Source of the DNA: Dicyema japonicum
Lineage: Eukaryota > Animalia > Dicyemida
Direction: 5' to 3'
NCBI GenBank assembly: GCA_011109175.1
Contig: RDEW01000117.1
Span: 3,181 to 60,255, forward strand
Length of the DNA stretch: 57,075 nt
A program made the translations under genes and the position numbers. Shown here piece after piece: positions 1-57,075 of this stretch; position 1 is the stretch's first letter, and each line of letters begins with the position of its first letter. The notes under the pieces are model-generated. The model saw only the letters and a list, made by a program, of their open reading frames with translations, had not been told where the DNA came from and ran no database searches.

Positions 1-176
1 TTTAAACGAGTGCATTCACGGCAGGGAGATCATGGAGTCACTTCACTTCCAGGGAACACTTTATGTGAGTTCACTCACAATCGCACGTACATGTTCTTTA
101 TGTGATTGGAAGTTCATGGTCACGTGGTTTTTCTTCTTGGTTGTTGCCATCATCTCCATTATATATTCCTCAAAGT

Positions 177-665
177 TTAGCTTTGACGTAGTCTAATAAG
201 TCCTGGACCAATTCCTGATGGTTCCGGGCTCGAGTCTCGCTGCTGTCCATTTTGGTCAAAAGTTCTACGATGCCCATGGGATTGAAGACTGACGCCGTAA
301 TCAGATACCTCACAGTGGAACCAGATTATGTATATCCCTCTAACGATTAGATACCTCGAATATTCTTTGCTCAAATAAAGTATGCATTCGGAGATAAGTG
401 ACTGACGTCAAAACTTAATTATCCCTTCCCCAACGATAGTAATGTTTCTTCTTGTGTGAGAGTCTTTGAGACAATTTGGTTCCGCAGTGATGAATCGCTG
501 ATTACGACGTCAGTCTTCAATCCCATGGGCATCGTAGAACCTTCAACCGAAGTGGACAGCAGCGTGATTAGAACCCGGAACCTTCGACCGAAATGGATAG
601 AAGCGAGAATCGGACCCGGAACCATCAGTAATTAGTCCTGCATTTATTACACTACGTCATAACTA
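177..665. repeat. Inverted pair of a short repeat (arms about 177-304 and 498-665); the right arm has an extra ~42-nt tandem unit
   Basis: 262-304 is the reverse complement of 498-540 at 42/43 nt. The outer parts still align but are diverged (TGGACAGCAGCG...CCCGGAACCATCAG...ACTACGTCA in both arms). Confidence 0.85.
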
Positions 666-1328
666 GGGCAGTTTTTTATGGCAACTACAATTTCTAAAAA
701 TGGGATCCGATACAGTTCAACAGCGTCAGTGATCTGCTTCCAAGATAAACAAACATTTTATTCAGTACACTTTGCTCAGTACGGCAAAGTTTATCAGCTT
801 ATAGGGATCAGACTCAGAAATTTAGGAGCCCCAATTAACAATAAAATTTCAAATTTATTTCTGACATATATAGTTCTTTTAATGTAAATTGTGATTTCGA
901 ACGTGGAATAACAAGGAATAGTATTCTTACACGTGTTTAATATTTTATTTTTTATTAAAATAATTAATTAGAAGTAAAAATGACCTTTATGGAAACTAAA
1001 ACCGATTATGGCATTTAAAAACAAAAATGGCAAAAATCGCATTTATAACTTCGTAAAGATAAAACATTTTTAATTAATTTTATATAATTTAACTTATTAA
1101 TAAACCCTTTCTTTACAAATGGCATTTTATGGCAAAAATGACACTAGTCATAACTAAACTAACAATGATTCATTAAAAATGTATATAAAATTTGATTTTT
1201 TTTAGAAATAAATTAAAGATTAATAAATAAGAATTTATAAATAATTTAAAAGACAATAAATTAATAAAATTAATTCAATTAATGACAGCTTGTTTTGTCT
1301 ATTAATTCGTTTTTGGCAATACTTGTAA

Positions 1329-2577
1329 ATGGAAGAAGATGAGGCAATAAAGTCGACTGAATTGCTGTCATATAAAGTTAAGTAGCCTTATTATTTTAGG
1401 TTAGACACATTACTGCAGACCTGGTTGGTTTAACACTAACATTGGGGCTGTGCCGCTGGGAATTTAATTGTTACAGTGAATAATATGTATTTCGACGCAG
1501 AATTGGATGACGTTCATGCTTTGAATCACGGAGTTGAGATATTTCACATTGAAGAAGCTGTTTCCAACCTCGTCTCCCTTTCTTCTTTTTCAAATTTACC
1601 TGAAGGTACGTTATTATTATGCGAGATTAGCCATCAGGGGTTATCACTTCATCACATAATGTATATTTTAGTATTTATGTAGGATATTACTTCCCCCGTG
1701 TTGGATCCACCCGGTATATTCGGTCTCTTACCTTTAGCAGAGCTAATATATATTCGGCTCAGATTTATGGGCACTGACGCTTCCGTGGCAAACGAATTTT
1801 GGCTTGAGATTAACCTCCCGATGTATTTTTTGTTTAATTTCAGAGGATTTGAGTTTCAGAGACATCTGCTTTGCCCCCACAAAGTCACTGAAGACTATCA
1901 GAGTTGGTTCTAAAACGACGAGTCTCTTTAAAAATGAGTCCGCGATATCCGATTACTATTACACTGACGTCGTCTCTGCCTCCTCATTCGAAAGAGCATA
2001 AATAAATAAGGTCATTTTATGCTATAATGTAGATTTTTATTCACGTGCCTCCTCGTGTTTGTTGTGAGAATTGGAAGGTGATCTTTTCTACTCATAATGA
2101 TGGATACTCCCTTATGCGACTGATCAGGGCTTACGGAGAGTTTGAGTGCCCTTCTCTACTTGTAATCCAGGACACTCATAATAAGGTACCTTTAATGGGA
2201 GAATGTGGGTCTTTGGAATTTATCTGTCTCACCCTCTGAGACCATGTAAGTCGTTTTATGGTACGGGAGAGACTTATTTGTTTAGCTTTCATCCAACTTT
2301 TAGGGTTTATTAGTGTTATTGTAGATCTTCCGATGGTCAGGGGGAAATGATTATTTCATTAAGTGCAGTAACGATGAACTCATATTTGGAATGTCAGAGT
2401 GGGTTGTTTGTTGGAATTGGTAGTGGGTTCTACGGACTGTGGATTGACAATGATCTTTGTAATGGGACTACGATACCTTGCAGGACTTTTGACAGTGAAT
2501 GTCTCACGGTTTCTTCTGATTTTGTCATCAAAAACCTTGAGATATGGAGTTTCTCTGCTATGCGTGATTACTTTTAG
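1329..2577 (+). CDS. OXR1: OXR1/NCOA7-family protein (GRAM-like region plus C-terminal TLDc domain), multi-exon; carries apparent lesions
   Basis: Spliced translation gives GCAAGNLIVTVNNMYFD, HVPPRVCCENWKVIFSTHNDGYSL, VFGIYLSHPLRPCKSFYGTGETYLF and GFYGLWIDNDL...DFVIKNLEIWSF. Introns include 1377-1399 (23 nt), 1661-1682 (22 nt) and 2011-2032 (22 nt), plus 20- and 25-nt introns in the TLDc part. Two introns end in GG and there is an in-frame TAA at 1999-2001. Confidence 0.9.
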
Positions 2578-3759
2578 CTTTTAAAATGTCTTATGCCCTT
2601 ATATTGAGTGAAAGTCAATTAATTTGCCATAAAAATTAAACTGTGACCTAATATTTGACCTAAAAATGAAAAGCTATTTAATTTTTATTTGCCAAAACAC
2701 AAAATTAGATATATTTACTGCTTATCAGTCTAAATCACCGTGTGACAAAATTAAAACATGATTGGTGTTAAAAAGTAGAAGACATGAGTCCCCCTTTTCG
2801 GAGGAAAAGCGAAATTTTTAATTTTGTCTAAAAACGTGATTGGTGTTGCAAGGGACAAAAAACTTGTGGACTGTTGCAGTATCATTATTACTTCCAGAAT
2901 TACTGGGTCAAAGAGAAAGAAATAAAAGTTCTCAACCAAGTGATCCCAGACCGACAAGGGACGAGTTCGGCGGGATCGTGAATCCTGTACAACTTTTTTC
3001 ATTCTCCCTAAGTACGGGGTGTCAAACATGCGGACCTTGACAAGCATAAGTGCATCCCGATTTAAAGGCTATAAAACACAAAAAATCTTACAAGAGACAA
3101 AGAATGCTATTGGATACGAACCTTTGGAAACTACCGGATTATTTTACTCCCTTCAGACAATCGTCATGACCCCGTAATAAGAGAATTGTCGGAACAGCAG
3201 AAGGAAACACGTTCGAAACTGGAAAGTTCAAATTCAAACAAACTGACTCGTTCCAGCAATCCAGAACTTGTAATCTGGTAACGACGTTGTCCCCGGGGAA
3301 GAATTGTTAGATCCTCTTGATGCCGGCAGGCATTGGGCGCTTCCTCAGTAAGGTGGATCCAGTGACGCCATCGGAAGGAAAATAATTTTGACAAACTATC
3401 CACGTAGCACCACATGGCGCTACGAGATTTTAAAAACTTTTGTTGCCTGAAAAGTATTATGTTAACCTAGGTTCTAGCTGTAATACATTGGACATGTTAG
3501 AGGAATGGGGCTAATTACTGAATCTTTATTAGAAAAATGTGTGAAATGTGAAAGAAATTAAAAATACGCATAAAAATAGACAAGGAAAGACAAAGTACTT
3601 CAGACTTTGTATAAAATGCTGAAATGAAACAGCCCTTTATAATAAAAGCTTTTTTCCTATCAATAGGAGAATGGTGAAAACTAGTCAATTAGAAGGAAAT
3701 AATGGACATGGGGAGATCGAGAGCAACCACACAGTTATAAACTGGTCAAACTTCGAAAA

Positions 3760-4145
3760 GGACTGAGAAAGTTGTAGAAATCGATGAGAGTCTAGGAGAG
3801 GGAAAGGAAAATCATCAGGGAAAGATGCTGATAGGTGATCTCATTAAGGGCGACCGGATGAAAAATCTTGAAGAAATAACTTTGTAGAGAGGATTGACGG
3901 CCCTTGAGTGTTCGGTATGATCCAGCGTGGAACAAGACGGAAAAAACTCTTTTATGTATTAAATAGAAAGGGGGAAACTTTACTACCTATCCTAAAAGAG
4001 AATGTGGATAGTGAAACGGCTATTTATAGTGATAAATGGGCTGCTTATGCTACTTTAAACAAGCAATTGCAAGTCATGGCTGGGTAAACCATAATGTAAA
4101 TTTTATTGACCCCAATGACAGTATTATTCAAACACAAACCGAATT
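3760..4145 (+). mobile_element. Merlin (IS1595/ISXO2-like DDE) transposase remnant
   Basis: KVVEIDES ... *VFGMIQRG ... ETLLPILKENVDSETAIYSDKWAAYATL ... WVNHNVNFIDP, with stops and frameshifts. No terminal inverted repeats identified. Confidence 0.85.
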
Positions 4146-4329
4146 AATGCATGACTGCTCATTTACTATAATTGTTTAAGGGGCACTATTAGTGCTTAGT
4201 GGGTACTACACTGCACCAGTACCATAGTTTTTCTCCTTTGCAACGTTTTACATTTTCTGGCAGGAGCCTTTTGAGATAAGATGATTAGTCACTCTTGTAA
4301 CCTCATCATCATAGTTATCAACTTTCAGC

Positions 4330-6366
4330 CCATGTCTATGCTCGATTATCATTCTCTCTAAAGTTTTTTTAATCGTCATTGATTGGATGTACGCCCTTGT
4401 AGAGACATCCACGTTGAGTCTTTCCATAATATCAGTTTGTTATTTTTAACTTGTATATCCGTTTGTAGTGTTGTATCGACTCCTATTCAACTTTACTGTG
4501 ACACAATCAATTGGACTGTATGCATCTTTACCCTCTTGGTTCTTTTATTCCAAATTGACGACATTGTTGCAGGTGCATACATCTTACAATTTCGTATGTC
4601 GCACCGCTAAGCATCCTGGTACATCGTGTAGCCAAGTGATCCACACTTTTTTGGCCATACCACAATGACTGCAATTTGCTTTCATTTCTTCAAAGAACAG
4701 ATTCCGATCCTGCATCATGCAGTACATTGCTTCCGACCTTGGACTAATGTTTCCCCAGTAAGCCATTCTGTTGATCATTAATGTCGACATTCGTTTTCAA
4801 AACACTTAAATATTATTGAATGAAGCAATTTCTGATTAGCCTTCTCCAAATAATTCTTCTTTTGATATTCCTTTATAATGTCAGTGTTCAAGTTAGATAG
4901 GTCACATTGTATTTGAGTGCAATAAATCTTGCGATAGTGGTCATAAGACCCGCAAGATTCCTGTCCTTCGAAGTCACATGGAAGATTTCCTATCAAGGTC
5001 GGTCACAAAAATTAAAATAACATGCATTCACTCTTATCAGGAGGTCAATCCTCTTCCAAAACTATTCCTGCTGAGATATAATCTTTCTTTGTTAGCAGGT
5101 TTTAAGTGCACTCGTAAGTTGGAGGCCGGATTTCTAAATCAATAGCTTCGAATTCACGTGGTTCAATGTCGATAAGCCCAATATAATAATTATATAGCGA
5201 GAGTGCGTATTCATTGTCGCTTTAAACAAGATTACAGTGTTTAATTTCGAATTCGCCAGCATATCTATCCCTTTCTTCACATTTTCAGCAATTTTTTCCA
5301 TTACTTTATCTTTCATAACCTTACTCCCTTTATCTTCTAACACTCCAAGATAGCGATATCCCTTACATCCATACAGATAACTTGTATCTTTGGCACATTT
5401 CAGATTAGTTGCAGACTTTTCACAGTTTCTTTTAAGGCCAACAATACCCGGATATTCATCAATATCCTCCATCATTTTTAGAATAGTATCCTCATATTCG
5501 GCAATTATTTTCAGGTCGTCAATAAAAAGAAAATGGTTAGTCGCATATGTCACAACTCTGATCAATCATATCTTCGGGAATTTTATATTTAATATTCGGC
5601 TTAGTGGGTCCATTACCAGAGAAAACAGCTGGGGAGAGAGTGAGTCTCCTTGCACGATTCCTCTCCCGAGTTTGACCTTTCCAATTCTTTTTTGTTAAGG
5701 TTCAAAATAACATTCCACTTGCTTATTAGATTCTTGAGAAACTTCACTCCAGAGCAATCAAGAACCAGACACAAAAATTCATGATTGACAGAATCGAAAG
5801 CCTTCTTCACATCAATCCATGTTGTGAATAAGCTATTTCCATGTTCAGCATTAACACACTGATTTATTAAAGCCTGCTCATTTGCACCTTGGCACTGCCT
5901 TCTTGCTCCAAGCTGATTATCCGAGATAAGATTGAACCCTTCAATATAATCCGTAAGTTTTGTATTAACACATTTTGTGACATGTTTGTGCAATATAGGC
6001 ATGCACGTAATTGGTCGTAAGTCATTCGGAGAACAGCAGTCTTCTTTTTTTCGGAATGAGGTAAGTAAATCCAGTATAGAACCATTCTTTCGGGCAATAT
6101 TCACCACTCACTATCTTGATAATCTCTCCACTCAGATAACTATGAAGAGAATCAAACTTCTTGACAAAAAATCCATATACTCCATCACAGCAAGAGCTCT
6201 TCCAATCAGGCTTATAGTGAATAATGTTCTTAACAAACTCAACTGTCATATCTAACGATAACTCATCTGCTCCTGTTATTCGCCTCCCAACAATATTTCT
6301 GTGAGAATAATTCTGATCCTTTTCCCATAGGATTTGTTTGCAAACTGAAAACAGACATACACACAA
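4330..6366 (-). mobile_element. Degenerate RLE-type non-LTR retrotransposon (R4/Dong-like): RT, Zn finger, endonuclease region
   Basis: KPDWKSSCCDG...WFYTGFTYLIPKK, DLRPITCMPILHK, WIDVKKAFDSVNH, YRYLGVLED, and a CSHC...C..LA..RH motif. Many stops. The clade call rests on recalled motifs. Confidence 0.8.
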
Positions 6367-6499
6367 CCACTAGAACAAAAACTATAATAAATTATATTAA
6401 TATTCTTTATTTAATTATTAATTTTTAAATGACTACAACATAACTTAAATATAAAAAGTTGACATAACAAATAAAAATTGACTTTATTGTCTTTCGGTT

Positions 6500-7045
6500 G
6501 CCCTATTCACAAGTCTTCTGGTGACTTGACCCTTGAGAGAATCTTGATATCTTATACGTCGAATAATAATTTTCATTATGTGTATCATGAGATCTAACAA
6601 GGGCGTGGCTTGTGGTTGTTAGTAACATACGTAAAATCATGTTAACTATCCCCCAATGCCTGCAAAGTTTCACGAGTGATCTTCATTTTACTCAATTTCG
6701 CTGGGACGATATTCGAACCTAGATCCTGAGTGGAGCCAACATTTCCTTCGTTTAGAACTTCCGGATTCCTATGTTCGGGAAAAAGACGACAATGGTTCTT
6801 GTGGATGTTTCGTGCGGGAAAGGTACATCACATCCTTAAGATCAATTTTCCTAGTTTCCATGTCTCTGAATCCTTCTGACCATATAACTTCCTTTTCAAT
6901 TGGCTTCTAACTGAATGAGTAATATTTTACTAAAAAGCAGAAATAATGGCTAGAGACAGTGAGATTGCCGCGGACAATGGCTGTTCTCAGGCTGCCAAAT
7001 TATTGATTCGATGGAACTAAAGTGAAGCTTCCATAACCATATAAT
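6500..7045 (-). other. Possible small spliced gene or gene remnant, unidentified
   Basis: Coding-looking open stretches (KPIEKEVIWSEGFRDMETRKIDLKDVMYLSR; HRNPEVLNEGNVGSTQDLGSNIVPAKLSK) between two AT-rich spacers. No motif recognised. Confidence 0.25.
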
Positions 7046-7086
7046 TATTATCCATTAATTATTAAATTATATTAGTCTTGTTAGAA

Positions 7087-7840
7087 TTAATAGTCGTCCA
7101 CTTTCAGGTCATTCCTTAAATTCATGCATTGGACCTCGTCGATGAATATTGTGTTCTCCTTTATTGAAATTTCCTCCTCAATTCTTCTTTGGTTCTCCAT
7201 AAGAGTTCGTCTGAGCATTCCAAACTGTGACAACTGCTCCCAAGTTTGCCAATAGATTCCCTCAGTTGGTAACCTCGAATAACAATCCCAGTCAACCTCT
7301 TCAATGAGTTTGTAATATGCACTGTCTCTGCACAACTCAATTTGCTGTCTTTGGTCTCTTTTTCCCATTCGAGTAATGGCCACTGTCAGAGGCTCTTCCT
7401 TTTCTTGAATTGCATTTTTCAGACATTCTATCGTTTTGTAAGTTTGCCTGATTTGATTTTTAACCTGAAATTAATTTTTGACCACCTCAAATAGTTCCGA
7501 TTCAAGTTTCCCCTTCGCATTCTTGGTTTCCTCGATGGAATGCCAGAATGCCTCATTTACCGCGTTAATTTGATTTTGTATGTCACTTCTCGCCTGGGAT
7601 ATTATGTTTGTCACCATTAGGCGAAGCTGTGCTGAGGAATATGTCTCATTTTGAGTACTCCGGATGCAACTCAGACAATCCGCATGCCAGTCCTCTACGG
7701 AATAATGACTTTGTTATAGCACTTCAAACTCATCTGGTTGACGGACCATTAATTTCGGAGATTGGTTGCTCAAACAATTGGTGGAATTTGACAGAGGGAG
7801 TCGATCGCTATGGCATCCTCTTTCTTGGTTATATTCAACG
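7087..7840 (-). pseudogene. Tektin, C-terminal half only (5' half not in adjacent sequence)
   Basis: KKEDAIAIDSLC, EDWHADC...SAQLR...QINAVNEAF, EEPLTVAITRMGKRDQRQQIELCRD, IEEEISIKENTIFIDEVQCMNLR. Has 21-nt and 23-nt introns. Two -1 indels in short homopolymers (about 7269 and 7240). Confidence 0.9.
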
Positions 7841-8879
7841 GTAATTAATTCCTTCCTTTAATTTTTGTTTAACCTTTATTATTTTAAAACAAATTTATTT
7901 AAACAAAAAAATTAAGTGTCTTTTTTAATCTTGAGATATTTATTTTCTTTAGTTCTGTGTAATGTTTAGATCGGATATTGCATATTTCGTGTATGGCTTC
8001 ACTAATCCAAAATTTGGTCATATAGTGCATATCGTCTATTTTTTGGATTTGCATCTTCATCCTGCCTCAGGACCTCAAGTCTCGAAATTCCGTAAATTTT
8101 ACTTCTTAAGAGACTTTATAGTTGATCGCGTCCGAAATGGATCAATTGATGTTAACACAACTATCATTAAAAAAAACTAAAAATACTACCTCGATCATTT
8201 TCGTTATCAGTTTTTTTTCTTGAATTGTAAAAAACGGAGTTCTACATTATCTGAGTATGAAATAACCAATTTCATTCTCAAATGTTAATATTTTTTCTAA
8301 AAATCTCATTTTCATTCTTTGTTTAGCCTAGCATCGCTCGGAAATATATCTTGCGACTGAAATCTTTGAATTTCGTAAAGCTCTTGTGTGGTCAGTTTAT
8401 AGATACCCATTATAATAATAGCACCAGAGACCACAGTTTAACAAACTAACTAATCACGTGATCCCAGCACGCACTAGAGGGACCTCATCTCGGCCCGATG
8501 CTCCTTCCACGACCACACACAAGCACATATCGGTCGAGTGACTGGACCATCGCAGTCACGACGGCGCGTTCCTGGTTCATTATTATCAAGGCTTCAAGAG
8601 ACATTGGTGGCTGGAGTTCTCCTGAGATCCAGCATTCCGTGATTTTGGAGGCTCTTCTCCGGCTAGCCTCGATCTTCAAGACATTCGTCCAAGAGATGAT
8701 TTAACTCGTGTGATTAATTAATTTTTTTAAATACTATTTTTTAGTTTTTAAAACAATTATAATTAATTTCCTTTATTTATTTATTTTGTGTAATTATTTT
8801 TTGGAAATGAGCTAGACATTCCTTCAACGGCGGATTCTCTCAACATATTATTATTATTAACACTTTCACGAGAGCCATA

Positions 8880-9780
8880 ATATTTATAGCACCGCATGTG
8901 CAGCAAAAAATATAAGAGAATTAGTTAGGTTGCTCCAAGCTCTTCTGTTCTTTGCTAGGTCTCTCAGTGAGTCCAGATCGTCACTAGATGCCAATTTTTC
9001 TTCACGGCTATCAGATCGTTTTGTATATCGACCGGGAAAGTAGTTCTAGGTCTTCCACGAAAGCGTTTTACATTGGAGGAGTAGTAATTTTCCATTACGA
9101 TGTTCGGAGGGGATATCGGGTCCAACCTCAAGACGTGTCCAAAAAGTCTCCAACGAGAGCTAATGATCTCGTGGCTTAATGGTATACAGTCACAATTATT
9201 GTACAGTCTATTCCGCGAGATCTTGGATGGCTAGGACATTCCAGTTCTCAACATATGGTGACATTAAATATAACAAAAAATCAACAAACTGCTGCTCTAT
9301 TCATTTGAGTGATTTTTTGCCATAAAAATTACATAATTCAACTCAGAAAACTCTGAATTATCCACTGTACTAATTTTTATTTCGATTGTTTCCAGTGGAG
9401 TTCCACGTACGGACGGTGACAAGTACTCCTGGAAAATTTTAAATTAATTATTTTCCCTGTGGCACGTTCAGTATCCTTATACACATGCTCTTCCAAGCTC
9501 CTCTATTGCTTGTTAATCCAAGTCCATAGTGATGACAAGTTATTGGGAGTGTAATCAGGCAGTAATTTCCAATGTTCCATCGTCTGCTATTTTCGTCTCT
9601 TGTAGGCAACATATGGATAGCCTAAATCGTTCCAGGTCTCGTGCAAACTGAAGTTCTTTATCACAGGATTGAGTACTCTGGCATTTAGGGTTCCAAGAGA
9701 GAACTGACTGGTAGATATCAAACGTGAAAAGACATTTGTGCAAACGAGGCACGTCACCATTTCCACAAAAAATTGTCACG
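8880..9780 (-). mobile_element. Internally deleted RTE-clade LINE (APE start joined to the 3' end)
   Basis: LQFARDLERFRLSICCLQETK (APE), followed closely by SSRWRLFGHVLRLD...FRGRPRTTFP...DLAKNRRAWSNL (RTE C-terminus). Confidence 0.8.
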
Positions 9781-10946
9781 TGGTTAAAAAAAGTTCTTAA
9801 AAGTGAACAATAATATAAATAAAATTATAATTCTAAGTAATACTGAGGTAAAGTCTGGTTACAATCGATTACTTCTAAGAGGACTTTTGGGTGAAAATCC
9901 TCGATCGAGGATAACTCAAGTACTTTGAAGTTTTTAATGAGCTAGATAGTGTTTTTTAAAAATGATAATGTTTTTAAAAAGCTTTTAAGTTTTCTCTAGT
10001 CAGTCGCAATCTTCCAAATCTCGAGTAATTTACTTACAGAGTCGCTATTCATTTTCTATTGAAGTAATCTGTCTCCTCAATTTAAAACCGTAACTCTAGC
10101 TACAGACCTTGCCCCCTATTTTAAAAAGATATTAAATATTTACTTATAAATTTAGACGCATAATAAAATACTGATTATTTTTATGTATTTATTTTAATAA
10201 ATCAGCTTTTTAGGCGGAATGTTTTTCGAGGGTCAAAAGGGTCCTACGAAAGGTGTACCTGCGGTAAATAATTAAATAAATTTATTTTCTTGTAAGATAA
10301 CTCCGAGCATAAACAAAATTATAAAAACTTCAGAAAATTATAAATACACTTCCTCTCGAATCCGGCATAAATGGCACAACACGAAAAACCCTGAGAAAAA
10401 TATCGAATCGCCACGTTTTTTCTAAAAATTACGATTTCTGTTGAACATGTAAAAGTTAATTTTTTTAGATTTTATTGTTAAATTTTTGAGAACATGCAGA
10501 AACAAAGGTAATCAGGTTCCAAGCGCCAATGGTTAATAGACATTGCTGCAAACGATGGCAATCCTTTAAAAACCATCCGTTCTTGGGGTCTCTGCGTGGC
10601 CACAATCGCATGCGTTTTTTCAGATTTTTGTCTATTATTATCCAGTCGCTAGAACAAGCAAAAGTAGGTTCACTCAAATTTATTTATTCAGAAACGGAAG
10701 CCACCCTGACTGCGTGATTATTCCCTCTCAGGATTTTAGGCTAGATTCGCTCAAATAGACAGGAGTGCTCGTAGAGATCTCGAATGCGTGTAGAAATCCG
10801 ATTCTCTTGACGACCCAAGAGCGTAGGGGAACCTGATGTTTCTACTGTTCTTGTGGGCTTGTAAAAATCGTTCCCCCCATTTCAATATTAAAAAAGTATG
10901 CAATTTATTTATAAAATACTGTCTTAATTGTCTATTAATATTTGCA

Positions 10947-11016
10947 GGATTGAAAGTTACCCCCATGATCCAAATCCAATAACGGATTGAAAGTTACCCC
11001 CTGATCCAAATCCAAT
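10947..11016. repeat. Two-copy tandem repeat, period 37 nt
   Basis: GGATTGAAAGTTACCCCC(A)TGATCCAAATCCAAT at 10947 and 10984. Confidence 0.95.
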
Positions 11017-11603
11017 GATATGATACAGCCATACCTCATTCTGGGCTCGTTCTTCGGCAAACTAAAACATTGCATAATCAGAAGATACATTTATTAAGTC
11101 ATTTTAAGGGGTAAGAACGACGTGCAGTCAATAATTAGACAATAGTTGATAAATGGCGTGTAGACAATATTTTGTTTATAAAAGTCAAAATTCAACAATC
11201 CAATCAATGGTGTATAATTCACAAAGTACTTCGGGAAACATACTTTTTGTTTCAATTTGGTTGAAAGTGTTGTTCAAGAATACTTAAACAAAAATCCAAT
11301 AACTCTGTGATCTGGTTTATTTCTGAACAAAGGCAAAAGTCAAATACAGTGTTTTAACATGAAATCCCCTCAAAGACACTGAAAGGATGATTTGGTAAAT
11401 TGTCAAGTCTAAATATTAGCAAACAGGTAAACCTAAAGATTAAAGTCCGAAATTAGAATTAATTTTAGTTTGAATGAAATTTACCTTCAAATTGCCGAAT
11501 TGTGGTAATCCATCATATAAATGAAAAGAACAGCCGAATTTTAGACCTAAAATAAAGCAACACGTTTTCCTAAGTTTTACTGATTTTACGTATATCGACG
11601 TGA

Positions 11604-12344
<741 letters not shown>

Positions 12345-14744
12345 CATCATTTAACAGATAGTAGGGAAGAGAACCCCAGAATCCAAAAAAGAAATAGTTT
12401 TTATTATTTTTAAATTTAGTCAAAAACAAACTAAAAAACAAAAATTTCCCAAAATATGATAATTGGTGATTTAAATTTTGGAATAAATCATATTTTGCTA
12501 AGTGATAACCTGATTTAGTTTTATGCCTTGTGTATTTACCCCCGGTCCCTCAACTGGCTAACAAAAGGGTAAAAGCCAAGACGGACGCTCTCACTGATCC
12601 GATAAGGTGATCTAGTGGGGGAGGTTAAAGGCGGGTCAGGAAATGAGAAGAGGTAACCCTGGTCTTTAAGAAAGAAGGAAGAGCGATTAAACTAAGATTT
12701 AGTTTTTTAAGCCCTCGTGTTACCTAAAGGAAGTTATGGGAACGATTATTTTAAAGGTCCCTAACTTTTTTTTGATTCCCAAATCTCATTGTAACATTAA
12801 TATAAAAAATATTGACCTCTTCTAACTGGGGACCTGTCTTGAGGTAGGGGGAATTCCCTCTCAATCACGAGATCTGTTTACTTAATACACTTTAATGATC
12901 AAGTTTTGGAATATTTTATATCTGAAAGCCACTTATTTTTGAATTTGTTTGAAATTATTGATTTTATATTAATCAACATTGTTAACTATTTTTTAAACTG
13001 GGGGAAATTTATTATGGTAAAATTGGGGACTGTTCGTCTTCAAGTTCGTCGTAGCGGAAGCCTCGGGGATTCTTGGATGCAACCTTCATACGCCCCAGTG
13101 GATTATTTAGCATTAGAGGATTACTGACTGAGCACATTTCAATGAAAATCGTAAATAGAACTGTTGCCAGGAAATAATACTTTGTTCATTTCTTTAATAA
13201 AAAAATAAAATTGTTCAAAGAGAAAGGGTAAAGCCAAAGTGACTGATTCCTTTATCCTGACGCATTCCAGATGAACCTTTAAGACGATGATTCAAAGGAC
13301 CTTGCTCGGGGAGCTAAGGTCGATTCCAGAACTCGTCGCCTGGAACGAAATTGTCTCCAGGTGGAATGAATATTTTAATAAAATGGTTAATTTTTACAAT
13401 TTTCAAAATTAAATTATAACCCCTGTTTTTCTAAACTGAACAACCTTTAGTAATCACGTCATCAAGACAGGTCGCTCCCAGAGATCCTTCACCCTCATGT
13501 TGAGATAAATGCCACTAATTGCGTAATCTCTAAATAAATTCTCGAATCAACCAGAATTTTCTAAAAATTTATTTTTATTAAATATGTCAAAGTTAAATAT
13601 TTACGAATTTGTGATAAATCAGAATATCTATAATTATAAAATTATCATGAAAATCCGATCAAAATGAGATATAAACCGACCATTATGAGATACAAGATTT
13701 TTATAAGCGATTGATCACTAAAACGTGAAAGTTTTTAATATTTTGAATATTATGGGATTTATTATGTCTAAGACACGAAGTATCTAACTGGAGTTTGAAA
13801 ACACGGAACGGCTAAAATGGGATCTTTGCTGCGTCATATTTTTGTTTTAATCATCTGTTTGTGGTGTTTCAAGGTAATTCCGATATCATTCTCATAATTA
13901 ATATCAAAGGCCCTAAAATTTTTGATTTATTCATTTTGCAAAAAAAACGTGTTGAATTTAAAAAAAACAAAAATGGTGATTAGAAGGCCCCAGCCCTGAG
14001 CATGGCTATTCCCTCTGAACTGGAAATACGCTCGAATACCCGACAGATTTTTGAGTGAATCCTTAACTCATACAGTCCTCAAACTACGAGGATATTTTGC
14101 AAATTTATTTTTTGTTTGAAATCTGCGGAAGATCATAAACATTGGCACCGAAAATCAATTTGGTCCGTCCAGTTGTTTGGGAGATTCAGGTAACTCTCAA
14201 AATCATTTAGATAATTTAACCCCCTCAACGCGTATGTTAAGCAAATTAATCGAGATTTTGAGGGTCAACGACTTTCAGTTATGTTGTTTTCACTTTTGAA
14301 AAACTGTTTGACCACGTGACATTTAGTTTTCGTGAAACACTTTTATTTTGACTTAAAAAACTTAGTAGAATTGGAATGAGTAATTCAACTATTAATTTGT
14401 CAGATTAAAAAATTAGGTTTTGATTTTAACCACGTGGATACTGTCTCCATGTCTGGGAACGTGTACTAAAGTCTAGAAAAGATTGAAGTTGGAAGTTTTT
14501 TTAATTATCATTGAAAGTCACATGCTGTCACAGGCGTTATGCTCATCGAAATAACTCTGAGTCTTATTATCTGGTCTCGGACCCTATGTCTGGCTGGACA
14601 AGTATGCCAATCATAGAAAACCAACATATGCGCAAGTGCGTACCCCACAAAAAAAGTTTTAACCTAGGAAGGACTTGTGAGTAAATTATATGAGACATGG
14701 ATGAATGTTTTGGGAATGGATAACTCTCAAGGGAATATTTCAAA

Positions 14745-15010
14745 TTTTATTTTATTAGCCCAGGCTTACAAACTTTGGTAAGCCCAGCGCAAACAGTCAC
14801 AGCTAATTAATCCAAGGTAGGAATCACAAGAGAGAACGTCTGTTTGTGTTGACTAAGTCCATCCTCAGATAGTCTATTACGTGACACAAAAACTCGACCC
14901 TCACGGGTGGGATCTGTTTGAATTGAACTTCACTGAAAGCTCCATCTTTCGGATTCGAACCCATGACTGTCAGATCCGACGTCATCAGACATACGTTCAG
15001 TCTGAAAGAC
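14745..15010 (-). mobile_element. Putative tRNA-derived SINE
   Basis: Pol III B-box GGGTTCGAATCC (reverse complement at 14951-14962) in a degenerate tRNA-like head. The ~41-nt 3' end recurs at 54606-54646. A-rich tail. Confidence 0.45.
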
Positions 15011-15345
15011 TATCACATTTATTTATTTAATAATAAAGTGGCAGTCGAGACGTCTGGTGCCGCGGAATTATCACAGCCTCTTTCCTGGAGGAAATCGGAG
15101 GGAAATTGGTCCACCGTAAGAAAAACGTGCGGGAAACGGTCTGGCTGAGGCAAAAAATTGGATTGCTGTTGTCGCAGAAACGCTTACTCCGTAATGTCAG
15201 CAGCCGCTCTTCCCCATAGTTAATAAATAATATATTATTTTAAATAAATTATTAAATTATTTACATAAAAAATAATAATAAAATAGAAAGCCTATCATAA
15301 CAAATATATAGTTTATTTAATTTAATTAACTTTATTAATTTTTCA

Positions 15346-15721
15346 CTTTATGTTATGTTAGCCAATTAAGTCGTGTCCGACCCTTGGAGATCTCATGAAC
15401 AAGTTTCTTCACTCTCCCCGATCCGTCGTAATTTGGAGTAGCCTTGATATAGACATTCCCGTGAGGTCTTCCACCGTGGATAGCCACCGAGTCCCTCGGT
15501 CGACCAGGTCTTCTCTTTCCAATAATATTGCTCAGAATAATGGTTCTTTCCAGGGAGTCAGAGCGGACAACATGCCCAAAGAACGCCAATCTGTGTTCTG
15601 CGATTCTAACTTGTAGCGAAATGTCCGTTTCCACCCGTTTGAGTACATAGTTTCATTTTAAATTTAATTTATTTAATTTTATTGTTATAAATAAATTTCT
15701 TTTACTAAAAAAAAAAAAAAA
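15346..15721 (-). mobile_element. 5'-truncated RTE (BovB-like) insertion with 34-bp flanking direct repeats
   Basis: HRLAFFGHVVRSDSLERTIILSNIIGKRRPGRP...LVHEISKGRTRLN with a (TAACA)n tail. Identical 34-mers at 15312-15345 and 15722-15755. Confidence 0.85.
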
Positions 15722-15839
15722 TTTATTTAATTTAATTAACTTTATTAATTTTTCATTACATTTAATTATATTTAATATTTGATTTTAAATCTAATTAGTT
15801 TGTTCGTTCATGTAATTGTTACCAGTTGGAACAAAACAA

Positions 15840-16590
15840 TCAATATAATCCAACTGAAAGAATTGAGTGGTTGTTTCCCGACAACTGTCTGAGAAATCCT
15901 TTGGAACCGCCACTCGTTGCCCGGCGCTTATCACTCGCTTTCAATATCATTGTCTTTATTACTATCAACTTAACAAAATAAACACATGGAATTAGAAGGA
16001 AGATTCTGGAACTTCGAGCCCTCCTCTCCGAGAATAGGGTCGACCTCGCTCTCATCAAGTAATCCAAAATTTCATCCTCCCACGCCAACACCTTCCTTTT
16101 TTGGATACATAGTGATCCGTAAGGATCGTCAGAGAAGACCATGTTGAGGCCTACTCACAATTGTGGAAAACGGTATACCCTTCATGGACGTAAGTCAACG
16201 AACCTCATAGCTTTCGGGCTCAGACAATACTATGGAGTAGGCTACCATCAAATCCAGCTGTTCACGTCTCTTTAGGTTAATTGGTCAATTTATACATTCT
16301 CCACAAGTATCCTGTACAACATCTAACACTTTCAATCTACCCTGCCTGCACACCTCTCAGTTTGGTATGCTCCACAGTCCTCTGACAGTCGTGGTGAGTT
16401 CATCGCGAATGGTTTTATTTATATGATTATCCTGAATGACCCTAAATTACACACAAGAACGCCATTAAGGAGCACTGATAGCTGCACATGTACGGATTTA
16501 ACTTTATGCTCCCCTCTTTGGCAAGACTTGTTTCGTGGAATTTGAATTATAGTTTTTCCAGCGACCAAAGTCCCATCTTATGTTAAAAGG
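15840..16590 (-). mobile_element. Deleted CRE-like non-LTR retrotransposon remnant (RT palm to RLE C-terminus)
   Basis: DGTLVAG (YxDDGTL region) near 16570 and QRISQTVV-GNNHSILS-type C-terminus near 15870. Heavily frameshifted. Confidence 0.6.
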
Positions 16591-17297
16591 AATCCGAGGA
16601 CGTCGGACACTGCAGACTGAAGTGAAAAAAATCAAAAACTATAGGAAGGTTGATTGATCCGTCTTGATTGGAATTGGCGAAGGACTCTCAAAAATACATT
16701 TACAAAAAAACGAAGAAACTAAATGAAAAATGCCACCCGATGGAATTGAAATTTTTGAAAACCATCAGCATCAAATGTAGGGTCCCCCTCCAATGTAGTA
16801 GGGAAAGGAAAAATCTATTTTATACCCCGGCCTGGCACTGGGCGTCTTCTTTGCAGATGAATCATATGACTTCTCTTTGGAATTGAAGAAACCACAGAGC
16901 AAAAAAGGTGACAATCATTAATATTTGAGAACACCAGACCACCAAGAAAAATGTTAAAAACAACTAATTAAGTGATCCCAGACTTTTCTTGCTTAGTCTT
17001 CAAATATCCCAGTTGTAGAACGGTAGAGCCCGCCGCGAGTGCATACAGGAACTCGATTGGTTGTCTTTTTAGGAGCGATCGACGTTTCCTGCGTGAGCTC
17101 CACGTTAATGAATATTTATTACCCCCAGGATCACTGGTCAAAGACTGAAAGTTTGAGCCGATACTATGTACAATGAGAAAAGCTGTACAGGATTCTCCAC
17201 CCCGACGGACTCGTCCAGTTGAGAACGTTAATAAATGAGATTTAATTATTAATGAAAATTATACAATTAATAAAAATTTAAAGTTAATAATAATAAA

Positions 17298-17764
17298 ATG
17301 TCTTATGTGAGTCGATGATGTTGTAATTATTTTAGTTGTCATCCGTGAAATCAGTACTACAGCGTGGAGGGTCATATCTGAAACCAATTGTAAGCAAGTC
17401 TACCTCTGTTGCTTGCAAAGTTGCACAGAGAACTCAGGCATACGCAGCTGATGTCATAAGACCCGCTCTAAACACCCGTATTGGACAATTGTTAACATCC
17501 ATTGAAATAAGAAATGCACTTAACTGTGCGAAGGTAGAGCTACGTCCCCCCAATTTTACGGAAATGTCTCGATTCTCTAGGGAAATGAACCAATTTGTTC
17601 GTTATATGAGCGAGAGACATTACAGGCAGCTGACAGTATCTGAATTTTTTATAGGATTTTGTGTGTTTGTTGAAGTGATGTGTTGGTTCTTTGTTGGGGA
17701 AGTTATTGGAAGGCGATCACTCATTGGTTATGATGTCCCCGGTTGTCGTAACTTTGGTCATTAA
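17298..17764 (+). CDS. ATP5MG: Mitochondrial ATP synthase subunit g, intact
   Basis: ATG TCT TAT, 29-nt intron (17307-17335), then an open frame with KVELRPP...LTVSE...EVMCWFFVGEVIGRRSLIGYDV, ending in TAA. Confidence 0.93.
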
Positions 17765-18363
17765 TTGTTACTAATTATTAATAATTCTAATAAAGATAAT
17801 TTATTAATTTTGGCTCTTAACCGAAGACATGGGGTAAAAGTCATCTCGAGGACATTGACGAGAAGATCACTGCTATCCAGGTAAGGGAGTGTAGTGACGG
17901 AATTGTGAATCACTGGAAGGACGCAACTGTCACCAAACACTCTGGAAATCCTGATTCGTCTAAACGCTGGAAAATGTCTGCTACGCCGGTCACTTCTCTG
18001 TTTGGGCTCAAGGGAGGAACGCCGAACCAGGTGAAGGCTTTGCTGAAACTAAGGGGTCACATAGTTATCTACTTCTGGTCTTTACTAATGGTTTCTATTT
18101 CAAAACTTAGGATTTCTGATGTCTCTTGAATCCACCAAGAAGTGGTACGAATGAATACACAAGCGTGGTAGAGCTGTCAGTTTACCAGCGCGAGTGCGGG
18201 CAAGATGACTTGTGAGACACCGGAAACCTTAAGCTCTAACAAAACAAGTTTTGGATGACCTCGGTTCAAATAAATTCCTGATTTTTAAGTTAAAAATTAA
18301 TTTCTTATAAATATTTTAGACCACAAGAAAAATAGAAATTCATAAAGAATAGAAAGTAAAAAT

Positions 18364-21300
18364 CTATTTGAAGGATTTCAACTCGATGCTTACGGATGCT
18401 TCAACTCCGTCAACAGTGTTAAACTTGTGGATAATATTTTCGTCATCATCATCCCACTCAATCTCAGTGGACCCGATCTCAACTAACTATTACTCCCAAA
18501 ACATACAATTTGGACTGAAGAACATGGGGTAGTATATCAGCAGTTGTATTGGTGGACAGAAATGAGCTGCAATTTGGAAATGAAAGGGGGAGTCGGCCCA
18601 CAAAATGAGTCCATTAATCACAGTACTGAGGGAGGCCTCCATCGTGAATCCCTCAATAGTCAGATTACAGTGATGAGGACGGTCAGACCAGAGGGTAAAG
18701 TCAGAACCAAAGTCGACAGAATTCAGTTTTATTCTCAGTATCTTATTGATAGTGAGCCCCGATGAAGAGAAGCAGAGATCATTCTTGGTGTTCAAATACA
18801 TGGAAAGAGCAGCTTGGTATTTATCCACCAACTCTAAACTGACAGTGATACAATCGACTACCAGTCATCAGTTTTTAAGGCTCTCAGAGACATCGACTTC
18901 GTGTGATAGTAAACCACGAGTAGGTTTCTGTCATTGATGGAGCACTTAAAGTCTGAAAGGGGAGTCAACTTTAATAAAACGTAAAATCAACAGGCATGTG
19001 GAGAATCAGAGAAGACTCACATTTGTTGTCAAACACGTCCGAATGTGTCCCCGTGAACAAGGTCATGAGGACCATGTCATTGAAAACCAAAATTAGCACG
19101 TTCTTGTTCGGTTTATACTGCAATGAGTGAGAATTGTGCCTTAAAGAGGGAGTGATGAACTAGGACTCGTTTTCCCAGGAAATTCGTGTCTGAGGTGATC
19201 TTGAAAGGCTCCTTTGTACCGAATTCCCCAAATTCCAACCGTTTGTTGACCCATTTCAGTTTTTCCGCGTTGATCAAGTCGCTGAACAAATCGTCGACTT
19301 CTCTGGAAAAAGAATCGATCATAGACTTTGCCTTCATAAGATTGGGGTCCTTAACTTTTTTAGCAATCTTGGAATAACAGATCTGGTCAACCTCACTAAT
19401 ACTTAGGGAATATCGGCACAATCTCTGAACTGGCTGGAGAAACATGGTTTGAAGGTGTACTTTACTCTTGCCAGTCCTTTCCTAAATGTAAGAAGGCTCA
19501 GTTACTTCTATTCTCCGACAACCCATCGTCGGCACCATTCAGGAGTTTCCCCAGTATGTGGGAGTCACTCACGTACTGCTTGTATGGGGAGAGACGAGGG
19601 AACTGGAATACAGCAAAATTATACATTTTCAACAAGAATGTCCCCAATGTTGGGTGATCCCGTCAATATTCGATCCCGCAAGGATCTACAGTAAGATAAC
19701 GGTTACTTGGCCAAGGAAACATGAACTTCCATAATTTCCTCAATATTTGAGAACAACGATCTCCTCTGATCAGTACATTCAGCCAATCCTTTACTAATTT
19801 CAGTCAAAATAGCAAAATAGTCCCCAGTCTGAGTTTCCTCCGCGACAAACCGGTTAACGGCATCCATTCCTACTTAATTTGTAATAAAAAAGTAAATAAT
19901 AATTTATTAATCGAAATGTTAGACTTAATAGGTACATTCAAGACACGACTGGGGAAACCATCCAGTCTGGTTCTCGGTATTCCGTCCAAAACACATATTT
20001 CCCCCTCTTCCCATGATTTCCACATATTCTCCAGCTTTCAGGCTCAAATGACTACGGCAGGGACTTGAATAATCACACATTACACAAACGGATTCATTAA
20101 CTGACTCCACCTGTCTATGAACCCCCAATAATACTTGTATTTGCTGAATAAAATTCTTTGGAAAAATCCCCACGCGTCCAGCAATTTCTCCCTCACACCA
20201 ATCCTCGTCCACAACAGTGGTCATCAACACCACATCCCCAATTTGCAAATCAAGGTCTCCTTCTTCTTCCCCGTCGAATTTATATTTAGCAACAACGAAC
20301 ACTACAATGACTCCTCCACAAACCTGAATTCCCGGGAAACGACTTATCTCCACCAAGCTCAATCACATGTGACCGGGGGAACCACCCAATCTGAATATAA
20401 TAGCTAATATACAGAGTCATTGACCCTCCCAATCCACCACGGAGAGTCTTCTACCGTTTTATCTAACAGTTCAAATCTCTGCCCTTTAACAAATGACACG
20501 TGGTTTGATTTACTCCCTTAAAGTCCATGGTTGCTTCAACCATTCCTATCACTTTCCCCCACCAGTCTCATTAATGCCCCTTGTATTACGCGGGAAGAAT
20601 TATCCTCATTCATAATCCCCCAGTCCACGTTTCCAGAAATATCCTCATTCATAATCCCCCAGTCCACGTGTCCAGAAATATCCTCATTCATAATCCCCCA
20701 GTCCACGTGTCCAGAATTATCCTCATTCAAATTCTGCCAGTCTATCTGGTTGATATTGTCTTCAAGATTCACATCTTGTATGTCCGAGAAATTATTCCCC
20801 CATGAGATACAATTATCAAAAAAGGGGGTAAATCTAAATCACAACTCAATTATACGGCTTATCCTTCTTCGTGACACTCTGTTCCATTACTTTGTTAACC
20901 AACATGACCCGCTCACTCATGGCTTTAATTTTCAGCACATTTGAGTTATCAGCCGTCCCAGCATTAGCCAGTTCTACCTTCAGTCTCTACCACTAACAAC
21001 AGGTATAACCTCAATCTCCTGAAGGAGCCGTTCTATTTCGCCCTCAACCTTCCGTTTGAGCTCTAATATTCTCTGAGATTCCTCTGACTCAAACTTATAT
21101 TCTTGTATGACACGTGATATTTCTTCCTTTTGAGAATCTATGTCAAAGGAGGTCCTTCTAGACTTTGATGGCACGGGTAGGGAAATCTGTCTATTACGAA
21201 TAATACACGTGGTTTATATCACTTTGACGTGGTTGGTAACTCATGTGGGTGAATCTGCTGAGTCATCCTTTGGGGTAATCTCGGCTGTTGGGGATGCACA

Positions 21301-22357
21301 GACTGACGTTGAGGATCTAATCAGTGATAAAACGTAGTACCACAAGACCACATTTCACCTGACTTGGGGAAACTGTCCACCTGACCAACCGAATGACCCC
21401 AATTTGGCTGAAGATTTTGAGGAATTGTCCTTTCATTTTGAGGTTGGGGATCTTATAAGTCATAAACGTGATACCATTAGACCACATTGGACCTGATTGG
21501 GGGAAATTGTCCACTCGAGCAACCGGATGACTCCAATTTGGTTGAACATCTACGAACATTAAAATATTATACACCCGCCTGATGGGACACGTGGCTTGCC
21601 TGAGGAAACGTGGTGGAATCGTCGATCCCACGTGAGCCAGCCAATCCAGGTAGACGCCATCGATCACATGACCTAGGAACCTCACTTAACGAGGATGTAT
21701 TGTCCGGGACATTCTTGGATGACTGATTCCACTTGATATTTGACTGAGAATGTTTGGCCTGGGGGACAATTTGGGAAGAATCTGGCCGGAAAATTGATTT
21801 TTCGGGGAATGTCAGATTTGATGGAGGTTCTTGCCTGTCAGTTGTTTGGTTAGGTTCAAGCCACCCTATACAGGTCCTATTCTGGACGGGTGAGGCTTTG
21901 GGACAAGTGTCTTAACATCATTATGGCCATGGTACCTTAACATTTGACTTAGTGACCTTTGTGATCGAAAATTCTTTGAGTTGTTGAGTAAAGTCCAATT
22001 CCACAGTCTTTTTGAAGAAATTATTGATGGAATGAGTCAGTTGTACTGGCAGTTTTTCAGGTACCTTCTCCCCAACCATGACGGCAGTGATGACTTTCAT
22101 TACACAGCAAAACTGGGATTCGTCAAGACTACCAGATTTAGACGTGTCCACCAAATCCCTTGAATAACGAATAGCGATAACCATATTTGGGCTAACCTAT
22201 TGTCTGGCAGCTTAGATTTACTCAAAAGAGGACCCAGGATTTGGCCTACAATGTTACGATAGGGACTACCAGAGACAACCCCATTTATTGGATTTAATCT
22301 GCTAAATTGGTTCCGCCATTTTGATATTTCATTATCAGAACAGATCCAAATCACCAT
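18364..22357 (-). CDS. ITSN: Intersectin, long form: EH - coiled coil - 3 SH3 - DH (RhoGEF) - PH - C2
   Basis: EH: WICSDNEISKWRNQFSRLNPINGVVSG|QILGP...LAQIW|DLVDTSKSGSLDESQFCCVMK. SH3s: PWWIGRVNDS|IGWFPRSHV, DWCEGEIAGRVGIFPKNFI, TGWFPQSCLE. DH: LFSNIEEI..IGDILVEN..MFLQPVQRLCRY. DH-PH linker: LKWVNKR..TNFLGKRVLVHHS. C2 end: FSPNFEIGSTEI. Many 21-24-nt introns and several homopolymer indels. Confidence 0.9.
20596..20729 (-). repeat. Coding tandem repeat, 39 nt (13 aa NEDISG[H/N]VDWGIM) x ~3.4, inside intersectin
   Basis: AGAA(A/T)TATCCTCATTCATAATCCCCCAGTCCACGT(G/T)TCC repeated head to tail. Confidence 0.95.
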
Positions 22358-22436
22358 ATCTAATTTCTAATTTTATTTATTAAAATATTTTTAATTAAAA
22401 AAAATTATTTTTAATTAATAAAATTAGAAATCAATT

Positions 22437-22798
22437 AAAACAAGGACGCCCTGACGGCATGACCTCCTTTTTTCGAGCGAGGGCGAAACCTTGTATGGGG
22501 TGTGACCTGTGTCTGCTCTTTCGCCCCAAGCAAAAAAAATAATTCACCGGGAAGACCTTCTTCTCAAGCAGAGGAAATGAAAAATGCTAAGTATTCGGAT
22601 ATCAGCGACAGGTACATTTTCGCACCTGTCGCGATTGAAACTTCGGGGAACTTTGGCCCTAAAACGCTGAAGTTCCTGAATCATCTTGGAAAACTACTAT
22701 CCGACAAAACTGTGATCTTCGTGAGACGAGATGGCTCAAGGAGAGGCTCTCGTTGGCTGTTGTCCGTGGGAATAGCTTATGCATCTCCCAACAGCTGA
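22437..22798 (+). mobile_element. CRE-like retrotransposon 3' fragment (restriction-like endonuclease), ~80 bp upstream of the ITSN start
   Basis: GRPDGMT..., VTCVCSFAPS, AEEMKNAKYSDI..YIFAPVAIETSGNFGP, and ERLSLAVVRGNS across frameshifts. Confidence 0.85.
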
Positions 22799-23820
22799 AT
22801 AATTAAAATTAAAATTAACTATTCTTTTTCCTTATAATAAAAAAACAAATTTTATACAAGTTTTGTTTAACTGCTTTCAGTAGATATTGATTCTATAAAC
22901 TCGTATTATATGATTTGTGAGTTTGTGGTTAAATTTCCTAACAGAAGGCTTCGTTCTGCTGCTTTCATGCAAGGTCATTGCGATACAAATAGTCTATCCC
23001 TAGAGTCTCTCAGGAATTTAAGTAGAAATCAGCATACTTTCATGCTGATACAGCCTAGTTCGAGTACAAAGGAGAATTTTATCCTAAAAAGACACTGATT
23101 AGAGACTGGCATAATTCGAGAGACACCATTTGTGAACCCTTCCCGTGAGGATTGTTGAATAGTAAAGAAGGAAATGAAGCATAGTAAATGAAAAAAATCA
23201 ATTCCATTGATTTGTTAATTAAATTATTCAACAATTATTATTCATGCGTTAACTTAGGAGATAATTGTGCTATTGGAATTTTCCCAGGGGACCACAAGAG
23301 ATTGATACGCGAATGAAGATCTAGAGGCCAATCTCTTCCAAAATATCACTTTGCCAAAATATTTTTCGTCTTTTCCAATTGTGATCAGTTCTTCCCTGAT
23401 TTTGTCAAAAATCGTTTTAACCTGATTGAAATTTCTGAAAGAATTGTTATAGCATTTAAAGGTGTAACCGGTTTAAGCAGCTAGAACTGGACATCTCTTT
23501 CCCATGGTTATATCCTACCAGGAATAATCAGACAAGATATTTTGTAAAGAGAGTGAAATAACTTGTCGAGTATGCGATAGGGGACACACAAAATAGTAGA
23601 ACATACAGTGGTATTCAGTCTGCCTACTAGCATGGGTCTTCAATTCATTTGACCAATTTTCCTTAAATGGTCTCTTTGATTAATATTTGAACCGAACACC
23701 GATGTAACGTAGGAGTTTTTGGTCTACCAATGAAATCTCTTAAAATAATTAGAACGATGGAGAGAGTCCAGAACTACATAATGAATTTCCTCCACAGAGT
23801 GTCAAAGGCTCTCGATAAGT

Positions 23821-24850
23821 TTATCTAATGTTGGTGGTATTGTCGTATCTTTGGTGTGGCTGTTGATCTCCCTTCTCGAAAACCGTTTCGGCTATCTGGT
23901 AAGGATTCCAAAAGGGAGATGATTTGTTTTCAAATTTACGAATATAGTTCTTGTAAGTAAGAATCTCCTCTTCAGAAGACCTCGCCATTTTTAGGAAGTT
24001 GTGCTGTCTGTCCCCGAAATGTTCCATCACTTTTGTGACATTCAGTCATTGAGCGTATTCATCAATGATAAGGTGGATGTACTTCTGTTACGTTTAAGTA
24101 GGATTCGCAGGGACGTGTTCTGTATGACTTGTAGTTTGTGTGGACTTTGAAAAGATGTAATCCTAACCGCACGTGCATGTTCGATTGTTGGTAGGACATA
24201 TTTTTTGTATAATAATTCAAGTGTGTTTTATTCCCGGGCAGAAGGACTGATGTCCCTTAATTCGAATCTCGCTGCTGTACATTCTGGCTGAAGGTTCCAC
24301 GCATCTTGACGAGTGACACCGTCATCAGTGAACATCTTACTGCAGAACCGGATCTTCTACAAAAGGACTCACATCCAACAAAATAGCATTCCTTGGTTTT
24401 CCTTCATCGATTAATTATGATAACTGTTCTTAACAAAGTACTCTCGTCGTTGTATTACCTGGGATTTCCACTTCCAATCTCAGTATATTTCCTAAGAGCC
24501 TCCATCTCAAATCGGTAATCTCGAGACTCAAAGGATCAGTGTAGCAAACATTATACATAGCTCTCTTGCTTATTTTCCATGGCAAATTCAAACCGAGCAT
24601 TATCCTCAGCTGCTTCGATCAAATTAGTCTATCCTCCGTTCCTCAGCCTTGGAAATCGCCCACGTTTATGAATTATATAATAGGATTTGTTTAACAGGGG
24701 CATTTTACAGCCATAGCCGGAATGATGTACTTGATCGTCTTCCGTCAATCCAGTTATTTTTAGCATTGTTCGGTGCAGCTAAGGCAAGGGTCTTTTTAGA
24801 AAAATGTCCTGAAATTGAAATTTATTTCCAAAGATCACAGTTGAAGACAA
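23821..24850 (-). mobile_element. L2/Jockey-like LINE RT 3' remnant (copies at 31775-32730 and 49960-50960)
   Basis: LLYKKYVLPTIEHARAV..KLQVIQNTSLRILLKRNRSTST. Near-identical DNA in three places. Confidence 0.8.
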
Positions 24851-25589
24851 AAACAAGAAATTATGTGATCCAGCGAATTTTAATAGGGCTCTCGCTTGGC
24901 CCGGTGGTCTTCCTCGATCCAACACAAGCACGCAGAAGGCGAGTAATTTTTTCTGGTATCCTTTTCTTCTTATTATGTCTTCCAAGGATGTAGGTGTAGA
25001 ATTTAAATCGCCTTTGATCCAGTTTTCTATTCACGGAAAAACGCTCTTTTTAGGGTTCAGGAATTCTCTGGGAATTCGTCCAAGAAATTGAGGGGGCCAT
25101 GATGCACATGCATATGATGTGCATGGCTCGACGTACTGGCTGTATAGTGATTTAAAACGAGATGACTTCCGATCTTACATAAACCAGAGATCCCCTTCAA
25201 GAAATTGATTTTCTTTTCACATTTGTTTAAAACATTTCCCCACGTGGCGCGAGAAAGTCATATGAGTGTTTCGAATGCTACTCCCAGGATCTTTCTGCCA
25301 TTTTAAAATAGCAACTTGCTCCCATCTGCTTCTATAATCCACTGTCCTGTCGGATATTCTCTTATCAGAGGCAAGGAGAGACGTAACTGATTTTTTCGGA
25401 CTGATCGGGCACACTGTTTTTATTAATCAGTAGATTAAGCAGTCTACAAGTAATTGTAATCTCTCCGATTTTGAATATTTGAATAATTTATAATATTTTG
25501 TTAAATATATTTCAAATATTAATTTAAATAAATTAAATTTAGTCAATAATCTGAATTAATTAAGATAATCTTTTTATGCAATTGCTTCT

Positions 25590-26190
25590 TATTAAGAAGA
25601 CCCTTTCAATCCTTGGAGTCATCCTGGATCGCCTACTCACATTTACCCATCAAGTGGACCTAGTAACCGCGAGGATCCAAAAGAAACTTGGAATTCTCAA
25701 GGCATTCACTCACTCCCCAATATCTTCCCACCCATCGTTAGAACTTCTATTACAAACAATTTGTTCTACCTATTATCGAGTACGTCTGTGCTGCATGGAT
25801 TGCCCCCTTATCAATATCGGCACAGAGCAAGCTGGTAGTTCTACAAAACCGATGTCTCATAATACTATTGAGATCGTCGAAAAAGTCGTCCACTTTGTTA
25901 CTACGGAGAACACTAAACGTCCTCCCAATCATGGAATTACTTACGGAACGTCACCGGGACTTTCTCAAGATGGCAAATTCCTTTGACCATCCTCTCTGAC
26001 CGCACATCAGATTATATGGACTGCCGTCCGAGATATGAGAAGAAACTTTTCTCGCTGTGGAGATTAATCCAGGACTCCAAAACTAACTGCAGGGAAAGGA
26101 CTGGTATGGACTCTGGGATCATTTAATTAGACGACAACTTTTATCTTCTTTCTCGTGATTTTGGGGTTAATAAAATAAAATAAATAAACT
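25590..26190 (+). mobile_element. Same LINE family, 3' remnant in + orientation (copies at ~30290-30700, 33410-33990, 37720-38140)
   Basis: ILGVILDRLLTFTHQVDLVTARIQKKLGILK, FVLPIIEYACTAW. The DNA recurs four times. Confidence 0.8.
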
Positions 26191-27064
26191 GCTATTGAGT
26201 CGGTTAAGTTAAAACTTTTTCGATTGAGGAAAAATGTCGGAAAGAAAGAGAAGGATCACTTATCAGATGGTAAGAAAATAATTTTGCTACAATGTAGCAA
26301 ACTTACCCAAAAATGAGCAACTTGAAAGTATTGGACATAATCTTCCTTCTACTTACGCTTTCCGAAAAAAAGTCTAGAAAATTTATTCCAGAAGCAGTTT
26401 GACAGAATTAAGCTATTTTTAGATTTTATTTGCATTTATTATAGATTTGAAAATTTTTTTGTTTTGATTGACGAAACTGATTTCCGGGGACAGAAATATG
26501 TCACTTATTGGTAGAATGTCTGATCCCAAGAAAATATTTTTAATATCTTGTCGTCCATTGTCCACTGCGGTTAACTCGTCGATTGTCTGTCAGATAATTG
26601 AGGATATTTTAAGGACGTGGATTTTTAATTTCATCGATAAAGGCCGCAACTGTTTAAAACAAGACACGAAGAAAAAAATTTGCTGGAAATCGGGTATCCA
26701 CCGGAGTTATTCTAACAAGATGAGGGAGTTGGATGGAAGTAGCCCTCTATTATTGCAAAAATTACAGAAGTAACCTATTTCACTATAGAATACGCTGTTG
26801 AAGACATTAAGAAATTGCATTTCGGGGACGATTTATGTGGAATCGGGAAGATCTAGAATCAAGATTATCTGTAAATCAAGAGCTTTCTATCAAAAAATGA
26901 AAAAAACTGAATTTCTCCATATGTATACAGCTATCTTAAAAATGTCCTTCCACTATCTAAAGACCGAAATTTTAAACCGAAAACGTTTTGAATTACATTT
27001 TTCTGTATTTAATAAAGATTTTGATTAGTTTTTTTTATACTAAATATTTTTTGTTTTAGATAAA

Positions 27065-27160
27065 TTTATCATAAAGTCAAAAAGGTTAGATTTTGAAAAC
27101 TTAAAGTCAATAAAGTCAATTTTTAGGTCAAATTTCCGATTTATAAAGTCAAAAAATCCC
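27065..27160. repeat. AAAGTCAA-motif minisatellite, expanded in the second unit (34430-34605)
   Basis: Multiple AAAGTCAA(T/A) units. Unit B has two extra ~40-nt blocks. Confidence 0.85.
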
Positions 27161-29143
27161 CCTATTGATCACTAACCTTACTGAACCTCATTGGATCGTA
27201 AGAAGGAAAGAGGATCAGCGAGAAAGGATCTGGGTCATAGAGCGCATTTCCTTACAAATCGTGAGGGAGAATATGCTCTCCCTATTAAAGAAGTAACCCA
27301 TTTCAGCAAAGAAAACGCACTGAAAATAATCAAAAATTGTATTTCTCTAACGATTTATTGGATCCAAAAATATCTGAAATTTAGATTTTCCGTGATGTCC
27401 TTTCTATTACAAAAATGGGTCAGAATCAATTCGCTAGCAGCAGAGACGAAGTAACCTCAAATCATCAGATGTTGATTAAGTTTTAGCAAAATTTGGTCCC
27501 CATGAGGCGCATGCATATTAGAAACATGACTCGATGTCCTTACACGTTCAGATAAACTTTATAGTACGTTCAGCTCGATTCTTATATTTATTCCATCAGT
27601 ATTTCAACGTTGGCTTGGTACTATGTGACTCTTGATTAAAGATTTCTGTTTCTTCTGTTCCTCCTCTCTTTTTTTCGGATGGAGTGGCGTCATGTGATCC
27701 GACTGTCTCAGGTAGCGTCCAGTGCCAGAGTAGCACGAAAAATATCATTTTCTCTAACCCAGTCCAATGTAGGTGTTTCCACAACTGGGAATAGACGTCT
27801 TCTACCTTTTCTGCTGGATCTAGGTGACTTGTGTGACTTTGACTGAATCCGGGATTAATAATAATTTTACTAGCAATTGTGCCTTATTTGTTTGAATAAA
27901 TTACATTTGTTGTTTCCATACTTTCTACAATTCAGAGTATTTATAGCACTTTCTTCACTCCAATGAACAGAGTTTATTGCAAACAGTGAATCAGAGTCTA
28001 ATTAAAACAAGGAGTTCACCGACGTTCTTGAATGTCCACTACATTTTAGAGTATAACCAAATTCCGTTCATGACGAGTTAATATTGTAGCCCTTCCGCCA
28101 AGAAGTAGTAATGTTACATTCTTAATTTTCAGTTTAGCCAAGAACCCCAGGTATCGAAAATGATTTTGACTTTGTTCTTTTCTATTTCTATTCGAACCCG
28201 GAACCACTTGGATTTGGTCCAGAACTTATTACAATATGCAATCCGGTATCTGTTACTCTATGGCCGGATTTGATAACCCGAGAGTTAGACCATTCAATTT
28301 CAAGCCAGTAGATTGACATCCTAGACAATCGGTATTTTTGTTGACCGCCTCACCCAACTAACCGGCCATCATGAAATAATCAAAATATTTATGACAAATT
28401 ACATTTCCTACAACTGAGCCATAATACTTGTACTTCCGCATGTGCAGCAAATAAGACAATTTTAGATGTAAGCCTCATTTTGTATTTTCTGCATTCTAGA
28501 CATTTTTATCGATTGTTAGCCAAACAAGTCACCTCCTACCAAAAAAATTAAAACTCAAATTTAGTGGGACTTTATATAAATCAATAACCATTAGCTAATC
28601 ATATTGACACAATCGTCACAAAGTATCTAATCTCTATCGTCATGTCAAGATGGAATTAAACAAAACTGTTGACTATCTTCTCTGCCAATATTTGAAGGGA
28701 TATCCCATAGTTGATATAATAATCAACAGTACTTTTCTCACAATTTGGAGAGATGACGATTTAAAACATATATACCAGGATGGCAAAAGGGCCTGATAGC
28801 TACAGGTTCTAATATCTCTGCTGTATATTCCTGCTGATGGTTCTACGTATCTAAGATGCTTAACGAAGAAGTCATCAGACTTCACTGAGGAATGAGATCG
28901 TCTATAAAGACTCAACAGAAAAAAAGAAAAAAAGGTTTAGAGCATTTTTTGTTTTCCCTAGTGCGATAATAGTTATAACTGCTCTTCGATTAAATAAAGT
29001 GTGTCCTTCCTGGGAGGAGCTATAGGTAATATGGCTATAAAGTGAGGTTTTGTTTAAATGCTTACACAATATTAATCAAATACAACCAAATTAAAACAAA
29101 TATAATAAATAAAATCAAAGCTTTATTCATAAATCCTACAAAA

Positions 29144-30086
29144 TCATCGTCTACTTCTTTTACTGGCCGAATCCGAACCCCCGTAAGACCGTTTACTTGT
29201 GTCAGCAAATTCGGCCTTAAGTTTGATGATGTCAATCTCATCCAATAAACAGGGACCCATCGGTCGATAACCAAAGACCATTGGAGAAGCCAAACTTACG
29301 GTTGGGTTAACACCACATTTCTGAGGAAAACAAACACCATTTTTTAACAAATAATCACTGCCTTTCTTAACATTCTCCTTCACTATTTGTGGGGGCTTAT
29401 ATGCCTCCACACTCTTCCGTAGAAACGTGTTAGGGATACAAGTGGTCTTAACCACTTTCACTCCACATAGCTTACACTTTCCTTCCCCCTCACACATTGA
29501 ATTTACACCTAACAGATTACACACATAACATACAGGTACCACACACTGACTCGGAACAGCAGGAAAGAATGAAGGCATTCACACTCAATCCCTGGCACAC
29601 GGACAGAACAAATCCTCTTCAAACTTTTTATGGTTTGAATTCTCGTTCTCCTTGGTTAATAAATCCATAGAATATACAATTTTCACGTGTTTCTTAGGTG
29701 GGTCATCTTTTTTAGTTTCTACAGAGAGAGGAACCTTGCTTTTAGCTTGAATGGAGTAATGACGAGTGAATGTGGAGGGTCTACTGATATTATATGCGGG
29801 AAACCTGTCGTTGTTCACATAAATGGGGATTCGGGAGATTAAAAGTCTTGTATTCTTTGGAATCAAGAAGTTCTTATCATCGTATACTAGAAATGGTCAA
29901 ATATTAGGTATTACTTAGTCCTGAGTCCTCGTTCGTCACAAGAATGTCAAATCCCCCAGAACGCGATTGAGTCGTATTTTTTTCTATTACAGAGTTTTTG
30001 AAGTCTTTAAGAGGTATGCAATCCCCAACAAATCGTATTGTCTGGTATTCAGTAACACTTTTTAGTCTGTAATGAACAGCTGACAT
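29144..30086 (-). CDS. RBBP6: RBBP6/Mpe1-like protein (DWNN + RING), copy A; 1-nt deletion in the RING
   Basis: MSAVHYRLKS..FDILVTNEDSGL|IYDDKNFLIPKNTRLLISRIPI and RING C..C...CCSESVCGTC|...CKLC...IPNTFLRKSV. Introns of 28 and 25 nt. GG at 29601-2 versus GGGG in copy B. Confidence 0.9.
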
Positions 30087-30709
30087 TCAATATGACCAAC
30101 AAGAAACACAAAAAGTGACGGGTAATTGATTTATTTTAAATTAATAATTTTATTATATTTAGTAAATTTATTCAATTATAAATTTAATGATTAAAAATGC
30201 ATTGGGGTACTTATTTCGAATGTGACTACCACTTTCCTGCTACAAAATCAACATTTTGGAATTCTCAAGACATTTACATACTCCCCAATATCTTCCCCAT
30301 CGTTAGACAATTTGTTCTACCTATTATCGAGTACGCCTGTACTGCATGGATTGCCCCCTTATCAACATCGGCACAGAACAAGCTGGTAGTTCTATAACAC
30401 CGATGTCTCATAATACTATTGAGATCGTCGAAAAAGTCGTTCACTTCGTTACTACGGAGAACACTACACGTCTCCCAATCATGGAATTACTTACGGAACG
30501 TCAGCGGAACTTCCTCAAGATGGTAAAGTCCCCTGACCATCCCCTCGGGCCGGACATCAAACTTTATATGGACGCCTGCCCGAGATATGAGAAGAAACTT
30601 TCCCCGTTGTGGAGATTAATCCAGGACTCCAAATCTATCCGCATGAAAAGGACTGGTTTTTACACTGGGATCACTTTATTAGACGCTAACTTTTATCAAG
30701 ATAAACTGG

Positions 30710-31100
30710 CCTATGAAGATCTCTAATGCAAACCTTTATAGTACATGCAAATTCGGTATGCTGTCAGTTGATATTTTCAAATCAAGATGGAGCCTCTTTG
30801 GCCACGTGTTACGTTTAAATGGCCAGGTCCTCGCAAATGTCGCAATGACAACTACTTCGCACACAGGAGCCGTATTCCGCGGAAAGTCAAAAACGACACT
30901 TCCGACTATTTTGAATGAAGACCCATCGGCCGTTGGTATGAGACTAACTTCGGCGGACGATCTTGACTACCTAAGAGAACAAGCGCGCAACAGAGGATCA
31001 TGGTCGAGGTTGACGGAGAGGATGATTAGAATACGGCACAAGGGAAACTTACCTAATTTTATGTTTTCTCGGGATACACTCTACAAGCAGTACATTTAGC
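30710..31100 (+). mobile_element. RTE-clade LINE 3' remnant (duplicate at 38145-38540)
   Basis: KSRWSLFGHVLRLNG...FRGKSKTTLPTIL...LREQARNRGSW; same family as 8880-9250. Confidence 0.85.
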
Positions 31101-32739
31101 CTAAAATTTGTTATTTATGTGCTCTTGGGGGACAAACATCGCCGCTACGAATTTAACTTAGATCCATAAAATTCAGTCAAAGACAGCGAAAGTACAGAAG
31201 TTTTCTTGCAAGGAAATCCTGCACAGATCTTTAAGAATATGGATAATGCAACTGGGCCATTTTTCTGGCGAAAGATTCATATGCACGAACCCCGTCCTTA
31301 TCGCAGATGTGCCGGAACACAGTCTTAGCACCAGGAAAAGATGCGAAGACTGCTAAGGGAAGCCGGGATCACCTGAATTTTCTTATTCTGGCTATGACGG
31401 TGGTTTTTTGTTAATAAATTGAATTTAAATAAAAAATACGATATATTGATTTGTTGCAGGATAGTGGTTGTTTTAAAATTGGATTTATATTTCGGCTACG
31501 TCTACAATCATGGAGAGAAAACGACAGTCTTAGACCGAAGACTCCATTCGTCTCGATAACAGTTGCTAAACATGGAATCTTCTGGAGTGGATTCGTATTT
31601 TTATCTTAAAATTCCCGAAAGTCCGAGCAGCCTCCCTAGCTTTCAATGCGAAACCAGCAAGTATCGACTAAGAATAGGCATCGGATCAAGAGAGGGCTTC
31701 ACAACCCCGTTGATGGCTGCATGCCTCGGTAACCGGCCTCTGCTGAGACGGCAAGAGAGTGGGATAAGTTTCAACAACTTCTCGAAAACCGTTTCGGCTT
31801 TCTGGTAAGGATTCCAAAAGAGAAGGTTTGTTTTCAAATTTACAATATAGTTCTTGTAGGTAAGAATCTCCTCTTCTTCAGAAGACCTCGCCATTTTTAG
31901 GAAGTTGTGCTGTCTGTCCCGAGATGTTCCATCACTTTTGTGACATTCAGTCATTGAGCGTATTCCTCAATGATAAGGTGACTGTGCTTCTGTTACGTTT
32001 AAGTAGGATTCGCAGGCACGTGTTCTGTATGACTTGTAGTTTGTGTGGACTTTGAAAAGATGTAATCCTAGCCGCACGTGCATGTTCGATTGTTGGTAGG
32101 ACATATTTTTTGTATAATAATTCAAGTGCGTTCTATTCCCGGGCAAAAGGACTGATGTCCCCTAATTCGAATCTCGCTGCTGTACATTCTGGCTGAAGGT
32201 TCCACGCATCTTGATGAGTGACATCGTCATCAGTGAACATCTCACTGCAGAACCGGATCGTCTACAAAAAGACTCACACCCAACAAAAGAGCATTCCTTG
32301 GTTTTTCCTCATCGATTAGTTATGATAACTGTTCTCAACGAAGTACTCTCATCGTTGTATTACCTGGGATATCCACTTCCAATCTCAGTATATTTCCTAA
32401 GAACTTCCATCTCAAATCGGTGATCTCGAGACTCAAAGAATCAGTGTAGCAAACATTATACATAGCTCTCTTGCTTATTTTCCATGGCAAATTCAAACCG
32501 AGCATTATCCTCAGCAGCTTCGACCAAATTAGTCTATCCTCTGTTCCTCAGCCTTGGAAATCGCCCACGTTTATGAATTATATAATAGGATTTGTTTAAC
32601 AGGGGCATTTTACAGCCATAGCCGGAATGATGTACTTGATCGTCTTCTGTCAATCCAGTTATTTTTAACATTGTTCGGAGCAGCTAAGGCGAGAGTAGTT
32701 TTCGAACAACGTCCTGAAATTAAAATTTATTTCCAACTG

Positions 32740-33140
32740 GATAATGGAAAACCGGCTCGTGGGAATGCAGAGAAGTCGTCTACGTCACTATTTACCTCGG
32801 ACAAAAGATTGGGAAGGAAGACAGTCACCTTGAAGTTAAACAAGGTCGGCATCCCTTTCCACAGATGTCAAAGGATATTAGGTGTGACAATTTATATGCA
32901 TCTCTGTTCAACACCTCACGTAGAAAACATTCTATTGAAATGGGAGAAGAAACTGAACGTATTGAAAAGTTTATCGGAAACATGGAAGAGTGGTACTCAC
33001 CCAGTCTTGATGAACGTATACAAACAATACATCGAGCCATGTTTCTCATATGCATGCGCCTCGTGGGGTCCGTACATATCTTGGACAAATATGAGGAAAA
33101 TTGAGGAAATGCAAAAGAGGGCTTACAGAGTAACGGAGCG
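32740..33140 (+). mobile_element. LINE RT C-terminal remnant unique to unit B
   Basis: RILGVTI...KLNVLKSL...VYKQYIEPCFSYACASW...KIEEMQKRAYR. Confidence 0.75.
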
Positions 33141-36100
33141 TTGGATTTGTGAAGATCGTCGACCCGGACCTACGCCTAGGGAGGCTCTTATAAGACTAGA
33201 CTCCAGATCACGGGAAGTTGGCCCCGAAATTCAGGCTGCCGTCCTGTACGTTCATGCGCGGACACGAAGGAAGAACGACGGGCAAAGATGAGGTCTCTGT
33301 TAGAATGCATTGGGATCACGTGATAATTAGTTTTGTTTTACAGTGGTCTTAGGTTAAATAAATAAAAAAAATAAAAAAATTAAGATATAATAAGATAATT
33401 TTTTATGCTATTGCTTCCCATTAAGAAGACCCTTTCTATCCTTGGAGTCATCCTGGATCCCCTATTCACATTCACTCATCAAGTGGACCTAGTAACTGCA
33501 AAGATCCAAAAGAAAATTGGAATCACGAGGCTTTCACTCACTCCCCAATATCTTCCCGCCCATCTTTAGAACTTCTATACAAACAATTTGTTCTACCTAT
33601 TATCGAGTATGCCTTTACTGCATGGATTGCCCCCTTATCAATATCGGCACAGAGCAAGCTGGTAGTTCTACAAAACCGATGTCTCATAATACTATTGAGA
33701 TCGTCGAAAAAGTCGTCCACTTCGTTACTACGGAAAACACTAAACGTCCTTCCAATCATGGAATATCTTACAGAACGCCATCGAGACTTCCTTAAGATGG
33801 CAAAGTCTTCTGACCATTTTTTCGGACCGCACATCAGATTATATGGACGCCCGCCCGAGATATGAGAAGAAACCTTCCTCGCTGTGGAGATTAATCCAGG
33901 ACTCCAAAACTAACCGCAGGGAAAGGACTAGTATGGACACCGGGATCACTTAATTAGACGTTAACTTTTATCCTTTTTCTCGTGATTTCGGGTTTATAAA
34001 ATAAAATGCTATTGAGTCGGTTACGTTAAAGCTCTTTCGATTGAGGAAAAATGTCGGAAAGAAAGAGAAGGATCACTTATCAGATGGTAAGAATATAATT
34101 CTTGCCACAATGTGGCAAAGTTACCGAAAGAATGAGCAACTTGAGAGTATTAAACATAATCTTTTTTCTACTTGAGCTTTCCGAAAAAAAGTGTAGAAAA
34201 TTTATTCCAGAAGCAGCTTGACAGAATTAAGCTATTTTTTAGGTTTTATTTTCATTTATTATACATCTGAAAAAATTTTTGTTTTGATTGACGAAACTGA
34301 CATCCGGGGACAGAAATATGTCACTTATTGGTAGAATTTCTGATCTCAAGAAAATATTTTTAATATCTTGTCGTCCATTGTCTATTTTGATTAGTTTTTT
34401 TATACTAACTATTTTTTGTTTTAGATAAATTTATCATAAAGTCAAAAAAAGGTTAGAATTTTGAAAATTTAAAACCAATAAAGTCAATTTTTATAAAGTC
34501 AAAAGTGAATTTAAAGTCAATAAGTCAATTTTTATAAAGTCAAAAGTGAAGTTAAAGTCAATAAAGTCAATTTTTAGGTCAAATTTCCGATTTATAAAGT
34601 CAAAAAATCCCCATATTGATCACTAACCTTACTAAACCTCATTGGATCGTAAAAAGGAAAGAGGATCAGCAAGAAAGAATCTGGGTCATAGAGCACATTT
34701 CCTTACGAATTGTGAGGGAGAATATGCTCTCCCTATCAAAGAAGTAACCCATTTCAGCAAAGAAAACGCACTGAAAATAATCAAAAATTGTATTTCTCTA
34801 ACGATTTATTGGAATCCAAAAATATCTTAAATTTAGATTTTCCGTAATGTCCTTTCTATTACAAAAATGGGTCAGAAAGCAATTCGCTAGCAGCAGAGAC
34901 GAAGTAACCTCAAATCATCAAGATGTTGATTAAGTTTTAGTAAAATTTGGTCCCCATGAGGCGCATGCATATTAGAAGCATGACTCGATGTCCTTACACT
35001 TCCAGATAAACTTTATAGTAAGTTCAGCTCAATTCTTATATTTATTCCATCAGTATTTTAACGTTGGCCTGCTACTATGTGACTCTTGATTAAAGATTTC
35101 TGTTTCTTCTGTTCCTCCTCTCCTTTTTCGGATGGAGTGGCGTCATGTGATCCGACTGTCTCAGGCACCGCCCAGTGCCAGAGTAGCACTAAAAAGATCA
35201 TTTTCTCTCCCCCAGTCCAATGTAGGTGTTTCCACAACTGGGAATAGACGTCTTCTACCTTTTCTGCTGGATCTAGGTGACTTGTGTGACTTTGACTGAA
35301 TCCGGGTTAATAATAATTTCATTAGCAATTGGAGCCTTATTTGTTTGAATAAATTACATCTGTTGTTTCCATACTTTCTACAATTCAGAGTATTTATAGC
35401 ACTTTCTTCACTCCAATGAACAGAGTTTATTGCAAACAGTGAATCAGAGTCTAATAAAACAAGGAGTTCACCGACGTTCTTGAATATCCACTACATTTTA
35501 GAGTATAACCAAATTCCGTTCATGACGAATTAATATTGTAGCCCTTCCGCCAAGAAGTAGTAATGTTACATTCTTAAACCTCAGTTTAGCCAAGAACCCC
35601 AGGTATTGAAAATGATTTTGACTTTGTTCTTTTCTATTTCTATTCGAACCCGGAACCACTTGGATTTGGTCCAGAACTTATTACAATATGCAATCCGGTA
35701 TCTGTTAGTCTATGGTTGGATTTGATAATCCGAGTGTTAGACCATTCAATTTCAAGCCAGTGGATTGGCATCCTAGACAATCGGTATTTTTGTTGCCTCA
35801 CCCAACTAACCGGCCATCATGAAATAATCAAAATATTTATGACAAATTACATTTCCTACAACTGAGCCATAATACTTGTACTTCCGCATGTGCAGCAAAT
35901 AAGACAATTTTAGATGTAAGCCTCATTTTGTATTTTCTGCATTCTAGACATTTTTATCGATTGTTAGCCAAACAAGTCACTTCCTACCAAAAAAATTAAA
36001 ACTCAAATTTAGTGGGGCTTTATATAAATCAATAACCATTAGCTAATCATATTGAAACAATCGTCACAAAGTATCTAATCTCTATCGTCATGTCAAGATT

Positions 36101-36576
36101 GAATTAAACAAAACTGTTGACTATCTTCTCTGACAATATTTGAAGGGATATCACCTAGTTAATATAATAATCAACAGTATCTTTTCTCACAATTTGGAGA
36201 GATGACGATTTAAAACATACATACCAGGATGGCAAAAGGGCCTGATAGCTACTGGTTCTAATATCTCTGCTGTATATTCCTGCTGATGGTTCTACGTATC
36301 TAAGATGACTTAACTGAGAAATCAGATCGTCTATAAAGGACTCAACAGAACAAAAGAAAAAAAGGTTTAAAGCATTTTTTGTTTTGCCCTAGTGCGATTA
36401 GTTATCATAACTGTTCTTCGATTAAATAAAGTGTGTCCTTCCTGGGAGGAGCTATAGGTAATATGGCTAGAAAAGTGAAATTTTGTTTAAATGCTTACAC
36501 AATATTAATCAAATACAACCAAATTAGAACAAATATAATAAATAAAATCAAAGTTTTATTCATAAATCCTACAAAA

Positions 36577-37520
36577 TCATCGTCTACTTCTTTTACTGGC
36601 CGAATCCGAACCCCCGTAAGACCGTTTACTTGTGTCAGCAAATTCGGCCTTAAGTTTGATGATGTCAATCTCATCCAATAAACAGGGACCCATCGGTCGA
36701 TAACCAAAGACCATTGGAGAAGCCAAACTTACGGTTGGGTTAACACCACATTTCTGAGGAAAACAAACACCATTTTTTAACAAATAATCACTGCCTTTCT
36801 TAACATTCTCCTTCACTATTTGTGGGGGCTTATATGCCTCCACACTCTTCCGTAGAAACGTGTTAGGGATACAAGTGGTCTTAACCACTTTCACTCCACA
36901 TAGCTTACACTTTCCTTCCCCCTCACACATTGAATTTACACCTAACAGATTACACACATAACATACAGGTACCACACACTGACTCGGAACAGCAGGAAAG
37001 AATGAAGGCATTCACACTCAATCCTTGGCACACGGGGCAAAACAAATCCTCTTCAAACTTCTTATGGTTTGAATTCTCGTTCTCCTTGGTTGATAAATCC
37101 ATAGAATATACAATTTTCACGTGTTTCTTAGGTGGGTCATCTTTTTTAGTTTCTACAGAGAGAGGAACCTTGCTTTTAGCTTGAATGGAGTAATGGCGAG
37201 TGAATGTGGAGGGTCTACTGATATTATATGCGGGAAACCTGTCGTTGTTCACATAAATGGGGATTCGGGAGATTAAAAGCCTTGTATTCTTTGGAATCAA
37301 AAAGTTCTTATCATCGTATACTAGAAATGGTCAAATATTAAGTATTACTTAGTCCTGAGTCCTCGTTCGTCACAAGAATATCAAATCCTCCAGAACGCGA
37401 TTGAGTCGTATTCTTTTCTATTACAGAGTTTTTGAAGTCTTTAAGAGGTATGCAATCCCCAACAAATCGTATTGTCTGGTATTCAGTAACACTTTTTAGT
37501 CTGTAATGAACAGCTGACAT
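36577..37520 (-). CDS. RBBP6: RBBP6/Mpe1-like protein (DWNN + RING), copy B, intact frame
   Basis: Same exon structure as copy A with an uninterrupted LFCPVCQGLSVNAFILSCCSESVCGTC RING. Confidence 0.93.
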
Positions 37521-39084
37521 TCAGTATGACCAACAAGAAACACAAAAAGTGACGGGTAATTGATTTATTTTAAATTAATAATTTTATTACTTTAGTAAAT
37601 TTATTCAATTATAAATTTAAAAATTAAAAATGCATTGGGGTATTTATTTCGAATGTGACTGCTACTTTCCTGCTACAAAATCAACATTTTGGAATTCTCA
37701 AGATATTTACAAACTTTCCAATATCTTCACGTCCATCGTTAGACAATTTGTTCTACCTATTATCGAGTACGCCTCTACTGCATGGATTTCCTCCTTATCA
37801 ATATCGGCACAGAGCAAGCTGGTAGTTCTACAATACCGATGTCTCATAATTCTATTGAGATCGTCGGAAAAGTCATCCACTTCGTTACTACGGAGAACAC
37901 TAAACGTCCCCCAATCATGGAATTACTTACGGAACGTCAGCGGAACTTCCTCAAGGTGGTAAAGTCCCCTGACCATCCCCTCGGGCCAGACATCACACTA
38001 TATCTGGACGCCTGCCCGAGATATGAGAAGAACTTTCCCCGTTGTGGAGATTAATCCAGGACTCCAAAACTAACCGCATGAAAAGGACTGGTATGGACAC
38101 CGGGATCACTTTATTAGACGATAACTTTTATCAAGATAAACTGGCCTATGAAGATTTCTAATGCAAACCTTTATAGTACATGCAAATTCGGTATGCTGTC
38201 AGTTGATATTTTCAAATCAAGATGGAGCCTCTTTGGCCACGTGTTACGTTTAAATGGCCAGGTCCTCGCAAATGTCGCAATGGACAACTACTTCGCACAC
38301 AGGAGCCGTATTCCGCGGAAAGTCAAAAACGACACTTCCGACTATTTTGAATGAAGACCCATCGGCCGTTGGTATGAGACTAACTTCGGCGGACGATCTT
38401 GACTACCTAAGAGAACAAGCGCGCAACAGAGGATCATGGTCGAGGTTGACGGAGAAGATGATTAGGAATACAGCACAAGGGGAATTTAACTAATTTTATG
38501 TTTTCTCAGGATACACTCTACAAGCAGTACATTTAACCTAAAATTTGTTATTCATGTGCTCTTGGGGGACAAACATCGCCGCTACGAATTTAACTTAGAT
38601 CCATAAAATTCAGTCACAGACAGCGAAAGTACAGAAGTTTTCTTGCAAGGAAATCCTGCACGAGATCTTTGAGAACTGGGCCATTTTTCTGGCGAAAGAT
38701 TCATATGCACGAACCCCGTCCTTATCGCAGATGTGCCGGAACACAGTCTTAGCACCAGGAAAAGATGCGAAGACTGCTAAGGGAAGCCGGGATCACCTGA
38801 ATTTTCTTATTCTGGCTATGACGGTGGTTTTTTGTTAATAAATTGAATTTAAATAAAAAATACGATATATTGATTTGTTGCAGGAAAGTGGTTGTTTTAA
38901 AACTGGATTTATATTTCGGCTACGTCTACAATCATGGAGAAAAAACGACGTACCCTATGTCTACTTGATTGAAGATTTCTCTATAGTATCCACCTTACTC
39001 AAAAAACATCGAATGCATGAGGACACTCCTCCTAATTAGGAATCCATAATAAATTAATTAAAACTAATTTATTACGAAACAAGA

Positions 39085-39890
39085 CAATCAAAATAATCAG
39101 CTGATAGGATGGATTGGCTGTTTCCCCTGACAACTGTCAGAGAAATCCTTTGGAACAACCATTCGACTTCCCGAAGCTCATTGCTAACTTTCGAAATCAT
39201 TGACCCAAGTGATCTTAGAAAAGAGACAGTCTTAGACCCTAAGACTCCATTCGTCTCGATAACAGTGGCTGTCGTATTTTTATCTTAAAATTCCCGAAAT
39301 TCCAAGCAGCCTCCCTATCTTTCAATGCGAAACCAGCAAGGATCGACTTAGAATAGGTATCGGATCAAGAGAGCGCTTCACAACCCCGTTGATGGCTGCA
39401 TGCCTCGGTAACCGGCCTCTGCTAAGACAGCAAGAGAGTGGGTGAAGTCTTTTGCAGTCCACAACAGATCCACAACGGCATAGACGAGGCTGGCACAGGT
39501 CGATCCAGAGACGGATAGAATCCCACTCCGGAGGGGGTCCTGTTTCAGAAGGTAACCAATTGACGATGATAAGAATGCGTTCAGCCAAGCACCGCTGTGA
39601 AAGGAAGAGGCTGCCAGAATGCAAGCCCTACGGTGCAAGTCTTTCGTTTGCATAAGGGTATGTGTGAACAGAATGTCGGTCCAGTTTCTCAGTAGGTCTG
39701 TATCAAGAAGGGGTTCTCCGGAAGCCACCGACCAGCTCTTCAACCCATTAGCAATCTTGTCTTCCAGAGCCAACTTGCAGAGATCTGGAAGAATGGTCCG
39801 GATAAGAAACATTTAGCACGATAAAGAGGACATGAAGGATGGTAAGGAAACGTCCACAACAGAAGTTAAGCCGATGCCCCCAAATCTGAA
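39085..39890 (-). mobile_element. CRE-like retrotransposon remnant (post-RT region, CCHC finger, RLE end); partial duplicate at 31520-31770
   Basis: LAASSFHSGAWLNA, LCQPRLCRCGSVVDCKRLHPLSC..RGRLPRHAAINGVVKRSL, and RISLTVVRGN-type end near 39120. Confidence 0.85.
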
Positions 39891-40259
39891 GGTAAAAAAG
39901 CTTGCTTCAATCCAATTTTATCGAAATTTATATTAACAATTTCTTCAATAGTCTTGGAGATGTTTAAATTCTCCAGGCTTTCCAAAACTAGGTATCAAGG
40001 AAAGGAACGTACCAAACACATTAGCCTTGAAGGAAAAAATAATTCTTTAATAGAAAAAAGTATGTGGGTAAATTTCAAGATTAACGCTGGTAATCTCCGA
40101 AAGTTTTCTATCAAGAATACAAGGGATAATATCTTTGGAAATGGAGAAGCCCAATATGTATATAATTATACAATTATAACTTTTTTAATTATTGTCTAAA
40201 AAAATTTATAAATTAAATAACTTAGAATATTTTATTAAATAACCGCGCGTATCACTGTG

Positions 40260-40851
40260 ATGTCCTCAAAAATTGTAACTCCTAATTATTATAAGCAGAA
40301 GAAAATACTTAACAGCACCATCAAAAGTAAAAGAAGAACAGAGAGTAAGTCTATCTTTTCTGAAATAGCCCCCCAAACTGATAGATTAAAATCTGTACTT
40401 CTTTTTGAACGAATGAGTGATAATGCAATCCCCCTGTTCGAAGAGATCCTACCTCACCTGGGATTAACTTATTCAGGTATATAATTGTGTGATCTTAGTG
40501 CTTACGACTACGTAATCCCTGCGAACTCTGTGGTATTAGTGAAGACCGACATAAAGATTAAGTTCCCTGAAGGCAGCTATGGAAGAATAGGTTTGGAGTT
40601 GTAAGAATAGGTTTGGAGTTCCTTGCAAAAATCTTGGAAAGAAGCGGGTTTTTCTGAACGGTGAGGTGTTATCATTATTAATAGGAGGAGTCATCGATCC
40701 TGATTACAGGGGGAACATCGGACTAATTGTGGACAACCATGGGACTTTTTATTTTATTGGTTGTATTTGACTTTATTTAGTAAATCGTGGGGATTCCATT
40801 GGACTGATTGTTATTGAGATGATAGCTCTTCCGGACATTGTTATGAATTGA
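40260..40851 (+). pseudogene. DUT: Degenerate dUTPase-like gene with basic N-terminal extension
   Basis: FERMSDNAIP..PGINLFS|AYDYVIPANSVVLVKTDIKIKFPEGSYGRI..ERSG..GGVIDPDYRGNIGLI..V NRGDSIGLIVIE. Introns of 22, 24 and 21 nt. Motif 1 D to N, motif 4 RIAQ to SIGL, motif 5 not found, frameshifts present. Confidence 0.85.
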
Positions 40852-41479
40852 TTTGTGATTTTGTTTTAATTCCAGTATTTTTGATATTTATTAATATTGT
40901 GTATTTTATAAAATAGGGATCAATTTGTGTGTCGTAAAGTGATTGAGGACATTGAGGTGAGTCAGAAACATTCAGTGTCGTCTCTGGTACCTGCACTTCT
41001 CCTCACGTTCGATGTTGTCTAGAGTATTTCATAAACCTCCTGAAAAGGGAAGGTTTCTTTTCAAATTGCATATTCCAAGTAGGCAAGGATCTCTTCCTTG
41101 AGTGGTTTTTCGACTGACCTGCAGTTGTCAGAAAATTGCGTGGCCTGTCCGTAGATGTTCCAAAACGGCCTTAACATTAAGAGTCTTCCTTAATAGGCGT
41201 TTTGCATTACAGTAAAATTCGAAGGCATCGATTTTTTTACAACTTCAAGCATGTTTTGTGTTCTGTCTCTTGTTTTATTTGCATTGCTTTTTCTGGACTC
41301 ACTTGCAGAGACTGTAAGATCGTCGGCATAATTTTTTGTGTCACGCTATTTTTTATTTTTGCTTTAAATTCGTTAAATAAAGCGAATATTTAATTTTAAA
41401 AAATAAAATTAATAAATTAGAGTTAAAATGAGCTCAAAGATTTTAATTTTATTAATTTTCAAATGAAAATCATAAAAAA

Positions 41480-43110
41480 TATTGACGAGCAATTTTCATT
41501 GACCGTTACTGTACAAAAACCATTCCGAAGAATGCATTTGGTAGTACTTCTAGTATTCTCTTGATTACAGAGGTGTCTACAAATATAGTTTGTATCGTCT
41601 GCGAAGAGATATCTGTTGCATTTGGTAGGAGTTTCTGAAAAACTTTAAGGCAACCTCCATTGATATTATGAAAAAGATTGGAGATAATGAATATTCCCGT
41701 GGGACACGTCGTATGAAATCCTGTGGACACTTCCCAGTATGACTGTGTTGTCCAGCCTTGAAGGAAAAGACATGTCTATTAAATGAATTTCATTTCGAAG
41801 GTAGCGGACGGACGTAAGCTGCTTAGATGGCCCTTGATTTACAGGTTTTTGTTGGGACTAGTAGTCCTTCACAAAGAATTCCTGGATTGTAATACATTCC
41901 CGTTCTATTGAAAATTTTCATATAACTCTCGCTAGTTCGATAGACCCGTACTGAAAGGTCCTGTGGTACTCCGTCAGATCCCGGAGATTCACTGATATTG
42001 AGTTTAGATATCGCAGATAGTGTTTCTTTGATTCTTATTTTGTACTTTAGTGCCTTTGGGTTACCTGGATGCGGGAATTTATGTGACGATCGAACGACCT
42101 CACTTCATTCTTATATTTTTCAATTTCATTCACCAGATTTCTCGGTTTTTGATTTTCTTGAAATCTCGTCGATTGAGTTGTACCCATGGCTTTTCTTGCT
42201 ATAATTTTATTATAGTGACTATTTCCTTCCACCATTCAATCGGGGATATATCTTTCAGTGGTTTCATGCTTTTGGTCAGGGTGATCCTATATCTTTGTCG
42301 GGTTGTTTCATCAAATAACAGAGTTCACTGCTATCGGACACTATGCTCTTCCTACAAAGGCACGTGTCATAAAAAAAAGGGCAACAGCTTTACGATGATT
42401 TTTTGACGTCAGGAGATCGTTGTAGGATCTCGAGTCAACTATAATCTCTTTTGGCCTTGTCTGCATACCATATACTTGATTTGGTTAGATATCATGATTA
42501 ATGTGTCATGTTGGGTTCTTCTTGTCACAGTCCACGTGGTAATGTGTGTTTGAATGTGTATTGCAGGTTCATGTTAAAAATTCAACTATTAGTGTCTAGA
42601 GATTCCTTATGTTTTTCCCATGTGATTCAATACATAGGTCTCATCAGGCTCTCTGTCAGTTATAGCCTCTAGTCTCCAGCAATAAGAAGCAGTACGATGA
42701 CATTTCTGCATATACACTTGAGAGGGAATCACAAAACTCTTCTATGTTCCTTGCAACTCTCGTCCCTGTTAAGACATGAATGTTTATGTAAGAATTCTTA
42801 CCTTCCCATCACGGATTTTCATAATGCTGATCCGATCATTGATCCTCTTTATTGTGCTAACATATGGTTCAATACTCTTAAAGACAGCGAAGCCAATACT
42901 ACTACAATGAGGGGATTCGGAGGCACATATGTAGTCAACAATATTCACAATGTGTTGCTTCTTTACCTTCGTTTTTTGTAAACATCAGATTGATACTTTG
43001 TAGCTTTTGAGGACATGAGCCAGGTAACGCCTCCTTTGATCATCGTTCAGGCCACTTGCGTTTAGGAAGCCAAAAGTGAAAGGACCCTTACTGACTTAGC
43101 GTGCGCCATG
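41480..43110 (-). mobile_element. RTE-clade LINE 5' remnant (APE endonuclease and linker)
   Basis: SIGFAVFKSIEPYVSTIKRINDRISIMKI and HITTW...NQI.Y motifs. Many stops. Confidence 0.65.
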
Positions 43111-43677
43111 GAGGGTGGTCACCAACGTCCGATATTAAAATTTGATAAAAATGGAGGAACCGTCAAAAGGTACATAAATGTCAACAAGAATAAGTAAACC
43201 ACCCCCAACTGAACTAGTGAAGGTCGGAATAATTTTTGAAATATGGAGACTTGGATTTCGATGTAACCTTTGTTTATTGAATAAGCAGTGTCCATTTTAC
43301 AAGCCAAGTAAATTAATACATTTTTTTGAAAAGTCCGTTTATGTTCAACCGAATCAACTTTGACTGAAATGACTTTGATTCAGAATAAGATTCTCGCCAC
43401 CACACATGATTAAAAAAATCTGGAAACGTTAGTTTGGCGCCCCACTCGTAGCCACTAACAAGCAAACTATTTTGTAGTCTCTCGATAGGGGAAAGAAGTT
43501 GATTTGTTCGCTACAAAAGTAGGAAATTTTCTACACGAGAAAGTGACACGCATGAAAACCAAAACCTAATTTTTTAAATAAAATTAATTATTTGAAAAAT
43601 AAAATAAATTTTAAATAATAAATCGTGAAATAAATGTGATTCTTGTTTGCCCTTATATACTTTGTAAATAAATTTAA

Positions 43678-44137
43678 ATGGAACTCGAGGAAAGAATATT
43701 TTCAGATGATTCTACTTCAGATTCTGACGGAGAGCTGCTAGACTTGTATCAAAGGGACTTACCAAACCTGGCCTCTACAAAAGTAGAAAAGAAAAACGAC
43801 AGGATCAGGATAATGAAGGTTTAACTAGGGTACTATATCAATTCTCCCAATCCAAGTTAATGTTGATAGAAAGACTCGATATCCTTGTGAGAGGCCAACA
43901 ATTCGTTGAATTCCCCGAAAATGAACAGAAAAGTGGAAAAAGTTCAATTAATGTTGATTTCACCGACAGACGGTCTCGTGAAAAGCTGTCCTTTATGGCG
44001 ACCCAGAAGGCTGTCTCTGAAGGACTCGGCAGATTATACAAACTTGGAGTTCCTACTACCAGACTCGATGATTACTTTGCAGAAATGGCCAAATCTGACG
44101 TCTACGTGAAAAAAAGTCAGTGAGCGACTGGTAGAAT
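43678..44137 (+). pseudogene. EBNA1BP2: rRNA-processing protein EBP2, N-terminal half only
   Basis: DSDGELLDLYQ(K)GLTKPGL...GL..VL..F...LIERLDI...REKLSFMATQKAVSEGLGRLYKLGVPTTRLDDYFAEMAKSD. Needs one A added at 43751-3. Runs into repeat DNA (also present at ~27640-27720) straight after the AKSD motif. Confidence 0.88.
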
Positions 44138-44559
44138 AGACCGGGGAAAGATTATTAGTTTTATTCTTTTGTTCCTCCTCTTTCTTTTTGGCTCCAGGGA
44201 GCTTCAATTGTTAGCCTGCGTCATGTGGTCCACCATTTCTGGTGGTGACAGTAATAATCCTAAGTTATATCTAAAAGGATTATTAGTCAACAACCACCCA
44301 GAGGATTTCCCCCTGACGGCACTTGCTCCAAGTCCGAGGATGTTGAGGAAAGCCGGGATTACTCAATTTTTTTAATTCTGTCTATGACGGTGTTTTTTGG
44401 TTCAATAAATTTAAAATATAAACTAGCATCTAAATATTAAATATAATTTAAAATATACATAAAAACATTTTGGAAGAACACTATTTTGAAAATGTTGATG
44501 CGAGTAATCATTTGCGATAATTGAAATAGCCACATAAAGAACTCCAAAAGAACATGTAG

Positions 44560-47500
44560 TTTTCACTGTATCTAAAAAGTTTCTTTTTTTTCCTTTCTCC
44601 TTAAACTATTGTCGGAAGATGCCAGAACCTTTATGACGCATTCTGATGGTTACGAACAAGGGATATTTCAGATTTTTTTATTGCGTCCACATTTGAGCTC
44701 ATCGAGATCGGTGAAAACAGATTATTGAGAACTGAAGAGTCCTGTGGGAATTTTGTTGTGGAATTCCCAGCATTGACCTTTTGTATTCTGCTTTAACAAC
44801 CCAGAAGATGCTAGCTTATTTGAAAGGGATCTCAATGCAAAGTTGCCTTTTGGGGATAATGGACACAAACTTACACGAACTAAGTTACCACCCTCGAAAT
44901 TGTATTAAAAAATTTACCAACGTGGGTTGAACTTGAAGAGCTTGATGAATACCTTGGTATCATTATATCTTCAGAGTTAACTATCAAAAGATTTGAAAAA
45001 CGTGGCGAAAGATTACCTATGACAAAACTAATAATAGAAAACCGTTGAGAAGCTCAGTCTTTAACTAGAGTTGGTTTTAAAATTGGTTTCTTAAAAGTCA
45101 CAGCTGAATGGTTTAAAAAACCTGAAATTCAATGCTTTCGCTGTCAGTTATTCGGTCATATTGCGCGTTTCTGCAAAAACGTTGAAAGATGTTTGATTTG
45201 TTCAGGAAACCACAGAAGGTCGGACTGTCAACTTGACTTAAAAAGGGTAAAAATTGCATAAATTGTGGATCAACTAACCACATGGCTAACTACGGAGGTT
45301 GCTCTTGTGCAAAAGCAGCTAATAAACTCAAGATGGATAAATTTTTACCTCAAAGTAAACCTCGCAATAAAAGTGTTGCTAAAGGAAGTAATGTTGGCAG
45401 GAAGATGGAGACAATAAAGATTTGGCCAAGCCAACTCGAACAGGATGGAATCCGATCATTTCTAAGAATACGACTTTGGATATTGGAATGCAGACGGATA
45501 GACCACCAGTGTCCTCCGTTGACAGTGAATCCCAAACACAGTCACTTAGTTAATCAGCGAATACAAACGATTCGAATGGACAGGAAGAACCCACGGTAAA
45601 CAGAAATGTTCAGGAAGAGGAACATTTTCATAATATTGTTGAACAATTATCTAAAAATATTAAAAACATGACAAGAACGAAGAAGGATGCCAAGTTTTTA
45701 CTTGGTCTGGTGGCGCTCCTAAGAAGAGAGGACAGCCACCAAATAAGTCAGATATAACCAGGATTACCTGGTTAATGCCCGCTCTCTTAAGAAGCGGGCT
45801 GCGGAGCTGGTAGCCCTTACCAGCGCTGTTGATATGGATGTATTAATTATTAATGAAACAAAGATGAAAAAACCTGGAATTATTAATATCCCGGGTTATA
45901 ATTCGATTGATATTCCATGGCGTTCCGGTGCCATAGCTGGTACAGGAACTCCCATTTTCTACAAAAAGAGTATTAAAACGCGATTACCTAGAATTATAGA
46001 AGAGAATGTCTGCGAATTTTTATGGATTGATTTGTACACTTCTATTGGTTGGATAACAATTTGAATTTACTCCAAAAGGTTAAGGAATTATCCAAGGATT
46101 ATAAAAGATTTTTTCGCTAATAATGCAAACCCAATCTTGTGGGAGATTGCAATCAAAAATATTGCATATGGTTGTGTGAAAACTAATTCTGACGGCAAAT
46201 GTTTATTGGAATAATGGAATCAGAAAATTTATAAGTTTTTACGTCTAAAGAACTTAATTATTTTCAACAAAGGAGTGCTGATAGATTGGGTGTTTTCGTT
46301 ATGCAAGAAACCTTGCTTTATTCGGTCTGCCCTATGTCGAAAATGATATAGGAGTGATCACTTACCTCAAACTTTGGAGTTGCGAACTGGACCCGTTTTT
46401 GAAGAAGAAATATTTCTTATAATATCAACAGAATTGAATGGGCTCATTTTAATTCTTATATTTCTATGAAGTTGTATAATATTCGAAAACTGAAAATTTT
46501 AAATCATGTGGATATCGATAGTTTGGAAAAATAAGAAATGTTATTTTAAACTATCTTGATTATTATGGAAAGAGGAGATTTCTTTCTCCGCATAGAAATA
46601 AATTTATGAATGGAGAGCAATGTCGTTTTCTTCGTGAAATGAGAAATTTGGAAGGAAAATTGAAACGATGTTGGGATCCACAAGATTCTAACCATCTCAA
46701 AGAGAGGATCAAGTCTATAAAGAGTGTATTGATCAAAGTATCAAAAAGTATTGAAGAAGATGGAGGAGAGAATGTCGAAAATGAATTCTTTGGATGAAAA
46801 TGAATTCTAAATCTCAAGTCTCGTGACGGCTCTTGGATCCCGAAAGAAAAGTTCCAGATGTCTTAAGACAACAGCTCGCAGAGGTACAAGAATTGGATTT
46901 TCTGTTAATTATTCCCCGAGGCATACAAACTAGTTTTCTTGAAGAGGAGCCATCTCCGCTTGTGGAGGGGCCTTTGTGATACGATTACTATGGAGGAGAT
47001 AATTCTTGCTATTAATGGATGCAGAAATAAAGCTCCGGATTGGGATTTTATCCCCCTGACTGTCTTCAAAAATGCTGGAATACCATTATTGAAAACGTTA
47101 TGGGCTTTATTTAATTCTTCGTGGTGTTCTGGACATGTTCCCTCTACTTGGAAGAAGTCTTTTGTACGGATGATCCCGAAGAAGGGAAAAGCTAGTTCAA
47201 ATCCAGGGAACTATAGGCCAATAAGCCTAATATGCAGTATCGAAAATTATAGAAAAAATCATTTTCAACAGATTATCAAAATACATTGAAGACAACAATT
47301 TTCTTCTCGATGATCAGTGGGTTTTCGCCCACTAGAGGTACTGGAGATTGTTTCTCAATATTATCAAATTTTATATGTGTTACTAAAAAGAATAGAGAAT
47401 GTCTTACGGCCGTATGTCTAGACATATCAAAGGCTTTTGATAGCGTTTGGCATGCTGGGTTGTTGAAAACTTTGTCAAATTTTAATGTTGGGAGCAAAGC

Positions 47501-48385
47501 TTAGTGTGGATGAAGGACTTTTTTTCTGGTAGAGAATCTTTTATACGTGTTGGAGATCATATATCGAAGAAAATTTTGTTAAAAAGAGGGGTTCCACAAG
47601 GTCTGTCTTAAGTCCCCTTTTATTCAATTGCTATGTGTGACATCCCGAAGGTTGAACATCTAAATTCGAAAATGCTAATATATGCCGATGATATTCTTTT
47701 GCTCGATCTTAGTATTAATAGATCGATTTCCTGGAAACGTGTTTAAACCCATGTCGAAAAATTAAATTCTGGTGCCGAGATAAAGGTATCTCTTTGAAAA
47801 ATGTACTGCTTCATGGATTGTGAATTACAAGAACAATTCAAAGATTTGTATTGATACTGAGCGATCAAATGCATGGAGCAGTTACAATATCTTGGTGTTT
47901 GTGTGAACTCGAAGGGTTCCTTCATTAATTATATCAAGAAAAAGAAAAAAAAGCTACGGCGATGTTGAAATCGATTCTACGTTTTCAATTGAGCCCGGAA
48001 ACTTTTCCTCACGTGTATGCAGCTAGTATAGAACCATTCTTGATTTATGGCTTCCAAGGATGGTTTGAAAGTGATGAGAGAAGTACTATTGTAGAGCTTC
48101 TCGATAAATCGAGAGATATGCTATCAAACTGGCATATGGACTTGATTTAAAGTCTAAATTACCAAGTGATGACCAGACTGCAAGATCCATTGAGGAAATA
48201 TTGCACCACTTGAAAAAATAATTTTTGTTGGATGCAAGGGGTCAATAATTTAAAGAGGAGACATATGGTGTCTCGTTAAACCAGACCCCATCAACCAGGA
48301 CAAACTCGTTGGCTTCTCCCTTTTTATTTAGTTTTTAATTAGCAACGAGTTTGTTATGTTAATAAAGTATCTATCTATCTCTACT
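44560..48385 (+). mobile_element. Near full-length decayed Jockey/I-group LINE (ORF1 with CCHC knuckles; ORF2 APE + RT)
   Basis: QCFRCQLFGHIARFC..RCLICSGNH..C..C.NCGSTNH, NARSL..DVLIINETK, NYRPISLI, LDISKAFDSVWH, GVPQG, YADDILL. Ends with AATAAA followed by (TATC)n at ~48360-48380. Confidence 0.9.
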
Positions 48386-49419
48386 GTCTTACAGAATGCT
48401 TTTGACTCCCAAGAAAATTAGTTACACGAATCTTTGTAATCCCTTGACATACAGGACTCTTCGTGGAAGTTGGAAATCTCTGGAAATGACCTAACATGGC
48501 AATGCGCTTCCTAATGATCTACAGTTTTTTGTATGTTAGAAAAAACAGACCTAAGCCAAAAGTCATGTTTCACGGAACTCCACAAACAACATGGAAGAGA
48601 AGGAATACATTTAATAAGTACCAAGATTCTCCCACTTGTATCGAAAAATGATTTCAAGAAAAACAATAAAAAATCTTTTGCTGAAGAAAGACACTATTTT
48701 GAATATTCTAAAAAATGTCAATTGTCTTTTAAAGCAGCACATTTTATCGAAAATCAAATTCTAATTCATTTTTCTAAAAATTATTTGTTCTTCAAAATTA
48801 TTTATTTTATTTTTTCAAAATTGGCCACAAAATTAAGGCACCAAAATCCCAAATCCGTATATCTTTTTAGCTGAGTACAGAAATCCTTCTACTACCTTTA
48901 GTAGTAGACCTCGACGGACTGTGTTGAAAGCTCTCAATAAATCTATGCCTAGGATTGTAGCTGCGTTTTAATATCTTTACAGCGCGGCGCCATTTATGGC
49001 TCGAAAATATATCGGTCGTTGATCACCCAGTCCTGAATCCACTATGATAGTTGTCCACTAGATCCATAATGTGGTTCAATGTAACTAATACCAAAACCTT
49101 AATCATAGCCCTAAACCATAACCTTAATGGACGATCACTCGACCTCTTTATTTTCAACTTTTTCCACTTTATCGCTTTATTAACTCAAAATAATTTTTTT
49201 TCAATTTTTGAAAAAATAAATTTTACTTATCAACTCGGAAAGTATCAATATCTCGGACGCTATGAAATACGAAAGTTATAATCCCGACCTCGCGACTTCG
49301 TAGGGCTCGGCTATCCTCCATAAGCTAGTGCTGGACGCTTCTACAGGTCTTTTATGTTCACATGAGGTCCCGGCAGGAGAAAGCTTCTTGTAGAATCAAT
49401 GATTAGTCCCGATTCATTT

Positions 49420-49720
49420 TTTATGAGGAAGTACCAATAATTTAATTTATGGGTCCTCCTTGTTTCTCTGTCGAGGGCAGTCTCTGAGTCATCCACCAGT
49501 GGTGGAGGGCCATGAATATGTTGCATTCCATAATTGTTCGAAGGGCTCCATTTTAGACTCTTTGAAGTTTTTAGATGTTGGAGGCTGCGAGGGATGAGGC
49601 CCAGGAGGGACATGCGTAGTTCAAGCTGGTCCTGATATGTCCTGGCCAAAGATAGATCTGGCCACCGCGCAAAAGGCGTTCCTTTTCTTGTTTGCTTTTG
49701 TAACAACGTGGTACACGTGG
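49420..49720 (-). mobile_element. LINE RT C-terminal fragment
   Basis: YIRTSLNYACPSWASSL..KLQRV.NGALRTI in the frame alternative to the listed ORF. Confidence 0.7.
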
Positions 49721-51404
49721 GAGGAGAATGTATGGCATTGGTCGTAGATTACTCCTAGAATTTCAATTCTTGAGATAGGGAGGTCTTCTCAGGAGATTTC
49801 AGCTCTGGTTTTTTGTTTAGCTGGTGTTGGTAGGAGGGGAATACTGTAACGCTGGGAGAGGGGGAGATGTGGTTGGTTAATAACATGGGCTCTAGAGAAT
49901 CCAATTATGTTATTTTTTATCTCTGGCCGCGAGATCAAATCGTCCGCGTAGGGCAGGACCAGTGTATCTTCCAGGTAGATGTTGAACAAAGCCAGAATAT
50001 CCCCTTCAAGAGAAATTCCAGAAGACCTCGCCATTTAAAAAAAAATTGTTCTGTCTGTCCACGAAATGTTCCATCACTTTTATGACATACAGTGTACTCC
50101 TCAAAGATGAAGTTGATGTCTTTCTGTTACGTTTATGTAGGATTCCCAGCCACGTGTTCTGTATGACTTGTAGATTGTGTGGATTTTGATAAGGTGTAAT
50201 CCACGCCGCACGTGCATGTTCGATTGTTGGTAGGACATATTGTTTGTATAATAATTCAAGGTAAGGAGAAGGGATATCGAGGATCTATAAAAGTCTTTAG
50301 GATCCCCATCTTTTTGGACTCTAATGTATCCAAATGATTTGTGAATGTATCAGAGGGTCGAATGTGACTCCAAGGATGGAGGGTTCTTCTTAACTGGGAT
50401 AAGTTCTCCATTCCAAGTTAATTTAGGATCGAGCGACGCATGTTTCCTGTAGGAAGAGATAACATTAATGTTCGACTTCCCAGGAGTTATATTCAAGCGG
50501 TTGAGGAACCATGGATCCGTATTGTCGAGAATCTCCTGAACCCTCCACTTGGCTTTTTTGTGATAACAGTGTCTCGCTGTCATAATGTGATAGTCGGCAT
50601 AAGACAGAAGGATGTGTTTTGAGATTTTGGAGTTGGAAAGTCTCTTGTAAATAGACTGAACATAGCCGGCGATAGTGGGGATCCTTGAGGGACCCCATTT
50701 GGGAGTGTGTCGTAGTTTTGATTTTCGATTGTTTATTACAACCTGACCTCTTATGTCTTTGATGAATGTGTGGAAGTTGAATGTCAGGATCTGAATTTCG
50801 GGAAGCTGTAACGAGAGAGCAATCTTCTGAAGGATTAATTTTTCTAGTATCTGCGAAAGTCCAAAGAGGATTGATACTGGACGGTAAGACCGGGGGTCGT
50901 CCAGAGACTTGTTTCGTTTCGGATTGGACGTATCAGGGGTAAGATGTGATTTAAATTCGTTATCCGTCGATCACTGTCCTCGAGAAGCTCATTAAGTGCT
51001 GAAAGTTTCCTTGATCAGTACTCTGTCACTGAAATTCGGATGCTCCTATCAAACTCGTGGGTGCGAGTTCTCTAATCGTCCACCTGCGATCTCACCGTTT
51101 ACCGGAAGTGCTTCCGCTAATGTTTGGGGAGGAACTTGATCAAATGTCTTCCTTCAGGACTACACGTGAACAATCTTGTTTCCAAATGAGTTTCTTGGTT
51201 CTTTTCAGAAACACAGGAAACCATGTTTCCTATAGACTCTTGAGAGTGGAGAGGGATGGACTCTGACGAAGGAAGAAGACTTCCGTTTTTGAATACCCCA
51301 GTCCATAAATTATAAAGGAAGTAACTCAAGTTATTTCCTAAAATGCCGCATTACGGTAACCACGGCATATAAATAGACAAATTCTACGACCGTCAAACTT
51401 TGTT

Positions 51405-52321
51405 ATGGAAATTAATAAATACGAGTCATTTTCCTCAAATTTACCCCACGATGATTTGCGTCTACCTCCACCTCCGATGGAGACAAAGAAGGCCAAGAGA
51501 ATAAGATTTAAATCATTACCGTCTTATTCTATTTTGACGACAAGAAGCTCGAAACCAAACCTAAATGAGTGTTCCACAGTTAAGGCAAATAAACAAGAAA
51601 AGGGTACCAAAAGGCCTCGGAGTCGAAGTAGAAAAGACTCTAAAAAAACGTTGCCCACCTCTGCATTTTGGAATATGGACATTTTAAATATTTTTGGTAT
51701 TTCAGCAGAGGATGAGCCGACAAATATATCAGATGAATGTACTATGTCTCCCACTGTAAACGAAGTGCCTGAAATTGTTGAATCTCCCGCAAAAATCCCC
51801 AAAATACACGAGTTTTCAATTCTCCAGCGAGGGGAACTAAATTCTCCAAATATGAGTTTATGGTAAACAACTTGAAAATCGAGAAGAAAAACGAATTTGT
51901 GCAGGGATCTGATGATTGTACTACGCAGTGTCTTCTAAATGACATGTACAACGACTCATTACTAAATCGCATCAATGTTAATCCTGTCATTTACGCGGCT
52001 TTCATCGACTGTTTAAGGTATTACCCTAAAAATGACTCATTTGATCGCCAAACTATGAGCTATCACTTTGGTGGTGATTCATTTTTGGTACCTCATGGAA
52101 TTGGTAATGATTATCCAATATTTAAAGATGACCATGATGTGGAGAGGATCGTAAAGGTTCTATATGATGGTGTTGAAATTCTGGGACTAAAGCGTGATGA
52201 CGATGTTTACGTTCGAATTGTTGACATGGCCAAAATTTTGTTCAAGTCGAGACGTTTTTCTGAATTTCACAAAATATGTGAAAATTTGAAAATCCCAGTA
52301 ATTATCGACTTTTTCACATGA
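51405..52321 (+). CDS. Intronless orphan ORF of about 305 aa (two listed ORFs joined by one indel near 51850)
   Basis: The 153-aa and 153-aa ORFs overlap by 7 nt. The N-half is basic and Ser/Pro-rich, the C-half looks globular. AT-rich 3' flank with AATAAA at ~52484. No homolog recognised. Confidence 0.6.
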
Positions 52322-52549
52322 TAGGTCCTTTTCTGTAAGGAAAAGGAGTTACATGAACTCGAATTGATCTCTTTTACTCGCCCCGATAGAGACCAGCGCA
52401 TAATTGGACTTTCTTATTTGAATCGATTCTTTGATCAAATTAGGGAGTTGTTGCGTTGACATTTTTAAATTAACATTTTTGTAAATAAACATTGTTTTGT
52501 ACTTTCATGTTTGTAAGCTTAAAATAAAGTAACTTCCTTAATAGAGGAA

Positions 52550-53510
52550 CTAACTTGTACGATCGTTCCTCTGCTTCCAGACCAATGTCCTACTGTGTCT
52601 TTGATTACTTTAGCTGAATTAAAAATTTGTATTGAGGACAATATTGTTGGTTTTACAACTTCAAGCCTCGGGTTGCTGCTTTGAGGACGATCCTCGAAGC
52701 ATTGAAGTGAGGCTGGAAGTTCAGAAACTTAAGAAATTAGATGAAACTGATATTTTTCGTTCAACTCATTACACGAGTCCCTTGCATTCTTCGAAGACAT
52801 CGAACGTAATTCGGCCCGTAGAATACCTAACTATTCTGAATATCAACAATCACTAACCGATACTCCAATCCTGCCCTCCATTGACTGGACCTCCCGGCAC
52901 GTTGTTTGCAACAAGATGTTCCCATAGACTATTCTTACATTCATACAGAGATGTCTGAAATCATTTCTCTTTGGTAGAATGGGACGTACCCTGGTTATGT
53001 CAGAGAAATCTCGTGCCCTTTACCTCCCAAACGGAGTCCCACAAGGTCTGCCCTCTCTCCGGCTTTGTTCAACCTTCGCCTGAGCAGCTGGAAGATGCGC
53101 TTGTGATGACTTGATCTTCGTTCGGGAGAGAAACATTATTTCCGCCTCTTGATTCTCTAGAACTACGTGACTCCCTCTTGGGCCTCATCCTCGCAGCCTC
53201 CAATATCCAAAAATTTCAGAGTCAAAAATGGACCTTTTTGAACAATTATTGGATGCAAAAAATTTCACCGTCCGACCACCTCCACTTGGAAGTCACCAAT
53301 CTCCCAGTGGAAGATCACCTCTGTACGAGAACCTCCAATTATCAAATGAAACCACAGAATCAGACCACTCTTACCACTTCTTGACTTACACGAAGAACTT
53401 CAGAAAAATAATTACCACATCATTCCTGTTTCGTTATTTTTCTAAAATTCCTCAGCCTCCTTCAGATAGAACCAAATCAAAGACAATACATAACTCCTAC
53501 AAGTGGTGAA
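52550..53510 (+). mobile_element. Heavily deleted LINE remnant
   Basis: GVPQG.ALSPALFN-type RT motif at ~53030-53075, with degenerate sequence on both sides. Confidence 0.55.
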
Positions 53511-53709
53511 TTCCAGAGGTTTTACTGTGATTTACTGTGATTAAATCAATAAAATGGCACTAATTTACTACAGTCTGCCATACTACTCAAAAATAAGTTT
53601 TATTGAGTAGTAACCTCTCTTAATCACAGTTAATTCTCTATTTACCCCCGACCCTTTCACTGTAATCTCGTGGCTATCAGAAGTTAATTCTTATAAACAT
53701 GGCTGATTT

Positions 53710-54167
53710 TCAAAGTCGGGCGGAAGTGGCGGAATATCTCAGACGAGTGTCTTTCATAATAAAAGTCAACCAACCATTCGGAATGCCTATCAATTTGATG
53801 TTGGAAGATGACTTTCTGATCTCTTTAAATATCTTCCTTTCCCTCTCACCAATCAGAGAAACAGCCCTTAGCCTTAAAACCCTGATAACCTCCCACTCTT
53901 TGATGCCCTAGCTGTCCTCCCAATACGGTGGATGTACAGTTTCAAAGTTGACGGCATATTATAGTTAATGACCTTTAATATAACATCAATTCCACAGTTT
54001 CAATGTTATCAACATCCAACCCACGTGCCGCCAAATCAGTGGCTAAAAGGACATTGAATCTTTCAAGTTTGAATAAACTAAGCATCTCACATCGCTGAGA
54101 CTGATTCAAATCCCCATGAAGTTCCTCCACTGATATTCCAAACAAACCCAAAACCACGTGCAACCAT
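53710..54167 (-). CDS. DDX27: DDX27/Drs1 DEAD-box helicase, 3' part (RecA2 domain)
   Basis: [43 protein letters not shown]|[34 protein letters not shown]. Introns of 23, 24 and 24 nt. Confidence 0.93.
54139..54167. repeat. Left 29-bp inverted repeat
   Basis: CAAACAAACCCAAAACCACGTGCAACCAT is the exact reverse complement of 55616-55644. A 15-nt part (54142-54156) is repeated at 54168-54182. Confidence 0.98.
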
Positions 54168-54180
54168 ACAAACCCAAAAC

Positions 54181-54490
54181 CAAGACACTCTTCTGAGATT
54201 AAGTAACCTTTGCCTCACTAAGTTGTAGGAGGGCAGCAGCTATTAAATAGGATGCAATAGATGCCGATCAATCTCATAGATCGGTCAGTCCCGGTATTGT
54301 AGACGAACGTTGTGCTAATTCATGACATTCAAATAATTGGTTTGTTGTCAACTCATAAAGGTTGCAAGAAGGAAAGAGGATATCGTACGTCGGTAGAGAG
54401 GGTGCCCACATTGTAGACGAGTCAGGTTTACCCAGACGTCTCTCAGAAGAAAGGATTCTGATTGGTCTATCGGAGGAGGGGTGGGTGTAG
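54181..54490 (+). CDS. Probable 3' end of the coiled-coil gene, displaced by the inversion
   Basis: CAA GAC ACT CTT... continues the reading frame of the minus-strand gene broken at 55645. A 21-nt GT-AG intron precedes the open last exon LQEGKRISYVGREG...EEGWV* and an AT-rich spacer. The internal exon structure is not fully resolved (one TGA and a frame shift). Confidence 0.5.
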
Positions 54491-54590
54491 TATTTCATTA
54501 TCATCGAATAATAATAATAATCGAGTATTCCTTGGGTAACTCGTATAAGCTTGTCTTAAGGAATAAAGGAATTAGTTAATGATTCTCGGA

Positions 54591-54700
54591 TGTTATGTTA
54601 TTATTCCCAGGCTAACAATTTTTGGTAAGCCCAGCACAAACAGTCATAATTACACGTGACAGTAAGGACTGGTTCCCTACCTGTTTGTTTATTGGTTATT
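54591..54700 (-). mobile_element. 3' end of the putative SINE family with an RTE-like (TAACA)n tail
   Basis: CCCAGGCT..CAA..TTTGGTAAGCCCAGC.CAAACAGTCA shared with ~14759-14800. TGTTATGTTA tail identical to 15351-15360. Confidence 0.55.
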
Positions 54701-54704
54701 CAAG

Positions 54705-55644
54705 GGTTGTAAGAATGTATGCGAGAGCTTTACCACCTTTGAGGAGACTAGTCTATCAAGACCTCTTTTAAAAGTATCTTCTTCTTGTTATAAAGTCCCT
54801 AAATGATTTGTCCATTACAGCTCCAACTCCTATTCAGTCCAATGTCATCCCGATTGCCCTTTCTGGGAGGGATCTTTGTGCACGAGCACCCACTGGATCT
54901 GGTTTTCACTCCTCATTATAATAAAAAAGACCGCTGCCTATATTCTTCCCACATTGGAAAGACTCCTGTTTATACAGAACTACGACAACATTACTCGTGT
55001 CCTCATTTTAGTGCCCACAAGGGAACTGGCCATTCAAGTCAATCACGTTATCTCCCAATTGGCCAAATATATGACGATTAATATATCAGTTGTCACTGGT
55101 AGGTTCACGTGGGTTATTTTAGGTGGTCTTCCAATCGATCCCCACAGAACGATGCAGTGAGCTGCCCAGACATTCTCATTGCCACTCCGGGACGACTAAT
55201 AGATTTAATTAGCAACAGGAAGGTCGATTTGAGAACCATAGAGGTTCTAATTCTAGAAGAGGCTGATAGGTACAGTTATTTGCTTATTTAGACTGTTGGA
55301 TGATCACTTTTATGAGCAAATCAAAGTTGTAATGACTTCTCCGTCCTCCCATAGACAAACTATGCTCCTCTCTGCTACAATGACCGACCAAGCACGTGAA
55401 CTTTCCAACCTTATACAAAAGTCCCCAGTAAATGTGGTTGTTAATGACAAATCTGTTGGAAATTTGAGTCAGGAGTATGTTAGGATTAGGCCGGGACATG
55501 AGAAAGATCGTCCGACTGTACTTGCATGTTGCTTTGTGTAGTTTATTCTAGGTTTGTTGAGAAATGTGTTTAAAAGAAGGGTGATCGTCTTTGTTGGGAC
55601 CAAAAAGGTAGTGAGATGGTTGCACGTGGTTTTGGGTTTGTTTG
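54705..55644 (+). CDS. DDX27: DDX27/Drs1 DEAD-box helicase, 5' part (Q motif to start of RecA2); no start codon found; lesions in Walker A and B
   Basis: [12 protein letters not shown]|[74 protein letters not shown]|[31 protein letters not shown]. Introns at 54774-795, 54902-924, 55099-122, 55270-291 and 55528-551. Confidence 0.95.
55616..55644. repeat. Right 29-bp inverted repeat
   Basis: ATGGTTGCACGTGGTTTTGGGTTTGTTTG, the last DDX27-coding bases on the + strand. Confidence 0.98.
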
Positions 55645-57075
55645 ACAGTTTAAATCACGTGGTACTTTGTTGGCAAAGTCAACAAACCGGTTCAATCTCA
55701 AAATCAAGTGGAAACAGCTGGAGACGAGGTATGGGAAATTCTGTAGGGAAGATAATCCCTGAAGAGCAGTTCTTTGGCAACCGTGGAGAGTAAGGTTACA
55801 CGTTTCCACCAAATTGGAGAATTCAACTAGTCGGTCTCTGTGTCTACCCAACAGACGACAATCTCCAAGTCGGAAAAACTCGGGAAGTGGTCTTTGATTG
55901 ATAAAGTGCTCCGATTGAAGGATCTCTGGTATTTCGTAGTCCAACAGACGAGTCCTCTGATTATTTCTCAGTTTTACATTCTCCGAATTGCTGCTTCTTA
56001 CCATCTCCCTTAACACTTCAATCTCCTGTCGGTTACTCCCACCCAAATACCTTCATCAGTGTAGACTGAATCTCCTCAGACCTGTCCTCAGCCTCCTTTC
56101 CAGCCATGAGTTGATTTTTGATTGAAGAACATCGCTCTTCCAATTCCTTAACGGTCGATTCCTTCTCCCCTACAACTCCACCTAGTCGGTCGACCTCCAC
56201 GAACAACTCATTAATCTACGTAACCAGGACGACCACCTGCTCAGATTTTACCGCATTTTCACTTAACAGGTCAGAATTTTGCTTTTTTAGATCCTCGATT
56301 TGTTCAACGTGGGAGACTAGCTCTGTTTCCAATTCGTCCGCGTGTTTCTACCGTAAGTTCAAGTTCCCACCAAATAAATATCGCATTTCCCGCAAATTTG
56401 GATCTCCTCATTGACTTTTTCGTCATTTTCTATCACGTAAGAGACGTCATCCATCAGAGTGTATGTCACTTCACTTCTGCTCAGTTTATCCACCAAATCT
56501 CTCCGGTGTGAGTCAGATTCCTCCAAAAGCTTCTTCATTCTCGTCTCCTTTTTCTCCCATTCCTCTATTTCTCTTTAAATTCAGAAAAACTCTCGTTTTC
56601 CGCATTTCTTGCCTCCAAGTAGTCGATCCTTTCCGTCTTTTCTTTCAAAACTGACCTAAGCTTCTTCACCACCTCCTCCATAGAAGTCCACGAGTCTTCA
56701 AGCTTCTTCAATTTACCAACAAGCTCGGAGAATGGCTAAATATGAGAGGACACGTGTACCTTCGATATTATGGACATCATCCCAAGGATGACTATCAACT
56801 GCTGAACGAAAAGATTCTGTTTATTACTTAGAAGCTCGATATTTTGAACAGCCGACTTGAGAGAAGTGATACACGTGGGCTGGCATTTCCTACACACAGG
56901 TGACTGTCCTCGAATGATGAAATAAGACAATTGCTGTTGGAATAAGGAAAACTGGGTCATAAAATCCACGAAAACGGTCTCTTGTGGGACGAGGCTGTAG
57001 TCCCTAAAAATAAGGGATGTGAAATACTCGTTTATAGGGTAATTTGACAATTTGGGACTATGAGATTGTTTATTG
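55645..57075 (-). CDS. Unidentified long coiled-coil protein, 5' part (start at or beyond the window edge)
   Basis: Heptad-rich exons (LKKLEDSWTSMEEVVKKLRSVLKEKTERIDYLEARN; ELVSHVEQIEDLKKQNSDLLSEN) separated by 24-, 23- and 25-nt GT-AG introns. One homopolymer -1 at ~56570. The frame runs directly into the right inverted repeat. Confidence 0.8.

Follow-up and report, generated by a model that had tools for sequence, protein, structure and literature searches.

A probable one-off micro-inversion splits a DDX27/Drs1 helicase gene in the genome assembly of Dicyema japonicum

The DNA analysed here (the window) is a stretch of 57,075 nt from contig RDEW01000117.1 (positions 3,181 to 60,255 of the forward strand; assembly GCA_011109175.1) of Dicyema japonicum, a parasite of octopuses. 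Near its right-hand end, a helicase gene and a neighbouring coiled-coil gene meet at a short segment bounded by two oppositely oriented copies of one sequence, referred to below as the arms. The features of the region, numbered from the first letter of the window, are as follows:

53800-54167, minus strand: 3' half of the DDX27/Drs1 gene, with the rest of Helicase_C (motifs IV-VI); it extends further left, where it is poorly modelled
53995-53973 and 53889-53867, minus strand: introns in the DDX27 3' half
54139-54167: left arm; read on the minus strand it encodes WLHVVLGLF of DDX27
54168-54182, plus strand: templated filler of 15 nt at the left junction, repeating 54142-54156 exactly in direct orientation
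54168-55615: inverted segment of about 1.45 kb, holding the 3' end or UTR of the neighbour, a high-copy repeat, and the DDX27 5' region with helicase domain 1
54181-54231, plus strand: putative displaced tail of the neighbour (16 codons and a stop) or 3' UTR, followed by ATTAAA at about 54243
54215-54650: high-copy repeat between the two genes, with a word depth about 20-90 times that of single-copy sequence; inside the segment, away from the breakpoints
54720-55644, plus strand: 5' half of the DDX27/Drs1 gene (Q motif, motifs I-III and the start of RecA2), from Pfam and orthologue alignments
54774-54795, 54902-54924, 55103-55122, 55270-55291 and 55528-55551, plus strand: introns in the DDX27 5' half
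54924-54925, plus strand: AA in the assembly, GG in all read contigs of three runs
55616-55644: right arm, duplicating the DDX27 breakpoint; read on the plus strand it encodes WLHVVLGLF again
55645-57050, minus strand: coiled-coil gene of no recognised family; its final long frame extends to the breakpoint at 55645
55670: 1-nt indel with two read alleles, 25 nt from the right breakpoint; read contigs restart at 55671

The original prediction, made from the sequence alone, was that perfect 29-bp inverted repeats flank a segment of about 1.45 kb. Indeed, the two arms are 100% complementary over 29 nt and enclose 1448 nt. The 29-mer occurs twice in the 57-kb window, even when up to three mismatches are allowed (shuffled sequences give an expectation of 0), and the arms are the sole perfect inverted repeat of at least 20 nt in the window at arm spacings of up to 10 kb. 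A search of metagenome contigs with the arm gave no match. Both breakpoints lie outside transposons and pre-existing repeats, and the read contigs that end at the arms (53745-54167 and 54680-55644) are at single-copy depth. The palindrome CACGTG, to which attention had been drawn, is present in the arm but is no special mark of it. The hexamer is over-represented across the window, with 40 copies observed against 4.9 expected (an excess of about 8-fold); it sits in exons, introns and spacers alike, and seven copies fall within 54022-55661.

Several other repeats were noted in the window. A partial copy of the 54215-54650 repeat, which has no tRNA or Rfam match, lies at 14744-14799. Copies of a 43-nt repeat occur in mixed orientation at 27495-27537, 33029-33071 and 34949-34991, and 88-nt imperfect inverted repeats occupy 178-665; both are probably copies of dispersed elements. 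An Rfam and tRNA scan of 53000-57075 gave no matches.

The identity of the split gene emerged from domain searches and orthologue alignments. Plus-strand frames between 54808 and 55644 matched Pfam DEAD, and the minus-strand frame below 54167 matched positions 38-87 of Pfam Helicase_C together with many solved DEAD-box helicases. The most specific exon, used as query in an exhaustive search, recovered proteins that carry the name DDX27 or DRS1 in their source records. With its DEAD-box core motifs and these best matches, the broken gene is, as judged from sequence, a DDX27/Drs1 helicase. Drs1/DDX27 is a helicase of ribosome biogenesis and is essential in the organisms where this has been tested.

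Alignment to DDX27/Drs1 orthologues made the split directly visible. Residues 189-460 of an orthologue, for example, align on the plus strand at 54720-55640 (plus-strand alignments as a whole end at 55640-55643), and residues 454-510 then align on the minus strand at 54163-53993, with the match continuing further down that strand. Since the alignments leave the plus strand at about 55640 and resume on the minus strand at 54163, the two halves of DDX27 abut. About seven orthologue residues are encoded twice, once in each arm; orthologues have that stretch once. These alignments agree with the original prediction, in which DDX27 reads on the plus strand up to WLHVVLGLF and then on the minus strand from 54167. 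Its further claim, that inverting 54168-55615 would rebuild the gene in frame, also held, in that flipping the segment in silico gave an uninterrupted DDX27 reading frame across the junction. By both the strand switch and the restored frame, the segment is inverted relative to the conserved DDX27/Drs1 order.

Splicing the flipped segment gave a 363-residue helicase core that is 48% identical to a crustacean DDX27. When the read alleles were used, this model contained motifs Q, I, Ia, Ib, III, V and VI in order, and the family-typical QEF/YVRIR stretch was present. In the assembly, motif II at 55256-55267 on the plus strand reads EEAD (LILEEADR) rather than DEAD. A frameshift considered at 55140 was ruled out, as a 20-nt intron (55103-55122) preserves the frame. 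All of the DDX27 introns are of the GT..AG type and 20-24 nt long, a size that fits Dicyema japonicum (PMC6543705).

Orthologue alignment found no second DDX27 in the 57-kb window. An exhaustive protein search with an 80-residue DDX27-specific exon gave no match above 49% identity, and a transcript-derived DDX27 of Dicyema japonicum is therefore not among the proteins searched. The 63-residue exon that follows the arm returned one unrelated match and no frame spanning the collinear junction from a protein database, which hence lacks the short contigs of this organism, and look-ups of the exact products of three window frames found nothing recorded.

The neighbouring gene proved harder to place. 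A Pfam search recovered no family even at E = 10, and an Atlas search gave weak LRR-like leads only, at a score (0.80) that is at noise level. It had been proposed that this gene stops at 55645; in the assembly its last frame instead passes through the arm to a stop at 55570-55572. After the in-silico flip the frame gains 14 codons without a stop, matching the predicted 42-nt join, and ends in the 16-codon frame at 54181-54231. The chance of such an in-frame outcome is of the order of one in five, and homology searches gave the putative tail no support. In addition, the two alleles at 55670 have depths of 40.4/27.7, 391.6/328.3 and 30.9/18.9 in the three runs, and their sums equal full depth. 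On the 1-nt deletion allele the neighbour's frame ends at 55650-55652, 5 nt before the breakpoint, so that on this allele the break lies in the 3' UTR. Thus, of the claim that the inversion splits two genes, the part concerning DDX27 is secure but the part concerning the neighbour is unproven.

The junctions carry distinct scars. The sequence at 54168-54182 had been read as a 15-nt copy of arm sequence, and it is identical to 54142-54156; the source corresponds to arm positions 4-18 and lies 11 nt upstream of the filler. Within the filler, position 54173 is C in the assembly and G in the read contigs. At the right junction, CAA (CAA/TTG) is common to the start of the arm and the start of the displaced segment, a microhomology of 3 nt. 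Polymerase-theta-type end joining copies nearby sequence as filler, and replication template switching (FoSTeS/MMBIR) leaves similar scars. Taken together, and read from the letters of the junctions themselves, the inverted duplication of a breakpoint, the templated filler and the microhomology are the signature of break and repair; they are unlike the scars left by a conservative site-specific recombinase.

We then turned to the sequencing reads. The sequenced specimens of Dicyema japonicum were not separable from octopus cells; PCR-free paired-end Illumina, mate-pair and PacBio libraries went into a Platanus/Falcon hybrid assembly that was reduced by HaploMerger, and whole-genome amplification is unmentioned (PMC6736024). 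Run searches yielded four runs from one sample, a very small run from a second, and no RNA runs. In three runs of the first sample, coverage is even across exons, introns and spacers; these runs are therefore genomic DNA, kept as k=31 contigs. The run of the second sample, aligned to the region, contained only the repeat at 54215-54650. Because the assembly was probably built from the same sample, the reads are not independent of it. Differences between read contigs and the window amount to about 0.5-1.5% throughout 6 kb, which fits the reported heterozygosity of 1.24% (PMC6736024) and a haploid assembly that retained the broken allele.

The inverted junction is present in these reads. In all three runs the contig covering 54173 has that site 36 letters from its end and hence starts at 54138, spanning the left junction at about 60-85% of flank depth (51.4 of 63.8, 375.6 of 623 and 36.2 of 42.6). 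The inverted order is therefore real and common in the short reads. This bears directly on whether the genome has only the collinear order, the inversion having been introduced by hybrid Platanus/Falcon merging, gap closing or chimeric molecules. Such an artefact would fit the disagreement between assembly and reads at 54173, 54924-5 and 55670, and the locus does lie 1.4 kb from the end of the window. However, three runs all have short-read contigs that contain the left junction with its filler, at 60-85% of local depth. Single chimeric reads do not produce a clean inversion with two junctions and a templated insert, and the paired-end library was PCR-free with no amplification mentioned. Furthermore, the contig ends gave no indication of the reciprocal word running from the right flank through the arm into the segment start, which argues against symmetric in-vitro template switching. 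We therefore regard an artefact, including the amplification or long-read chimera offered in the original prediction, as very unlikely. The depth of the left-junction contig closely matches neither allele at 55670, and the differences between assembly and reads at 54173 and 55670 imply either more than two haplotypes or consensus errors.

Evidence for a second, unbroken order came from where the read contigs stop. In three runs, 54167 and 55644 are each the exact last letter of a contig, and the following contig begins at 55671. One record per run fits two places in the region, which for records of at least 31 nt only the arms permit; this record is therefore a short arm-centred contig, as expected for the word at a collinear junction. 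We compared these ends with simulated k=31 graphs. The inverted order alone gave one unbroken contig, because the 29-nt repeat is shorter than k-1. A mixture of the inverted order with a collinear haplotype carrying one arm and the linked 55670 indel reproduced every observed end (..54167, 54138.., ..55644 and 55671..) and predicted a lone 31-nt contig centred on the arm. Among the read contigs listed, none had a strand-changing joint. From the contig ends and the graph simulation, a collinear and unbroken DDX27 order appears to coexist with the inverted one, and we infer allele shares of roughly 40-60% for each.

If the inversion were instead fixed on every chromosome, the DDX27 at this locus would be dead and its function supplied from another locus or lost. 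The assembly allele offers some encouragement for this idea. Only GG at 54924-54925 yields both an AG acceptor for the 23-nt intron 54902-54924 and the Walker-A sequence GSGKT, so the AA of the assembly breaks the splice acceptor and Walker A at once; the difference reflects either a mutation that disables the inverted allele or an error of consensus or assembly. In addition, the collinear junction was never sighted directly in reads. On the other hand, a fixed inversion would leave the exact ends at 54167 and 55644, seen in three runs, to be explained by two separate coincidences, the intact GG allele is at full depth in the read contigs, and the depth of DDX27 equals that of the flanks, so that there is no collapsed near-identical paralogue. 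The absence of a second DDX27 from the window and the essential role of the gene wherever tested weigh in the same direction, and a fixed inversion is unlikely. General decay of the assembly DDX27 allele was also considered and rejected, since the AA/GG difference is the only clearly disabling one. The exon after the arm has three coding differences: the balance tips toward the read allele at one (G versus E in GELHG) and toward the assembly allele at another, and the third is neutral.

The apparent coexistence of two orders in whole-animal DNA could also be taken to mean that the locus is rearranged in development. The germline and the soma would then have different orders, a scrambled germline DDX27 being reassembled, or a somatic copy disassembled, with the 29-nt repeat as a ciliate-like pointer. 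Somatic genome rearrangement, chromatin elimination and the formation of circular DNA are reported for dicyemids (PMC6543705, which cites Noto 2003 and Awata 2006), and k-mer data would look alike for an ancestral allele and for a precisely restored somatic product. Were this reading true, it would give animals a first example of ciliate-like gene unscrambling. Nevertheless, it is a single case in 57 kb and in one pooled DNA sample, its arm is unique exon sequence, and the filler and microhomology mark a repair event rather than sites of recombination. A simulated k=31 flip that retains both arms gave a segment contig starting at 54139, with 54173 at 35 letters from its end, and so mismatched the reads. 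Restoring the collinear order, for its part, would also require that 42 nt be cut out precisely at the other junction. The inverted assembly allele seems to be disabled in DDX27, which is unexpected of a gene awaiting repair, and two SNP and indel haplotypes run across the whole region, as expected of alleles. On grounds of parsimony, and given the repair scars, the single locus and the two SNP haplotypes, an allelic reading is far more likely than somatic restoration, and we consider a programmed rearrangement highly improbable.

Similar considerations apply to the view, central to the original prediction, that the segment is an invertible switch. Every frame within 54168-55615 either belongs to a DDX27 exon or has fewer than 80 aa, and ten flanking frames gave no match to a recombinase family. 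Both orientations, each with both arms, would be expected of an inverton; indirectly, the start at 54138 rather than 54139 of the contig covering 54173 speaks against this. With no recombinase, an arm that does not recur and contig ends that misfit a flip with both arms, the invertible or unscrambling reading is without support.

The best explanation for the locus is probably a one-off, inherited micro-inversion by break and repair, not a switch, present as a heterozygous or polymorphic variant among the pooled animals alongside a collinear allele. Such a staggered-break inversion with a templated insert and a frame preserved by chance had been listed in the original prediction as a competing explanation, and it is the one favoured by the filler, the microhomology and the contig ends. 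We envisage an ancestral order in which both genes would have lain in tandem on the minus strand, the neighbour first and then DDX27. A first break inside a DDX27 exon, staggered by 29 nt, would have been filled in so as to leave the 29 nt on both ends, giving the perfect inverted duplication that flanks the segment. A second break may have fallen at or just past the end of the neighbour's coding sequence. The right junction would then have been sealed on the 3-nt CAA/TTG microhomology, and the left junction with a filler of 13-15 nt copied from the arm 11 nt away by polymerase-theta-type end joining; alternatively, replication template switching could have left identical scars. On the inverted allele, most of helicase domain 2 would be cut off from domain 1 and from the DDX27 promoter, and the allele would thus be null, while the collinear allele, presumably functional, would coexist with it in the pooled-animal DNA.

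If this reading is true, the locus is an otherwise ordinary structural variant whose scar can be read base by base, from the 29-nt stagger to the filler and the microhomology. It is also likely to represent a heterozygous knockout of an essential ribosome-biogenesis gene in a largely clonal and highly heterozygous parasite. Because the haploid assembly kept the broken allele, DDX27 will appear missing or fragmented in gene sets and in BUSCO-type scores. Moreover, whether somatic rearrangement in dicyemids reaches genes could be tested cheaply at this locus.

These results invite comparison with several known systems. The encoded protein has the DEAD and Helicase_C domains common to DDX27 and yeast Drs1; it differs in its motif II, EEAD in the assembly, and in that the modelled part comprises neither the N-terminal extension nor the C-terminal tail. 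The segment resembles bacterial invertons and the unscrambled genes of ciliates, in that short inverted repeats bound it and a flip would rebuild a reading frame. In contrast to both, there is no recombinase and no recurring site here, and what is repeated is part of the broken exon itself, at a single locus. The junctions fit polymerase-theta end joining, with 13-15 nt of filler drawn from 11 nt away and a 3-nt microhomology, the enzyme being suggested by the scar alone.

The closest parallel is with the staggered-break inversions of Drosophila, which carry inverted duplications of single-copy sequence (Ranz et al, 2007; PMC1885836). In both cases, sequence that was single-copy in the ancestor stands at both ends of the segment in opposite orientation, neither a transposon nor a pre-existing repeat lies at the breakpoints, and genes can be broken. 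The two differ in scale, the Drosophila examples being kilobase- to megabase-scale, whereas the segment described here is 1.45 kb long with a 29-nt duplication at one breakpoint. They differ also in consequence, since in Dicyema japonicum the break cuts an essential gene and was probably retained only through the intact allele.
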